NCBI GenBank assembly: GCA_041552055.1
Contig: JBFELO010000007.1
Span: forward strand, 564-64,563
Origin: Candidatus Sulfomarinibacteraceae bacterium
GTDB lineage: Bacteria > Acidobacteriota > Thermoanaerobaculia > Thermoanaerobaculales > Sulfomarinibacteraceae
Length of the DNA: 64,000 nucleotides
Direction: 5' to 3'
Part shown: positions 1-64,000 of the stretch, piece by piece
Numbering within the stretch: the first letter of the stretch is position 1
Layout: each line of letters opens with the position of its first letter
Made by a program: the position numbers and the translations under genes
Notes under the pieces: generated by a model
What the model saw: only the letters and a program-made list of their open reading frames with translations
Told to the model about the DNA's origin: nothing
The model's database searches: none

Positions 1-1799
1 GCTGCCCGTTCCTTCTCGCTGCTGCCCGAGCCACCGATGAAGTGTCCGACCGCCGCCCCGAAGAACACCGCCATGTTGATTTCGATCGGAAGGTACATGC
101 CCAGCCCGAATGCCAGTGCCGGCACCTTCGCCATCTCGAGCAGGATGGCGACGAGTCCACCGAGCGCGAACAGGATGACCGCCTGTTGTTGGCCACCCAT
201 CACGCTGGAGACGATCGCGGCCATGAGGTTGCCCTGCGGTGCCGGGAGATCCGGGTTGACGACCTGTTGGCCGGCAGCGTCGGTCACGAGGAAACCGTAG
301 GACGTGGCGAGCACCCAGATCACACCACCCACGCACAGTGCCGCGATCAGGATCCCGAGGAACTTCCACCGCTCCTGCTGATACGGGCTGGCGCCGAGCC
401 AGTATCCGACCTTGAGGTCGGTGATGAACGCTCCCGAGGTCGACAGCGCGGTGCACACGGCACAGCCTACGATGAGCGCTACCGACATCCCGAGAGCATC
501 GCCGCTCAGGCCGGTCGCAACGAGGGCGAGGCACGCGATGATCAGGGTCAGCATCGTCATCCCGGAGACGGGATTGACCCCGACGATGGCGATGGCTCGA
601 GCGGCCACCGGTGTGAAAAGAAAGGCGAGTGCAAAGGTGATGACGGTGCCCACCAGGGCGGTCGCGAGCCCGCCGCTGATGTACCAGAAGAGCAGAAACA
701 TACCGACGACGGCTCCGATTTGGACCAGAAAAGTGTTGCGTGGAGGCATGTCCCGGTCGGTGCGGGGGACGTCGCCGCCGTCCCCTCCGCCCGCCAGGCC
801 CTTGAACGCGAGCGCGATCGAAGACACGATGATCTTGCCCATCTTGAGGATGCCGATCATGCCGGCCACCGCGATACAGCCGATCCCCATCGGTCGAACG
901 TAGTTGGCGAAGATCTGCCCGGCGTCCATGTCGGCGACCAGGGCCTCCACTTCGGGCGGAGTGAGCGGAACGGTCAGCCCGTGGCCGGCAAAGTACACCA
1001 GGGGCACGAGGATCAACATCGAAAGCACCGAACCTGCTGCGATCACACCGGCGTAACGGGGACCGATGATGTAGCCGAGTCCGAAGTAGACCGCGGTGCC
1101 GTTGAGCCGGAGCTCGAATCGTTGATCGGCGAGGTATTCTCCGGCTCTCCCGAACAGGACCTTCGAGTTGAGGTGGTGGTTCCAGAGGTGGAAGAACTCG
1201 ACGATCAGGTCGTAGATGAAGCCGACCCCGAACGCCATCAGCAGGATCTTGCCGGCCGATCCCTTTGAACGTTCACCCGTGGCGAGCACATTGGTGATCG
1301 CCGTGCCTTCGGGGAACGGCAGCTGACCGTGCAGATCGCGTACGAAGTATCTCCGAAGCGGAATCAGCAGGACCACGCCGAGATATCCGCCCATCAGACA
1401 CGAAAAAAATATCTGCATGAACGAGGGGTCGAGGTCGAGGATGTACAACGCCGGGATCGTGAAAATCGCTCCCGCCACGACTACGCCAGAGGCCTGACCG
1501 ATGGACTGGATGATGACGTTTTCGAGCAATGAGTTGCGGCGGGAAAAGAACGTGCCCAGGAAGACGGCCAGGATGGCGACCGGTATCGATGTTTCGATCA
1601 CGTTGCCGGTCTTCAACCCGATGTAGGCGGCTGCAAAGGTGAAGATCACCACCATGATCGAGCCGAGCACGACCGAGCGAACGGTGACCTCGGGCCGGGG
1701 GTCGTCCGCCGGGACGACCGGTTCGTAGGTCTCGCCCGGTTCGAGCTCCCGGAACGCATTCGCAGGCAGGACCTTGCCTTGAATCGGCGTGTTCTCCAT
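1..1799 (-). CDS. OPT family oligopeptide transporter (3' end runs off the window)
   Basis: Absent from the ORF track because it is truncated. Manual translation from ATG 1799 (SD GGGAGGGA) gives MENTPIQGKVLPANAFREL...EVTVRSVVLG...AAAYIGLKTG...IPVAILAV...LLENVIIQSIG...LPFPEGTA, typical OPT motifs. Confidence 0.9.
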   Translation of the reverse strand, partial: MENTPIQGKVLPANAFRELEPGETYEPVVPADDPRPEVTVRSVVLGSIMVVIFTFAAAYIGLKTGNVIETSIPVAILAVFLGTFFSRRNSLLENVIIQSIGQASGVVVAGAIFTIPALYILDLDPSFMQIFFSCLMGGYLGVVLLIPLRRYFVRDLHGQLPFPEGTAITNVLATGERSKGSAGKILLMAFGVGFIYDLIVEFFHLWNHHLNSKVLFGRAGEYLADQRFELRLNGTAVYFGLGYIIGPRYAGVIAAGSVLSMLILVPLVYFAGHGLTVPLTPPEVEALVADMDAGQIFANYVRPMGIGCIAVAGMIGILKMGKIIVSSIALAFKGLAGGGDGGDVPRTDRDMPPRNTFLVQIGAVVGMFLLFWYISGGLATALVGTVITFALAFLFTPVAARAIAIVGVNPVSGMTMLTLIIACLALVATGLSGDALGMSVALIVGCAVCTALSTSGAFITDLKVGYWLGASPYQQERWKFLGILIAALCVGGVIWVLATSYGFLVTDAAGQQVVNPDLPAPQGNLMAAIVSSVMGGQQQAVILFALGGLVAILLEMAKVPALAFGLGMYLPIEINMAVFFGAAVGHFIGGSGSSEKERA

Positions 1800-1860
1800 G
1801 TGATTCCCTCCCGTGCGTCGCGCGGGAGTGTAGCACTGTGGGGCGCGCGTGCGCGCCCTC

Positions 1861-1917
1861 CCCCCCACCCAGATTCAAGATGCAAGATGCAAGATGCAAG
1901 GTCCCCCGCCCACCCGG
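1861..1917 (+). repeat. Heptamer tandem repeat (CAAGATG)x3 flanked by C-rich tracts
   Basis: ccccccacccagatt caagatg caagatg caagatg caag gtcccccgcccacccg. Confidence 0.8.
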
Positions 1918-1947
1918 GTCAATGAACAAGGCCCCGCACGTCATATA

Positions 1948-2053
1948 CCTCGTCATCGTCATCGAACCCCCCCGAGAACTCGAGCGGGTGTTGCGGCAGC
2001 TGGGTTTTTAGCCGTCCGGACGTTTCGGGGGAGTGGGACGATGACGACGAGGA
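1948..2053. repeat. Hexamer-armed inverted repeat (REP-like)
   Basis: Left arm cctcgtcatcgtcatcg...ccccccga; right arm tcgggggag...gacgatgacgacgagg. Confidence 0.6.
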
Positions 2054-2060
2054 GCGCCCC

Positions 2061-2098
2061 GGTAGGGTGGGGGAGCTTATAGCGTATAGCTTATAGCG
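2061..2098 (-). repeat. G-tract plus heptamer repeat (TTATAGC/GTATAGC)x3
   Basis: ggtagggtgggggagc ttatagc gtatagc ttatagc. Confidence 0.7.
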
Positions 2099-2158
2099 AT
2101 CGGCGGGCTGGGGCGCTGGCCCCGGACCCCTTGGTCCTTGTTCTCACGCCGTCGCGCT

Positions 2159-2854
2159 CTACTCCAGCGTCACCTGCACGTCGCCGACACCGACCTCGAC
2201 CTGGATTCGGTGTCGTCCATTGCCGACCCACGACGCCGAGTGGCCCACGAACCCCTCTCCCTCGACGCTGTCGCCCGCGGCCTTGATGCGGGCCTGACCG
2301 ACACCCCCAGAGGCTTCGACCGGGCCGTAGGAGGCGGCGATCGCTTTCACGAAGGCTTCTCCCACGCCGAGTTCGACGATCACATCACCGTCGGGTACAT
2401 CCACCCTGACGTCGCCGACCCCGAGCTCGAGCTTGGCGCCACCCGCGATCCCAAGCAGTGTGACATCGCCAACGCCCGCCTCGATCTCGACACCGCTTCG
2501 CGACGGGAGCTCGACTTCCCAGCGTTCTTCGAACCGCCGGTCGCCGGAATCGGATTCGATCTCGAGAATCAGCCGTTTCCCGACGACCTCCGATCGCAGA
2601 ATCGCCTGTTCGACCTCGCGCTCGGAGTCCTTCAAGGACGAGAAAAAGCCACCACGGCGGGGTGTGAGGGTGATTTCGATCTCGATCGTCTCGCCGTCAC
2701 CCGCGATCAGCTCGAGGTCGCCGGTGCCGGCGTTGAACGAGACGATGTCAATACCCTCGGCGGACCGGGTGTAGTTGAGTGTGCGTTCCCCGGCGGTTGC
2801 CGTGGCAACGACACACACCGCGACGATCAACAGTGAGACCAGTCTCCGTGTCAT
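2159..2854 (-). CDS. Secreted DUF4097/adhesin-like beta-strand repeat protein
   Basis: Signal peptide MTRRLVSLLIVAVCVVATATA; repeated (A/L)GVGDV motifs; SD GGGAG before ATG 2854. Confidence 0.75.
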   Translation of the reverse strand: MTRRLVSLLIVAVCVVATATAGERTLNYTRSAEGIDIVSFNAGTGDLELIAGDGETIEIEITLTPRRGGFFSSLKDSEREVEQAILRSEVVGKRLILEIESDSGDRRFEERWEVELPSRSGVEIEAGVGDVTLLGIAGGAKLELGVGDVRVDVPDGDVIVELGVGEAFVKAIAASYGPVEASGGVGQARIKAAGDSVEGEGFVGHSASWVGNGRHRIQVEVGVGDVQVTLE

Positions 2855-2939
2855 CGAGTACTCCCGCGTGGGCGGCCGACCTGTACCGACGCCCGCGTTC
2901 TGTTCCATCTAACGGTTGGTGCGGGAAAAGGTTCTCGAC

Positions 2940-3911
2940 TCAATCGCCCCAGGCGTCGGCCGAAACAACGGTGATCGGAGTCGACGCCGTCTCGACGTCA
3001 ATCACCGGTCCCTCGCCGGTCAGTTCGTAGCTGTCTCCCTGGGGGCTGAAGGTCCCGGGAAGGTCTGACTCGATGGAACCGGTCGTCGTTGTGAGCCTGC
3101 CGTGGGGGTGGACTCCGCCGGGGAGGAGCAGTTGGACTCTGCCCGAGGACGAGCGAACCGTCACATGGTGGTCGCTATCGATGCGATCCCAGCCGAGAGA
3201 CACCCGGCCCGTGGATGTTTGCACCTGTGCTGAACCCGAGAGGTTGTCGAGTGACACGTCTCCAGACGCCGTGTCCACGCTCACCTCACGGGCGCCTCCC
3301 TCGAGCGCGACGCTCCCCGAGGCGGTTCGCGCGAAGAGACGAGAGGTCGAGCGGAACAGATCGAGTCTGGTCGCACCTGACGAGCTGCGGATTTCGAGCG
3401 ACCCGGCTGCGCCGGTGAACTCGATGTCTCCTGTCGAGGTTCTCATCCGAAACGGCTGAGCAGACGGGAAGTCGCCCCTGATTTCGATCCTTCCGCCGGC
3501 CGTCGTGACGTCCGGAGAAACATCCTTCGGCACGAGGATCGCGAGGCGTGCTCGCGACGTCAGTCGTCCGATACTTAGCGGGCCGACGGTCTTCTCCTGA
3601 GGCCGCACCACAATCCGGAGTTCGTCTGCCGCGTCGGTGAACGAGGGCGCGTGGGCGTCGACCCAGCTTTCGGCTTTGGCTGCGCCGACGCCGCTGATGT
3701 GGAGGTCGGCCGTGACCTCGATCTCGACGACATCGGCGGCGCGGATATGGACATCCACGTCTCCGACGTCGACCACGATCCGCTTGCCCTCGGCCGCCGG
3801 GAACCGATCGGTGGTGAGCGAGCGCCGCTCTGCCGCGTACAGCGGGGCTCCCGCCAGGACCGAACACAACGCGATCAGAGTCGTCCTGCTGATTCGAGCT
3901 CGCGCCGTCAT
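2940..3911 (-). CDS. Secreted DUF4097 family beta-strand repeat protein
   Basis: Signal peptide; repeated T/S-x-x-G motifs (TSTGDI, TASGSV, TASGDV, SSSGRV); ATG overlaps the upstream stop (ATGA). Confidence 0.8.
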   Translation of the reverse strand: MTARARISRTTLIALCSVLAGAPLYAAERRSLTTDRFPAAEGKRIVVDVGDVDVHIRAADVVEIEVTADLHISGVGAAKAESWVDAHAPSFTDAADELRIVVRPQEKTVGPLSIGRLTSRARLAILVPKDVSPDVTTAGGRIEIRGDFPSAQPFRMRTSTGDIEFTGAAGSLEIRSSSGATRLDLFRSTSRLFARTASGSVALEGGAREVSVDTASGDVSLDNLSGSAQVQTSTGRVSLGWDRIDSDHHVTVRSSSGRVQLLLPGGVHPHGRLTTTTGSIESDLPGTFSPQGDSYELTGEGPVIDVETASTPITVVSADAWGD

Positions 3912-4981
3912 AGTTCCGGAAACCTGATCACCTTTGCCGGGTTCGCGACGTCCGCCTGAGGCTGTTCGAGGCGCGGGTTCGACAGCGCTCCGAACGCGCG
4001 TCGTGTGAGCTCCTCGTCCTGTTCCGCGAGATAATTGCGGAGCCGCTGGAGCGCCGAACGAACCGTCGAGGATTTGACCGCCATGGAGCGTGCGACCGCC
4101 GCGGCGGCCGTGGGCCGACCGTCCACCTCCAAGGCCGCGAGGATCAGGGCGGCAGCCCACGGTTCGGGGGTCTGAACGCGAACCGGGTCCCGGTCGAGGA
4201 AGGCGCGCCAGATCCGACGCGCAGCGAGCACGATCAGGTCTGAGAACTCCATCACCGAACCGCACCGGATGATCGCCTCGTCGACCTCGGCGGGAACTCC
4301 GTCGAGATCTGACAGTGCGCCACGCCAGGAGGCCGCGAGCCGGTCCTCGGCTCGGTTCCGATTCCACTGGCGATTCAGGGAGTCGCGCGCTTCGATCAGC
4401 AGCGACGAGTCCGGGTGGTGGCCCAGACCATCACGAAGCACCTCATCGGCCTCGGACCAGCGGCCAACCGTCGCGAGGAGGTTGGCCCGCAATCCGACGA
4501 GAAACACCTGCATGTCATCCGGCAGCTGGTGTTCGGGAGTGACTCGATCCAGGACGTCGAGCGCCTCCGGCAGTCGCCCCTGGTCAGCCATCATCATCGC
4601 GAGCTGCATCGGCAGGTGCACCGCGTCCGGGAACAGCTGAGTCCCCATGCGCAGCATGTCCTCGGACTGGTCGCAGTCCCCGATCGCATGAAGGGCGCTC
4701 GCCATCAGGTGGCAGGCGTGAGGCGACGACCGCAACGTCCACGATCGCGATGCGGCGGGCAGTGCGCGTTCCGCGCATCCCATGGCGAGGAGGGCCTGCG
4801 CCTTCCAGTTCAGGAGTTGCGAGGTGAGGAACGAGTCGTCGCGGGCAAGCGCGAGAAGACGTTCAACCTCGGTCAGCACCTTCCGGTGGCGCCCCTGCTG
4901 GCTCCACTCGAGGCACCGCTCGAGCGCCCGCTCGACGCGGGATCTGATGTCAATGCCGCGGTCGCGGGGCGTTTCAGTCAT
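3908..4981 (-). CDS. Tetratricopeptide repeat protein with a helical/HTH-like C-terminal domain
   Basis: TPR-like helices (LAMMMADQGRLPEALDVL, LLATVGRWSEADEVL); start placed at 4981, 7 nt after an extended -10 (TGcTAGCAT). Confidence 0.75.
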   Translation of the reverse strand: MTETPRDRGIDIRSRVERALERCLEWSQQGRHRKVLTEVERLLALARDDSFLTSQLLNWKAQALLAMGCAERALPAASRSWTLRSSPHACHLMASALHAIGDCDQSEDMLRMGTQLFPDAVHLPMQLAMMMADQGRLPEALDVLDRVTPEHQLPDDMQVFLVGLRANLLATVGRWSEADEVLRDGLGHHPDSSLLIEARDSLNRQWNRNRAEDRLAASWRGALSDLDGVPAEVDEAIIRCGSVMEFSDLIVLAARRIWRAFLDRDPVRVQTPEPWAAALILAALEVDGRPTAAAAVARSMAVKSSTVRSALQRLRNYLAEQDEELTRRAFGALSNPRLEQPQADVANPAKVIRFPEL

Positions 4982-5123
4982 CAGTTTCATGCTAGCAGAG
5001 AGGAACGACCGGTGCCTGCGGCACCCGGGGATGGGGGATGTAGAGACCTGGCCGCAAATGCTCCGGTCATGCCACCATGCCCCCAAGCCCACAAGCCCTG
5101 CTGCGATTCGCGCAGCGAATCGC

Positions 5124-5158
5124 AAAAACAAGGGGCGGCCCTCTTCGAGCCGCCCCCC
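5124..5158 (-). terminator. Rho-independent terminator of the DUF6600 gene
   Basis: Minus strand reads GGGGCGGC-tcgaagagg-GCCGCCCC-TTGTTTTT, about 20 nt after the stop; a second hairpin lies at 5102-5124. Confidence 0.8.
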
Positions 5159-5179
5159 GTCTTCCAAGGCCGCCGGGTT

Positions 5180-6601
5180 TTATCGGCGCTTCACCCTTTC
5201 GGTACCCTTTCCTCGTCTTTGAGATACGTCCCGCCGGTCGTCAGGTTGAGTTACTCGTTCGCCGTCACGCTTTTCGTCGTTGGTGTTTCGTCGAACCCGG
5301 GACACAATTGATGAAGCCGAATGCCTCGTAGCCGACCCACGTCCCTGTGGCGTCTCCGGACGCTCCACGCGCCGCGACTCAGTGAGCTGGCGCTGGGGAA
5401 TGCGGTCGTGTCCGACGGCACGAGGGTGGGACAAGGCCGCGGAGCCCGAAGCGGCGTTCGTGGGTCGACGGCTGAGTCGATCGATCGAGGCTCGCTCAGA
5501 CGAGGCGTTTTCGGTCGTTGCTCTGCCGGTATGGACCTGTGTCGGAGCGGTCCGAGCGTTGTCGGACTGCGCTGAAGCTCGCGGCGATTGAGTAGACCGG
5601 GAATTACGACCGTTCGAACCAGCCGGGAGCGCGGTTCGCGTATCGCTCGAGCGGGGGGTGACGGTGGTATCGGGTGCGCGGCCGCGGTCCACCACACGTC
5701 GCGCCAGTTCGGACGGAAGGGCACGCTCCGCGGTGCTCCTCGCGTGCTGCTGGACGCTGTGAATCATCCCCTCGGGCCGGGCGACCGTCACATTCCGGCC
5801 GCCAAGCGTGACCGTCCGTTGCTCGAGCCGCGCGGTCGGGGCCATTTCCACCCCTCGTCGCTGGACCTCGGCGCGGCTGGGAGCAGTGTCCGAGATCCGC
5901 AACTCGGAGCCGACTGCGGTTCGCCGGAGGGTGGCCGAGTTCGTGGCGTGTCTCGCGATGTCGTGCGAGCTCAGGTGGGACCAGGGTACGTACGTTGCCC
6001 AGTGAGCGTCACGCCAGCCGTCTCCGTACCCTCTGTCGTAGCCGCGGTGGTAGCCGTCGCGATATCCGCCGCGGTAGCCGTGGTGGAAGCCTCGAGCGGC
6101 GTGGCTCCAGCCATGCGGAGGGCACGGATACCAGCCCACGTGGCCGCCCCAGTGTACCCACACCACGTTGGCCGGCCGGTAGGTGTAGCCGGGCACCCAT
6201 GCCCATCCATGGGAGGTGTAGGCCCAGTGCCCGTAGTGGTGCGGGAAGTACCCCCACGGCTCGTAGGACACCCAGGTCCAGCCGGCGGAGGTGACCACCC
6301 AACGTCCGTGTTGGTATGGAGTCCAGCCGGCCGCGACCCACGGCCGCCAGACGCGGCCGAGGCCGTCCACCCATACCCACTCGCCGTAACCGTTGAGCAC
6401 GGCGTCGTAGCTCAGGCGCAGGTGTGGCTCGTCCCACGAGGCGCCATAAACCCACCAGTCGCCGGATCCGAACGAGAGACCGACCCCGCCGGTGCCGACG
6501 TGGAAGGAGAACCAGTCGGCCCCGCTCGCGGGCGCCGCCAGGAGCACGACGCTGATGAGCGCAGTCGCCAAGAACAGGATTCGTCGCTGACGGTTCTTCA
6601 T
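5180..6601 (-). CDS. Secreted DUF6600-type Trp/Gly-rich protein with a long disordered tail
   Basis: Signal peptide; YGEWV...VWRP...WTPYQHGRWV...WTWVSYEPWG..PHHYGHW...WAWVPG pattern; SD GGGGAGG. Confidence 0.8.
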   Translation of the reverse strand: MKNRQRRILFLATALISVVLLAAPASGADWFSFHVGTGGVGLSFGSGDWWVYGASWDEPHLRLSYDAVLNGYGEWVWVDGLGRVWRPWVAAGWTPYQHGRWVVTSAGWTWVSYEPWGYFPHHYGHWAYTSHGWAWVPGYTYRPANVVWVHWGGHVGWYPCPPHGWSHAARGFHHGYRGGYRDGYHRGYDRGYGDGWRDAHWATYVPWSHLSSHDIARHATNSATLRRTAVGSELRISDTAPSRAEVQRRGVEMAPTARLEQRTVTLGGRNVTVARPEGMIHSVQQHARSTAERALPSELARRVVDRGRAPDTTVTPRSSDTRTALPAGSNGRNSRSTQSPRASAQSDNARTAPTQVHTGRATTENASSERASIDRLSRRPTNAASGSAALSHPRAVGHDRIPQRQLTESRRVERPETPQGRGSATRHSASSIVSRVRRNTNDEKRDGERVTQPDDRRDVSQRRGKGTERVKRR

Positions 6602-6649
6602 GGCTGCCTCCCCGGGGTCGATCTCTGACTCGACCCCGTCCTGTCCTGC

Positions 6650-6665
6650 AGCAAGGGTCGTGCCA
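6650..6665 (-). promoter_or_regulatory. Sigma-54 (-24/-12) promoter
   Basis: Minus strand TGGCAC-GACCC-TTGCT matches the consensus, about 50 nt upstream of the DUF6600 ATG. Confidence 0.75.
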
Positions 6666-6818
6666 TCGGGGGGAGAAGCGAGGACAACGACGGAACGGGA
6701 GGTGTTCTCCGGATGCTATCCGGTGCCGTCAGGGGTCGGCTGACCGCTCTGAGACGGCGCGGTCAGGCGGACGACATGTCACCTGCAGGGGACACCGAGC
6801 GGGCCGCACCCGCGCGAG

Positions 6819-7916
6819 TCAGGCGCGCTCGTACAGGAACGAGCAGTCTGCGTGTCGCGGCTCCTCGCCGGCCCGGCACATCGCGTAGGAGGCGCCGGAC
6901 CAGACTGCCGCCGCACCGACCTCACCGGCGCGGTTGACGGCGTAGAACTTGACGTCGAACTTCGGGCGGCCCTGATCGTCCAGCAGGTATCCGACGCGGG
7001 TGGCCCGGACGACGCGTTCGAGGGCACCGAGGCAGGCATCGGTCGGGGAGGCGCCGCGACGCATCAGTTCGACCACTGTGTGTGAGCCCGCCGCCTGGAT
7101 CACGGACTCACCACGACCCGTCGATCCGGCGGCGCCGACCTCGTTGTCAACGAACAGACCGGCACCGATGAGAGGCGAGTCGCCGACCCGTCCCGGGATC
7201 TTGAAGAACAGACCCGACGTCGTGGTGGTACCACCGAGGTCTCCGTTCCCGTTGACAGCACAGAGGTTGATGGTCCCGGTTGGCCGGATCGCTCCGTACT
7301 TCGAGATGAACCACTGCACATCGGGATCGTCAGTCTCCCCCGGAAACGTGATCCAGTCGTCGCGGTCCGACATATTCGCCTTCCAGTACAGCCAGACCTT
7401 GCGGGCGCGCTCGGTGAGCAGGTTCTCCTCCTCGAAACCGACAAAACGTGCGAACCGCGCCGCGCCTTCACCGACGAGAAGGACGCGGGTGGTCCGACGC
7501 ATCAACTCGTACGCGACCCGGGCGGGATGCCTGAATCCCTCGATCGCCGCCACCGCTCCGGCGCGCATCGTCGGTCCATCCATGCAGCACGCGTCGAGCT
7601 GAACGATCCCCGCCGCATTGGGCAGACCTCCGTACCCGACGCTCACGTCCTCGGGATCTGCCTCGACCAGCCCGACCCCTTCAACCGCGGCTTCCACCGG
7701 CGACGTGCCTGCCGCCATACGTTGCGCGGCGAGTTGCACCGCCTCGAGGCCGTTTGCCGAGGCCACCGCCACGGGGCGGATCTCGCCTCCCGTGTCCTGC
7801 GCCGGCGATGACGCCGCCGCCATGCCGACCGCTGCGGCCGCGCCGCCGGTCACGACCTCGCGACGAGTCGGTCCGGTCTTCGTCTGAGCGGGCTGTGGTG
7901 TGTCGGGTCGTGCCAT
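6819..7916 (-). CDS. Ntn-hydrolase, type 2 asparaginase family (glycosylasparaginase/isoaspartyl peptidase), Tat signal
   Basis: SVGYGGLPN...LDACCMDG, G-T-I autocleavage Thr, TTTSGL..KIPGRVGDSP.IGAG, STGRGE; N-terminal TRREVV. Confidence 0.9.
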   Translation of the reverse strand: MARPDTPQPAQTKTGPTRREVVTGGAAAAVGMAAASSPAQDTGGEIRPVAVASANGLEAVQLAAQRMAAGTSPVEAAVEGVGLVEADPEDVSVGYGGLPNAAGIVQLDACCMDGPTMRAGAVAAIEGFRHPARVAYELMRRTTRVLLVGEGAARFARFVGFEEENLLTERARKVWLYWKANMSDRDDWITFPGETDDPDVQWFISKYGAIRPTGTINLCAVNGNGDLGGTTTTSGLFFKIPGRVGDSPLIGAGLFVDNEVGAAGSTGRGESVIQAAGSHTVVELMRRGASPTDACLGALERVVRATRVGYLLDDQGRPKFDVKFYAVNRAGEVGAAAVWSGASYAMCRAGEEPRHADCSFLYERA

Positions 7917-8173
7917 GTCGTCATGGTGGCGACGCCGTTGGGCTCCTGTCAAGGGGATTGACCGGAGGATCCGAGCGGTAGGCATGGTGGTTGCATCGAT
8001 CAGGGACGGGTCCGAGGATGGAGACGGAGGCCGAACTGTTCTACCATGATCTGGAACTGATGAACCGCGCAGCCGGCGGGCTCGGAGCGCCGTCGACGAT
8101 GATGGCCCGTGACGACCTGGAGAGCGACCCACAGGAACCGAAGGTATGGCAGGGCGGAAGGCGGAGACGAGAG

Positions 8174-8920
8174 ATGAGCCGTTGCACCGTAGGATGCGTC
8201 TTGCTGTCGGCACTGATGGGGGCCGGGGTGATGAGCGGGTGTAACTCTCAGGGGGGGAGTTCCGCAGGCCAGACGCAGACGGACTGGGCGGCTCGACGCG
8301 ATCACATGGTGCGGACCCAGATCGAAGCGCGCGGCGTCAAGGATCCTCAGGTCCTCGCCAGCATGAATAGCGTTCCGCGACACCTGTTCGTCCCTGAGGA
8401 CTACCGTGAGTCGGCGTACCACGACTCGCCGCTGCCGATTGGCGAGGGACAGACCATCTCACAGCCGTACATTGTCGCCTTGATGACCGAACTGCTGGAG
8501 GTCGGTGAGGGCTCGCGCGTGCTCGAAATCGGTACCGGATCGGGGTATCAGGCCGCGGTTCTGGCGGCGATGGGGGTGGAGGTGTACTCCATCGAGATCC
8601 GGGAGCGGCTGTGCGAGCGCGCGTCGGGAACTCTCGCCGAGCTCGGCTACACATCGGCCCATGTCCGTTGCGGGGACGGCTACCGCGGTTGGCCCGACGA
8701 GGCACCGTTCGACGGGATCATCGTGACCGCTGCGCCGACGTGGATCCCGGACCCACTCGTCGATCAGTTGGTGGACGGCGCCCACATGGTGATTCCGGTG
8801 GGCGACTTTTATCAGGAGCTCAAGGTCATCACCCGTGCCGGCGATTCGCTGGAGGAGCGGTCGGTCATTCCGGTGCGCTTCGTGCCCATGACCGGGGAGA
8901 TCGAGCGCCAGGGCGACTAG
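8174..8920 (+). CDS. pcm: Protein-L-isoaspartate(D-aspartate) O-methyltransferase with a lipoprotein-like signal
   Basis: VPRHLFVP, GQTISQPYIVA, VLEIGTGSGYQAA, GDGYRGWP..APFD.IIVTAA, VRFVPM; N-terminal hydrophobic stretch ending MSGC. Confidence 0.93.
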   Translation: MSRCTVGCVLLSALMGAGVMSGCNSQGGSSAGQTQTDWAARRDHMVRTQIEARGVKDPQVLASMNSVPRHLFVPEDYRESAYHDSPLPIGEGQTISQPYIVALMTELLEVGEGSRVLEIGTGSGYQAAVLAAMGVEVYSIEIRERLCERASGTLAELGYTSAHVRCGDGYRGWPDEAPFDGIIVTAAPTWIPDPLVDQLVDGAHMVIPVGDFYQELKVITRAGDSLEERSVIPVRFVPMTGEIERQGD

Positions 8921-8957
8921 GTCGAAGGCTTCCCGTCGACTCGGCCCACGGGGAGTA

Positions 8958-9053
8958 CCCGTCTCCGTTTCCGTTTCTGTCTCCGTGATCGATTCGTCCT
9001 TCAAAACGGCGGGGGGATTCGGAGACGGATACGGATACGGAGACGGAGACGGG
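8958..9053. repeat. Hexamer-armed inverted repeat (CCGTYT.../ACGGAN...)
   Basis: cccgtctccgtttccgtttctgtctccg ... cggagacggatacggatacggagacggagacggg. Confidence 0.75.
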
Positions 9054-9172
9054 TTCAGGAGCGCGAGAAGCGTTGCCGGGAGTCTCGCACTCCGGCGTCC
9101 GAGTGCGCGTCGTCACTCTCTCGGTGGGGGAAGTGTCACGGGTTTCCCGAACTGTTCTATATTGACCGCGGC

Positions 9173-10639
9173 ATGTGTGGCATCGTGGGATCGGTCAGTG
9201 GCGGCGGTCGCCCGGTGGTTCGTGACCTCGGCAACGGGGCGCACTTTCTGCAGCACCGCGGACAGGCGTACGCCGGGATGTTCGTGTGGGATCCCGTCCA
9301 CCGCACGGCCTCTCTCGAAAAAGGTGAGGGCCTGGCCGATGACATTTTCAAGCCCCTCGGCCAGATTCGAGGCGACATCGGGATCGCTCACACACGGTAC
9401 AAGACCCACGGCAGAGGGGGTGTGGTCAACGCGCAACCGTTTTACGATCCGTTCACCGGAATCGCCCTGGCACACAACGGCCACATCACCAACGTGCAGC
9501 AGATCACCCAGGAGCTCGAGGCGCGGGGACAGGCGCTGGCGAACCACTGCGACGCAGAGCCGTTGCTGCGCGTCCTGGCCCTGTGGTTCGAGAGATTCCG
9601 GTCGGAGGATCCTGCCGGCCGAGAACAAGACCACATGTTCTGCGCGATCTCCGAGCTGCAGAAAAGGGTCACGGGGGCGTACTCGGCGGTCGCCGTGACC
9701 CCCGCCGGGATGTATGCCTTTCGGGATCCCCACGGCTTCCGTCCGATGGTGCTGGGCCGGCGGGCAGACCCTCCGTCAGTGATGATAGCGTCTGAAACCC
9801 TGGCTCTCGAGCAGAATGCCTACCTGGTGGGCGACGAAATCCCGCATGGAGCGGCGCTGTTCGTGGACCGGGCGCTCGAGGTGGACAGCCGTGTTCTGAT
9901 GCAGCGCGAGGCCCGCCCCTGCGCCTTCGAGCTGATCTACTTCGCCGACGTCGAGTCGTCGATGATGGGAGATCGGAACCGGTCTCACCGTTGGCGGGCG
10001 GGTCGCGCGTTGGCCCTCCACGTGAAGGAGACCGCACCCGAGATCGTGTCGGAGATCGACCTCGTCGTCCCGATCCCGCACTCGCCCATTCCCGGGGCGG
10101 AGGCGTTCGCACGGAAGCTCGAGAAGGACGTCTCCTCGGCGGCCCTCCAGTATGCGACCCCGGTGTCGAAGTACCGCTACGGGGGCAGGATCTTCATGGA
10201 GGAAAGCCAGGAGGCACGCAACCGGGCCGCGATACTCGATTTTCGGGTCGACGACAAGGCCGTGGCCGGCCGAAACATCTTTCTGGTCGACGACAGCATC
10301 GTACGGGGCACCAACGCACACCGCATCGTGCGTGCCTTTCGCTCCGCCGGGGCCGGCAAGGTCTACTTCGGGACCCTGTGGCCGATGGTCATCGACTCCT
10401 GCTTCCAGGGCATCAACACCCCCACCCAGAAAGAGCTGATCGGTGCCCGCTTCAATCGCGACAGCGCCGAGGTCGGGTTGGAGCTCGGAGTCGACGCGCT
10501 GTTCTACCTTCCGATCGAGGCATTCCAGGATCTGGTGCTGAAGGGCGCGCCCGCGTGTATGTCATGCACGACCGGCCGGCGCGCCGTCAAGTTCGAGCAC
10601 GCCGGGGAAGTCCTTCCCCCACCCGCCGTCGCGGTGTAG
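9173..10639 (+). CDS. purF: Amidophosphoribosyltransferase (PurF) family, divergent
   Basis: MCGIVG N-terminal Cys, LQHRGQ, HTRY, NAQPF, HNG, RDPHGFRP, CAFELIYF, VDDSIVRGT PRPP loop, C-terminal CMSC. Confidence 0.8.
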   Translation: MCGIVGSVSGGGRPVVRDLGNGAHFLQHRGQAYAGMFVWDPVHRTASLEKGEGLADDIFKPLGQIRGDIGIAHTRYKTHGRGGVVNAQPFYDPFTGIALAHNGHITNVQQITQELEARGQALANHCDAEPLLRVLALWFERFRSEDPAGREQDHMFCAISELQKRVTGAYSAVAVTPAGMYAFRDPHGFRPMVLGRRADPPSVMIASETLALEQNAYLVGDEIPHGAALFVDRALEVDSRVLMQREARPCAFELIYFADVESSMMGDRNRSHRWRAGRALALHVKETAPEIVSEIDLVVPIPHSPIPGAEAFARKLEKDVSSAALQYATPVSKYRYGGRIFMEESQEARNRAAILDFRVDDKAVAGRNIFLVDDSIVRGTNAHRIVRAFRSAGAGKVYFGTLWPMVIDSCFQGINTPTQKELIGARFNRDSAEVGLELGVDALFYLPIEAFQDLVLKGAPACMSCTTGRRAVKFEHAGEVLPPPAVAV

Positions 10640-10721
10640 ATGCTGGATCCTGGATGCTGGGTCCCCCTCCCGTCCGACTCGGGACTTGCGGCCCTGAGGC
10701 CCTGAGGCCTTGGGGCCCTGG
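10638..10721 (+). repeat. Heptamer repeat (GATGCTG) with C-tract, then an octamer repeat (GGCCCTGA)
   Basis: agatgctggatcctggatgctgggtccccctcccgtccg; ggccctgaggccctgaggccttggggccctgg. Confidence 0.7.
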
Positions 10722-10802
10722 CGCCGTTGGGTTCCGCCAACCAACAGGAGTGCGCTGGTCATCGTCGTCATCGGTCGTCGACGTCTCGTTCCTCCCGACC
10801 GT

Positions 10803-10978
10803 CTGACACCCGACGCGCCCTCTCCACGGCGCGCTCCCCGCGGGTGCCCCCTTAGACAATGTTGGGACCGAGCGAGCCGCACCACCCCGGTGGCGGTGCT
10901 CCCAACATTGTCAAAGACGGCACGCCCGCACGAGACGCTGTCGTCGGCCTGGCAATTGCTTTGACCGCCTGACACTCG
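10803..10978 (-). repeat. ~170 bp structured dispersed element, copy 1
   Basis: Core IR GACAATGTTGGGA...TCCCAACATTGTC; its reverse complement aligns with 60842-61007; bounded by CTGACACYCG direct repeats. Confidence 0.8.
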
Positions 10979-10987
10979 AATGGGATT

Positions 10988-11968
10988 TCAGCCGGCGTCC
11001 AGGCCGAGCACCTCCCGGCAGGCCCGCAGGACCTGGTCGTGAATGCGCCCGTTGGTGGCCACGATGCCGTGGTGTCGGCCCAGGTGCCGGCCCTCCGAGA
11101 AATCGAGCGGCGCGCCCCCGAGATCCGACACACGCCCCCCGGCCTCCTCGATGATGATCGAGCCGGCCGCGTGGTCCCACACCTTCTCCCGGTAGTCCCG
11201 CTTTCTCGGCAGGCGGAGGTAGATCGAAGCATCGCCGCGGGCGACGATCGCGTACTTGCACTGGCTGTCGATGCGCACCGACGGACGAGAGATACCGAGT
11301 CGTGCCGCGATCGCGGCCTGGTCAGAGTGGGCGGCATGGGCCGCCTCCACGGATTCGCAGAACACGGCATCGGCGGGGTCGGCCACGTCGTCGACCGTGA
11401 CCGGTGACTCGGTGGTGTCGTCGCGCGAGCGGACGGTGGCGCCGGCCCCGCGCCGTGCCGCGAAGATGCAACCGATCCCACCGCCATCGTTCGGCAGGTT
11501 GGGGCATCCGAGGAGCCCAACCTCGACCGCACCGTTGACGACCATCGCCAGCGCCACGGCATACTGCTCCCCGCGAAGAAAGCCCTTTGTGCCGTCCACG
11601 GGATCGAGCACCCAGCACCGCTCGCGCTCGCTCGATACGTGTCGACCGTGGTCCAGCGCCGTCACGACGTCGCCAATCGACAGGTCTGACACGCTGTGCC
11701 GGGCCAGCTCGAGAACGCTGTCCGCCAAAGCCGGCTCGCGGATGATGATCTCCGACTCCTCTTCAGCCACGAGCGCGTCCCCGGGGTATCTGGCGGCCAG
11801 TCTGTGGGCGATGACCGCCTGGATGGCCAGATCTGCGATCGTGACCGGCGAGCGGTCGTCCTTGGCGACCGATCGGCCGCCGCCCGCGACGTCCGCCTGG
11901 ACCCGCTGTCCGAGTCGGCATGCGTCGGCGACGAGCTCTAGCGCGAAATTGTGTTCGGATTGGTACAT
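10988..11968 (-). CDS. 3'(2'),5'-bisphosphate nucleotidase (HAL2 family, inositol monophosphatase superfamily)
   Basis: KDDRSPVTIAD, AEE, WVLDPVDGTKGFLRGEQYAVALA, IDSQCKY, EKVWDHAAG; SD GGAGAGGA. Confidence 0.92.
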   Translation of the reverse strand: MYQSEHNFALELVADACRLGQRVQADVAGGGRSVAKDDRSPVTIADLAIQAVIAHRLAARYPGDALVAEEESEIIIREPALADSVLELARHSVSDLSIGDVVTALDHGRHVSSERERCWVLDPVDGTKGFLRGEQYAVALAMVVNGAVEVGLLGCPNLPNDGGGIGCIFAARRGAGATVRSRDDTTESPVTVDDVADPADAVFCESVEAAHAAHSDQAAIAARLGISRPSVRIDSQCKYAIVARGDASIYLRLPRKRDYREKVWDHAAGSIIIEEAGGRVSDLGGAPLDFSEGRHLGRHHGIVATNGRIHDQVLRACREVLGLDAG

Positions 11969-12108
11969 ATCGTCCTCTCCGGAGCGGAGAGTGTAACCCA
12001 AGCCGTCGACTGGAGGCACAGCGCGCCCACGATAGATTGCCGGTGAGGACGGTTGCGGACTTTGATGTTCCCTTCGAACAGGCTGTGATCGCGTGTATGG
12101 TTTCAGTG

Positions 12109-12774
12109 ATGAGCTCCGACGCCTCGACACCTCCCTTTGACTGGCGGGTCTTCTCCGACGCGACTCTGGCCGGGCTCTCCGCGTTGATCCCGATTCCCAT
12201 CGTAGATCTGGTGTTCGAGGGGATCTTCCGACGTCGTATGCCGGGGGCGATCGCGGAGACCCGCGGGCGGCGGCTGGAGCGCTGGGATCGGATCCGGCTG
12301 GGGCGCGGGCACGGTCGACTGGTGTCGGTGGCGGGTTGCCTCGCGATCCCCGTGGGTGTCGTTCGATACATCATCAAGAAGCTGTGGCGGAAGATCATCT
12401 ACGTGTTCGCCGTGGCCGATGCTGCCAACCAGACCAGCGAGTACTGGCACCGGGCCTACCTGCTCGACCACGTGATCTCGGCCGGCCACCTGGAACCCGG
12501 GGCCGACTCGGATCGCGCAATTGCAGTGTTCATGCAGGTCCTGCGCGACGTGGACACAGGTGCCCTGGCAATCCTCGCGAAAGAGGTCATTGCCGGAACC
12601 ACGCGCCTGCTGCGCCTCCTCGTGAGAGCCCGCCGACACGGCTCCGTGGAGCAGACCGACTCGATCAGAGACATCTTCCGAGACCACTGGGCCTCCGCCG
12701 AGCTGACGCTGCGAGGGACTGCGGCGCGCTACAACGAACTCTACATGACCTGGCCGGGCCGGGACTCGGATTGA
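12109..12774 (+). CDS. Hypothetical membrane-associated protein
   Basis: Open frame with LSALIPIPIVDL and a hydrophobic segment; -10-like TATGGT 7 nt before the ATG. Confidence 0.6.
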   Translation: MSSDASTPPFDWRVFSDATLAGLSALIPIPIVDLVFEGIFRRRMPGAIAETRGRRLERWDRIRLGRGHGRLVSVAGCLAIPVGVVRYIIKKLWRKIIYVFAVADAANQTSEYWHRAYLLDHVISAGHLEPGADSDRAIAVFMQVLRDVDTGALAILAKEVIAGTTRLLRLLVRARRHGSVEQTDSIRDIFRDHWASAELTLRGTAARYNELYMTWPGRDSD

Positions 12775-12800
12775 GGCTGCGGGCTCGTCCGGGAGAGCGT

Positions 12801-14183
12801 CTACTGGAGGTATCCGAGGGCACGCAGACGCTCCTCGGTTTTCTGACCCGCATCCAGCGCCTTGGCGCCTCCGACCCCGCCCTCGGTAAGCTCCAGCCAA
12901 CGGATTAACCGTGGTTCGAGGTCGAGCGCCGCCGGATGCTCCGGGCCATAGAGATCGCGATGCTCGAGCGGGTCCGCGTGGAGGTCGAACAACTGTGGTT
13001 CGACGATCTTGGCGTCCAGCAGGAGCTTGTGCTTTCCGTCGTCTATGCTGCGCCACTTCCCCTGGTTGCTGAATGCGACCCGTGGACCCTGGTCGCCGCT
13101 GGAGATCAGATCCCTGAGTGACGCCCCGTTCGAGCGCAGATTCGGCTCGACGATTTCGAGGTAGTCCAGGATCGTCGGCACGACGTCGAGGTTCTGCACC
13201 GCTGACGCGATCCGGCGACCGCCTTCGACCCCCGGGATCCTGACGATCAGCGGTACCCGGGTCGACGTGTCGTATAGCACCCTGCAGTGCTTGACGTGCT
13301 CGCCGTGTTCCATGAACTCCTCGCCGTGATCGGACGCGAGGACGATCGTGGTGGCTGCGGTGAGACCGAGATCGTCGAGGGCTTGCAGGAATCCATTGAA
13401 CTGGCCGTCGAAGTAGCGGATTTCGTCGTCGTAGAGGTCGAGAAGGTGCCGGATGTCGCGCTTCGAGTACGCCACGTCGGGACCGTCGCCGTACACCATG
13501 TCCGCGATCGGATTGGGATTGCCGTCGCGTACGAAATCCGGCCCGTCGTGGGTCTCGGCGAACACCGCCGGCACGTTTCGTGGTGTCCGGTAGGGGTCGT
13601 GTGGGTCCATGTAATGCAGGTACAGGAAGAACGGTCGACGGGCCTTGCGCAGCCATTGGAGCGCGCGGTTGTTGACACACTCGGCCTCGCGGAACAGGCA
13701 GGACTCGTCGAATACGGCGAATCCTCGACCGTAACCGCCGTCCGGGTTCTCTTTGGACGGGTGTGCTCGAACGATCGGGCTGGCAGAGAACGCCGCCGTT
13801 GAGTACCCGTGGTCACGCAGGATCTCGGCCAGCGAGACGGTTTCTTCTGGTATGCCCAAGAATCCGTCGGGTTGGAAGAGGAAAACTGCAGGGTGGCGAG
13901 AGGTGAGCAGCGAGTTCACCGAAGGAAAGGTGCACGACGCCTGACTTCGCGCACGCTCGAAGAGCACCGACTGGGAGGCGAACCGGTCGATGTTGGGTGT
14001 GGTGTCGCGACGGTATCCATAGCAGCCCATGTGGTCGGCCCTGAGGGTGTCCACCAGTGCGATGATCACGTTGGGCGACGGGTCGACCTCGATCGGATGG
14101 CTTCGCGCGCATCCCATCCCCCATGCCGTAGCGGCGAGCGGAACAAGCACCCAGAGAGCGAGGCTGTTGGTCTGACGTGTCAT
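12801..14183 (-). CDS. Sulfatase-like hydrolase/transferase (alkaline phosphatase superfamily), probable lipoprotein
   Basis: VDTLRADH, ASCTFPS, HYMDPHDPY, YDDEI, SDHGEE, C-terminal ERLRALGYL; signal ending MGC. Confidence 0.88.
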   Translation of the reverse strand: MTRQTNSLALWVLVPLAATAWGMGCARSHPIEVDPSPNVIIALVDTLRADHMGCYGYRRDTTPNIDRFASQSVLFERARSQASCTFPSVNSLLTSRHPAVFLFQPDGFLGIPEETVSLAEILRDHGYSTAAFSASPIVRAHPSKENPDGGYGRGFAVFDESCLFREAECVNNRALQWLRKARRPFFLYLHYMDPHDPYRTPRNVPAVFAETHDGPDFVRDGNPNPIADMVYGDGPDVAYSKRDIRHLLDLYDDEIRYFDGQFNGFLQALDDLGLTAATTIVLASDHGEEFMEHGEHVKHCRVLYDTSTRVPLIVRIPGVEGGRRIASAVQNLDVVPTILDYLEIVEPNLRSNGASLRDLISSGDQGPRVAFSNQGKWRSIDDGKHKLLLDAKIVEPQLFDLHADPLEHRDLYGPEHPAALDLEPRLIRWLELTEGGVGGAKALDAGQKTEERLRALGYLQ

Positions 14184-14284
14184 CGTTCAACGGCGCCCGA
14201 CAGGTGAGCGCGCACCCCGGATGATACCTCGGAGCGACGATTGCACGTTGATGTCGGCCGGCGCCGTGGTTATGATCCCGGGCG

Positions 14285-16528
14285 ATGAAGGGATCGAGGG
14301 ATGACCGCGTGGGAGTCGAGCGGCTCGGGCTCGCCGGCTGGACCGTCGTCGCACTGATCGCGGTGCTCATGTCGTGGGCGTGTCAGGACACGTCACGATC
14401 CACCCGGATTCGGGGGACCCACGATGACCTTCGCTTTCTCGAGGGCCTGATGGTGACCGACGACCACGTGACGGTCGCGCCCGACCACTATTGGGGCAGG
14501 CACCGCGATGCACGCCACTGGTCGTTCCGAAACTCGGCCAGCCTGGCCGTGATGGTGCACCGTACACCCCCTGAAGACATCTCGTTCTGGTTCGTGCCCG
14601 ATCAGGACACGGCCAGGTTTCACTTTCTGGCACTCTGGGATGACCAACCGCTGCACGATCGACCCGCGCGGCCGGCCGCCGCCGGCACCTCGCTGAAGAT
14701 TCCGAAGCGGGAGCTGAAGCCGGGATTGCACCTGCTGACCTTGAAACGGGCGAAACACCTCGACGCGGCCCCGGACCGCGCATTGCACGACAACGGATTT
14801 CGCGAGGTCGGCTGGTCGCAGGGTGATGAGCGCGAGTTGCTGCGCCTGGCGGACCGTGATCGCCTGCGATTCGTGGCGGACTTTGTCGGACGGGGATTGG
14901 CGGGCTCCTCCAAGCTGCAGACGTCGGGGTGTCTGTTCGCCGGCAGCCGGTCGCTGGCGGCCGATCTCGTGACCGATGCGTCCGCGACCATGATGTTCAT
15001 GACCGAGAACGCGTCGTCGGCTCCGGCGACCTTCACCGCGTCGGTAGGCGACGAGGCCCGGTCCGTCGTGGTCGCCGAGGGGTCGCGCGGAGAACTCGAG
15101 ATTCCCGTGCCCACTGGCGGTGGCCGTGTTTTGCTGGCGGTCGACGGTTCCGACGATGGCCTCTTTCTCTGGGGCGCGCCGTTTCTCCGCCGGTCCGAGC
15201 CACGGTCGATGGGACCCGTGGTGCTCATCACCCTCGACACGACACGGCGCGACGTGCTGTCGCCGTACGGTGGTGATCCGGGGGCGAGCCCGTACCTCGC
15301 CGCATTCGCGCGTGGGGCGACCGTCTTCGACGCGGCCTTTGCCACGTCGCCGTGGACTCTGCCGTCTCACGCATCGATCTTCACCGGCCTCTACCCGTCG
15401 CATCACGGCGCGGGCGTGTCGGAGGATCACCTTCCGGCCCGTTTCGAAACTGTGGCGGAGGTCCTGCGGCGTCGCGGCTACTTGACCGCGGGGTTCGCCG
15501 GTGGCGAGATGTGCTCGACCAGATGGGGCGTCGGCCAAGGTTTCAGCCTGTACCGCAACCCGGATGGGTTCGAGACGCGGGGGGATCGCCTCACGGATCG
15601 AGCCCTCGAGTTTCTGGAGCGTCATCACGCCGACCCGTTCTTTCTGTTCGTCAACTACTTCGATCCCCACGCGCTGTACGAGGCACCGACGCCGTACCAG
15701 GATCGGTTCGGCGTGGAACCGCTTCGAGCGTCACTCGATGGTGAGCCTGTGTGGGGCGAACTCGCGGGAGGCAGCATCGCTGCGTGGCGGGCGGTCGTAT
15801 CGGGCGAGGCGGCAAACCTGAGCCAGGGCGTCGACTTCTTGACCGCCGCCTACAGGGCCGAGGTGGCATTCATGGATGCGGAGTTCGGGCGACTGGTCGA
15901 TGGGCTCCGGCGGCACGGCGTGTACGATTCCTCCCTGATCGTCGTGGTGTCCGACCACGGAGAGCTGCTCGGGGAGGGGGGCTTTTTCGGCCACTGCTGC
16001 CGGCTCGATCCGGAGCTCGTCGAGGTGCCCCTCCTCGTCAAGTGGCCCGGGCAACGTCGATCGCGGAGGGTCGCGGAGCTGGTGTCCCAGGTCGATCTGT
16101 TCGGCACCTTGTTGGGCAGCGCAGAGGCGCCGCGCGTCGACGGCCTCCCCTTGATCGATGGGGCGAGCGATGCCCATCGCGTCCGTCGGACGGTCTTCCT
16201 GGAGGAGCACGAGAGCCGCATCCATCCGCTGCACGAGAACATGTTGATCTCTCGCCATCTCTTCGGACTGCAGCAGCTGACGACCAGGGAGGTCGTGTGG
16301 GACGGCGGTAACGACTGTTCGGAGCGACTTGATGAGCAGTGGCGGGCCGCACCGTGCTCCGTCTCATGGCAGGAACGGATGGCCCAGCTCCGCGAGATCG
16401 CGGCGCTGCCACTCGGCGAGATCACCAGCGGTGAGGCTGGCGTCCTGAGCCCCGAGGAACGGGCAGGACTGGAAGCGTTGGGATACGTGCGCCCCGAGGA
16501 CGAAGGCAGCACCGCCACAGACCAATGA
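14285..16528 (+). CDS. Sulfatase-like hydrolase/transferase with N-terminal beta domains
   Basis: LDTTRRD, SPWTLPSHASIFTG, NYFDPH, SDHGE, LEALGYV; signal ending SWAC. Confidence 0.88.
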   Translation: MKGSRDDRVGVERLGLAGWTVVALIAVLMSWACQDTSRSTRIRGTHDDLRFLEGLMVTDDHVTVAPDHYWGRHRDARHWSFRNSASLAVMVHRTPPEDISFWFVPDQDTARFHFLALWDDQPLHDRPARPAAAGTSLKIPKRELKPGLHLLTLKRAKHLDAAPDRALHDNGFREVGWSQGDERELLRLADRDRLRFVADFVGRGLAGSSKLQTSGCLFAGSRSLAADLVTDASATMMFMTENASSAPATFTASVGDEARSVVVAEGSRGELEIPVPTGGGRVLLAVDGSDDGLFLWGAPFLRRSEPRSMGPVVLITLDTTRRDVLSPYGGDPGASPYLAAFARGATVFDAAFATSPWTLPSHASIFTGLYPSHHGAGVSEDHLPARFETVAEVLRRRGYLTAGFAGGEMCSTRWGVGQGFSLYRNPDGFETRGDRLTDRALEFLERHHADPFFLFVNYFDPHALYEAPTPYQDRFGVEPLRASLDGEPVWGELAGGSIAAWRAVVSGEAANLSQGVDFLTAAYRAEVAFMDAEFGRLVDGLRRHGVYDSSLIVVVSDHGELLGEGGFFGHCCRLDPELVEVPLLVKWPGQRRSRRVAELVSQVDLFGTLLGSAEAPRVDGLPLIDGASDAHRVRRTVFLEEHESRIHPLHENMLISRHLFGLQQLTTREVVWDGGNDCSERLDEQWRAAPCSVSWQERMAQLREIAALPLGEITSGEAGVLSPEERAGLEALGYVRPEDEGSTATDQ

Positions 16529-16559
16529 GCAACGGTCGGCGATCCGATTCCTGCACCAC

Positions 16560-17624
16560 TCAGGGCTGGGTCACGGGGACGATCGCCTGATCAACGAGGT
16601 GGCGTGTGATCAGTTCTGCTGCCAACCGGTTTCCGGCGAGATTCCAGTGGGTGTCACGGGGCTTGTACAGACGGGCATCGCCTGCCGCCTCGCGGAACGG
16701 CGGGTACAGGTCGAGCACGTCGACCTCGAGCTCCGTGAGACGTCGGTAAAGCATGCGGTTTGGGCGCTCGAAGTCGGTGTTGTCACGCCGGAACCGCTTG
16801 AATGCGTCCATCAACGCTCGTTGCAGCGCAGGATCGAGCTGGATCTCCTCGGGAATCAGCACCACAGACAGTGCGATTCCCCGCCCTGCGCACACGCGCT
16901 CGATGTCCTGCAAGGACTCGACGGTCCGGTCGAGAAGCTCCGCGAACGGCTGCCAGTCCGTGCGAAAAACGACCGCCCGCCGCGCGACGAGCTTCAGAAA
17001 CGTCTGTTGGCTGAATGTCGGGGAGTCGTCATCGTACGGCCTCGATCCGTACACCTGTCCGGACTCGAGGCTGGGGCGCACCACGGTTGCGTAGCGCAGG
17101 AGCGACATCACGAACGATCGATCGACCGGGGTCCTGCGTCTCGTCATGGACCGAGACACGTCGAGGAAATCGTTGCCGACGAAGAACGACACGAGCACCA
17201 GATCGGGGTCGTAGGCCAACCCCTCCTTCAGGAGCAACGAGAGCTGTTCGACTGGACCGGTGCGAGGGATTCCCATGTTGAGGACGTCCACCGGTGGGTG
17301 GTCGCGGTCGAGGGTCTCCTCCAGCAGCGTCAGGTAGTTGTGGGGGTAGGGCACGATGCCGAACGTGAACGAGTCCCCTAGAGCGACGATCCGGAAGCGG
17401 TCCCCTTTGTCGCGCTCGAAGGGGCGGTCGTTGAACCCGAGATCGTTGAGCGGGTGGCCGCGGAAGTTGGATCCGGGTTTGCCGCGGAACCTGTCGAAGG
17501 TCGCGTCGTAGAAGATGAATGTCGGGTGCACACGGTGGACGAGCCGAAGCACGATCTCTCCGAGCACGAAAGAGATCGCGAGGATGAGCAGAAAGCCGCT
17601 CACTCGGCGCAGATTGGATCTCAT
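16560..17624 (-). CDS. SGNH/GDSL hydrolase-like (AlgX/AlgJ-like) membrane-anchored protein
   Basis: LGDSFTFG, FFVGND, DTHWN catalytic motifs; N-terminal TM ending LGEIVLR. Confidence 0.85.
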   Translation of the reverse strand: MRSNLRRVSGFLLILAISFVLGEIVLRLVHRVHPTFIFYDATFDRFRGKPGSNFRGHPLNDLGFNDRPFERDKGDRFRIVALGDSFTFGIVPYPHNYLTLLEETLDRDHPPVDVLNMGIPRTGPVEQLSLLLKEGLAYDPDLVLVSFFVGNDFLDVSRSMTRRRTPVDRSFVMSLLRYATVVRPSLESGQVYGSRPYDDDSPTFSQQTFLKLVARRAVVFRTDWQPFAELLDRTVESLQDIERVCAGRGIALSVVLIPEEIQLDPALQRALMDAFKRFRRDNTDFERPNRMLYRRLTELEVDVLDLYPPFREAAGDARLYKPRDTHWNLAGNRLAAELITRHLVDQAIVPVTQP

Positions 17625-17757
17625 GGATGGTCGACCGATGCTCAATGCGTACCCTTCTCTCGACGCCCCCTGCTCTCGGCCGAAGTCGATGAGCCGGCGT
17701 CTGCGCCGGATCGCGATTATAGCGGCGGGGGGAGCACCCACATCGTATAATCGAGCA

Positions 17758-18705
17758 ATGCTCAAGAACACCGATGCGTTGTTCGATGACGGTTCGTGGC
17801 TGCTGCTGCTGACGGTCGTGGCCGCCTTAGGTATAGCCGCCTGTCAGGGCAGCCGACCGAACGGCGACGCGCTGGGCAAGCTCCGGGGCGAGCTGCCCGA
17901 CTCTGTTGCGGGTTGGACCGCCGAGGGTGAGGGCACGGTCTACGACACCGAATCGATCTACTCGTACATCGACGGCCACGCCGAGGTCTACCTGGCGTAT
18001 GACATGCGTCGGTGTTTGGCGCGCAGGTACCGCGGCCCGGGAGCCGAGGTCGGCATCTCCGTCGATGTTTTCGAGATGTCGACGCCCGCAGACGCCTTCG
18101 GCGTGTTCACCCACGATCGGGACGGCGACCCGGTCGCGATCGGCATGGACGGCCTGTTTCGTTACGGGTGGCTGTCGTTCTGGAAGGGACCGTTCTTCGT
18201 GTCGGTGTACGCCGAGGAGGACAGCGAGGCATCCCGGGCGGCGGTGCTCGAATTGGGGAATGCGGTGGCCGGAGCGATTCAGTCGGCCGGCGAGCGCCCG
18301 TCGATCGTCCAGGCGTTGCCGACGAATGGTCTCGATCCAAGCTCGGTGCGTTTCCTGCACAGCCACCAGATCCTCAACAGCCATTTGTGGCTGAGCGATG
18401 ACGACGTGTTCCAGCTGACTCGCGACACGCCGGCAGCGCTCGGGCGCTACCGGCGGGAAGGCGCTGCCGCGTATCTGCTCATCGTCGACTACCCGGACGC
18501 CAGCCGTCTCGACACGGCGAGGCGGACTTTCGCAGAGGAATTCCTGAACGGCTCGGCCGAGGCCGGCCCGGCCCGGCAGGACGACGACGGTTGGTTCGCG
18601 GTGGCGGTGGAAGGCAGGCGGCTGGCCGGGGTACTGGCGGCCGAGTCTCCAAACGTGGCCGCAGCGCTGTTGCAGGATGCAATCGAGGGGAGAAAGCATG
18701 ACTGA
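17758..18705 (+). CDS. DUF6599-type lipoprotein
   Basis: Lipobox IAAC; IYSYIDGHAEVYLAY, VDVFEM...AFGVF, FWKGPFFV; TATAAT 6 nt before the ATG. Confidence 0.75.
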   Translation: MLKNTDALFDDGSWLLLLTVVAALGIAACQGSRPNGDALGKLRGELPDSVAGWTAEGEGTVYDTESIYSYIDGHAEVYLAYDMRRCLARRYRGPGAEVGISVDVFEMSTPADAFGVFTHDRDGDPVAIGMDGLFRYGWLSFWKGPFFVSVYAEEDSEASRAAVLELGNAVAGAIQSAGERPSIVQALPTNGLDPSSVRFLHSHQILNSHLWLSDDDVFQLTRDTPAALGRYRREGAAAYLLIVDYPDASRLDTARRTFAEEFLNGSAEAGPARQDDDGWFAVAVEGRRLAGVLAAESPNVAAALLQDAIEGRKHD

Positions 18706-19594
18706 TGATGTCGGAGGTTTGAGTCGTCGAGATCTGGTAAGAGTGGGTACGGGTTTCGCGGTGGCGAAGATGCTCGGGTTGCGTCCGGCCGCCGGCGAGG
18801 CGACCGGCCCAGGTGCGAGTCGGATCGTGTTGGTCCGTCGGATTGAAGCCCTCGACGACGAGGAGAAGCCGGTTCCCGATGTCCTCCACGACATGCTCAA
18901 CGAGGCTGTCGAGGCGCTCTTCGACGTACAGTCCAGCGACGTCGCGTGGCGCGGACTGATCAATCCTGACGACGTCGTCGGGATCAAGAGCAATGTCTGG
19001 AGCCATCTGAGAACCCCCGTGGGGTTGGAGGAGGCGCTTCGGCGGGAGGTGCTCTCGGTCGGCGTCAAGCCGAGCGACGTGGCGGTGGACGATCGAGGGG
19101 TACGGGAAAACCCGGTGTTCGAGCGGGCAACGGCGTTGATCAACGTGCGGCCGATGCGGACTCACCACTGGTCGGGGCTCGGGACCTGTCTCAAGAACCT
19201 CATCATGTTCGTTCCGCGCCCCCCCGAGTACCACGACGACGCGTGCGCTCCGCTCGGGGCCCTCTGGAAACTGCCCCAGGTGGAGGGCAAGATCCGCCTC
19301 AACATCCTCGTCATGCTGACGCCGCAGTTCCACGGCGTCGGACCGCACAGCTTCTCGCGGGAGTTCGTTTGGCCCTACTACGGGTTGATCGTCGGTACAG
19401 ATCCGGTGGCGGTGGACGCGACCGGTGCGCGGATCATCCAGGCCCGGAGGAACCTCTACTTCGGTGAGGAGCGCCCGATCAGCCCGCGGCCGCACCACAT
19501 CGTCTACGCCGACACTCGGTACGGCCTCGGCAACAGTGATCCCGAGCGAATCGAGTTGATCCGGTTGGGCGCTACGGAGGGTTCTCTCATCTAG
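18698..19594 (+). CDS. DUF362 domain protein with Tat signal
   Basis: SRRDL Tat motif; VGIKSN, LINVRPMRTH..SG...CLKN, DPVAVD; overlaps the upstream stop. Confidence 0.85.
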   Translation: MTDDVGGLSRRDLVRVGTGFAVAKMLGLRPAAGEATGPGASRIVLVRRIEALDDEEKPVPDVLHDMLNEAVEALFDVQSSDVAWRGLINPDDVVGIKSNVWSHLRTPVGLEEALRREVLSVGVKPSDVAVDDRGVRENPVFERATALINVRPMRTHHWSGLGTCLKNLIMFVPRPPEYHDDACAPLGALWKLPQVEGKIRLNILVMLTPQFHGVGPHSFSREFVWPYYGLIVGTDPVAVDATGARIIQARRNLYFGEERPISPRPHHIVYADTRYGLGNSDPERIELIRLGATEGSLI

Positions 19595-19611
19595 GTGGTA
19601 CCATCGGCGCC

Positions 19612-21444
19612 GTGTTGGTGCCATCGGACCAATCCGCGAGACGCCCCTCCGGCGCTGGTCGTGGGGTACGGTTGCGACCGTTGCTGTTCGCCGCACTCGC
19701 GGCCACCGCGGCGATGGCGGGCGCCGGGTGCTCCCGACCGGCCGCCGAGTGGGTCCTTTTCGACGATCCGCTCCTGAGGAACGCGAAGGCCGAGGAGGAG
19801 GGTGCGTTTGCGGTCGGGGAGTGCTCGTGCGCCGACGAGACCTACGCGGCCCTCAGTTGGCCGGAAGGGCAGGCATCCTTCGAGGCCGAGCTCGCCTGGG
19901 AGCGGTACCCGCAGCTGGTCATCTCGGGCTGTCTCGAGTGTTCTGACGGTGGGATGATCGGGCAGTACGGGCGAGTTCAGTGGGTCATTCACACCGAATC
20001 CGCCGACCACACCGGCGAGGTCTCGCCGGCTGCTGATCAGGGGTGGTGGAGCCACACGAGCACGCTCGACGTCGGCCCCGGCACGGGGAGTCTGTCGATT
20101 CGGTCCGAAGTGCCGCGGGGGTGCGCGCTCTTCTTGCGGGAGATCCATGTTCGGTCCAGGGAGCGCCTGGAGGCCGCTCGACTGGCGCCGCCGCAGATCC
20201 TGCTGATCTCGGTGGACACCCTGCGCCACGATGCGGTTGGGACCGGATGGTCCTCAGTCGCGACGCCGCAACTCGATCGGTTCGCCCGCGAGGCGGAAGT
20301 CTGGCCGGTCCACTACGCCGGCGCGTCGTGGACCCTGGCGTCCCACGCCACGATGCTCACCGGGTATCCGTCATGGGTGCACATGGCCCACCGGGAGGAC
20401 GCCGTCATCAACCCGTCCATTCCGACACTCGCGGAACGGTTGTCAGCACACGGACTGGCGACCGGGGCGATGGTCTTCGACTGCGGGTGGCTGGCGCCTG
20501 AACGGGGGTTCGGGCGCGGCTTCGATGGATACCGGGTCGAGCGGTGGCGGGTCGAGCGCCAGGCGCGTGAGGTACTGCGCTGGATTCGGGACCACCGCGA
20601 GCGTCCGTTCTTCTTTTTCTTCCACACCTTCGAGCCCCACTCGGACTTCAACCGCCTCCCGTACGAGGCGCCCAGCATCAGCCGCGACACGGTTCGTGAG
20701 CTGTTCTCGGTCAATGAATACGGCTGTCGGCGGGGTCGCTGCGCCTCGATGATGCTGCGCGGCATCAACGAGGGGGTCGTTCCGGTCAAGCCGCACGACG
20801 CGACGATTCTGAGGTACCTCTACGGTGCGGGAGTGCGTCACACCGACGCCGCCCTCGGTGAGTTCTTCGACGCGCTGCGCGAGGCCGGCGTCTGGGACAA
20901 TCTCGTCGTCATCGTGACCAGCGACCACGGTGAAGCGTTCCTCGAGCACGGGCGCGTGGGGCACAGCAGCCTGCACGAGGAGATCATCCGTGTGCCGCTG
21001 CTGATCAAGTGGGCCTACGGTGCGCGGGGCGGTGTGGAGAACCCGGTCCGGTCGTCGTCGATCGACCTGACGCCGACGCTGCTCGAGCTGTCCGGCGTTG
21101 ATTATGCGGACCTCCCCGGCTCCCATCTCCACCGACTGGATCCGGGCCGCGCGGTCATGGCGGGTGACTACGCCAAGGCGGTGGTCGTCGGCGACGTCAA
21201 GGGGATCTTCGGGGGCCCGAGGAAGGTCAACGAGATGTACAACCTCGATCTCGACCCGGGGGAGACGGACAACCTCGTCCGGCGTGAGCATCGGCGGCGC
21301 AACCAGCTGATCAAACGGCTGTACCAGCTGGTGCAACGCGATCGCCGGATCCTCGAGGAACACGGCGCGACGGCGGAGATCAACACGCTACAGCTGACGC
21401 CGGATCAGGAGGAACGCCTGCGAGCCCTGGGTTACCTTGAGTAG
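19612..21444 (+). CDS. Sulfatase-like hydrolase/transferase, lipoprotein (start uncertain)
   Basis: Lipobox GAGC; VDTLRHD, ASWTLASHATMLTG, HTFEPH, SDHGEAF, ERLRALGYL. Confidence 0.85.
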   Translation: MLVPSDQSARRPSGAGRGVRLRPLLFAALAATAAMAGAGCSRPAAEWVLFDDPLLRNAKAEEEGAFAVGECSCADETYAALSWPEGQASFEAELAWERYPQLVISGCLECSDGGMIGQYGRVQWVIHTESADHTGEVSPAADQGWWSHTSTLDVGPGTGSLSIRSEVPRGCALFLREIHVRSRERLEAARLAPPQILLISVDTLRHDAVGTGWSSVATPQLDRFAREAEVWPVHYAGASWTLASHATMLTGYPSWVHMAHREDAVINPSIPTLAERLSAHGLATGAMVFDCGWLAPERGFGRGFDGYRVERWRVERQAREVLRWIRDHRERPFFFFFHTFEPHSDFNRLPYEAPSISRDTVRELFSVNEYGCRRGRCASMMLRGINEGVVPVKPHDATILRYLYGAGVRHTDAALGEFFDALREAGVWDNLVVIVTSDHGEAFLEHGRVGHSSLHEEIIRVPLLIKWAYGARGGVENPVRSSSIDLTPTLLELSGVDYADLPGSHLHRLDPGRAVMAGDYAKAVVVGDVKGIFGGPRKVNEMYNLDLDPGETDNLVRREHRRRNQLIKRLYQLVQRDRRILEEHGATAEINTLQLTPDQEERLRALGYLE

Positions 21445-22667
21445 CCAACCGTCGACGACTCGATCGCCCCCGTTGACTCAACGGCCTCCAGCGCCTGTGT
21501 GAAGTCGGCGATCAGGTCGTCGACGTCCTCGCATCCGACCGAAACCCGCACCAGGCCGTCGCTGATGCCAGCGGCGAGTCTGTCCTCATGGCTCATCGCC
21601 GCGTGGGTCATGCTCGCGGGGTGCTGGATCAGGGTCTCGATGCCGCCGAGGGACACCGCGAGCGTCATCAGCCTGACATGGTCGAGCAGCCGCTGGCCGG
21701 CCTCGACCCCTCCCTTGATCTCGAACGACAGCAGCGCACCGGGTCCGTCCATCTGGCGGACCGCCAGGCGGTGCTGGGGGTGGCTGGCGAGGCCGGGGTA
21801 GCGCACCCATTCGACGGCCGGATGCGCCTCGAGAAACGATGCGACGCGCAGCGCGTTGTCCTGCGATGCGCGCACCCGCATTGAGAGTGTCTTCAGACCG
21901 CGCAGAACGAGCCATGCCTGGTGCGGGTCCATGCACGCACCCAGATAACGGTGGACGGATCGGATCTTCCGCACCAGACCATCGGTGCGCGGGACGATGA
22001 CACCCGCGACGACGTCGGTGTGTCCGTTGAGGAACTTCGTCGCCGAGTGTATGACCAGGTCGGCGCCGTTGGCCAGCGGCCGTTGCAGCATCGGGGTCGC
22101 GAACGTGTTGTCGACCATCATGAGCGCACCGTGTGTGTGAGCGATCTCGGCGACCGACTGGAGATCGGTCAGCACGATCGTCGGGTTGGCCGGGGTTTCC
22201 ACGAACACGAGTGACGTGTTGGGCCGGAGTGCCGCTCGAACCGCGTCGAGGTCCGAGGTGTCGACAAAGGTCGACTGCACCCCGAACCGGCTGAAGTCTC
22301 TTTCGAACACCACCCTGGAGGGACCGTAGACCGACGCCGTACCCACCACGTGATCTCCCGCCTGCAGCAGTGCGAATGCAACGGTGCACAACGCGGCCAT
22401 GCCCGACGAGGTGGCGAGGGCCCCGGCACCGCCCTCGAGCGTCGCGACGGCCTCCTCGAACCGGGCGACGGTCGGGTTGCCTATCCTGGTGTAGATGAAC
22501 CCGTCCTCCGTGCCGGCGAAGCGGTTGGCTCCCTGTTGGCTGCTGGAGAAGGCAAAGGTCGACGACTGAAAGATCGGCGCCACCACCGCGCCGGTGTGGG
22601 GATCCGGATGTTGACCGGCGTGGATTGTCTGTGTGGTTCGGCTGTATCGTTTCGCGTCGTCGGTCAT
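21432..22667 (-). CDS. PLP-dependent trans-sulfuration enzyme (methionine gamma-lyase/cystathionine lyase family)
   Basis: YTRIGNPT, SSGMAA, ETPANPT, DNTFATP, HSATKFLNGH, AVSLGG.ETL..HP; SD AGGAGG. Confidence 0.92.
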   Translation of the reverse strand: MTDDAKRYSRTTQTIHAGQHPDPHTGAVVAPIFQSSTFAFSSSQQGANRFAGTEDGFIYTRIGNPTVARFEEAVATLEGGAGALATSSGMAALCTVAFALLQAGDHVVGTASVYGPSRVVFERDFSRFGVQSTFVDTSDLDAVRAALRPNTSLVFVETPANPTIVLTDLQSVAEIAHTHGALMMVDNTFATPMLQRPLANGADLVIHSATKFLNGHTDVVAGVIVPRTDGLVRKIRSVHRYLGACMDPHQAWLVLRGLKTLSMRVRASQDNALRVASFLEAHPAVEWVRYPGLASHPQHRLAVRQMDGPGALLSFEIKGGVEAGQRLLDHVRLMTLAVSLGGIETLIQHPASMTHAAMSHEDRLAAGISDGLVRVSVGCEDVDDLIADFTQALEAVESTGAIESSTVGYSR

Positions 22668-22868
22668 CGCGCCTCCTGCGTTCCGTAGTGTACTCCTTGC
22701 GCGCAAGTGTTTGGAGCGAGGAGAGTAGCATCGTTGAAAACATGAGCAACCGGTCTCCTGCGGCCAGCTCCTGGCGCGCGGACTCGGCGGGCAATGTTGG
22801 TTCGGGAAGCTGCTCACGCGGCAGAGCCGGATCGGCTACTATCGGGCCGGCCGATCCTGGAGGAAGCA

Positions 22869-24371
22869 GTGTCGCAATCGAATCTGAGAATCCTCATGGT
22901 GACCAGCGAGGTCGATCCGTTCGCCAAGATCGGCGGCCTCGCGGACATGGTGGGTTCTTTGGCACGGCAGTTGGCATCCACCGGGGTCGACGTCCGCATC
23001 GTACTGCCGCGGTACTACGTCGTCGACATCGGCAAGCTGCGGCGGATCGACGAACCGCTCGGAGTGCCGGTCGGGGGAGGCGAGGAGTGGTGTGCGATCT
23101 ACACCGCGCGCCTGCCTCGGTCGGAAGTCACGGTCTACTTTCTCGACCACGAGGAGCTGTACGGCCGGGACGGTGTCTACGGCACGCGGATGGAGCCGAG
23201 CTTCGACGACAACCTGCGCCGGTTCACGGTGTTGTGTCGCGGCGCCCTGCAGCTCGCACGGCGGCTCGACTGGGTTCCCGATGTGATCCACTGTCACGAC
23301 TGGCCTGGCGCTCTGGTGCCAGCCTACCTGGACACCCTCGAGGCCGAAGGCCCGTTCTCGCGGACCGCGAGTGTCTTCACGATCCACAACATGGGCTACC
23401 AGGGTGAGTTCCCGGTCGCGGAATTCTCATACACGGGGTTTGACCGGGATCAGTTCCGTTCGCTCGGATTCGAGCTCGACGGTCAGGTCAATCTGTTGCA
23501 GGCGGGCATCACCAACGCGGACATCCTCACCACGGTGTCGCCGACGTACGCAGCCGAGATCCAGACGCCCGAATTCGGACATGGGCTGGACAATCTGCTC
23601 CGTGCCCGCGCGTCGGATCCCGTCGGTGTCCTCAACGGCGCCGACTATGAAACGTGGAATCCGGAGACCGATCCCCACCTCGCCGTCAATTACTCCCACC
23701 GGAGCCTCGGTCGCAAGGCGAAGAACAAGGCGGTCCTTCAGGCGGAGATGGGCCTGCCGGAGGATCCAGGGGTGCCGCTGTACGGAATGGTGAGCCGCCT
23801 CGTGGAGCAGAAGGGGTTCGGTGCACTGTGCGGCCCCGATCACGGTCGGTTGTTCTCGATCTGCGACGATTTCGACCTCCAGTTCGTGATCTTGGGAACG
23901 GGCGAGGCGTGGTGCGAGGAGGAGCTGCGAACGCTGTCGGCCCGCCTTCCGAACCTCGCCGTCAAGCTCGATTTCGACAATCGGCTCGCCCACTCGATCA
24001 TGGCGGGGAGCGACTTCTTCCCGATGCCCAGTCGTTACGAACCGTGTGGGTTGAGCCAGATGTATGCCCTCCGATACGGGACCCTGCCCATCGTTCGGAG
24101 GACCGGCGGCCTCGCGGACACGGTCGACAACTACGACCAGGCGACCGGGGACGGAACCGGTTTCGTGTTCGATGAACTGACGCCGTCCGCGATCTACGAC
24201 ACCGTCGGGTGGGCTCTGTGGACCTGGCACCATCGCGCCGAGCACCTGACGGCGATGCGCAAGCGGGCCATGAAGGCGAGGTTTTCGTGGGCCGACTCGG
24301 CGCAGCGGTACGTCGGGCTGTACCGGGAAGCTCTCGAGCGACGAACGCGTTCCGAGGCCGTCGAGCGTTAG
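22869..24371 (+). CDS. glgA: Glycogen synthase (GT5)
   Basis: KIGGLAD, DVIHCHDW, TIHNMGYQG, SRLVEQKG, PSRYEPCGL; GTG start after GGAGGA. Confidence 0.95.
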   Translation: MSQSNLRILMVTSEVDPFAKIGGLADMVGSLARQLASTGVDVRIVLPRYYVVDIGKLRRIDEPLGVPVGGGEEWCAIYTARLPRSEVTVYFLDHEELYGRDGVYGTRMEPSFDDNLRRFTVLCRGALQLARRLDWVPDVIHCHDWPGALVPAYLDTLEAEGPFSRTASVFTIHNMGYQGEFPVAEFSYTGFDRDQFRSLGFELDGQVNLLQAGITNADILTTVSPTYAAEIQTPEFGHGLDNLLRARASDPVGVLNGADYETWNPETDPHLAVNYSHRSLGRKAKNKAVLQAEMGLPEDPGVPLYGMVSRLVEQKGFGALCGPDHGRLFSICDDFDLQFVILGTGEAWCEEELRTLSARLPNLAVKLDFDNRLAHSIMAGSDFFPMPSRYEPCGLSQMYALRYGTLPIVRRTGGLADTVDNYDQATGDGTGFVFDELTPSAIYDTVGWALWTWHHRAEHLTAMRKRAMKARFSWADSAQRYVGLYREALERRTRSEAVER

Positions 24372-25363
24372 CCGTACCTCCGCCAGATCAAGAACAGCCC
24401 CGCCGCCAGCAAGACCATCACGAATGCGGCCAGCCCGGTTCCGCCGAGCGTCGGGATCGCGACTTCGATCGGCTCGGGTGCCGCGAACCCCTCGACCACG
24501 AGCACGACGTCGGTAGCCGCACCAAAGGTGGAAAAGAGGAAGTCACCGGTGAGCGGGTCGGTCACCGCGCCTTCTGCCCCGTCGAGACCGGTGATGAAAT
24601 CCGCTCGTGTCGCCACGACGGGATCGCCACTGCCGTTGACCTCATACGCCGCGACGTTGTTGGCGGACCACTCTGACACCAGTACGCTCGGGACGGGGAA
24701 ATCCGGCGATCCGGTCGGCACGTAGATGAATCCTTCCGGCCCACCGGGGAGTGTCGTGCGGAGATCAGCCGCCGTGATGTCGTAGGTCCCGGTCCCGTCC
24801 GGGGAGAACGTCAGGTCGTACCACTGGCCGCCCGACCAGCTGCAGATCTTGAGGCTGCCGGCGCCGGGCTGTCCAGGCGGCACGAATGTCAAAGCGCCCG
24901 GGCCACCGCCTGTCACGCCGAGAGGATCGAGATCGACGATCTTGTCGGCGTCCGTGCTGCCCCATTCCACCTGTCCGATCTCGTTGACCGGCCAGCGGGC
25001 CAGAAACAGCACGTCGTCGGGACCCCAGTCGACACCACCGTCGTTGTATGCACCATCGCAGTAGAAGGTCGCGGTCCCGGAGAACCCGATCACGTGGTTT
25101 TCAGCGTCCCGCACCACACCGATCGAGTAGATCTCTCCGGCCGCGGTGTTGGCGGCGCCGCCGATCAGCAGGGTGTTCGGATCGCCCAGGAGGAACGTGA
25201 GGCCGCCGTACGGCGTCGGGAGTCCTGGGACGGGCCCGAGGTTGTTCAGCGTGTAGTTGACGTCGAAGGGCGGTTGGATCGTTTGTGTGTCGGCGGGAGC
25301 AGCCACCAGGGCGACAGCCGCCACCAATGCCGACGTGAGTCCCCGGACTCCGGATCGGTTCAT
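24368..25363 (-). CDS. Secreted beta-propeller-like protein with an IPTL-CTERM sorting signal
   Basis: Signal peptide; C-terminus IPTLGGTG, then a TM helix, then WRR. Confidence 0.8.
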   Translation of the reverse strand: MNRSGVRGLTSALVAAVALVAAPADTQTIQPPFDVNYTLNNLGPVPGLPTPYGGLTFLLGDPNTLLIGGAANTAAGEIYSIGVVRDAENHVIGFSGTATFYCDGAYNDGGVDWGPDDVLFLARWPVNEIGQVEWGSTDADKIVDLDPLGVTGGGPGALTFVPPGQPGAGSLKICSWSGGQWYDLTFSPDGTGTYDITAADLRTTLPGGPEGFIYVPTGSPDFPVPSVLVSEWSANNVAAYEVNGSGDPVVATRADFITGLDGAEGAVTDPLTGDFLFSTFGAATDVVLVVEGFAAPEPIEVAIPTLGGTGLAAFVMVLLAAGLFLIWRRYG

Positions 25364-25554
25364 CAGGACCTACTCCTGATTGCCACGACCGAACTCGGCG
25401 GCTGCCGCGAGGACACACCGCCGTGATCCGTCTTGGTGATCTCGTCTTTCATGGTTCTCCTGAGAAATGTACGACCTCGAGCGACGATCGTCAATCGCTG
25501 GCGCCAATCTTCGCGGCGTCACGGCGGTGGATGGTATCGAGTAGAATTGGCCCG

Positions 25555-26046
25555 ATGGATCGTAGGTGGGCCGCCCGTCTCATCGTCGTCGCTGTGGTGG
25601 TGGCCCTCGGCCTGGTGATTCGGTCCTACTTTTCGCCCGCCAATGTGGTGAAGCGATCACTGCTCGCGGCCATCGAGTCGTTCGAGCAGGAGCAGATGCT
25701 TGGTGCGATGCACCCGGTGTCGCGCAGGTACAGCGATCGCTGGGGAATGAGCTATGAGGCCGTCGCGGCTCACCTGCGTGGCATCATGGAGAGCTTCGAT
25801 GCGCTCGAGGTCGACCTCGATCCGCCCGACGTCACGGTCGAGGGCGACGAAGCCCTCGTCCGCATGCGGTTCGTCGTGTCGGGGCATGCCGGCGGGAACA
25901 GCGGATACGTGCTCGGCAGCCGCGCCGAGCCGTGCACGGCAAGCCAGCGGTGGCGCAAGGAACCGCAGGGCTGGCGAATCGTCACCACCGAGGAGCTCGA
26001 CATCCCGGAGCTGCGCGACGAGCTGGCCGAGATGGAATCCAGGTAG
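25555..26046 (+). CDS. Membrane-anchored NTF2/SnoaL-like hypothetical protein
   Basis: N-terminal TM; VTVEGDEALV...WRKEPQGWRIV; TAGAAT 7 nt before the ATG. Confidence 0.7.
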   Translation: MDRRWAARLIVVAVVVALGLVIRSYFSPANVVKRSLLAAIESFEQEQMLGAMHPVSRRYSDRWGMSYEAVAAHLRGIMESFDALEVDLDPPDVTVEGDEALVRMRFVVSGHAGGNSGYVLGSRAEPCTASQRWRKEPQGWRIVTTEELDIPELRDELAEMESR

Positions 26047-26111
26047 CTCGCCCAGGAGTGACGCGCACGGCAGCCGATGTCTGGTACTTCCCCCGTCTCG
26101 GTGAGAATTGT

Positions 26112-26150
26112 CGGGTGGGTGGGGGATCAAGCATCCAGCATCCAGCATCT
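26112..26150 (-). repeat. Heptamer repeat (GATGCTG) with C-tract
   Basis: Reverse complement agatgctggatgctggatgcttgatcccccacccacccg resembles 10638-10677. Confidence 0.75.
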
Positions 26151-26201
26151 CAAGCGAGTATTCGGGTGGATGCTCGGGCACGGACCCTCGACACCAGCAG
26201 C

Positions 26202-27242
26202 TTAGGCCGCCATCACCCGACGCACCGCGTCGGCCGCTTTCTCGACGTCCTCCATCGTGATGTGGTGGTGGGTTACCAGCCGTACCAGGTTGGCGCCGAG
26301 AGCGTGCACGAGCACGCCCTCCGCGGCGAGTCCGGCAGCCAGCTCGCCGGCGGTGATGCGAGCGTCGTCGCAGAGTGCGCAGCACAGGATGTTGGTTTCG
26401 ACCGTGTCGAGATCGAGCTCGATGCCGGGGATCTCGACCAGTAGTTCGCCGAGCCGGCGAGCGGTGGCATGATCGTCGGCGAGCCGCGGCAGGATCTCGT
26501 CCAGAGCGACCAGACCCGCCGCGGCGATCACGCCGGCCTGACGCATACCACCGCCGAACATCTTGCGCACACGATGGGCCTCGCCGATGGTGTCGCGGTC
26601 GCCCACCAGCATTGAGCCCACCGGCGCTCCCAGACCTTTGGACAGGCAGAACATGGTCGTGTCGCAGCCGGCCGCCAGCTCCGCTGCCCGCACTCCCAGC
26701 GCGGCTGCGGCGTTGTGGATCCGGGCGCCGTCAAGGTGTACCGGAAGTCCGTGCCGCTTGGCGACCGCCACCAGCTCGCGCGTCCGATCCGGCGCCATCA
26801 CGCGGCCTCCGGCGAGGTTGTGGGTGTTCTCCAACGCCACCATCGACGTCGCTGTCCGATACCCTGTGGTGGGCTGGATCGCTCGCTCGAGCTGGTCGGG
26901 CTCCATCACCCCGTCCGCCGTCGTCACCGGTCTGGCGAGTGCTCCGGAGAGTGCGGCCATCGCGCCCATCTCGAAGTTGAAGATGTGGCAGTCCGCCTCA
27001 CCGATCACCTCCGAGCCTCGCTTCGACAGGATGTGGACCGCGATCTGGTTCGCCATCGTACCGGACGGAACCAGCAGTGCCGCCTCGCGCTCCATCAACT
27101 GTGCCGTCCGCTCCTGGAGCCGGTTGATGGTGGGGTCCTCGCCATAGACGTCGTCGCCCACCTCGGCAGCCGCCATGGCACGTCGCATGGACTGTGTCGG
27201 TTGTGTTACGGTGTCGGATCGAAGGTCGATCGGGCCTTTCAT
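26202..27242 (-). CDS. ltaE: Low-specificity L-threonine aldolase
   Basis: [49 protein letters not shown]. Confidence 0.95.
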
Positions 27243-27270
27243 GGGAGCCCATTTTACACGGTGCGGGAAC

Positions 27271-27299
27271 TTGACTTCTCGCTGGTGCATGGCTAGGAT
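27271..27299 (+). promoter_or_regulatory. Sigma-70 promoter of the act operon (probably leaderless)
   Basis: TTGACT-N17-TAGGAT, 8 nt before ATG 27308, no SD. Confidence 0.6.
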
Positions 27300-27307
27300 T
27301 GCGCCTC

Positions 27308-27976
27308 ATGACTGACGATAAGTCGAATGATATCTTCGTTTTCCCTAGGTGGACGTGGATCCTGCGACCAGGAATCGCCGCTGCTGCGGTGGGTGGCGTG
27401 CTGTACGCCACGGTCGTGGTGACGTTCGGCTTTTCTCCCAGGGCGACCGACGTTGGTTATGCGCCGGAGCAGCCGGTGCCGTACAGCCACGCACTGCACG
27501 TCGGCCAGCTCGGAATCGACTGCAGGTATTGCCACAACACGGTCGAGGGCGCGGCGCACGCGGCGGTTCCGCCGACCCAGACCTGCATGAATTGCCACGC
27601 GGCGATCCGCGCCAACTCCGAGAAGCTGATCCCGGTGCGCGAAAGCTACGCCACCGGAATGCCGGTGGAGTGGGTGCGGGTTCATGATCTTCCGGATTAC
27701 GTGTACTTCGACCACTCGGCGCACGTTCGCAGAGGAGTGGGGTGCGTTTCATGCCACGGCCGAGTGGACACCATGGAGATCGTTTCCCAGGTGGAGCGGC
27801 TTAGCATGGGGTGGTGTCTCGACTGCCACCGCAACCCCGAGCGACATCTCCGACCGGTCGAGTTCGTGACCCGGCTCGATTGGGTCCCCGAGGAGGACCA
27901 GTTGGCCCTCGGTCGCCGGCTCCGCGAGGAACAGAACATCAACCCCAGGGTGGACTGCAACACATGCCATCGCTAA
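27308..27976 (+). CDS. actA: Alternative complex III pentahaem cytochrome c subunit
   Basis: One TM helix; five CxxCH motifs (CRYCH, CMNCH, CVSCH, CLDCH, CNTCH); LPDYVYFDH, LSMGWC. Confidence 0.93.
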   Translation: MTDDKSNDIFVFPRWTWILRPGIAAAAVGGVLYATVVVTFGFSPRATDVGYAPEQPVPYSHALHVGQLGIDCRYCHNTVEGAAHAAVPPTQTCMNCHAAIRANSEKLIPVRESYATGMPVEWVRVHDLPDYVYFDHSAHVRRGVGCVSCHGRVDTMEIVSQVERLSMGWCLDCHRNPERHLRPVEFVTRLDWVPEEDQLALGRRLREEQNINPRVDCNTCHR

Positions 27977-30900
27977 CAGACACCACGGGAGCCCGCTACT
28001 GGCGGAGTCTCGACGAGCTGGCTCGGACGCCCGAGTTTCGTGAGGCGGTCCGCCGCGAGTTTCCCGATGACGAATGGGACCGCCTCCCTCCGGCCACTCG
28101 CCGGCAGTTTCTTCGCGTGATGGGCGCTTCGCTGGGACTTGCCGGGCTGACCGCCTGCCGCTGGCCGAAGGAAGAGATCGTACCTTTCGCCCACCGGCCG
28201 GAGGAGCGGATTCCCGGAGTGCCGCAGCAGTTCGCCACGTCACTCGAGCTGGCAGGGGCGGCACTCGGGGTGCTGGTCACGTCGTACGACGGAAGGCCGA
28301 TCATGGTGGAGGGCAATCCGGAGCACCCCGACAGTCTCGGCGCGGCGACCGCGGTCGCCCAGGCCGCCATTCTCGGACTGTACGATCCTGACCGGAGTCG
28401 TCGGATCGTGCTCCGCGAGGCCGGACAGGAGTACGTCAAGGACTGGGACGAGTTCGCGAGCGATGCTGCCCGGCGTTTCGTGGAGTCGGCCGAAGGCGTC
28501 GCGGTGCTGTCCGAGGCGTCATCGTCTCCGAGCCTGCTCGCGGTGAAACAGCGGTTCCTGGAGACCGTGCCGGGCGCCCGCTGGTACGAGTACGAGCCGA
28601 TTTCTCGTGACAACGAGCGTGAGGGGTTGCGGCTCGCCCACGGCCGGCCGCTGCGATTGATACCGCATGTGGACCGAACGCGCGTCGTGGCGTGTTTCGA
28701 TGTCGATCCCCTGTTCGAGCACCCGTCAGCGGTGCGGTTGGCGCGGCAGTTCGCCGCCTTGCGAGAGCCCCGCGACGGGGCGATGAGTCGTCTGTACGTC
28801 GCCGAGAGTTCGTACACCCTGACAGGGGGCCGTGCCGACGGCCGAATCGCCGTCCAGGCGAGTGAGGTCGCCGCGGTGCTGGCCGCCGTGGCCGCACGGA
28901 TCGCCGCCGACTACGGCATCGGGTTGCCGGACGCCCTCGTCGATCTGCCCGGTGCGGGCGGCGTCGACGGGGACTTCGTGGCGGCGGTCGCGGCCGATCT
29001 GGTCGCCCACCGAGGAGCCGGGCTGGTCATGGTCGGACCTCGCCAGGCGCCGGAGGTGCATGCTCTGGCGGCAGCGCTCAACCACGCACTCGGCAACGTG
29101 GGAATCGGCCTGACCTACGCCGAGGATCCCGATCCCGACCGGCCGCCCCACGCGGCAGCTATCGTCGAACTGACCTCGGCGATGCGCGACGGATCCGTGA
29201 ACACGCTCGTGATACTCGGCGGGAACCCGGTATATGACGCCCCTGCGGATCTCGAGTTCGCCGAGCACTTGTCCGGGGTTCCCTACACGGTGCATCTGAG
29301 TCTCCACGACGATGAGACGTCTCGGCGCTGCCGTTGGCACCTCCCGCGGGCACATCAGCTCGAGGAATGGGGCGACGGTCGCGCCTGGGACGGCACCTGG
29401 ACCTGTCGCCAGCCACTGATCGAACCTCTGTACGGTGGTCGATCCGCCGTCGAGGTCGTCACGACGCTCCTCGAACCGGAGCCGGTGCGCGGTCACGACG
29501 TCGTTCGCGAGGTGGCTCGAGCGGCGGCCCCTGGCGTCGACTTCGAACGGTTCTGGCGGCAAGCGCTGCACGACGGGATCGTGCCTGGCACGGCATGGCC
29601 GGAGCAACGACCGGAGCTCTATGGGCCCGGCCTGGCGCGGGCCCGCGAGGGGCTGGCCGAGATCGTGCGCCAGGAACGTGCCTCCGCGAACGCCCTCGAG
29701 TTGGTCCTGGTCGCGGACGCCAAGGTTTACGACGGACGGTTCGCGAACAACGGCTGGCTGCAGGAGCTGCCGGACGCGATCACGAAGGTCACCTGGGACA
29801 ACGCATTGACCATTGCGCCAACGACTGCCCGGGAGCTGGGAATCGCGGACGGCGACGTGGTCGAGCTGTCTGCGGTGGACGTCTCGCTCGAGCTCCCGGT
29901 GTACGTGCTGCCGGGCACGGCGCCCTTCTCGTGTGCCGTGTCGGTCGGCTACGGCCGCGCCGCCGCCGGCAGTGTGGGGACCGGGGTCGGCGTCGACACT
30001 TTCCCGCTGAGGCGGTCGACCGGGACCGACATCATCCGCGGCGTGAACCTTCGTCCGACGGGTCGACGCTACCGCCTGGCGACCACCCAGGACCACCACG
30101 CGATTGACACGCTCGGCTTTGCGGAACGCAACTTCCGGATCGGCAATTTGGTGCGGGAAGCGACGCTCGACGCATACCTCGCCGATCCCGAGCTGTTCCA
30201 CCACATGGACCACCATCCGCCCCTCGAGCAGCTCTGGAAGGCACACACCTACGAGGGCGAGCAGTGGGGGATGGCGATCGACCTCAACGCGTGCACGGGG
30301 TGCAACGCGTGCGTGGTCGCGTGCCAGGCCGAGAACAACATTCCGCTGGTCGGCCGGCAGCAGGTGATCAATCAGCGCGAGATGCACTGGCTCCGCATCG
30401 ACCGTTACTTCAAGACTCCCCCCGGAGTGGCGCCAGACCAGGTGGATGGCGCGGAGATGGTGTTCCAGCCGATGACCTGTGTGCACTGCGAGAACGCCCC
30501 GTGCGAGCAGGTGTGCCCGGTGGCCGCGACCCAACACACACCGGACGGCCTCAACGCAATGGCGTACAACCGTTGCATCGGGACTCGGTACTGCTCGAAC
30601 AACTGCCCGTTCAAGGTGCGGCGGTTCAACTTCTTCAACTACCACAAGACGCTCGCCGACGTGTCCAAGATGCAGTTCAACCCCGAGGTCACGGTGCGCT
30701 CCCGCGGGGTGATGGAGAAGTGCACCTTCTGCGTTCAGCGGATCCAGAGCGTGCGTATTCAGGCACGAAACGACCGACGGCCCATCCGAGATGGAGAGGT
30801 CGTGCCAGCGTGTGCTCAAACCTGTCCCAGTCGCGCGATCGCGTTCGGGAATCTGAACGATCCGGAGAGCGAGGTGTCGAAGCTCCGCGGCTCACACCGC

Positions 30901-31035
30901 GCGTACGCGACCCTGGTCGAGCTCAATATCCGGCCGCGGACGCACTACCTGGCGCGGCTGAGCAACCCGGCGGGCAGGTCCGGCCAGGACGACCGCCAAT
31001 CGGAGCACGGTTCTCACGGGAAGGAGTCGGCCTGA
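27964..31035 (+). CDS. actB: Alternative complex III subunit B (molybdopterin-oxidoreductase-like domain plus Fe-S domain)
   Basis: [14 protein letters not shown] Tat motif with [21 protein letters not shown], Cys clusters [27 protein letters not shown]. Confidence 0.95.
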
Positions 31036-31039
31036 AGCA

Positions 31040-33043
31040 ATGGCAACGTCGACCCTCGATTCCACGGTAATGCTCGACAACACCGCCGACGACCCGACCC
31101 GCAGAGCGCCGCTGGTGCTCAACCACACGGAGTTCGGCTTCGTCACCGACACCGTGTGCGGCGTGGTCGAGCGCAAGACACCGAAGATCTGGTACCCGGC
31201 GTTCGCGATCGCCGTCACCCTCACCGGCGTGCTCTTCGCCATGGTCGCCTACCTGGTGACGACCGGCATCGGCGTGTGGGGGCTTCAGATACCCGTGGCG
31301 TGGGGCTACGCGATCGTCAACTTCGTGTTCTGGGTCGGCATCGGACACGCCGGAACGCTGATCTCCGCGATCCTGTTCCTGTTGCGCCAGAAGTGGCGCA
31401 CCAGCATCAACCGTTTCGCCGAGGCGATGACCATCTTCGCGGTGGTGTGCGCCGGGCTGTTCCCGGGGATTCACGTGGGCCGCGTCTGGCTCGCGTACTG
31501 GCTCGCGCCGATCCCCAACCAGATGCAGATGTGGCCCAACTTCAGGTCACCCCTGCTGTGGGACGTCTTCGCGGTCGGGACCTACGCCACCGTGTCGCTG
31601 CTGTTCTGGTACATGGGCATGCTCCCGGATCTCGCGACCCTGCGGGACCGAGCCACGACCCGGGTCCGGTGGTTCTTTTACGGCCTGTTGAGCCTTGGCT
31701 GGCGGTCCTCCAACCGCCACTGGCACCGGTTCGAGATGGCCTACCTGCTCCTGGCAGCGCTCGCGACACCGCTGGTGCTGTCGGTGCACTCGGTGGTGAG
31801 CTTCGACTTCGCGGTGTCGATCGTTCCCGGCTGGCACACCACGATCTTTCCGCCGTACTTCGTCGCCGGCGCGATCTTCTCCGGTTTCGCGATGGTGGTC
31901 ACGCTGGTGATCCCCACGCGTTACTTCTTCAAGCTGCAGGAGATCATCACGCTGCGTCACCTCGAGAACATGTCCAAGATCATGCTCGCCACCGGAATGA
32001 TGGTGGGCCTCGCGTACTCGACCGAGTTCTTCGTCGCCTGGTACAGCGGCAACGCCTACGAGGCGTTCACCTTCCTCAACCGGGCGTTCGGTCCGTACGC
32101 CTGGGCGTACTGGATCATGGTGAGCTGTAACGTGCTCGTGCCGCAGATCTTCTGGATCAAGAAGATGCGCACGAACATGCTGGTCATGTGGATCGCGTCG
32201 ATCCTGATCAACGTCGGGATGTGGTTCGAGCGGTTCGTCATCGTGGTGAGCTCGCTGAGCCGCGACTACTTCCCCTCCAGCTGGGGCTACTACAAGCCGT
32301 CGATCGTCGACGTCCTGACCTTCGTGGGGAGCTTCGGTCTGTTCTTCACCCTGTTCCTCCTGTTCATCCGCTTCCTGCCGATGATCGGCATGGCCGAGGT
32401 CAAGGGCGTGATGCCGGCGGCCCTCCACGGCGAGCCCGGCCACGGCGACTACCACGGCGACATCGTCGACATCCGGAAGCGGCGCGGCGGTCTGGAGTGG
32501 ACTGGTGTCCGCCTATCCGATGTCTTCGGCTACCTCGTCTCGTTCGACAACGTCGACGATCTGCTCGCCGGCGCCGCCAAGGTCCGGGACGCGGGCTACA
32601 CCAAGTGGGACGCGCACTCGCCGTTCGTGGTCCACGGCCTCGATAGGGCAATGGGAATCCGCCCGACGCGTCTGCCGTACGTTGTCTTCGCGGCCGGCCT
32701 GACGGGCGCCATCTTCGGCGTGCTGCTGCAGTGGTTCACCAACGCCTTCGACTACCCGTTCATGGTCAGCGGCAAGCCGATCTTCAGCCTGCCGGCGAAC
32801 ATCCCGGTGGCGTTCGAGACCACCATCCTGTTCGCCGCCATCGGAGCACTGCTCGGGATGCTCGTGTTCAACGGCCTGCCTCAGCTGTCCCATTCGCTGC
32901 ATGCGAATCGGAACTTCAAGCGCGCGACAGACGACAGGTTCTACATCAGCATCGAAGCTGGTGACCCGTTGTTCGACGCCGCTGAAACCCGTGCACTGCT
33001 GGAGTCGTTGGGAGGATCGAGTGTGGAGGAGGTGGAGGCGTGA
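31040..33043 (+). CDS. actC: Alternative complex III ActC (NrfD family) fused to ActD (DUF3341)
   Basis: [43 protein letters not shown]; continues in frame into DAHSPF.VHG and FETTILFAA (ActD). Confidence 0.92.
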
Positions 33044-33699
33044 GGGTGCCGCGCTGGCTGGTGTATTCGATAGCGGTGCTGATCGTGCTGTCGTGGGTGC
33101 CGATCGCGCTTATCATGCGTGCTCGAAACGTCACCTCGACCAAACCACGGATCCACATCATCCAGGACATGGACAATCAGGCGAAGATCAAGCCCCAGCA
33201 GCGCAATCCGATGTTCGCCGACCGCCGTGGCATGCGACCGCCGGTGTCGGGGACTGTCGCGCGCGGCGAATCGAGGCTGAACGATGGCATCGATAGGGGA
33301 ATAGGCGACGGCAACGACCCGAGCTCGTGGGTGGAATCGATCCCGGTGCCGATCACGATGCAGATGATGCGGAGAGGGCAGGAGCGGTACGACATCTTCT
33401 GCTCGCCCTGCCACGGCCTCGCCGGGTACGGCGACGGGATGGTGTCGAAGCGCGCCGAGGATCTCCAGGAGGGAACGTGGACGCCGCCGTCCTCCCTGCA
33501 CACCGATCTGATCACGGGCCGGCCGGTAGGTCAGCTGTACAACACCATCACCAACGGCATCCGAAACATGCCGGCCTATGGGCCGCAGATTTCCGTGGAG
33601 GATCGGTGGGCGATCGTGGCCTACGTCCGGGCCCTCCAGAGGAGCCAGGCGGCAACGGTCGAAGACGTTCCCGAGGAGCTGCAGGCTTCCCTGCGTTAG
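33040..33699 (+). CDS. actE: Alternative complex III monohaem cytochrome c subunit
   Basis: [47 protein letters not shown]. Confidence 0.9.
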
Positions 33700-33793
33700 G
33701 AGAGTTCGAGTTGCGTTGGACGGATGACACGTGGTGCGTTCCGCCGGGCCGGGAGGCGAGAGGCATCCGCAATATTCGTGGGTGGGGGAGTCG

Positions 33794-34999
33794 ATGCGAG
33801 TAGTCGACATTTCGGCGGAGCCCAGACGGCTGGACGCGATCAAGGGTCTGTGGCTCGGGCTGAGCGTGGTCGTCGCGCTGGTCGGCGCCGTGGGTTCTCT
33901 GGTGTTGGCGTCGTCCATGGAAGGCGGCGTAGAGTACCTGCTCGAGACCTACCTGGTGAGCTACTCGCTGTTGCTCGGCATCTCCCTGGGCGGGCTGTTC
34001 TTCGTGATGTTGCAGCACGTCACCCGTGCCGGCTGGAGCGTGGTGGTCCGCCGGATCGCCGAGGGGTTCGCGTGCAACCTGGGCCCGATGGCGCTGCTGG
34101 TGCTCCCGATCCTGTGGGGCATGCATCACCTCTACCACTGGTCGCACGCCGATGCGGCGGCGCACGATCCGCTGCTCGCCGCCAAGGCGGGCTTCCTGAA
34201 TCCGACCTTCTTCATCGTCCGGCTCGCGATTTACTTCACCGTGTGGACTGTTCTCTCGGCGTTCTTCCGCTATACCTCGGTGGCACAGGACTCGTCCGGC
34301 GATCCCGCGCTCACGCGCCGGATGGAAAAGGTGGCTGCGCCGGGGATCGTGCTGTTCGCGCTGACGTTGAACTTCGCGGCCTTCGATCTGTTGATGTCGC
34401 TCGATCCGCACTGGTACAGCACCATCTACGGTGTCTACTACTTCGCGGCCTGTGTCGTCAGCTTCCTGGCGGTGATGCCGAAGGTGCTGGTCGCGCTGCA
34501 GAGCAGAGGGCTGCTCCCCAATGCAGTGACGGTCGAGCACTACCACGACCTGGGCAAGCTGCTGTTCGCGTTTGTCGTGTTCTGGGCCTACATCGCGTTC
34601 TCGCAGTACATGCTGATCTGGTACGGAAACATCCCCGAGGAGACCCAGTGGTACCTGAAGCGCCAGACGGGCGACTGGGCCTGGGTGAGTCTGGCCCTGC
34701 TGTTCGGACACTTCGTGATCCCGTTCCTGGTCCTCATCTCCCGTTTCGTGAAGCGGCGCCGGATGCTGTTGGCCGTGACCGGCGGTTACATGATCGTCAT
34801 GTGCTGGCTCGACATGTACTGGCTGGTGATTCCCGAGTTCAGCCCCGGGGTGGCCAGGTTCGGGCTGCTCGACGTGCTGTGCTGGCTGGGCCTGACCGGT
34901 GTGTACTCGCTCGTGCTGTACCTGAATCTGCGCCGGTCGTCGCTCATCCCCGAGCAGGACCCGCGACTCGCCGAGTCGTTGGCCTTCGAGAACGCGTGA
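33794..34999 (+). CDS. actF: Alternative complex III membrane subunit F
   Basis: Multi-TM; AGWSVVVRR, LMSLDPHWYST, HYHDLGKL, FWAYIAFSQYMLIWYGNIPEE. Confidence 0.92.
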   Translation: MRVVDISAEPRRLDAIKGLWLGLSVVVALVGAVGSLVLASSMEGGVEYLLETYLVSYSLLLGISLGGLFFVMLQHVTRAGWSVVVRRIAEGFACNLGPMALLVLPILWGMHHLYHWSHADAAAHDPLLAAKAGFLNPTFFIVRLAIYFTVWTVLSAFFRYTSVAQDSSGDPALTRRMEKVAAPGIVLFALTLNFAAFDLLMSLDPHWYSTIYGVYYFAACVVSFLAVMPKVLVALQSRGLLPNAVTVEHYHDLGKLLFAFVVFWAYIAFSQYMLIWYGNIPEETQWYLKRQTGDWAWVSLALLFGHFVIPFLVLISRFVKRRRMLLAVTGGYMIVMCWLDMYWLVIPEFSPGVARFGLLDVLCWLGLTGVYSLVLYLNLRRSSLIPEQDPRLAESLAFENA

Positions 35000-35081
35000 T
35001 GGTTGCCGCCGTGGGCGAGGCACTGTGCTGGACTGGACGGTCCGTTGTTGTCCGTTCCACAATTCGAGGTGAGGTCTTCTG

Positions 35082-35369
35082 ATGCGGTACGACGACCCCA
35101 ACGTGCCCGCGAGCGCCATCGTCGGTATCATCAGTGCGATCCTGCTGTTCGCGATCATCGTGGCTCTGCAGGCGTTGTTCTACTCGTTCGAGGAGCAGGA
35201 GCTCCAGCGCAAGGTCTACGGTCAACCGTACGAGGCCCTGCAGCGGCTGGACGCCGATCAGGTCGAGCGGCTCAACAGCTACGGCTGGATCAGCGAGCCC
35301 GATGGCGTCGTCCACATCCCGATCGATCGCGCCATGGAACTCACCGTCGAAGACCTCGCGCAGGAGTAA
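35082..35369 (+). CDS. Small ACIII-associated membrane protein (ActG-like)
   Basis: One TM; LNSYGWI...VHIPIDRAMEL motif; SD GAGGT; position after actF. Confidence 0.75.
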   Translation: MRYDDPNVPASAIVGIISAILLFAIIVALQALFYSFEEQELQRKVYGQPYEALQRLDADQVERLNSYGWISEPDGVVHIPIDRAMELTVEDLAQE

Positions 35370-35417
35370 CCACCAGCCTACGGTACCTTCCGCCGACATG
35401 AGTACAAAGCACCAATC

Positions 35418-35960
35418 GTGCCCGTCTCCGTTTCCGTCTCCGTGCCCGAAGGGTCAGATTGCTCTGCGGATCTCGTTCAAGAAAGCGGTGAGGGGGTCGA
35501 CCTCCGCCGCTCGCAGCTAACGCTGCGAGCACGGTGCGTCGCATCGTCCCTCTCCGAACGCGAGCGTTCGTCGATGGCCTCTGCTCCGCTCCTTGCCCGC
35601 CTGCGGCGGACACCGGGGTGATGAGTGGGCAACCGCACACACCCTCTTTCGATTCATCGCGCCAAGCGCCGGGTCTCTCGCGGCGCCCTGCTCGCTCGGC
35701 TTCGGAGGGACGACCACGAGGTCTATCCCTCCTTGCCTCGCTCGCGATGCGCACCGAGAGACCCACCTTTGGCGCGATCCGCTTCGCGGGGTCGGCGCGA
35801 TCTCGGTGGTGATGCATTCGGCGGCAGCGCCTGCGGCGCTGCACGCGCTCAGCCTGGCGGCTTCGCGCTGCCTCGAGGTCGCTTTCGACTCCCACTGCGG
35901 CCCGCGATACGCCGCGATCTGGCGCGTCCGGGAGCCGCGCCATCTCACGACGTCTCCCGG
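35418..35960. repeat. Cluster of REP-like hairpins after the act operon
   Basis: Hexamer arm at 35418-35450; GCTCGCAGC-taac-GCTGCGAGC at 35509-35530; nested 123-nt hairpin at 35656-35778; several cgcctgcggcg and cgcttcgcg cores. Confidence 0.65.
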
Positions 35961-36177
35961 CCCTCGTGAAGAAGCCTTCGCGACCTCTCGTCCGCCGACC
36001 GGTGCTCGAGCCACCGGAGCTCCCACGGGGAGCGCGTCGGGGAGATGTCGCCTCGAGAGGAAGAGATCGTTGCAGAGTGAGTCCGCTCAAGCCTGATGGC
36101 CACAAGCGCCCAGGCCCTCGCCGCTGGAGGTGCGACGAGAGGATCTGGCCGCTCGAGGGCGCGCACGGGGTGCGCGC

Positions 36178-36939
36178 CTACTTCTCTGGCTCGTAGCTCA
36201 GATCCTCGCGGAGCCTGAGAACGGAGCTGCTGGTGCTGCGGACAGCACCGCCGATCGTGTCACGGATCGACTGCGCCTCGGCCTCGCCGTAGACCTCTGC
36301 CACGATGTCCCAGAGCGGCGGTTGACGGGGTTCGAAGTCCGCCCAGTTCGCGCGTGGCACGGCGAGCGTCATCGTCGGACCTTCGGAGCCGCTGACCGTC
36401 GTCAGCCAGGCGTAATGCCGCTCCGGGGCCTTTTCGGCGACCGCGCGGTGCAGCTTCTCCACCGCGGCCACGAATTCTCGGACGCCTCCGAAGGTGAGGT
36501 CGTACCGGGTCGCCGACACCAGCGCCGGTCGTTCGAGGTCGGGCGGCCAGTTGGAGATCGTGGGCTCGAACCTCTCGATAGTGCTCGCGATTGACGTGGT
36601 GTGCCCCGCCACCGTCGCCATGAAGTCGGCCCGGTCGAGCCGGTCGAGCTCGGCTCTGGCATCGAACTCCTGCCAGTGGTGGCCGTGGGACCGGACGATG
36701 TACTGCCCGAAGTCCCGGCCGACGATCACCTGCCAGGTGTACCACGCCCACGGGTCGTCGTTCACAACGCCGGCCGTGAGGTGTTCCCGCAGCGCGGCCT
36801 CGAACTGGAGCACCTCACCCGGTTCGACGTCGACCGTGAAGCTCTTTGTCATCAGACCGGGCGGCTCGACCTGTGCCGCGGCCGGCAGAACAACCCCAGT
36901 TACCACGGCGACCATCGCGAGCCAGTTGAACACGCGCAT
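36178..36939 (-). CDS. Secreted hypothetical protein (two similar alpha/beta halves)
   Basis: The real gene is the 3' part of the 833-aa track ORF; signal MRVFNWLAMVAVVTGVVLPAAA; SD AAGGAG; both halves contain W..F(D/E) motifs. Confidence 0.75.
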   Translation of the reverse strand: MRVFNWLAMVAVVTGVVLPAAAQVEPPGLMTKSFTVDVEPGEVLQFEAALREHLTAGVVNDDPWAWYTWQVIVGRDFGQYIVRSHGHHWQEFDARAELDRLDRADFMATVAGHTTSIASTIERFEPTISNWPPDLERPALVSATRYDLTFGGVREFVAAVEKLHRAVAEKAPERHYAWLTTVSGSEGPTMTLAVPRANWADFEPRQPPLWDIVAEVYGEAEAQSIRDTIGGAVRSTSSSVLRLREDLSYEPEK

Positions 36940-37009
36940 CCCTCGACTCCTTTCGGTGGCTCCGAACTCTGGCTCTGTTGCGACTGGAAATACCGAGAGC
37001 CAGAAGTCC

Positions 37010-37053
37010 TTGAGATACACTCTCAAATATACCGGCCCGTCTACAATTGTCAA
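37010..37053 (-). promoter_or_regulatory. Sigma-70 promoter with an overlapping palindromic operator
   Basis: TTGACA-N16-TATATT; IR TTGAGA-TACAC-TCTCAA (37010-37026) over the predicted start site. Confidence 0.65.
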
Positions 37054-37149
37054 CCGAACGCTTGCCGGGCCGGGTGAGGAATCTGCCCTCGGCATCGGCT
37101 GTTGCCGGTGGGGACGTCGGGCCAAGCTCGGCGCCCGCACCACGATCAC

Positions 37150-38607
37150 ATGTTGAATCTCATTCGAAGCTTCGTGCTCGCGCTCTGCCTGATGTGGGCC
37201 CCGACAGCCCGCACCGCTGACGATGTCGCCGCAGTTGTGGCTTCGACGGGACATGCCGAGTGGACCGAGGGCAACCGCATCGAGTTGATCGTGGATCCGC
37301 AGCAGGCGTGGCAGGCGAGGCTCGATCTGATCAGCCGGGCGAAACACCACATTTTCGTGAGCGCCTTCTCGTGGCACAACGACCCATTCGGAGTGGAGTT
37401 CGCGGAGCGACTGGCCGAGGTCGTGGCGGATCGTCGGCGCGAGAACCCGGATTTCATCGCCTACTGCATGATCGATTCGTCTGCCATGGGCTTGTTCAAC
37501 CGGTACAGCAGGACCTTCAAAGAGCTCCGCAACGCCGGCGCCGTGATCATCGGATTCAACCCGAGCATGGGCACGGCTACGGCCGTATACGATGGTCGCT
37601 TGCACGACAAGATGATCATCGTGGACGGGCGGTGGGCACTGGTCAGCGGCCGTAACGTCGCGGAGGAGTACTACGACCCTCTGGAGTGGTGGTTCGACGC
37701 CGGCGTATCGGTCGAAGGGCCCGCGGTGCAGGTCCTCCAGATGAACTTCCTCAAGGCTTGGGCGTCGGCGATCGACCTCGCCAAGACCGGTCGCTTCTTC
37801 TGGCCCGAGGAGAAGATCCGGCAGCGCATCCGGACCCTGTGGCGGACCGGGCGTTTTCCCGGGGGCGACAGCCCGCTCGAGAGGTACATGACGTCCGAGT
37901 TCTTCCCGCCGAGCGACGGCAGCGGCGGAGGCGTCAAGGCGTTGGTCCTGTACGACAACCCGTTCGTCAGCCGCAGGGCGGCCAGCACAGATGTGCTGAT
38001 CGAACTGGTGGCGCGGGCCGAGCACGAGCTCGACCTGATGACGCCGTTTCCGAACATGCCGGACGAGCTCGTTTCGGAGATCGAACTGGCGGCTGCACGT
38101 GGTGTGGCGGTGCGGCTGTTCGTCAACGGCCCGGAGGCCGCGATCCGGGGTGGGCCGTTTCTGCTGTCCGGGCTGCCGACCGTAATCCGGTTGATCGACG
38201 TTGGTGCCGAGGTGTGGGCGTGGAGCGGTGACGGCGAGTTTCACAGCGAGCTCGAGGAGACGGGCTGCAGCCCTCCCACCATGCCACCCATGGCGGTCCA
38301 CGGGAAGGTGGCGCGGATCGACGACGAGCTGACGATGGTCCACTCGTCCAACTTCAACATCCGGTCGACCTACTACAACACCGAGGCCGGCCTTGTGATG
38401 ATGGACCGCAGGCTCAATCAGGAGCTGAAGGCGCTGTTGGACCGGCTCATCAGTCTGCACGATCTCGAGATCGCCTGCGAGGACGGTCTCGCCGGCATCA
38501 CGGTCGAGCACGTCGTGCACCGGCTCACGGTGGACGACATCCCCGACCTCGAGCGCAAGCTCGGAAAGAAACAAGGATTTCTCGACTCGATGGCGGTGGT
38601 GTGGTGA
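37150..38607 (+). CDS. Secreted phospholipase D family protein (cardiolipin-synthase-like)
   Basis: Two HKD motifs: HDKMIIVD..SGRN and HGKVARID..SSNF..RS; signal peptide. Confidence 0.9.
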   Translation: MLNLIRSFVLALCLMWAPTARTADDVAAVVASTGHAEWTEGNRIELIVDPQQAWQARLDLISRAKHHIFVSAFSWHNDPFGVEFAERLAEVVADRRRENPDFIAYCMIDSSAMGLFNRYSRTFKELRNAGAVIIGFNPSMGTATAVYDGRLHDKMIIVDGRWALVSGRNVAEEYYDPLEWWFDAGVSVEGPAVQVLQMNFLKAWASAIDLAKTGRFFWPEEKIRQRIRTLWRTGRFPGGDSPLERYMTSEFFPPSDGSGGGVKALVLYDNPFVSRRAASTDVLIELVARAEHELDLMTPFPNMPDELVSEIELAAARGVAVRLFVNGPEAAIRGGPFLLSGLPTVIRLIDVGAEVWAWSGDGEFHSELEETGCSPPTMPPMAVHGKVARIDDELTMVHSSNFNIRSTYYNTEAGLVMMDRRLNQELKALLDRLISLHDLEIACEDGLAGITVEHVVHRLTVDDIPDLERKLGKKQGFLDSMAVVW

Positions 38608-39191
38608 CCGGGGCGCCCGGCAGCTGGACCGTTGGCGGATCGCTCGTGGTGCTGCTGGTGGCCGCGTGTGGCGTTGCAATCGCTCGGGATCCGATCGATC
38701 TCGACGCCTGGCATGCCGAGAACGCCGACCCCGCTCCTGAAGAACCTCGGGCAGGGTATTCGCTCGGCGTGTACCCCGGGGTGTCTGGTGTTCTGGGGGC
38801 GCCGAACCTGTTCTCCTACCAGTACGGAGCCTACCTGTCGCTGTCGGACGGGCGCTCCTTCAGCCTATTCGTCGGCTACGGCGAGGAGCGGGGATCGCCC
38901 GCAGATTGCGAGATCTACACCGTTGGCTGGGGTGGTGTGCGGCGGCTGCCGTCGGCGGCACCTCAGCGCGGTTTCCACGGCAAGTTCCTTCGCTACCGAC
39001 GATGGGATCACCGAGACCATGGGATCCACCACGGCCTGTCGGTCGGGACGGAGATGGGTGTCGGGATGCTGTCACTGACGTTCGAACTCGGGGCCGCACG
39101 TTCTGATCGGAACCACTGGATGGCGACCGCCCAGGTCGCTCTCAAGGTGGCGCTGCCGGTGTTCATTCCGCTCGGGGGCAACCACACCTGA
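38604..39191 (+). CDS. Secreted hypothetical protein (possible small beta-barrel)
   Basis: GTGA overlap with the PLD stop; signal-like N-terminus; alternating beta-strand pattern. Confidence 0.6.
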   Translation: MTGAPGSWTVGGSLVVLLVAACGVAIARDPIDLDAWHAENADPAPEEPRAGYSLGVYPGVSGVLGAPNLFSYQYGAYLSLSDGRSFSLFVGYGEERGSPADCEIYTVGWGGVRRLPSAAPQRGFHGKFLRYRRWDHRDHGIHHGLSVGTEMGVGMLSLTFELGAARSDRNHWMATAQVALKVALPVFIPLGGNHT

Positions 39192-39231
39192 CGCTTCCGA
39201 ACTCGGCGAGCTTCGGTGGTATCCTCCATCG

Positions 39232-39645
39232 ATGCTCGTGCGTCTGCTGCTGCTCTTCACCCTGGTGCCGCTCGTGGAGCTGTACCTGCTCGTCAAGGTC
39301 GGCCAGCACATCGGTGTCGGTGCGACCGTGGCGATCGTGATCGGAACCGGTGTGATCGGAGCATGGCTGACCCGCTTGCAGGGCCTGCGCGTGCTGCGGG
39401 AACTCCGGCAGCGGATCGAGGCGGGAGAGATGCCGACCGTACCGCTGATTGACGGATTGCTGATCCTCGTCGCCGGCGCAGTGCTGCTCACGCCCGGGTT
39501 GATCACGGACGCGTGCGGTTTCCTCCTGCTGAACCCGCGGTTTCGCGCCGTCGTGCGTCGGGTGATTTCGGACGCGCTACGCAGCAGGTTCCGAGGCGAC
39601 GGCCCCTTGGTGGTCGACGCTCAGTGGACGAGAGAGGACGACTGA
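39232..39645 (+). CDS. fxsA: FxsA family membrane protein
   Basis: PLVELYLLVKVG..IG, QG, DGLLILVAGAVLLTPGLITD. Confidence 0.93.
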   Translation: MLVRLLLLFTLVPLVELYLLVKVGQHIGVGATVAIVIGTGVIGAWLTRLQGLRVLRELRQRIEAGEMPTVPLIDGLLILVAGAVLLTPGLITDACGFLLLNPRFRAVVRRVISDALRSRFRGDGPLVVDAQWTREDD

Positions 39646-39868
39646 AAGTCTCGATCGTGCCGCGTCTCCCGAGCGACTTCGGGGGGAGTGTCCGTCGACG
39701 TCTCAGTGCCTGATTCCCGATGCGAAACCGTGCAGGATCTCGGATACGGAAACGGAGACTGATACGGAGGCGGGGCGCGTCCCTGGAGATGAGAGAGGGA
39801 GTGCTCCAGGACGGCGAACGGTGGCGGTACAATCTTACAATGGGCCGACAGTAGAAACCGGCGGAGAG

Positions 39869-41008
39869 ATGACGGATCTCGAATCGAACATTCAAGCCTA
39901 CCGAACGATGGCCGAGGTCCTGGTCAACCTGCGGAAGATCATCGTGCGAGGCTTGCAGCGGGTCGCCGGCGAGACCTGGTACCTCGACGGTTGCCCGCCC
40001 GCCGTGTACGAGCGACTCGTCGAGCGCAAGGAGACCGAGCTCGCCATTCAGCGGCTCTCGTCGGAGTACGAGGACCTGATCAGTTTCGCGACCTTTGCGG
40101 ACCTGGCGGAAATCGTCGAGTTCAACGAAGATCTGGCGCGGCTGCTCCGCAACCTGGCCCCCTCGACCGAGCTCCTGTGCGCGCGCCTGATCGAGCTCGA
40201 GGCGCTGCGCTGCAAGCTTTCCCAGGGACGCGACTTGAGCGTCGAGGAAATCACCGTCATCACCAACTACAGCACCAATCTCGTGGCGACGCTCGCCGGC
40301 GCCCGGCGTCGGACGGCGCCGGCGCGGGAAGCGGTTGCTCCCTCGGCTGGGCCTCCGGTCTCGGAGGAAGCCGAGGCGCCCTCTGCCGAGGAGGTTCAAC
40401 CCGACGACGAGTCGGTGGAGGAGCTCAGAATTCGGGACGAATCTACCGTGGCTGTGCCGATCGTCGCGGAGGAGAACGCGCGGGAGGAGCCGGCTCCCGT
40501 AATCGAGGAAGAGCCCGGACCATCGCTCGTCGCGAAGGCAGAAGAGGACCGCCGGGTTCTCGCAGTCGAGGAGGAGGTATCGGCGGCGGAAGCGGCGACA
40601 CAAGAGCAGGAGCCCGACGAAGAGCCGGCTCCGCCGATTATGACGGCTCACGCCGAATTCGAGGCCATTGCGGACGACATCGAGAACGCACTCGCCGATG
40701 GCGAGGCGCGAGACGTGTTGCGAGTTCTTCGGCGGGAGGTGATCGCCGTCGCAGAGGCGGTCTATCGGTTGGATGATGAGATCGTGCCGCCCGGATGGCA
40801 GCGGATCCGCACGAACGGATGGTTCAACGAACGGAGCGAGGAGTTTGGACTCGAACCGCTCGCCGAGTTCCACGGTCTGGTCGAGGAGTACCAGGTCGGG
40901 CGAGCCGAAGGGCTCGACCAGGACCAGCTGCGCGGCATGCTCTCGAGCCGGAAGTTCTCTCGATTGCTGCTGACCCTGCGGGAGATGTTCCTCCGCAACG
41001 GTGTGTGA
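39869..41008 (+). CDS. Hypothetical protein: Swt1-like HEPN-like N-terminal domain, acidic linker, helical C-terminal domain
   Basis: LRKII...GETWY..GCP..V...FADLAEIV...LEALRCKLSQ; Glu/Ala/Pro-rich middle. Confidence 0.65.
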   Translation: MTDLESNIQAYRTMAEVLVNLRKIIVRGLQRVAGETWYLDGCPPAVYERLVERKETELAIQRLSSEYEDLISFATFADLAEIVEFNEDLARLLRNLAPSTELLCARLIELEALRCKLSQGRDLSVEEITVITNYSTNLVATLAGARRRTAPAREAVAPSAGPPVSEEAEAPSAEEVQPDDESVEELRIRDESTVAVPIVAEENAREEPAPVIEEEPGPSLVAKAEEDRRVLAVEEEVSAAEAATQEQEPDEEPAPPIMTAHAEFEAIADDIENALADGEARDVLRVLRREVIAVAEAVYRLDDEIVPPGWQRIRTNGWFNERSEEFGLEPLAEFHGLVEEYQVGRAEGLDQDQLRGMLSSRKFSRLLLTLREMFLRNGV

Positions 41009-41120
41009 CGCTGCTTCGGCTCAGCCCTCAGTTCCGACCCTGAAAGAAGCGATCAAACTGACGCCGAAGCGCATTCCACGGCCTGCGTGAGCCATCGCAG
41101 TCGGAAGTGTGAAGGCCCCC

Positions 41121-41208
41121 ATATCCGTCTCCGTATCCGGGCCCGTGTGGTCGATAGGAATACGTGAGGTTTGGGAGACGATGACGGACGCGGACGCGGA
41201 CGCGGGAA
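41121..41208. repeat. Hexamer-armed inverted repeat between convergent genes
   Basis: atatccgtctccgtatccg ... gacggacgcggacgcggacgcggg. Confidence 0.6.
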
Positions 41209-41237
41209 GCACCGGCGACTGCCCGATGTGAATCGCC

Positions 41238-42359
41238 TCAGCCGACGTACACCGCGCCGGGGGACATCATCTTGCCGTCCGGAAGGTACTCCAGACAGTG
41301 CGCCATCCAGCCGGTCTGGATTGCCAGGCTGAACGGGATCGGGAATGCGCTCGGTGGCAGACCGATCGGGTGGTAGACCAGACCGGTGATGCTGTCGACG
41401 TTGGCGTGCACACCCTTCGGGCCCAGCGCGGACTCGACTTCATCGCGAAGCGCGAGGTAGCTGTGCCACAGGTCTTCCCGATAGTGCGATGCGAGCAGCG
41501 CCCGAGCATGCGGTTCGAGCACGCGCACCCGCGGATCCGGACACTTGTAGACACGGTGGCCGAAACCGGGGAAGCGGTGGCCTCTCGCGACCGCCTCGCG
41601 TGCCCAAATTCGTGCGTGGTCCGGTCCGTCGAGACCCGCGAGCATCTGGAACGCCAGCTGGTTGGCGCCGCCGTGGCGCTCTCCTGACAGCGCGCCCATG
41701 CCGGCGAGGACCGCCGAGCCGAGATCCGCTCCGGTGGAGATCACCACCAGTGCCGCGAACGCCGCGGCGTGGAGGCCGTGTTCCGCCTGGACGATCAGGC
41801 TGGCATCGAACGCCCGCTCCTCTTCTGGCGATGGGCGGCTGCCCAGCACCTGGAAGAGGAAGTTGGCGGCAAAGCCGAGGCCGTGGTCGGGCGGCACCGG
41901 TTCGAGCCCCTGGAGGTGGCGGATCGCCGCCGCGGCCAGTGCGGCTGTCCAGCTGAGGATGCGCGCCGGCCGCCGCCATTGGGCATCCATCTCGTTGTTC
42001 TCCGGCTCGGGAATGTGGCAGGCGGCGACCGTGAGCATGGTCCGGTACTGTGTCATGGGGTGGGAGCGAGTCGGGACCCGGCGCAGCGCGTCGAAGGCGG
42101 CCTGTGGCGGTTGACGCCACCTGATCTGTTCCCGCCGCCATTCCTCGAGCTGGCTCGCGTCCGGCAGATCGCCGAACAGGACGAGATAGGTCACTTCCTC
42201 GAAGGTGACCCGAGCTGCAAGCTCTTCGACATCGTAGCCCCGGTATGCCAGGCGGCCACGGTTGCCGTCGATGGTGCTGATCGCCGTGTCACCCACCACG
42301 AGACTCTCGAGCCCCCTGCCGTAGGTCTGCCGGGCGTCAACCGGTGCCGAGCCGATCAC
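41238..42359 (-). CDS. Citrate synthase family protein, subunit keeping the catalytic His/His/Asp
   Basis: GLES..GDTAIS.IDG..GRL.YRGY, RHGGANQ, GFGHRVY..PDPR, ANVD; GTG overlaps the upstream TGA. Confidence 0.88.
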   Translation of the reverse strand: MIGSAPVDARQTYGRGLESLVVGDTAISTIDGNRGRLAYRGYDVEELAARVTFEEVTYLVLFGDLPDASQLEEWRREQIRWRQPPQAAFDALRRVPTRSHPMTQYRTMLTVAACHIPEPENNEMDAQWRRPARILSWTAALAAAAIRHLQGLEPVPPDHGLGFAANFLFQVLGSRPSPEEERAFDASLIVQAEHGLHAAAFAALVVISTGADLGSAVLAGMGALSGERHGGANQLAFQMLAGLDGPDHARIWAREAVARGHRFPGFGHRVYKCPDPRVRVLEPHARALLASHYREDLWHSYLALRDEVESALGPKGVHANVDSITGLVYHPIGLPPSAFPIPFSLAIQTGWMAHCLEYLPDGKMMSPGAVYVG

Positions 42360-43567
42360 GGCTGTCCTCCACGGTCGATCGAACGCGGGGCGGCTCCAAC
42401 GTACCGGCTGAGCGGGCGGTAGAGGCGGATGCCGTCCAGCCCCTCTCGAACCAGCGCCACCAGCCCGGCCATGCGGGCGATGGCGATCAGGCACGGCGCG
42501 AGTGGCGGATCGGCGCCGAGCAGGTGGAAGAGCAGTGCGCCGTAGAAGTTGACGTTGATGTGGACGCCCCTCGGAGCGAGCTCACGGGTGGCAGCTTGTT
42601 CGATCGTGCGCGCGATCTCGAACAGCTCGCCGCGGCCCTTTCGACTGGCGAGTGAAGCAGCGGTCTGACGCAGGATCACGACCCGTGGGTCCGGCATCCG
42701 GTAGTCGGGGTGACCGAAGCCGGCGATCGAGCTCCCGCTGGCGAGTTTCTCGCGGACCCACTTCTCCGCTTCGCCGGGATCGGATCGATCGAGCAGCTGG
42801 TCGAGAACGGCCTCGCCGGCGCCGCCCTGCCTCCATCCCCGGAGCGCCGACAGGCCCGCCACGACGTTGGTGTATGGATCGGCGAGGCACGACGCGACCA
42901 CCATCGACGTGAAGGTTGGCGCGTCGAGGCCGTGGGCGGCGTACAGGACCCACAGCAGGTCGAGGGTCCGGATGTCGTCCCGCTCGGGGGTGCAGCCGCT
43001 GATGGCGCACAGGAGCTCTTCGGCGAGAGAACCTTCACTCTCGCAACCACCGGCCGCCGCGGCTCCCCTTCGGTGACGCACGATCTCGCCGACCAGAGCC
43101 GCCACCTGTCCGACGATTCGAAGCTCGCGCCAGTGTCGGTCGCCGGAAATGTCGTCGTCCACCGACAGCTCGTGGCACCCGAGCGCCGAGATCCCGGCAC
43201 GCAGTGATCGGGTCGGGTGTGTCGTCGGGTCCAGGTCGCGCACCAGCGCGACGACATCCGGGGGAAGTCGCCGGCTCGACCTCAGATTGTGGCGAAATCG
43301 TTCCCAAGATTGGCTGTCCTCCTCGCTCGCCATTCCGGTGATGAGCAGGAACGCGACCCGCTCGAAATCGGGCGCCGCCGCCAGCGATGCGACCGGAACT
43401 CCGCGATAGGCGAGGCGGCCGCTCGATGGGTCGAGCCACATGACTCGGGTTCCGGTCGCGATGACGCCGGCCAGGCCTGGGCCCACGTCGGTGGTTACCG
43501 GCCAGTCGAGAGAGTCGGCCCGCCAGTCGAAGCCCGGGCTGAGGGTGGGGAAGACACGATCTGGCAC
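42356..43567 (-). CDS. Citrate synthase family protein, catalytically degenerate subunit
   Basis: GLAGV, GRLAYRG, RQGGAGE (His to Gln), GFGHPDY..PDPR, INVNFY (Asp to Asn), LYRP..RYVG; start uncertain (GTG 7 nt after TATTCT). Confidence 0.85.
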   Translation of the reverse strand: MPDRVFPTLSPGFDWRADSLDWPVTTDVGPGLAGVIATGTRVMWLDPSSGRLAYRGVPVASLAAAPDFERVAFLLITGMASEEDSQSWERFRHNLRSSRRLPPDVVALVRDLDPTTHPTRSLRAGISALGCHELSVDDDISGDRHWRELRIVGQVAALVGEIVRHRRGAAAAGGCESEGSLAEELLCAISGCTPERDDIRTLDLLWVLYAAHGLDAPTFTSMVVASCLADPYTNVVAGLSALRGWRQGGAGEAVLDQLLDRSDPGEAEKWVREKLASGSSIAGFGHPDYRMPDPRVVILRQTAASLASRKGRGELFEIARTIEQAATRELAPRGVHINVNFYGALLFHLLGADPPLAPCLIAIARMAGLVALVREGLDGIRLYRPLSRYVGAAPRSIDRGGQP

Positions 43568-43669
43568 CTGAAGGAGAATACAGCGGAATCGCGGAGCATT
43601 CCGGCAGCCGTGACAGATCATCCTTCACTTTTGCGGGCCACGCCTATCCCCGTGAGTCAGGTTGGACGT

Positions 43670-43806
43670 CGTGTCGTTCCCCTTCCCGTTTCCTGAACAC
43701 CCGTGCTTTCGTATCTTTCTTCGGTTCGACGAAAACACAGTGACTTCTTTGATCCAATCGGTAGATTGACTCGGGAACGAGAAGGGGAACGGAAACGGTG
43801 GACACG
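43670..43806. repeat. Hexamer-armed inverted repeat
   Basis: cgtgtcgttccccttcccgtttcc ... gggaacgagaaggggaacggaaacggtggacacg. Confidence 0.55.
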
Positions 43807-43911
43807 TGAGCTCTGAAAGGGAGCACGATACGCGGTAGGAGTCACGCTGTGCCCCGGAAAGACGAACGGGCGAGGCCATCCTCGCCCGTTCGAGTTCCGT
43901 ACCGGGATGGT

Positions 43912-45906
43912 CTACTGCGGCAGAATCGTCGTCGGATCGCTGGTCACGCCGTCGAGGACCGAGCCGTAGCAGAAGAATCTCGCACCGGGGGTGCTGGAGC
44001 GGACATCCACGAAGCCCACGTCCACCGGTTGGTAGTCCAGGAAGATCCGACTGAACTGGTTGTTCGACCACGGCTGGAGATCCATGTTGCGGACCTCGAG
44101 CGAGGTCCCGTCGGCGGCAAACAGCTCGAGTCGGATCCGGATGGTCACGTTGACCCCGTTCTGGCAACCCACGTTGGCGCGGAAATTGTCGTTCTCGCTC
44201 ATGAACATGATCCGCCGGGTCACGCCTTCGGGTGTCATGTCGGCCACGGCGACGCCGGGGATGCTCTGACCGAAGGTCCCGCCGACCTCCTCCCCGGGCC
44301 TGTTGAAGGTCCGGCTCATCAGCAACGCGTCGGCGCTGTCGGCGACCACGCCGATGGCGCCGAGCGCTTCTTCGAGACCGAACAGGCTGCTGACCGCGTT
44401 TTCGTATCGCGCACTCATGTTGGGTTCGAGGCGGAACGCCGAGGAGGTCAGGAAGGACGAGTTGTCCTCGCCGCGGGGGAGCCATACGAACTGGTAGTTC
44501 ATGGCGGTCGTGCCGACGTTGTTGATCTCCACGTCGGTCTCGAAGAACGCGCCGGCCGCACCTCCCGCGAAGGCTGCGGCCGGGATGAAGTACTGATCCG
44601 TGATCGGGATCAGTTCTGCCACCCTCACGTCGACGGTCGTGCTCCCGGAACCGAACTCGTTGGTGGCGGTGAGCGTCACCGAGTAGACGCCGGCATCGGC
44701 GAATGTATAGCTGGGATTCTGCTCGTCGCTCGTCCCGACGCCGTCGCCGAAGTCCCATGCCCACTCGGTGGGATCGTTGGCCGAGACATCGGTGAACTGG
44801 ACGGCCTGACCCTTCCCGGGCGCCGCCGGACTGTAGGTGAACGCCGCCTCCGGCGGCTCGTCGGTGATGTAGTCCACGACGGTCACAACGGCGTCCGAGT
44901 CGTTGGAACTGTCTGGATCTGTGTCCGGGCTCGCCGCCGTCAGGAAGGCGGTGGAGACCATCAACAGGTCCTCGCTCTCCATGCCACCGAGCGATGCGGT
45001 GATCGACCCCTCCGAGTCGAGCTCGGTGATCAGGTCTTCACCGTCCTCGTAACTGATCATGATCACCGGGATGGTGACCAGGGACCCCTCGTCTCCGCCT
45101 CCCATCCCGAGGCTGTGGATGTTCTGTCCAGGGTTGCTGTTGACGATCACGACCCCCGACGCGCCGGCGTTCTCGGCGAAAAGCGCCTTGACGCCGAAGC
45201 CACACCCGCCCCGCCTGACCAGCGCGATGTTGCCGGCCGTGAACCCGTCCAGGGTATGGCATCCCATGTCGGAAGTATCGCCCTCGTCCGGAGTCGGGTC
45301 GTTGACGATCTCGAGCTCGGCGTTGGCAGGCGACATCGTGGAGAGCGGGCCGCCGAAACAGGTTGGTGGGGGGCCGCAGCTGTCGCACACCCCGTAGGTG
45401 TATTCGTAGATCCCAGCGAGTGACGGCGGCGAGTGAAGGACGAACGCGCCGACCGTCGGAAGCTCGGCCGGCAGGGGGATTTCGATCGAGAACTGGTTGT
45501 TGGTGTTCGCCGGCATGGCCGGCGCTTCGCTGCCGTTCTGGACGACGTTGACCAGCATGTGGTCGCAGGAGAACTCGTCCATCGCGACCGTCACCTGATT
45601 TCCGCCCGTGTCGCTGAAGGAGCCCTCGACGTCGCCGATTTCTTCCGGCGACCAGTCGAGGAAGAGCCCCGAGGGCAGGCAGAGCCGGAGGCGTGCGTCG
45701 ATGGCGTCGGTCGCACTGTTGTTGGTGTACGCGACGGTGTACTCGGCGGTCTGTCCCGGGTCGGCGATGGCCGGCGAGCTGACGATCGCGGTCTCGAGGT
45801 CGACCTCCGCCGCCAGGAGGACCGTCGGGCAGGTCAGCGCGACAACGAGAACGATGAGCATTGATGCGCGCAAGTTGGAGCAGGTGTGGCGACTCATCCG
45901 ATTCAT
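43912..45906 (-). CDS. Secreted protein with PA, DUF11-like and PKD domains plus a conserved C-terminal beta domain
   Basis: GNIALVRRGGCGFGVKA..A..AGA (PA); DPDSSND; AFTYSP...WAWDFGDG...NPSYTF..AGVYSVTLT (PKD); C-terminal IPAAA...FETDV...YGSVLD..TSDPT; SD GGGAGG. Confidence 0.85.
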   Translation of the reverse strand: MNRMSRHTCSNLRASMLIVLVVALTCPTVLLAAEVDLETAIVSSPAIADPGQTAEYTVAYTNNSATDAIDARLRLCLPSGLFLDWSPEEIGDVEGSFSDTGGNQVTVAMDEFSCDHMLVNVVQNGSEAPAMPANTNNQFSIEIPLPAELPTVGAFVLHSPPSLAGIYEYTYGVCDSCGPPPTCFGGPLSTMSPANAELEIVNDPTPDEGDTSDMGCHTLDGFTAGNIALVRRGGCGFGVKALFAENAGASGVVIVNSNPGQNIHSLGMGGGDEGSLVTIPVIMISYEDGEDLITELDSEGSITASLGGMESEDLLMVSTAFLTAASPDTDPDSSNDSDAVVTVVDYITDEPPEAAFTYSPAAPGKGQAVQFTDVSANDPTEWAWDFGDGVGTSDEQNPSYTFADAGVYSVTLTATNEFGSGSTTVDVRVAELIPITDQYFIPAAAFAGGAAGAFFETDVEINNVGTTAMNYQFVWLPRGEDNSSFLTSSAFRLEPNMSARYENAVSSLFGLEEALGAIGVVADSADALLMSRTFNRPGEEVGGTFGQSIPGVAVADMTPEGVTRRIMFMSENDNFRANVGCQNGVNVTIRIRLELFAADGTSLEVRNMDLQPWSNNQFSRIFLDYQPVDVGFVDVRSSTPGARFFCYGSVLDGVTSDPTTILPQ

Positions 45907-46160
45907 GATTCCTCCCGAGGTTCTCGTGGTTGGGCACCGTGGACCAGACCCTGGCGGAACCGGTCGCCGGCCGATGCTAGCACTCCGCGCACGCGGTCGG
46001 CATCCACCGCTGAACAGGCCGACGCGCGATTGTGACTGAAGTCACCCTTGGGTGCAAGCAAAGAGGAATGGGCGAAATCCTCGCGGTTGGCAGAGGCTTC
46101 GAGATTGCAGAGATGACCGAGCTGCGATTGGGGCCGAACCGGCCCCGATCCTCAGACCTT

Positions 46161-46355
46161 TCACGTCACTCCGGTGCTGCATCCGGCCTGGCTGACCGGA
46201 GCACCGCTCGAGCCGCTGGCGAAACAGGACAGCAACCGCTCGACGTGATCTCCGCTGCACTTCGGGCATGTGACTCCCTCGCTGGCGGCACCTATCCGTT
46301 GCAGGAGCTGGAAGGTGTGGTCGCAGTCGAGGCAGCGATACTCGTATATCGGCAT
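46161..46355 (-). CDS. FmdB family zinc-ribbon protein
   Basis: MPIYEYRCLDC..F...CPKC....VERLLS; SD GGAGG. Confidence 0.9.
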   Translation of the reverse strand: MPIYEYRCLDCDHTFQLLQRIGAASEGVTCPKCSGDHVERLLSCFASGSSGAPVSQAGCSTGVT

Positions 46356-46377
46356 CACATCCTCCGAAGGTGGGGGG

Positions 46378-46737
46378 TCAGCGCTTGACCGTTTCGGCTT
46401 CTTCGATCTGCTTTCGGCCGTCGATGATGGTCTTGTGCTCGCGGTCGATGCGGAGCTCGAGCGAGTCACACACATTGCGGCAGATGGTGAAGACTCCCTC
46501 GTCGGTGATGTGGTAGAACACGTTGAGGCCGTCGCGTCGACTGTCGACCAGCCCGGCCCTCTTGAGGACCGACAGGTGCTTGGACACGTTGGCCTGGCTG
46601 CCGCCGACCACCTCCAGGATGTCGGAGACGCAGCGCTCGCCTTGATTGAGGCAGTGCAGGATCTTGAGCCTGGTCGGGTCGGCCATGGCCTTCAAGACCT
46701 CTGCGATGCGATGCAACAGTTCGTCAGAAGCGATCAC
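46378..46737 (-). CDS. ArsR/SmtB family transcriptional regulator
   Basis: LKAMADPTRLKIL, SQANVSKHL..L..AGLV..RR.G..V.Y; SD GGGGGT before GTG. Confidence 0.93.
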   Translation of the reverse strand: MIASDELLHRIAEVLKAMADPTRLKILHCLNQGERCVSDILEVVGGSQANVSKHLSVLKRAGLVDSRRDGLNVFYHITDEGVFTICRNVCDSLELRIDREHKTIIDGRKQIEEAETVKR

Positions 46738-46908
46738 ACAACCCCCTTCATGAAGAAAAGAGCAACCTCATCGTCACTTAGGAATATAATCGTTTGGCCC
46801 CGATTCGTCAACGTGGTCGCAGTTTCGCACCGGTCATTTTTCACGCAGTGCCCTCAAAACGAGCCGAGCTTGACCCAACTCGGACACGGCGCGACAATAC
46901 ACCCCCAC

Positions 46909-46994
46909 GCCGGAGTGGCGGAATGGCAGACGCAGCGGACTCAAAATCCGCCGAGGGCAACCTCGTAAGGGTTCGAATCCCTTCTCCGGCACCA
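46909..46994 (+). tRNA. tRNA-Leu(CAA)
   Basis: GCCGGAG/CTCCGGC acceptor stem, D-loop GGAATGGCAGAC, anticodon arm GCGGA-CTCAAAA-TCCGC, long variable arm, GGTTCGAATCC, encoded CCA. Confidence 0.97.
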
Positions 46995-47130
46995 CATGTG
47001 GGTTTACGTCGTCCCCCGCCCACCCAACCTACGACGCGACTCCCCGCCGCCAGCGAGTGACCGTAGGCCGTCCCCCGCCCTCGTCTCGACCCCCCCGGCC
47101 ACGGCCACCAGTCGCTGCCGACGGGGAGTG

Positions 47131-47151
47131 CGAATCCCTTCTCCGGCACCA
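47131..47151 (+). repeat. 21-bp duplicate of the tRNA-Leu 3' end (att-like)
   Basis: CGAATCCCTTCTCCGGCACCA is identical to 46974-46994; followed by hairpin CAGGCTTCGTTCTC...GAGAACGAAGCCTG. Confidence 0.85.
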
Positions 47152-47633
47152 GGCTTCGTTCTCGACCCCTGGGAGAGAACGAAGCCTGCCACGGCGTATA
47201 GCCCGCAGGGCGGAGCCGGGCTGCTCCCAAACGCCAGCGTGGGTTCGAGAACTACGCCCTGGCTGGCCCTTCCACCTGGGCGACAACTCCTCTTGAGCTG
47301 TCTCTCGCCGGGGTCGTCCTCTTTTCCCCGAGCGAGTGGCCCTAGGGCCGTCCACCCTCCCAATCCGGCCTCTCACCATTGTGTGAAGCGTCGCATCTCG
47401 ACCGTTGACCTGGCGGTTGATTTGATACTGCGTCTCGAATCCTGGCATTTCGAAGACCGAGGCTGCATCTTGAATGTAACAACGAAAGGGACATCCTCAG
47501 AGGTACGGCGAGATTCGTTCAATCAGTCGTCGCCGTGGCGAACGGGAGTTTCATGGCGGAGACCTTCGTGACGCTGCGATTCGTGGCAAGTGACAAGAAA
47601 ACAGACACCGAAATCCGCGTGAAGGAGGTAAGA

Positions 47634-48074
47634 ATGAAAGGAAAACGCGTCAGAAGTCCCGGACCAGCACCGCCGCTCGCGCTCGCCGTCCTCACGGCGG
47701 CGTTCGTTGCGCTGCTCGCGATCGCGTCGCTGCCGGCGCCAGCGGCGGACGGGCCGAGGCTGATCCTCGATCCCGACACGGTCGAGACCGGCGATTCGGT
47801 GACCGTCCACTGCATCGATTTCTGCGGAGAAGAGGAGTGCTCGACCATCAGCATCCAACTGGACGACCGTGTCGTTGTCGATGGGGTCGAGGTGCGTCGT
47901 GACGGCTACGCGCCGGTGAAGGTCGGTGCCCTCGCTCCTCCGGGGCGGCACACTGTCACCGCTGTCCAGGCGGAGGGTCACGATGGCGAGAGGGTCGAGG
48001 CCTTTGCCACGCTGACCATCGCCATCGGTGATCGCCAACCGCCCCCGGAGGAGACCCCTCCGATTCCTCGCTGA
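47634..48074 (+). CDS. Small secreted Ig-like hypothetical protein
   Basis: SD AAGGAGG; signal peptide; L.LDP..V..GDSVTV...PGRHTVTA beta-sandwich pattern. Confidence 0.7.
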   Translation: MKGKRVRSPGPAPPLALAVLTAAFVALLAIASLPAPAADGPRLILDPDTVETGDSVTVHCIDFCGEEECSTISIQLDDRVVVDGVEVRRDGYAPVKVGALAPPGRHTVTAVQAEGHDGERVEAFATLTIAIGDRQPPPEETPPIPR

Positions 48075-48102
48075 GCTTTCAGGAAAGGAAAAGGAGAAAG
48101 AC

Positions 48103-51100
48103 ATGATTTGGCTAGCAACAGGGCAGTTCGGCCGGCTCCTCCTGAAGGTTTTCACGGTCCTGGCGGCAGTGTTCCTGCTGGCCATCGAGCCGGCGACCGC
48201 GCAGGTCGAGGTCTACGACTTCTATCCCGAAACCAAGTACGGCGGGCGGTCCGTCGCGGTCAGCGTGAATCCGTCCGACGCCTCCATCGCCATCGAGGCG
48301 GCTGAGGGCGGCGGGCTCTACATGACCAACGACGGCGGGCTCAACTGGAGCAGGGTTTGGTCGTTTCCCATGTTCCGCATGGAGGACGTGAGCTACGACC
48401 CCAACGACCCGAACATCATCTTCGCCACCACGTTTTTCGACGGGAGATCGACCACACAATCCGGAATCTGGCGCAGTCTGAACGGTGGGACGAGCTGGTC
48501 TCGGACCACCGCCTCGATGACGTGCACCGCAAACCAGACCTATCGGCGCATCGGCATCGCGTCCGGCGCCGACGTGCACCAGAAGATCTTCGTGGCCAAC
48601 GAGTGTGGCGTGGCCTACAGCAACGACTCGGGCGATACCTGGACCAACACGGACCTCGTGACCGGGGGAAACCTTCACGTGTTCTGGGACGTCGCGGCTC
48701 GTCGCACGGGTCCGGACACGGTGACTGCCTACGCGTGCGGAGCCGGGGGCCTCTACCGCACGACTGTCACGGGAAGCGCCGCGCCGTCGTGGGAGCTCAT
48801 CCACGGTCTCGGGTGGTTCGATGGCAACAACCCGCCAGACCCGTCGCTCTATTACCCAGTCGATAATCTGGTCTTTCCGTGCGGTCTCGCAATTTCACCG
48901 TTTGACGCCAACGTTGTCTTCCTCGCGGCGCTCAACTGCCCTTCGTCGGGAGGTTGCGGCGAGGACGAGTACAAGCATCGACTGTTCGAATACCACGTCG
49001 ACGGATCCGGCTTCACATCGACGCGGCTGCCAGGACCGGACTCGCCGGGCAGGCCGACCTGGCTGGCCACCCGGCCGATCCCCTCGACCCAGGACTTCGA
49101 CCTGATCTGGGGCAACGGTATCGCCACCCACTGGCAGCGCTGCCGCCATGATGGCGTTCTCGCCACGCTGGACTGTGTGGTGGCACCCGACCCAGACTGC
49201 TCGAACAACGTCGACGACGACGGCGATGGACAGATCAACGAAGGGTGTCCCCCTGTCGGCAACCCCGAGAACGAAATAGACTCGCCCAGCGAATGCAAGA
49301 ACAACGCGGACGACGACGGCGACGGCGCCGTCAACGACGGCTGCGCCGTGATGGAGCGCCTGGACAGCGGGGCGCACGGCGACCCGAGCGGCATCGACTT
49401 CGATCCGGTGAGCGGTTGCCCGATCCTGGCGGCCAACGACGGGGGAATCAGCCGCAGCACGGACTGCGGCGTCACCTGGGCCGACCGCAACGACGGCCGC
49501 AGGGCATTGCAGATCTACAACACGTTCGGGACGATGCGTGGCCTCGGGCCGACCGACACGGACCTGTACTTCGGCACTCAGGACAACTCGTGGTTCGCCT
49601 CATACGACGGGGGGGGGTGGGGACTCCACGGTTGCTGCGAGGGATACGGCGGGCAGGTCGACCGACGGACGCCTCCCGGGGGAGCATCCGCGATCCGCAT
49701 GGTCTACCAGAGCGGCGCCTGGTTCGACCACTACAACTATTCCCCGCGTGGGTTCGCGAATTTTGACGGCCGGATACCTTTCCCGCCGGCCGGGTTCGTC
49801 GCTCCGGGAGGTTGGGCCAAGTGGCCGCCGACGATGTTCGGCCATCAGCGGTGGGGGCTGATCAGTCACAACCAGGGATGCCCGCCGATCTTCCGGCTCT
49901 ACATCATGCAGCCCGAATTCGGAACGCAGTGCGACAACGACACCGACGATGACTTCGACGGGGCGGTCAACGACGGCTGCCCGCGCGAGGGCTTCTTTGA
50001 GGAGTTCGGCGCCGACTGCCACGACAACGTTGACAACGACGGCGACGGCGTCGTCAACGACGGCTGCTCGCACATCTACAGCGCGGAGATCGGCTCGGAG
50101 TGCGCCAACAACGTCGACGACGACGGCGACGGAGTGGTCAACGACGGCTGTCAGGCGGTGGGCGACGCTGAGTTACTCGAAAGCGACTGCGCCAACAACG
50201 TCCTCAGCCAGTGCGTCAACGCGTCTGACGACGACGGCGATGGCGCGGTCAACGACGGCTGCCCGGAGGCTGGCGTGTGGGGACCGATGGGTCCCACCTT
50301 CGGTTATGACTGGCTGCAAGGGATGGCGGCGGCGGGCCCCGCCTCCTCGCCGACGTTTTACTTTGGTGTGGAAACCGCGAGCCGCGTCTACAAGCTGCGC
50401 AAGATCTTCGGCCCGTTCAACTCGAGTGCGACGCTGGCCGACGCGAGCGGGTCGGGAGCGGAAACCCTGGACCGAATCGAGCGCTACTGGGGGGCTCCTG
50501 GCACCTGGGAGAGCCCGCTGGTGTTCGGTGTGGACCCCTCGAATCCGAATCGACTGATCGCCGCTGACCACGGAACCAGGCAAATGAAGGCCTCCTCCGA
50601 CGGTGGGGTCACCTGGCAGGTGGACACGGAGTTGACGGATCTGGTCGTCAACTCCGGCGAGTTCCATTGGGACGGCACACACGGCAGCCAGGCCTGGAAT
50701 ATCGACTTCGACCCGGACGACGGGCAGCGGATCCTGATCGGCACGGAGCAGGCGGGGATCATCGCCACCGTCGACGACGGTGGGAAGTGGTTCAGGCTCA
50801 AGGACACCTTGAACCGTGTCCCGTTCGTCAACTCGTTCTTCTTCGACAACGACCATGACGTGATCTACGCGTCGTCATACGGCAGCGGCCTGTGGACGAT
50901 CGAAATCACCAACATCCCGCCGGTGGCGCTGTGCCAGGACGTCACCGTTCCCACCGAGCCCGGCGTGTGCTACGCCGACGCGTCCATCGACGCAGGCTCG
51001 TACGATCCTGACGGCGGGCCGGTGACGCTGGAACAGGATCCGCCCGGGCCCTATCCGCTCGGCGTGACCGACGTGACGTTGACCGTCACGGACGACTACG

Positions 51101-51471
51101 GCTACACGGACACCTGCACCGGGACCGTAACAGTCGTCGACCTGGAGCCCCCGCAGATCGACTGCGCCGCACCACCGACGATCATCCCGCCCGACGCACC
51201 GATCTCGTTCACGCCGATCGTCACCGACAACTGCGCCGTGGCCGAATCGGCGATCGAGGGCTACGACTGCTTCATGATCGCCGGGAACGGCAAGGTGATC
51301 GACAAGAAGGACTCGTGCGTCGTGGAGTTCACCGATGAAACGATCACGATCCTCGACTCTGGAGGCGTGGGCGACCACATCACCTGGACCGTGAGCGCAA
51401 CGGACACCAGCGGCAACTCGACGACGGAGGCGTGCGAGGTGCTGGTAGTGAACCCGGGCAAGAAACCTTGA
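48103..51471 (+). CDS. Large secreted BNR/VPS10-like beta-propeller protein with Cys/Asp-rich repeats and C-terminal HYR-like domains
   Basis: SD AAGGAG; Asp-boxes (TNDGGLNW, SLNGGTSW, STDCGVTW, SSDGGVTW); six C-x-N/D..DDDGDG..NDGC repeats; YPLGVTDVTLTVTD. Confidence 0.88.
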   Translation: MIWLATGQFGRLLLKVFTVLAAVFLLAIEPATAQVEVYDFYPETKYGGRSVAVSVNPSDASIAIEAAEGGGLYMTNDGGLNWSRVWSFPMFRMEDVSYDPNDPNIIFATTFFDGRSTTQSGIWRSLNGGTSWSRTTASMTCTANQTYRRIGIASGADVHQKIFVANECGVAYSNDSGDTWTNTDLVTGGNLHVFWDVAARRTGPDTVTAYACGAGGLYRTTVTGSAAPSWELIHGLGWFDGNNPPDPSLYYPVDNLVFPCGLAISPFDANVVFLAALNCPSSGGCGEDEYKHRLFEYHVDGSGFTSTRLPGPDSPGRPTWLATRPIPSTQDFDLIWGNGIATHWQRCRHDGVLATLDCVVAPDPDCSNNVDDDGDGQINEGCPPVGNPENEIDSPSECKNNADDDGDGAVNDGCAVMERLDSGAHGDPSGIDFDPVSGCPILAANDGGISRSTDCGVTWADRNDGRRALQIYNTFGTMRGLGPTDTDLYFGTQDNSWFASYDGGGWGLHGCCEGYGGQVDRRTPPGGASAIRMVYQSGAWFDHYNYSPRGFANFDGRIPFPPAGFVAPGGWAKWPPTMFGHQRWGLISHNQGCPPIFRLYIMQPEFGTQCDNDTDDDFDGAVNDGCPREGFFEEFGADCHDNVDNDGDGVVNDGCSHIYSAEIGSECANNVDDDGDGVVNDGCQAVGDAELLESDCANNVLSQCVNASDDDGDGAVNDGCPEAGVWGPMGPTFGYDWLQGMAAAGPASSPTFYFGVETASRVYKLRKIFGPFNSSATLADASGSGAETLDRIERYWGAPGTWESPLVFGVDPSNPNRLIAADHGTRQMKASSDGGVTWQVDTELTDLVVNSGEFHWDGTHGSQAWNIDFDPDDGQRILIGTEQAGIIATVDDGGKWFRLKDTLNRVPFVNSFFFDNDHDVIYASSYGSGLWTIEITNIPPVALCQDVTVPTEPGVCYADASIDAGSYDPDGGPVTLEQDPPGPYPLGVTDVTLTVTDDYGYTDTCTGTVTVVDLEPPQIDCAAPPTIIPPDAPISFTPIVTDNCAVAESAIEGYDCFMIAGNGKVIDKKDSCVVEFTDETITILDSGGVGDHITWTVSATDTSGNSTTEACEVLVVNPGKKP

Positions 51472-51751
51472 GCTTCTGACGCCGGTCCCCGCGCCGGCAT
51501 TGGACTATTTCCGCGGGGCAGGGACGGTACATCGTCGCTGCCCCGCCTCTCGCTGCCGGATGTGATGGGTACGTCTGACCCTTGCAGGCTTGGATTGCGT
51601 AGAACCGGCAAGCGGCGGCGTCCGGCTCGATCCGGTGTCTGCCTCCCGCGTGCTAGACTCGCGCAGCATCACAGAGGATCAGACAGGGCGTGCGCGTCGC
51701 CGAAGATCGGATGAGCTTTCGAAGTCGTCACCGGGGCGGAGGTAGGAGCCC

Positions 51752-53050
51752 ATGGACGAGCTGCGCAGCTGGGCCGGGAACGTGGTGTGGCGGCCGCGGG
51801 TGGTCCACCGGCCGATTGACGAGGATGAGGTCGTCGAGGTCGTGCAGCGGGTGGCCGAGGAGGGGGGACGACTCAAGCCGGTCGGCTCGGGGCTGTCGTG
51901 GTCGGACATCAACGAGGTCGAGGGTCAGCACCTGCTGCTGCTCGACCGGATGACGGGGATCGAGGTCCAGTCCGAGCGGAAACTCGTGCGCGTCGGCGGC
52001 GGCGCGGTGATGTGGGACATCCACAAGGCACTTGCCCAGCACGGCCTGGCGTTCGACAACATCGGCTCGATCGTCACCCAGACCGCGGCCGGCTACACCG
52101 GAACCGGGACCCACGGCAGCGGCACGGCGCTGCTGTCCACCGACATCGAGGCGATGCGCCTGGTCGATGGTGAGGGCCGCGTGCACGCCCTCGGCGCGAC
52201 CGAGGAACCCGAACTGTTCTTGGCTGCGCGGGTACACCTTGGCTGCCTCGGAGTAGTCACCGAGATCACGTTCCGTTGCACCGAGGCCTTCGACATCGAA
52301 GAGCGCCGGGAGATCGTGCCGTTCGATCGCGCGCTCGCCGACCTCGAGGATCTGCTGCGCGACAACGACTACGTGAAGCTGTGGTGGCTGCCGTACACCG
52401 ACGTCATCCAGGCGTACCTGTTCAACCGCACCGATGCCCCGCGTACGCGCTTGACGCTGACTGAGCTCATGGAGGAGAAGGGGATGTCGACGTGGTCGTT
52501 CAGCGCGCTGCTGGCCATGACCCGCGCCTTCCCCCCGATCACGTCGACCGTGACCAGGAGCCTGCAAAAGCTCTACTTCACGCCTCGGCGTAGGGTCAAC
52601 CGCAGCGACCGCCTGTTCAACATCGGCAAGATGATCCCGATCCACAACGAGGCGGAGTACGCCGTGCCGCGGGAGCGCGCGGCCGAAGCGATCGACAGGG
52701 TGGCGAGGCTCGTCCGCTCCGCACCCCCCGAGTACCGGGTGAACTTTCCGGTGGAGGTGCGGTTCGTCCCCGCCGACGACATCTCGATGAGCCCGGCCTG
52801 CGGCCGTGACAGCTGCTACCTCGGCGCCTACGTCGCGAGTCGGAAGTGGACCGTGCCGTACCACCGCGACTTCGAGAACCTGATGCACGACTTCGCCGGC
52901 CGGCCCCACTGGGGCAAACTGTTCTCGCGCACCGCCGAGGACTTCGAGCGGCTGTACCCGCAGTACCACGCATTCAATGACCTCCGCCGGGAGCGGGACC
53001 CGCACGGGCTGTTCCGCAACGCCTTCGTCGACCGGGTCTTCGGCCTGTGA
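51752..53050 (+). CDS. FAD-linked aldonolactone oxidoreductase (ALO/GULO/GALDH family)
   Basis: SWAG, VGSGLS, TGTHGSG, LGCLGVV, EAEYAVP, FPVEVRF, GRPHWGK, DPHGLF.N; SD AGGAG. Confidence 0.92.
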   Translation: MDELRSWAGNVVWRPRVVHRPIDEDEVVEVVQRVAEEGGRLKPVGSGLSWSDINEVEGQHLLLLDRMTGIEVQSERKLVRVGGGAVMWDIHKALAQHGLAFDNIGSIVTQTAAGYTGTGTHGSGTALLSTDIEAMRLVDGEGRVHALGATEEPELFLAARVHLGCLGVVTEITFRCTEAFDIEERREIVPFDRALADLEDLLRDNDYVKLWWLPYTDVIQAYLFNRTDAPRTRLTLTELMEEKGMSTWSFSALLAMTRAFPPITSTVTRSLQKLYFTPRRRVNRSDRLFNIGKMIPIHNEAEYAVPRERAAEAIDRVARLVRSAPPEYRVNFPVEVRFVPADDISMSPACGRDSCYLGAYVASRKWTVPYHRDFENLMHDFAGRPHWGKLFSRTAEDFERLYPQYHAFNDLRRERDPHGLFRNAFVDRVFGL

Positions 53051-53199
53051 CTTGACGACTGTCGTCGCATAAACCACTCTGTCTTCAAGAGCACAGGAAT
53101 CTCAGTTTACGAACGCGACGCGATCTCGGCGTCGGGTTCGGGTGGGCAGTGCAGCAGCCGCCGTCCTCGACGCCCTCGCTCGCGGGCAAGGGGAGGCAC

Positions 53200-55378
53200 A
53201 TGATGATCCGTTCGGCGGTTTCGGTCACGGCGGCGTTGTTCGTTCTGCCACCAATCGTCGGGTACGCGCAACAGGAGGCGCAACACACGACAGAGAGTCC
53301 TCGCACGGCGGCCGCGGTCCGCGTAGGCGATGCGCCCGCCTCGCAGCCGCGGCAATCTCCCGAGGTGCTGGCTGTACGTGAGGGCCTGGCCATGGCTCTC
53401 GACTCGGTCGTATCGCCAAAGGCGATTCCGACTCCACCTACCGGGACCTGGGGCATCGTGTCCGAAGGCACCGGGGGCGGCGGGATCTTCCGCGACGCCA
53501 ACTCCGAGGCCGAGGCGTGGCTCGGTTCGAGCTCCACCGGAGTCACCGGATACGGCAACATCTCCGGTGGCTACTTCCAGAGCAGCACCGGCTCCGGCCT
53601 CAGCCGCATCGGTTGGGGAGACTGGGGCATCGCGGTCGTGGGCAATTACACGGGCGCCTTCATCGCCGATGCCGACGGCTCGGGCTTTGCCTGGATCGGC
53701 TACGACCGGCCCTCCGGAAGCGACAAAGGAGGATCTCCAAACGCCGGTGAGTACGGCGTGTACGTTGGTGGGAGCAGGGCGGGCGGGTACTTCGAGGATA
53801 CGGACCAGGAAGGGTACGCCTACCTCGCGGCACAGTCGATCGGTGTTTGGGGCTATGGGTCAACCGGCGGCGGGTACTTCAAGGACACCACCTCCTCTGG
53901 CGAAGCCTACGTTGGGGTCGGCCACGTTGGGATCTTGGCCTACGGATTGGCCGGGGGCGGGTCCTTCGAGGACAGCGACGGCTCCGGCTACGCCAATGTC
54001 GGGATGGGAAATCGCGGCATTGCCGCCGGTGGGGAAGAAGTCGGGGGGTACTTCGAGGACAGCGACGGCTCCGGGTATGCCCGTGTCGCAGTGAATAACA
54101 CTGGCATCTCAGCCTTTGGCACCAGCATGGGCGGTTTTTTCAATGATCTCGATAGTGCGTCATTTGCCGAGGTCGCCTCCTCCACGTACAAGATCCACGG
54201 CAGCGGTGAGGTTGCGTTCGTCCAGAACCACCCCTACTGATTCGTCTTCAGTGATCGTCTACGCTGCGCCGGAGGGGGACGAGGTAGCGACCTACACGCG
54301 GGGGACCGCGGGACTCATCGATGGCGAGGCGACCGTACTACTCGGCGAGACCTTCCGGTGGGTGACGAATCCGGACATCGGGCTGACGGCGCACGTGACG
54401 CCCCGGGGCGATCCGATCCCGCTCGCGGTGGTCGAGCTCTCCACTGAGCAGATGGTCGTCCGAGGCCCAGAGGATGCACCAGATGGACTGGTGTTCGACT
54501 ACCTCGTGTACGGCCTCCGCATCGGGTTCGAGGAGACGAGTGTGGTGCAGGAGAAGTCGAGGGAGGCGTACATCCCCTCGATGTCCGACCATCGTGAGTT
54601 GTACCAGCGGCGACCCGACCTGCGGAGGTACAACTCGCTGGAGCGGTTCAAGGCCATGCGCCGCGCGGTGGGCAAGAGTGGCGACTTGGACCTGAGCCGG
54701 GCCCACGCGCTGCGCGACGCCATTGTCGAGTTCGATCCGGCGGTCCACGAGCTACCGCGGCCAGCGGGACTCGAGGAGACGACGCTACGGGGCTTCAAGG
54801 AGACAGACGAAGGAATCGCAGCAGACGTGAACACTGGCGACGATGGTGTCGTAACGCGCGCCCCCCGAGAAAGGCGTCCAGCTCCCGATCAGCCAGCCAT
54901 ATTCTCCCGAATCCCGGTGGACGACGACGGCAACGTGTACGCCACCTCGTTCCGGCCGTCGGCGCGGGAGGTGGCGAGCCTGGTGGAGGTGTCCGAGGCT
55001 GTGGAGCCGGGCGACGTGCTGGTCATCGACAGGAATGACCCCGGCATGATGCGTCGGGGTTCCGAATCGCATGACACGGGGGTGATCGGAGTGGTGGTGG
55101 CGGATGCCGGTGTTGCACTGGGAGTAGACTCGTCCGAGTCAGACGGGTCTGCAGACGACTTTCCCCACCGCGCCGCGGTCGCTCTCGCCGGTGTGATCGG
55201 CTGCAAGGTGGACGCCGACTACGGCGCGATCTGGCCGGGCGACCTGCTGGTGACCTCGCCGACGCCGGGTCACGCCATGCGAACCGATGCGCCGCTGCCG
55301 GGCACCATGCTCGGCAAGGCGCTCGAGCCGCTGGCGGAGGGCACCGGGACGATCCGCGTGCTGGTCATGCTGCGCTGA
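53200..55378 (+). pseudogene. Secreted fibre-like repeat protein split by a frameshift near 54231-54240
   Basis: Frame 1: signal peptide, ~8 x 29-aa repeats, ending VQNHPY-stop. Frame 2 continues DSSSVIVYAAPEGDEVATYTRG to GDLLVTSPTPGHAM...LGKALEPL. Deleting one C of CCCC joins them. Confidence 0.7.
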
Positions 55379-55549
55379 AGGATGGGCGTGTGAACGTGTG
55401 GGCATGGGGGCTTGATCAGTCGGCGTCTGTGGCATCCCCCTCAAACCCTCAAGTTCAGCCAGAGCAGCCCCGTATCTCAGACTCGCGGATCGGTTGCACT
55501 TCACCAGCATTGAGACACGTGGAACCGTAAGCTGGCACAGCAAGCAGCT

Positions 55550-55672
55550 TACCGCAAAGATTGAATCTCAAATCAATAGCAGATAACCAGAATCGTAAAG
55601 GCAATAGCTGTTTTCTTCTTGACATTTTGGGGCAATGCGGCGACATTGATTGACAGATTAACAACATTTTGG
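55550..55672. promoter_or_regulatory. AT-rich regulatory region upstream of the M14 peptidase
   Basis: Sharp drop in GC; two TTGACA hexamers; short IRs. Confidence 0.4.
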
Positions 55673-55766
55673 TGGCGTCGTGTGATTCGGGTCGAGAGCC
55701 GCGCGGCAAGCGCGTGTGTCTCATCTCTGAGCCGTGCGCGCCGCGACCGAAGAAGGGGAGGACAGT

Positions 55767-58154
55767 ATGTCAGCGAGATCACCAATCCAGTATCGGATCC
55801 TCGTGCTGTGTCTCGTACTCATCGTCGTGCCCTCGGTGGCAGTGGTTGCGGGCAATTCGGGGTCTGGAGGAGGCGGAGGGAAGTGGTGGGACGTCGATCC
55901 CGAACCGGAGCTTCCGTCCCCCGACTACGATTCCATCCTGTACTCGGAGGTCGCTCCGAGGCTGCGAGAGATCGAGCTCAACAGCAACCGGGTCAAGGTC
56001 GATGTCATCGGACGGTCGGCGGGCGGTCGGAACCTGTTCCTCGTGACCGTATCCGATCCGCAGGGGATGGGCCGACTCGGTCGCTATCAGGCGATTCGCA
56101 CGACCATGCTGAAGGACCCGTCCAAGGCTCAGGAGATGATCGAAAAGTTCGGCGACTTCAAGGTGCCCGTGCTCATCAATGCGAGCGTTCATGGTGGGGA
56201 GTACCCGGGGGTCGATGCGGCGATCCGACTGATCGAGACGCTGGCGTACGACGACAGCGAGGAGGTCATGACGATTCTCGAGAACGTGATTCTCCTCGTC
56301 AATGTCGTCCACAACCCCGATGGAAGAGTCATGGGTACGCGCAGGAACACGAACGGATTCGATATCGGCCGTGACTTCATCGCGCAGACCCAGCCAGAAA
56401 CTCGAGCGGCCGTCGGCGTGATGACCGAGTGGAACCCGATGGTCGTGCTCGATCTGCACGGCTTCGTCAATCCGATGCTGATCGAACCGTGCACGCCGCC
56501 CCACAACCCGAACTACGAGTACGATTTGTACATTTCATGGGCGCTCGCGCAGGCGGAGGCGATGGAAGCGGAGCTGCTCGATCAGCTCGGATTCGCCGCG
56601 CAGATTCCGTACCGCGACAACCCATCATTTTGGGACGATTGGGCGCCGAGTTACGTTGCCATGTACTCGATGTACCACGGGGCCTATGGCCACACGCTGG
56701 AAACGCCCTACAGGGACGAGCGTGGCGTGGATGCGTTGTACACGGCCGTTTGGGGAGCGCTCGAGTTCGTGTCTCAGAACAGAGAGGCGATGATCCACGA
56801 TCAGATCGAGATCTTCCGGCGCGGCTACCTCGACCTGCTGCAGCAGCCCGTTCCTCCCGAGCTCCTCCCGGTCTGGGATCAGTATGCGGACTTCATGATC
56901 CAGGAGTTCCCTGAAGCCTACATTATCCCGGCTGACACGCCGTTCCAGCCGAGTCCCCATCAGGCCGCCCGACTGGTTGACTTCCTGCGGTTCAACGACG
57001 TCGAGGTGGAGAGGGCGAGCGAGCCGTTCACCTACGATGGGACGGGCTACCCTGAAGGGACCTACGTGGTCTGGCTCGACCAGCCGAAGCGAGGGCTGGC
57101 GAATACCATCCTCGACGATGGTCTCGACCTCACCGAAATACCCGGTCTGGAGTTCTACTCGCCACCGGCGGCCTGGAGTCATCCTCGGCTGTGGGGAGTC
57201 ACACGAGCCGTGGTGAATGACGCGATCGACATCTCGACCCATGGGGTCAAGAAGGCGGATGCTCCACAGGGTTGGCTGGAAAGCGAGACCGCGGCAGCCT
57301 ACGCGTACCTGCCAACCAGCATCGCGGCCGTTCAGGCGACCAACGACCTGCTGGCGCGAGGTGCCACGTTGCACCGGGTGCCGGGACCGTTCACGGACTC
57401 CGGCCGTGACTTCGGAGCCGGCGCGATCATTCTTCCGGGTAATCCCGAGCTCGCGGCACAGCTCGTCAGCGCCTACGCTCTTGATGTCTTCGCCCTCGAA
57501 GGCGTGCCTGCGGACGCGGTCGTGATGTCAACACAGCGGATCGCTGTCTACGGTGACGAGGGTGTCGTGCACAGCTTGAGGGTGATGGGGTTCGACTTTG
57601 ACGTGGTCGACAGGACCGACCTCAATGCGGGCGACATCACCGGGTACGACGTGTTCTTGAACCGGGACCTTCGATGGAGCTCTCTAGATGCCGGAGGACA
57701 GACGTCATTCACGAGCTGGTTCGCTGCCGGAGGCGACTACGTCGGTCTTGGGTACAGGGGTCGAGCGGTGGACTTCGCGGTCGACGCCGGAGTCATCGAT
57801 GTCGGGTACGGATACACTCCCGGGAACGCGATCGTGTACGTCGACTTCGACCCGGACGACACTGTTGCGGCCGGATTTCGCGAGGACGGCTCCGCGTTTG
57901 TCTACCAATCGGTGTGGTTCACCGCAATGGGGGCAGGCACCGAGGTCTCCGCGCGCCTCGACAGCGGAGACTTCCTGATCGCCGGATTCTGGGAGGACTG
58001 GCAGATCAGCGGTGCGAACGGCATGCCGATCGTCGTACATGCGGCCACGGGTGACCAGGACACGGTTTTGATTGGGTTCGATCCGACGTTCCGGGGTCAT
58101 CCGGAGGACGCCTTCAGGATGGTGGCGAGTGCGATCTACACCGGGCTGGATTGA
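55767..58154 (+). CDS. Secreted M14 family zinc carboxypeptidase
   Basis: GRSAGGR, HGGE, NPDG, RD, LDLHG, TLETP; SD GGGGAGG; signal peptide. Confidence 0.9.
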   Translation: MSARSPIQYRILVLCLVLIVVPSVAVVAGNSGSGGGGGKWWDVDPEPELPSPDYDSILYSEVAPRLREIELNSNRVKVDVIGRSAGGRNLFLVTVSDPQGMGRLGRYQAIRTTMLKDPSKAQEMIEKFGDFKVPVLINASVHGGEYPGVDAAIRLIETLAYDDSEEVMTILENVILLVNVVHNPDGRVMGTRRNTNGFDIGRDFIAQTQPETRAAVGVMTEWNPMVVLDLHGFVNPMLIEPCTPPHNPNYEYDLYISWALAQAEAMEAELLDQLGFAAQIPYRDNPSFWDDWAPSYVAMYSMYHGAYGHTLETPYRDERGVDALYTAVWGALEFVSQNREAMIHDQIEIFRRGYLDLLQQPVPPELLPVWDQYADFMIQEFPEAYIIPADTPFQPSPHQAARLVDFLRFNDVEVERASEPFTYDGTGYPEGTYVVWLDQPKRGLANTILDDGLDLTEIPGLEFYSPPAAWSHPRLWGVTRAVVNDAIDISTHGVKKADAPQGWLESETAAAYAYLPTSIAAVQATNDLLARGATLHRVPGPFTDSGRDFGAGAIILPGNPELAAQLVSAYALDVFALEGVPADAVVMSTQRIAVYGDEGVVHSLRVMGFDFDVVDRTDLNAGDITGYDVFLNRDLRWSSLDAGGQTSFTSWFAAGGDYVGLGYRGRAVDFAVDAGVIDVGYGYTPGNAIVYVDFDPDDTVAAGFREDGSAFVYQSVWFTAMGAGTEVSARLDSGDFLIAGFWEDWQISGANGMPIVVHAATGDQDTVLIGFDPTFRGHPEDAFRMVASAIYTGLD

Positions 58155-58321
58155 GTGGGACAGACGGCAGTTGGAGGAGCAGCCCAGAAGAGTCGCACGT
58201 CTTGGCTGAGTCGGGGGTTCAGACCAGCGTAGAGCTACACTTCTGTTGCTGATGCGCGTCAGTCATGGTGCGCTCTGTGATCAGCTGACCCCTCGGGGAG
58301 TGGTCACATCGCGCGCGGATC

Positions 58322-58702
58322 CTACGAACCTCGGTCTGCAACGAACAATCGCCACGCAGCGAAGCCCCAGCCGAGGATCAAGGTGACGCCGCCGATGGGC
58401 GTCACCATCCCGAGCCAGCGAATGTCCGTCAGCGCGAGCAGGTGGAGGCTGCCCGAAAACACGATCGTCCCCACGATCAGCAATACGGCCGCGGTTTCCA
58501 GCCGCCGCTGCGGCCAGCGGCTCATCGCCCAGGCGAGCGCGAGCAGCGCGAGTGCGTGGTACATCTGGTAGCGGACACCGGTCTCGAAGACTTCGAGCTG
58601 GCGCGCGCTCAGCTGATCCCGCAGCGCGTGCGCCCCGAACGCCCCGAGCGCCACGGCGAGGCCACCAAGGATCGATCCGATGGCGAAGACGATCCGTGCC
58701 AT
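58322..58702 (-). CDS. DUF423 (YgdD/TMEM256) membrane protein
   Basis: VALGAFGAHAL, FETGVRYQMYHALAL, FSGSL, TPIGG...GW. Confidence 0.93.
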   Translation of the reverse strand: MARIVFAIGSILGGLAVALGAFGAHALRDQLSARQLEVFETGVRYQMYHALALLALAWAMSRWPQRRLETAAVLLIVGTIVFSGSLHLLALTDIRWLGMVTPIGGVTLILGWGFAAWRLFVADRGS

Positions 58703-58830
58703 GTCGAGACTCCAGACGTCGCGCGTCGACGGTGGCGCGACGGGTGGCAGGATACTGCACCTTGTTGAGTGATGAGGTGCGGAGTCATACGACGCCAGCC
58801 AAGGACGCGTGGAGACGCTGGGATTTCGTG

Positions 58831-58875
58831 TCGCTGGCCGCTCGTCGCTGGTCGCTGGCTGCTGGTCTCTGGTTG
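58831..58875 (+). repeat. Degenerate heptamer tandem repeat (TCGCTGG)x6
   Basis: tcgctgg ccgctcg tcgctgg tcgctgg ctgctgg tctctgg. Confidence 0.7.
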
Positions 58876-59047
58876 CGAAGACTCGAGGTCTTCCCGGCTC
58901 GGTGGGCGGAGGGGACACGGTGAAGAGCGAGGGTGACTCCTTTCGTTTTGACGCCGACTCTGTGCGGGGCTACATTGAGTGAAGACTCTCAGCAAACAAG
59001 GGATGCGGCCCGATGATCGAGAGGGTGGCATGAATGGGGAGGATGCC

Positions 59048-60769
59048 ATGCTGAGTCGGAGATGCATGTGTGTACTCGTGTCGATAGTGGCGATAGCGTC
59101 GGCGGTCGCCGCAGATGAATCAGCAGGACATGGAGAAGCCGCTGCCGATACCGCCAAATCGGTGACCACGGCCAAGACCGCGATCGAAGGACACGTCTCC
59201 GACCCATCGGGTGAGACCTACGGTGTGGTCGGCGTGAGCAACTCGCCGGACGGTGCCGGGCTTGGCGCGGCCAACACCGGCGGTGGTCCGGATCTCGTGC
59301 TGGACGGCGGAGGCGATCCGGACGCGATCCTGACCGAGGCCGGGATCGACCGGCCCTCGGCGTCGCTTCAGACGTTTACCCTGCACAACTCCGGTGGCGG
59401 CGGTCTCGACCTGTACGTGGAGGGGACCCTGTTCGGTAACGGCGTTGGCCTGACGCACGTCGACGCGGCATCGCTCGGCGGGTCCTTCGCGGGGGAGTTC
59501 GCTCTGGACGTCGACCTGGCGACCAGCGGCTCGTCGTCGGTCCACTGGGACAACGTCACGAGTGCCCCGACCGGCCTGGCGGACGGCGACGACGACACCC
59601 TCGGCGGGCTCGAGTGCGGCGAAGCCCAGATCGCCAAGTGGAACGGGTCGAGCTGGATCTGCTCGCACGACGTCGGGGTGGCGTACGCGCGCACCCGCGT
59701 GGTCGGGCCGGTCGGCACACCGCCGGAGAACGGTGCCACGTTGCTGGACGCGATCGCGGGCATCCCGACGCCGGCGTCGCAAGAGGAGGCCTGGCTGCTC
59801 AAGATCGAGCCCGGGGTGTACGACGTGGGTTCGGCATCGTTCGAGATGAAGAGCTGGGTGGACGTGGAGGGATCGGGCGAAGGGGTGACGCTGATTCGTG
59901 GTGCGATCTGCGAAACCGGTTGGACGATCACGACCGGTGTGGTCGAAGGTGCCGAATCTGCCGAACTCCGATCGCTCACGGTGGAGAACACGTGCTCCGG
60001 GACCAACATGTCGTCCACGGGCATCTACAACCAGGGAGACAACGCCCGGTTCAGCCACGTCACCGCCAGCGTCTTCGGCGCTGCCGAGTACAACCATGCC
60101 GTGTATAACGAAGGGCTCGACGTGGTCTTCGAGTTCATCACCGCCGAGTCCGGTGGGGCGACAGACACCAACCGAGGCCTGGTGGACGGAGGCATCGGGG
60201 TGAGGATCACCAACGCCCGGGTCAGCGGACTGGCAGGGGGTGACACAAGTACCGGTTTAGAGCTGTTCGGAGGTTGGACCGCAGTGTCCGACGTCGAGGT
60301 GATCGCGCGCAACGCGACTGCATCTACGTGGGCGGTGTTCAACGGCGCGAGCGACGTGGTGTTCACGAACCTGACTGCAAGGGCTTCCTCCACCCACGGT
60401 GGAGAGCAGATCGGGATGTTTGCCTCTCAGGGTGGATTCACCTTGGTGGACAGCAGCATCCAGGCCGAGGACGCAGCGCAGCTCGACTCCCTGGAAGGAG
60501 GGACGGTCGTGCTCGACAACGCGACGTTGAACGGCTCCCGTTATGGGATTCACGCCGACGTCTCCCCTCTCTCCGGCTCCGTGGACATCTACATCAATCA
60601 CAGCGTGGTGCGCGGACCGACGAACAGCTTGAGGTTCGACTACACCGACGTGTTCGTAGGTGGATCTCAGATCGCGGGTGGGGCTGTGTCCAATCTGGGG
60701 TCCGGGACCATAGCCTGCGCCGGGGTGTGGGACGAGGGATACACCTTTTACCCAAGCACGTGTCCGTAG
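59048..60769 (+). CDS. Secreted protein with a right-handed beta-helix (pectin-lyase-like) domain
   Basis: Signal peptide, SD GGGGAGG; AKWNGSSWIC; LLKIEPGVYD, VDVEGSGEGVTLI, then beta-helix-like repeats. Confidence 0.8.
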   Translation: MLSRRCMCVLVSIVAIASAVAADESAGHGEAAADTAKSVTTAKTAIEGHVSDPSGETYGVVGVSNSPDGAGLGAANTGGGPDLVLDGGGDPDAILTEAGIDRPSASLQTFTLHNSGGGGLDLYVEGTLFGNGVGLTHVDAASLGGSFAGEFALDVDLATSGSSSVHWDNVTSAPTGLADGDDDTLGGLECGEAQIAKWNGSSWICSHDVGVAYARTRVVGPVGTPPENGATLLDAIAGIPTPASQEEAWLLKIEPGVYDVGSASFEMKSWVDVEGSGEGVTLIRGAICETGWTITTGVVEGAESAELRSLTVENTCSGTNMSSTGIYNQGDNARFSHVTASVFGAAEYNHAVYNEGLDVVFEFITAESGGATDTNRGLVDGGIGVRITNARVSGLAGGDTSTGLELFGGWTAVSDVEVIARNATASTWAVFNGASDVVFTNLTARASSTHGGEQIGMFASQGGFTLVDSSIQAEDAAQLDSLEGGTVVLDNATLNGSRYGIHADVSPLSGSVDIYINHSVVRGPTNSLRFDYTDVFVGGSQIAGGAVSNLGSGTIACAGVWDEGYTFYPSTCP

Positions 60770-60780
60770 TTGGCTGACCC

Positions 60781-60826
60781 GTGGGGAGGAGCAGTAAGCA
60801 GGGAGCAGTAAGCAGCAAGCAGTGGG
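60781..60826 (-). repeat. G-tract plus heptamer repeat (AGCAGNN)x5
   Basis: gtggggagg agcagta agcaggg agcagta agcagca agcagtg. Confidence 0.7.
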
Positions 60827-60841
60827 CCGTTTAGGACGCCC

Positions 60842-61007
60842 CGGGGTGTCAGAACGTCGAAGCGAAAGGCAGGCTGACCACAGCGCCTCCTGCGGGCGTG
60901 CCGTCTTTCACAATGTTGGGACCACCCCGCCCGGTGGAGCGGTTCTCTTGAGCCCCAACATTGTGACAGGGGACACCCGCGGGAAGCACCTCGGGGAGAG
61001 GGCGCGT
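60842..61007 (+). repeat. ~170 bp structured dispersed element, copy 2
   Basis: TGCGGGCGTGCCGTCTTT-CACAATGTTGGGA...CCCAACATTGTG...CACCCGCGGG...GGAGAGGGCGCGT shared with copy 1. Confidence 0.8.
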
Positions 61008-61043
61008 TGCAGCATCGAGCATCTGGGTGGGTGGGTGGTGAGA

Positions 61044-61724
61044 TCACACCTGCTTGGTCTTGGTGCGATCGTCGATCGCGACAAACCGAAACGTCGCCAC
61101 GTTGACGCCGATCCGGATCTCGTCGGCATTGGCCAGCCGTGCCGGCTCGGCGACTCGCTCTCCGCGGAGAAATGTCCCGTTCTTGCTCCCTAGATCATGG
61201 AGGGTCACTCCGTCGTCTTCGACCGTGATTGAGGCGTGCCGCCGGGACACCTCGGGGTCGTCGATCCGGACCGTGGCATCGGGCCCTCGTCCGATCAGAT
61301 TCACGCCCTCTGCCAGAGGGAACTCGGCGTCGTCCGAGGTGATCTTGAACCGTGGGAGTGGGGCAGGCGCGGAGACCGGCGCACCGTCGTGAAGCATCAC
61401 CCGCGCCACCGGTCGGTATCCGCGGCGAGGTATCGTCTCGATGTAGCGTGGATGCCGGGCATCGTCGCCCAGCGCGGTCCTCAGCTCTGCGATGACGTGC
61501 GTGAGCGCGTTCTCGGACACGAACTCGGTGTGCCACACGGTGTCGATCAGGTGCTGCTTGGTGGCAAGCCGCCCGTCCAGATCGGCCAGGCACACCAGCA
61601 CCTCCATCGCGCGAGGTCTCAGCTGTACGACGTGATCGTCCCGCAAGATGCGATCGAGGGTTGGCTCGACCGTCCAGTCGCCGAGCTCGAATCGGCCGCG
61701 CGCTCCGGTTGCGGGTGACGTCAC
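61044..61724 (-). CDS. Winged-helix (OmpR/CadC-type) DNA-binding domain plus FHA domain regulator
   Basis: L...IAELR.ALGDD...PRYIETIPRRGYR; IGRG...VSRRHA...DLGSKNGT. Confidence 0.92.
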   Translation of the reverse strand: MTSPATGARGRFELGDWTVEPTLDRILRDDHVVQLRPRAMEVLVCLADLDGRLATKQHLIDTVWHTEFVSENALTHVIAELRTALGDDARHPRYIETIPRRGYRPVARVMLHDGAPVSAPAPLPRFKITSDDAEFPLAEGVNLIGRGPDATVRIDDPEVSRRHASITVEDDGVTLHDLGSKNGTFLRGERVAEPARLANADEIRIGVNVATFRFVAIDDRTKTKQV

Positions 61725-61786
61725 GTCACGAGCATGATAATCGACCCTTGCCCGAGGAGGCGCGCTCGGTCAACTGCACTCAGCGA

Positions 61787-62344
61787 TCAGAACTCGCACG
61801 CGTGTCTTACCAACTCGTTGATCGCGCTCCCTGGTGCAGCGTGTGGATCGTGCGGCCACTCGTCAGTGCCGGCGTGGTGGAGCGCCTCGTGGAGGAGCAC
61901 GGCCGCGGCTCTCTCGTCCGACAGCCAAGCGAACCGGCGGCACAGCCAGGTCGGTGCGCCGCCCACCAGGGTGTAGGCATAGGCGTGTGGGCAGACCCGC
62001 TTCTCCATCTTGAGCTCGGCCCTGTAGTAGAGGGTTTTTGACAGGACTTCGATGCCGTCGGCGCCGAGCTCGGTAAACAGGTCGGCGCAGGCGGGTACCT
62101 CGTGTACGCGCTGCAGAGCCAACTGGAAACCGGCCTCGATCTTGGTGCAAAGTGGTCCCGGTACACGGCGGTTGATCCGCGGGATGGTCGGCCTATCGTG
62201 TGCTGAGGGGGCGGTGGCGGCCATGGCTGATACAGCGACGTGATCGGCGGACTCGGCCGACGTGCCGGCATCCGCGACCATCGGCGCCACGCAGATCAGT
62301 GCCGAGTGAATGAGCCACCGACCCGGGCATCGTGGTGATCTCAT
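61787..62344 (-). CDS. Small secreted HEXXH (zincin-like) protein
   Basis: SD GGGGAGG; signal-like N-terminus; AYAYT..G...WLC..F...AAVLLHEALH; several Cys. Confidence 0.7.
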   Translation of the reverse strand: MRSPRCPGRWLIHSALICVAPMVADAGTSAESADHVAVSAMAATAPSAHDRPTIPRINRRVPGPLCTKIEAGFQLALQRVHEVPACADLFTELGADGIEVLSKTLYYRAELKMEKRVCPHAYAYTLVGGAPTWLCRRFAWLSDERAAAVLLHEALHHAGTDEWPHDPHAAPGSAINELVRHACEF

Positions 62345-62495
62345 GAGCGCCTCCCCGGGCGGGGAGGCCATCTGTCATCCGAATCCTCAACGCCTCGTCG
62401 CCCTGACGCTCACGGTCAGTCCGGGCGGGGCGAAAGAAATGTGACGCTGGTGTGGTGTTGATGTCAGATTCGTGACAATCGCCGGGCGAGGCCCT

Positions 62496-63569
62496 CTAGT
62501 CAGAATCTCGAAGGCGTTCCTGGAAGAGCTCACCGAGCTCTGCGAGCGCGTCGAGGTCGGTCGGTTCGTCTTCGAAAAGGGGCAACACCACGAGTGGGTG
62601 TGAGCTGCCGAGCAGCGACTGCAGCTCCCGCACTCCCTGATGGTCCCGTTCGCCGAGCCAGGCCAACAGGTGGCGGCCGTCGATCTTGCCGGGACCGAGA
62701 TCGCGGGGGGTGGTGTCGCCGGGGACGGCAGGGTGCACCCTGTTGACCACGACCGGACCCAGTCGGTAGCCGGCCTCCTTGAGGCGGCGGGCAAAGAACA
62801 GGGTGTCGGCCACGCGTTGGTGGCCGGGACCGCTGACCAGTACGAAAACGGTGTTTTCGGAACGGAGGAGTTGCTGCACCTCGACGGCGCGCTCGCGGAA
62901 GCCGTCGTACAGCGGCGCGAACGCCTGGAAGAACTCGGCCATGTCGCGCAGCAGCTCCAAGCCGACCATGCGGTCGAAAAACGTCTCCACGTTGCGTCCG
63001 ACCAGCCCGAGCTTCGACGTGGCGCGGAGCTTGCCGTCGGCGTCGAACCATGGTTTTAGGGCGATCCGTGTCGCTCCGCTGTCGAGGAAGCCGACGATCC
63101 GTTCAGGGGCGCCGAGGAAGTCGAGGGCCTGGCGGGTGGGCGGGGTGTCGAGGATCACGCGGTCGTGCTTCGCCTCGGCGGCGACCTCGAACAGACGCTC
63201 CGAGGCCATGTACTCCAGGACTCCGGCCAGGCCGCCGGAGAGCTGGGCGTAGAACCTGTTGGTGAGGATTCTGTCGCGCGCCCCCCGATCCGGAGCGTAC
63301 CGCTCGATGAGCCGGTCGAAGGTGCGTTGGGCGTCGAGCAGGCTCGCCCACAGTCGACCGTCGGTGCGCGAGGCGACCTCGGTCTCGACGTCGCGGGCCG
63401 AGTCGTCGACGCCGAGGGCATCCTTCAGGCGCAGCGAGGGGTCGAAGGTCATCACCAGGGTGTCGTGGCCACGGTTTGCCGCGGACAGACCCATGGCGGC
63501 CGCGAGGGTCGTTTTGCCGACGCCGCCGGAGCCAACCACGATGACGAGGGGATGGTCGAGGGGAGTCAT
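62496..63569 (-). CDS. ArsA/GET3-related P-loop ATPase
   Basis: GSGGVGKTT, MTFDP, EYMA.E.L, ILDTPPT..ALDFL.AP, VVNR; ATGA overlap with the upstream gene. Confidence 0.9.
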   Translation of the reverse strand: MTPLDHPLVIVVGSGGVGKTTLAAAMGLSAANRGHDTLVMTFDPSLRLKDALGVDDSARDVETEVASRTDGRLWASLLDAQRTFDRLIERYAPDRGARDRILTNRFYAQLSGGLAGVLEYMASERLFEVAAEAKHDRVILDTPPTRQALDFLGAPERIVGFLDSGATRIALKPWFDADGKLRATSKLGLVGRNVETFFDRMVGLELLRDMAEFFQAFAPLYDGFRERAVEVQQLLRSENTVFVLVSGPGHQRVADTLFFARRLKEAGYRLGPVVVNRVHPAVPGDTTPRDLGPGKIDGRHLLAWLGERDHQGVRELQSLLGSSHPLVVLPLFEDEPTDLDALAELGELFQERLRDSD

Positions 63570-64000
63570 CCGCTCGACCTCTCCGCCCACTCCATGTGGC
63601 GACCCAGAATTCCCACCAGCTGCGGGCCGGGGTCCACGGGCAACAGTGGGAACTCCACCGTCGGGCCGGACCACGCCTCGGCCAACCGGCCGAGCTCGCG
63701 CTCGTTCACGGTGCGGCGATGGCTCCACAGGTCGTCGGCCTCGTCGCCGTGGTCGAGGTCACCGGCGAAGGGTGGGTACAGGGCGTTGACCACGATGCCG
63801 TCCGGCTGCCTGGACATGCGCGTGGCGAGTCCCTCCAGCAGCTCGAGACACTCCTGTACCGGCATCTCTTCCGCAATTGTCACGGCGACGATGCCGAAGC
63901 GGTCGCTGTCGTGCGTGAAGGCGGTGAGCTCGGCCGCCATGTGGCCCACGGGACCGCTGCGGATCACCTCGGAGATCAGCTGCGGTGCGGTCAGCCAGGA
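63566..64000 (-). CDS. ArsA/GET3-related ATPase, partner subunit (5' end outside the window)
   Basis: SGPVG, VTIAEEMPVQE, IVVN; typical of the first gene in tandem ArsA-like pairs. Confidence 0.8.
   Translation of the reverse strand, partial: SWLTAPQLISEVIRSGPVGHMAAELTAFTHDSDRFGIVAVTIAEEMPVQECLELLEGLATRMSRQPDGIVVNALYPPFAGDLDHGDEADDLWSHRRTVNERELGRLAEAWSGPTVEFPLLPVDPGPQLVGILGRHMEWAERSSG

Follow-up and report, generated by a model that had tools for sequence, protein, structure and literature searches.

Locus and gene order

The window, that is the whole stretch of 64,000 nucleotides analyzed here, originates from an uncultured sediment bacterium and harbors two overlapping citrate-synthase-like genes, termed A and B in the following, both of which are encoded on the minus strand (Table 1). 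The start of gene A is uncertain and is located either at the GTG at 43567 or at an in-frame ATG at 43621, which would extend the protein by 18 amino acids. An overlap of the two genes by GTGA had been described in an earlier note on this DNA and was confirmed by direct reading, with GGAGGACAGCCGTGA containing both the GTG start of B (42357-42359) and the TGA stop of A (42356-42358); likewise, all motifs quoted there were found in the translations of A and B. The G+C-rich hairpin behind the upstream PA/PKD gene is likely to be the terminator of that gene, in which case A and B would constitute a two-gene unit of their own. A consensus terminator scan did not call this hairpin because its T run is weak, and no sigma-70-like site was found by a promoter scan.

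Table 1. Positions in the window of the genes, junction signals and checked active-site codons.
Feature	Position	Strand	Remarks
Gene A (P0001)	42356-43567	-	non-catalytic citrate-synthase paralogue (predicted), 403 aa counted from GTG
Gene B (P0002)	41238-42359	-	catalytic-looking citrate-synthase paralogue, 373 aa
GTGA overlap	42356..42359	-	start codon of B over stop codon of A; read directly
GGAGG, Shine-Dalgarno-like	42366..42370	-	six bases 5′ of the GTG of B, within the end of gene A; read directly
G+C-rich hairpin	43863..43892	-	20 bases past the stop codon of the PA/PKD gene lying upstream; read directly
Codon of A Gln247 (pig His274)	42827..42829	-	codon checked; never His in 39 A
Codon of A Asn340 (pig Asp375, catalytic base)	42548..42550	-	codon checked; Asn in 39/39 A
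Codon of A Arg384 (pig Arg421)	42416..42418	-	codon checked; Arg in 39/39 A; aligns with M. sedula Arg351
Codon of B Ile347 (pig Arg401)	41319..41321	-	codon checked; Ile in 19/19 B

RNA-library contigs covered both genes in four libraries from three studies, and contigs of X15, X16, and X17 (three libraries, two of the studies) bridged the A/B junction. Since the flanks were covered as well and the libraries may hold DNA, these contigs are not evidence of expression or co-transcription. The genes upstream of the pair vary and encode an M28 peptidase, a penicillin amidase or a PA/PKD protein, whereas the conserved downstream genes (an unknown 395-aa protein, FxsA, and a PLD-like protein) are convergent. 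Neither the upstream nor the downstream neighbors provided a clue to a pathway, and no citryl-CoA synthetase gene adjoins A/B.

Relatives of A at E ≤ 1e-20 amounted to 375 proteins, the best 120 of these 375 being 63-97% identical. In 26 of 27 loci, A is followed by B, while the contig of the 27th stops inside A, and none of the 27 contains A alone. Conservation in relatives had been named beforehand as a test of the pair, and the pair itself, the gene order, the four-base overlap and the reciprocal substitutions described below were present in all 19 intact pairs, which stem from one Acidobacteriota family (Thermoanaerobaculia) and one genome from another family. The junction reads ATGA or GTGA in 17 of 17 intact loci of one survey, in locus G271 as well, and in 19 of 19 overall. 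A fused A-B protein was absent among proteins of 707-2015 amino acids, although this is weak evidence.

Fold, active-site residues, and selection

Both proteins are members of the citrate synthase superfamily, as PF00285 matches them over its full length (profile positions 1-356 of 357) and above its gathering score, with 263 bits for A and 314 bits for B at a cut-off of 27; their identity to each other is 32%. By contrast, all 21 curated NCBIfam models matching A and all 22 matching B score under their cut-offs, including the best model for both, TIGR01800 (258 bits for A and 302 bits for B vs. 421), and neither protein is assigned as a functional citrate (Si)-synthase by NCBIfam equivalog or subfamily score. 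In comparisons with short dimeric citrate synthases, sequence E-values of 1e-77 (B) and 1e-57 (A) were obtained, and the monomer model of B aligned to solved citrate synthases in Foldseek with TM-scores of 0.78-0.83 at 29-38% identity over the alignments. The nearest family representatives outside B are at most 40% identical to it. A protein atlas look-up returned ordinary citrate synthase clusters only. The monomer models reached pLDDT values of 76.0 (B) and 76.8 (A), with low confidence at both termini of each, which fits partner-dependent ends without proving them.

The catalytic residues of citrate synthase are His274, His320, and Asp375 in pig numbering. Residues of A and B were mapped onto Thermus thermophilus 1IOM and Metallosphaera sedula 6ABX, and the codons were checked. 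The positions H238, N242, H274, H320, R329, D375, R401, and R421 are occupied by His212, Asp215, Gln247, His286, Arg295, Asn340, Arg365, and Arg384 in A and by His194, His197, His229, His268, Arg277, Asp322, Ile347, and Ser366 in B. Hence, the catalytic trio is complete in B and reduced to His286 in A, whereas all three oxaloacetate arginines (329, 401, and 421) are present in A and only Arg277 is left in B. This mapping agrees with the earlier description of the downstream copy as keeping the catalytic set without both C-terminal arginines, and corrects it insofar as the precise replacement for Arg401 is Ile, the I in LAIQTGW. The upstream copy has indeed lost His274 and Asp375 while keeping both C-terminal arginines, but the third catalytic residue, His320, is retained. 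Judged by these residues, a homodimer of either A or B alone would be without a complete canonical catalytic site. As 115 of the 141 closest full-length representatives of the family carry the full canonical set, and Ile at 401 among these is confined to B's own cluster, the residue pattern of A and B is not a matter of chance.

In an alignment of 39 A sequences, Asn375, Arg401, Arg421, His238, His320, and Arg329 are all invariant (39/39), and 109 columns are invariant in total. Position 274, on the other hand, is variable (Q 26, T 9, E 2, L 1, S 1) and never His; of the two changes that had been regarded as targeted, D to N is thus fixed, whereas the position of the supposed H to Q change is free. 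The 19 aligned B sequences share His274, His320, Arg329, Asp375, and Ile401 without exception, while position 421 varies (E 9, S 5, N 2, D 1, L 1, A 1). Three residues that are highly conserved in canonical relatives, namely Arg401 (0.99), Asn242 (0.94), and Ser244 (0.99), have all been exchanged in each of 18 B sequences, the fixed substitutions being Ile, His, and Ala, respectively.

Both genes are under purifying selection, with dN/dS values of 0.14-0.28 for A and 0.10-0.18 for B in the closest pairs, and between genera the intact A proteins share 62-72% identity. In a tree, A and B were recovered as sister clades (SH-aLRT 96), both on long stems (0.98 and 0.89, compared to 0.13-0.31 for the tips), and their subtrees match in that they have inner groupings in common. 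A dead paralogue that is kept under purifying selection and co-inherited with an active one, a feature of pseudoenzyme heteromers, is therefore what A and B display. The assumption that A is a functionless, decaying duplicate and B an ordinary citrate synthase isoenzyme would be in line with the public annotation of such proteins, which is simply "citrate synthase" or "citrate/2-methylcitrate synthase." It is nevertheless very improbable, since the intactness of A, its low dN/dS, its invariant columns and the fixed substitutions of B already contradict decay. The preference for selection over decay expressed in the earlier note is thereby supported, and B does not appear to be an ordinary synthase by its sequence either, given its scores under all NCBIfam cut-offs and Ile401 in all 19 B.

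The two chains also differ at their ends. The C-terminal arm of B is lost (median of 3 residues past YxG vs. 13 in 140 canonical relatives), whereas A keeps 12 residues past YxG and possesses a conserved N-terminal extension in addition. In the citrate synthase of Thermoplasma acidophilum, the C-terminal arm wraps around the partner subunit (PMC4601594). Opposite conserved charges between A and B were found in two aligned columns only, which we take to lie in the small domain from their position in the sequence; being so few and so placed, they give no sequence sign of a heterodimer-specific interface.

A proposed composite active site and its alternatives

From the residues, their conservation, the gene coupling and the co-inheritance we infer, with middling confidence, that A and B associate physically to a heterodimer with one composite active site and a trans arginine provided by A. 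In such a heterodimer of the citrate synthase fold, the single working pocket would lie in B and comprise His229, His268, Arg277, and Asp322, and Arg384 of A would complete it across the dimer interface. Structural work on the M. sedula enzyme (PMC6386500) assigns this trans role to Arg351 of the other subunit, the Arg421 equivalent, which binds the citrate arm carboxylate. The mirror pocket in A would be devoid of the acid/base pair and probably no longer bind CoA, but retain two His and two Arg, so that A may be viewed as a conserved non-catalytic subunit which likely still binds an anion; this site would then serve regulation or coupled domain closure. The suggestion that a dead subunit supplies the trans Arg is in accordance with Arg421 in all 39 A. 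However, the equally invariant His238, His320, Arg329, and Arg401 imply that the role of A goes beyond donating an arginine and probably includes the binding of an anion. In favor of the heterodimer are the reciprocal fixed losses, the strict overlap and order, purifying selection, the sister clades, the asymmetric ends and the presence of a housekeeping synthase elsewhere, as well as the fact that the two variable positions, 274 of A and 421 of B, are the ones that would face A's pocket.

The complete oxaloacetate/citrate-binding set of A could be explained just as well by an A2 homodimer with non-catalytic sites, and the loss of both arginines in B could fit a B2 homodimer with a smaller acceptor. 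Two cooperating homodimers of this kind, B2 being a remodeled enzyme and A2 a non-catalytic ligand-binding protein, are the main rival explanation, albeit a rather unlikely one. The acceptor of B2 would have to need neither Arg401 nor Arg421, such as a small 2-oxoacid for which Arg329 and His320 suffice, and the frequently acidic residue at 421 (E or D in ten of 19 B) would suit a site without a distal-carboxylate ligand. A2, in which the five invariant binding residues would rebuild a full di-/tricarboxylate-binding site without catalytic residues, might act as sensor, regulator or scaffold, and their conservation in all 39 A keeps this explanation alive. A catalysis-independent role is on record for a citrate synthase of Caulobacter (10.1101/799742). 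On the other side, the four-base overlap in 19/19 pairs together with the lack of A-alone loci suggests equal amounts of both proteins, which is not proof of a complex, and a B2 dimer would be devoid of both C-terminal arms. Furthermore, duplicates of a homodimeric protein are initially able to cross-dimerize.

The fixed Ile401, His242, and Ala244 of B make it probable that the carbonyl acceptor is not oxaloacetate or is not bound in the way oxaloacetate is. [quoted passage not shown] It may be speculated that a plausible acceptor keeps the distal carboxylate and carries a neutral group in place of the C1 carboxylate, as a 3-oxoacid does. His197 of B might, however, make up for Arg401, and oxaloacetate would then still be a possible acceptor.

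A heterodimer that continues to produce citrate or 2-methylcitrate from oxaloacetate, with His197 of B replacing Arg401 and A as a regulatory subunit as in NAD-isocitrate dehydrogenase, is conceivable and would be compatible with the His238, His274, His320, Arg329, and Asp375 kept in B and the anion-binding residues kept in the A pocket. In the T. acidophilum enzyme, the carbonyl and the alpha-carboxylate already have Arg271 and His262 (R329 and H320) as their binding partners (PMC4601594). We consider this explanation quite improbable, since the highly conserved Arg401, Asn242, and Ser244 are all replaced in B, which falls under every NCBIfam cut-off, and a canonical citrate synthase is already encoded elsewhere in the same genome. 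At least three PF00285 matches are found in 32 of 61 genomes of the family and one match in 22 of 61. Methylcitrate-cycle partners that would point to a 2-methylcitrate synthase (PrpC), namely PrpD, or AcnD together with PrpF, as well as PrpB, are missing, as neither PrpD (PF03972) nor PrpF (PF04303) had a match in the genome, which is rated 100% complete, and PF13714 (PEP-mutase family) gave a single partial and weak match of 48 bits. As a tentative proposal, A and B might form an obligate heterodimer in which B would condense an acyl-CoA with a non-oxaloacetate acceptor, e.g., a 3-oxoacid or a semialdehyde, while A would lend its trans arginine and contribute an effector or closure pocket of its own.

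Relation to known enzymes and implications

The textbook citrate synthase is a dimer of two identical subunits, both of which contribute to its active sites. In fold and length, A and B resemble the short dimeric citrate synthases of T. thermophilus (1IOM/1IXE), M. sedula (6ABX), S. tokodaii (1VGP), and P. furiosus (1AJ8), and an active site built from both subunits through a trans arginine is described for M. sedula (PMC6386500). These enzymes are nonetheless homodimers with two identical complete sites, whereas neither A nor B is complete alone. PrpC (3HWK, 3O8J; TIGR01800) has the same fold as well, but apart from the scores and missing partner genes mentioned above it differs from B, whose acceptor site is remodeled. 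PrpC alters the donor and not the oxaloacetate site. Citryl-CoA lyase and the citrate-synthase module of ATP-citrate lyase belong to the same superfamily, and matches to citryl-CoA lyase models are weak (26-90 bits vs. cut-offs of 193-409), A and B being full-length citrate-synthase domains. Phosphonomethylmalate synthase FrbC was considered as a relative with a changed acceptor and rejected, since it is a homocitrate-synthase (HMGL-like) homolog of another fold.

NAD-isocitrate dehydrogenase is a heteromer of catalytic and regulatory paralogues. The same holds for the trypanosomatid "prozymes" of AdoMet decarboxylase and deoxyhypusine synthase, according to the respective reports (PMC5201418, PMC3663545). 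The likeness to A/B would consist in a dead paralogue selected beside an active one, in sites formed from both subunits and in a dead site that may regulate, whereas folds and organisms are different and the A/B complex is a proposed one. Our literature search found no description of such a half-dead citrate-synthase pair or of a pseudoenzyme subunit in the citrate synthase fold. Among the nearest representatives of B, a few look catalytic and are without Arg421 (P0152, P0166, P0246, P0266), and one, P0254, has the looks of a dead enzyme. When metagenomes were scanned with P0254, 80 loci were obtained, most of them canonical by a crude motif check and about 19 with an odd residue at 401 or 421; none of the 80 contained a second citrate-synthase gene beside the match, and no second, independent pair of the A/B type was found among them.

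The conserved reciprocal half-site losses suggest a two-protein enzyme of a kind undescribed for this family, and the consistent exchange, in B, of the arginine responsible for binding the C1 carboxylate of oxaloacetate is suggestive of a condensation so far unassigned to this fold. If the heterodimer is true, complementary half-losses would have converted a homodimer into a single-site, obligate heterodimer, which would be a clear natural case of such a transition, and a pseudoenzyme subunit would be added to a family for which we found none described. Should the heterodimer with a novel acceptor be true, a textbook enzyme family would gain a reaction and a quaternary arrangement that are both new to it. 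The label "citrate synthase," which public annotation puts on both proteins, would lead metabolic reconstructions of these Acidobacteriota, widespread in sediments and soils, astray.

Overlapping citrate synthase paralogues and their neighborhood

Genes A and B lie head to tail on the same strand, A first, and overlap by GTGA, in which the GTG start codon of B overlaps the TGA stop codon of A; a GGAGG motif is located 6 bases 5′ of this GTG. Each protein aligns end to end with the citrate synthase domain PF00285 (263 bits for A, 314 bits for B); the two are members of the citrate synthase superfamily, sharing 32% identity with each other. Both score below all curated NCBIfam cut-offs, with TIGR01800 as the top model (258 and 302 bits, respectively, vs. 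a cut-off of 421), and neither A alone nor B alone carries the residues that define a functional citrate synthase. RNA-library contigs span A, B and the A/B junction; as these possibly reflect DNA carry-over, they are not counted as evidence.

Coordinates of the A/B pair and neighboring features in the window
Feature	Position	Strand	Description
Gene A	42356-43567	minus	ORF, 403 aa from GTG, or 18 aa longer if read from the in-frame ATG at 43621
Gene B	41238-42359	minus	ORF, 373 aa
395-aa protein	39821-41008	plus	acidic low-complexity middle; no Pfam match
1147-aa protein	48028-51471	plus	numerous repeats resembling NNVDDDGDGxVNDGC
Probable terminator	43863-43892	minus	perfect 13-bp G+C-rich inverted repeat, 20 bases past the stop of the PA/PKD-domain gene

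In most related loci, the pair has the 395-aa protein as a conserved convergent neighbor. Just upstream of A, on the same strand, several relatives encode a large secreted M28 peptidase that includes an InhA-like MAM domain and others a penicillin amidase, a place taken by the PA/PKD protein in the window (loci compared: L010, L012, L014, and L016). The inverted repeat, probably a terminator, was not called by a consensus terminator scan. The gene context of the pair yielded nothing informative.

Reciprocal active-site substitutions and their conservation

Active-site residues were mapped via alignments of A and B to solved citrate synthases, and the codons were checked. Positions are given in pig numbering, as in the earlier note. 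The earlier note had described reciprocal losses in the two proteins, and every motif it quoted was found in A and B.

Active-site positions (pig numbering) and their counterparts in A and B
Position	Role or conservation	A	B
His238	acceptor binding	His212	His194
Asn242	0.94 conserved in canonical relatives	Asp215	His197
His274	catalytic	Gln247	His229
His320	catalytic	His286	His268
Arg329	acceptor binding	Arg295	Arg277
Asp375	catalytic base	Asn340	Asp322
Arg401	acceptor binding	Arg365	Ile347
Arg421	acts in trans	Arg384	Ser366

Relatives of A numbered 375 at E ≤ 1e-20, the best 120 of which are 63-97% identical, and a scan in which each species was represented by a single genome placed an A orthologue at 27 loci, all from MAGs labelled Thermoanaerobaculia, Thermoanaerobaculales, Sulfomarinibacteraceae, "Holophagae" or similar. 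A candidate 28th locus (L031) was rejected as a partial match of 38% that is not an orthologue. B directly follows A in 26 of the 27 loci; the remaining contig (L022) stops inside A. Residues were compared in the 17 loci with both genes whole and unbroken, which together with the window make 18 pairs; ten loci (L006, L008, L018, L020, L022, L023, L025, L028, L029, and L030), mostly from long-read MAGs, were left out owing to contig ends or frame breaks. All 18 pairs overlap by ATGA or GTGA. Throughout, A contains His238, Asp242, His320, Arg329, Asn375, Arg401, and Arg421, with Q, T or S at 274, and B contains His238, His242, His274, His320, Arg329, Asp375, and Ile401, with S, E, D, N, L or A at 421. 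A 19th pair, from a genome of another Acidobacteriota family (G271), fits this pattern too; its residue at A-274 is Leu, and that at B-421 is Glu. The reciprocal losses are genuine and show strong conservation.

In a larger alignment, His238, His320, Arg329, Asn375, Arg401, and Arg421 are present in 39/39 A sequences, position 274 being Q in 26, T in nine, E in two and L and S in one each; for B, the catalytic set and Ile401 are found in 19/19. Position 287 of A, which presumably corresponds to the CoA-phosphate ligand Arg324 of the pig enzyme, is free (P 17, R 15, H 4, S 2, T 1 in the 39 sequences). The acceptor pocket of B is changed in 18/18 sequences (Asn242 to His, Ser244 to Ala, Arg401 to Ile) at columns whose conservation elsewhere is 0.94-0.99; two more changes, Thr245 to Ala and another Arg to Leu, are likewise fixed in 18/18, at columns with 0.84-0.86 conservation. 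The C-terminal arm has also been lost from B, which has a median of 3 residues past the YxG motif where 140 canonical relatives have 13; in A the arm is retained (12 residues), along with a conserved N-terminal extension with invariant Trp15 and Pro23. The dN/dS values (Nei-Gojobori) proposed as a check agree with conservation, amounting to 0.14-0.28 for A and 0.10-0.18 for B in the closest pairs; more distant pairs are uninformative due to saturated synonymous sites.

The full canonical residue set is present in 115 of the 141 nearest full-length family representatives (141 of the 150 listed), and Ile at 401 occurs among these 141 only in B's own cluster, beyond which identity to B is at most 40% among the 150 listed. 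Four representatives found with B (P0152, P0166, P0246, and P0266) are catalytic-looking and lack the trans arginine, with S, Q, N or S at 421, and the 602-aa P0254 is without the GxxHGGA motif, has NVSY in place of NVD and keeps both arginines. Such proteins might belong to further heteromers, as one half of each, or might be enzymes that use different acceptors.

A putative heterodimer with a composite active site

Of the explanations considered, an A/B heterodimer would best account for these residues. In the M. sedula citrate synthase, according to PMC6386500, Arg332 (= Arg401) salt-bridges the carboxylate beside the carbonyl, the carbonyl or hydroxyl itself is held by Arg262 (= Arg329) and His253 (= His320), and the partner subunit contributes Arg351 (= Arg421), which holds the arm carboxylate; the numbers counted along our alignment are concordant. 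For the T. acidophilum enzyme, carbonyl and alpha-carboxylate binding by Arg271 and His262, a C-terminal arm wrapped round the partner subunit, and a dimer seemingly incapable of closing just one site are described (PMC4601594). The same active-site residues are named in a preprint (10.1101/2024.11.06.622199).

In an A/B dimer, the pocket of B would contain all catalytic residues plus Arg384 of A, only Arg401 being missing, and the pocket of A would be without His274, Asp375, and the trans arginine. The variable positions A-274 and B-421 would be exactly those facing the pocket of A, and together with the free position 287 of A they would fit one live and one dead site. Separate homodimers, that of A with complete non-catalytic binding sites and that of B using a smaller acceptor, would explain the residues nearly as well, since no residue of the binding set, Arg421 included, is missing from A; we consider them less likely. 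The heterodimer reading is weakened by this rival, by the uninformative gene context and by the finding of neither a fused A-B form nor charge-swapped interface columns between A and B.

Because the acceptor pocket of B is remodelled at conserved columns, the acceptor is probably not oxaloacetate, or is held otherwise than oxaloacetate. A heterodimer still using oxaloacetate, in which His197 of B might make up for Arg401, appears unlikely. One may speculate that a fitting acceptor keeps the distal carboxylate and has a neutral C1 end. The genome of the window contains neither PrpD nor PrpF, and its one PEP-mutase-family match is weak and partial, which argues against a methylcitrate cycle in it.

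The nearest solved relatives of A and B are short dimeric citrate synthases and PrpC; in logic, the arrangement comes closest to heteromers in which a catalytic paralogue is paired with a dead one. NAD-isocitrate dehydrogenase is such a heteromer, and trypanosomatid prozymes are another example. Full-text searches, covering mostly literature outside subscription journals, found neither a heteromeric citrate synthase nor a pseudoenzyme subunit of citrate synthase described. A paper on citrate synthase self-assembly (PMC11615384) contains no occurrence of heteromer, heterodimer, paralog or inactive, and the main texts of two papers on these Acidobacteriota do not mention citrate synthase.

Origin and distribution

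A maximum-likelihood tree (IQ-TREE, quick search, LG+G4) was built from 79 rows: 62 representatives, the canonical citrate synthase of the window's genome, and eight sequences each of A and B, out of 18 for either. Each paralogue forms a clade of its own (support 100 each), and the two clades are sisters (support 96), a grouping to which long-branch attraction may contribute. Stem lengths are 0.98 (A) and 0.89 (B) vs. tips of 0.13-0.31. The inner groupings of both clades match.

In a set of 201 genomes from the class, A orthologues (62-68% identity) are confined to the family of the window, being present in 14 of its 28 other genomes and in none of 172 genomes from 19 other families; five unpublished genomes in this tally (G104, G004, G179, G135, and G175) lack one. 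Phylum-wide, only 3 of 401 genomes contain an orthologue. The pair of G271 (L032, contig C9, 6227-8541; ATGA overlap; 61% and 64% identity) could reflect gene transfer or wider ancestry. Within the window's family, one genome (G228) seemingly carries two separate copies of the pair, on contigs C53 and C24.

Across 61 genomes of the family, PF00285 matches number at least three in 32, two in five, one in 22 and none in two. The window's genome encodes a third citrate synthase (C28:22959-24095) with all canonical residues. Given this normal enzyme and the narrow distribution of the pair, A and B are accessory to a normal citrate synthase.
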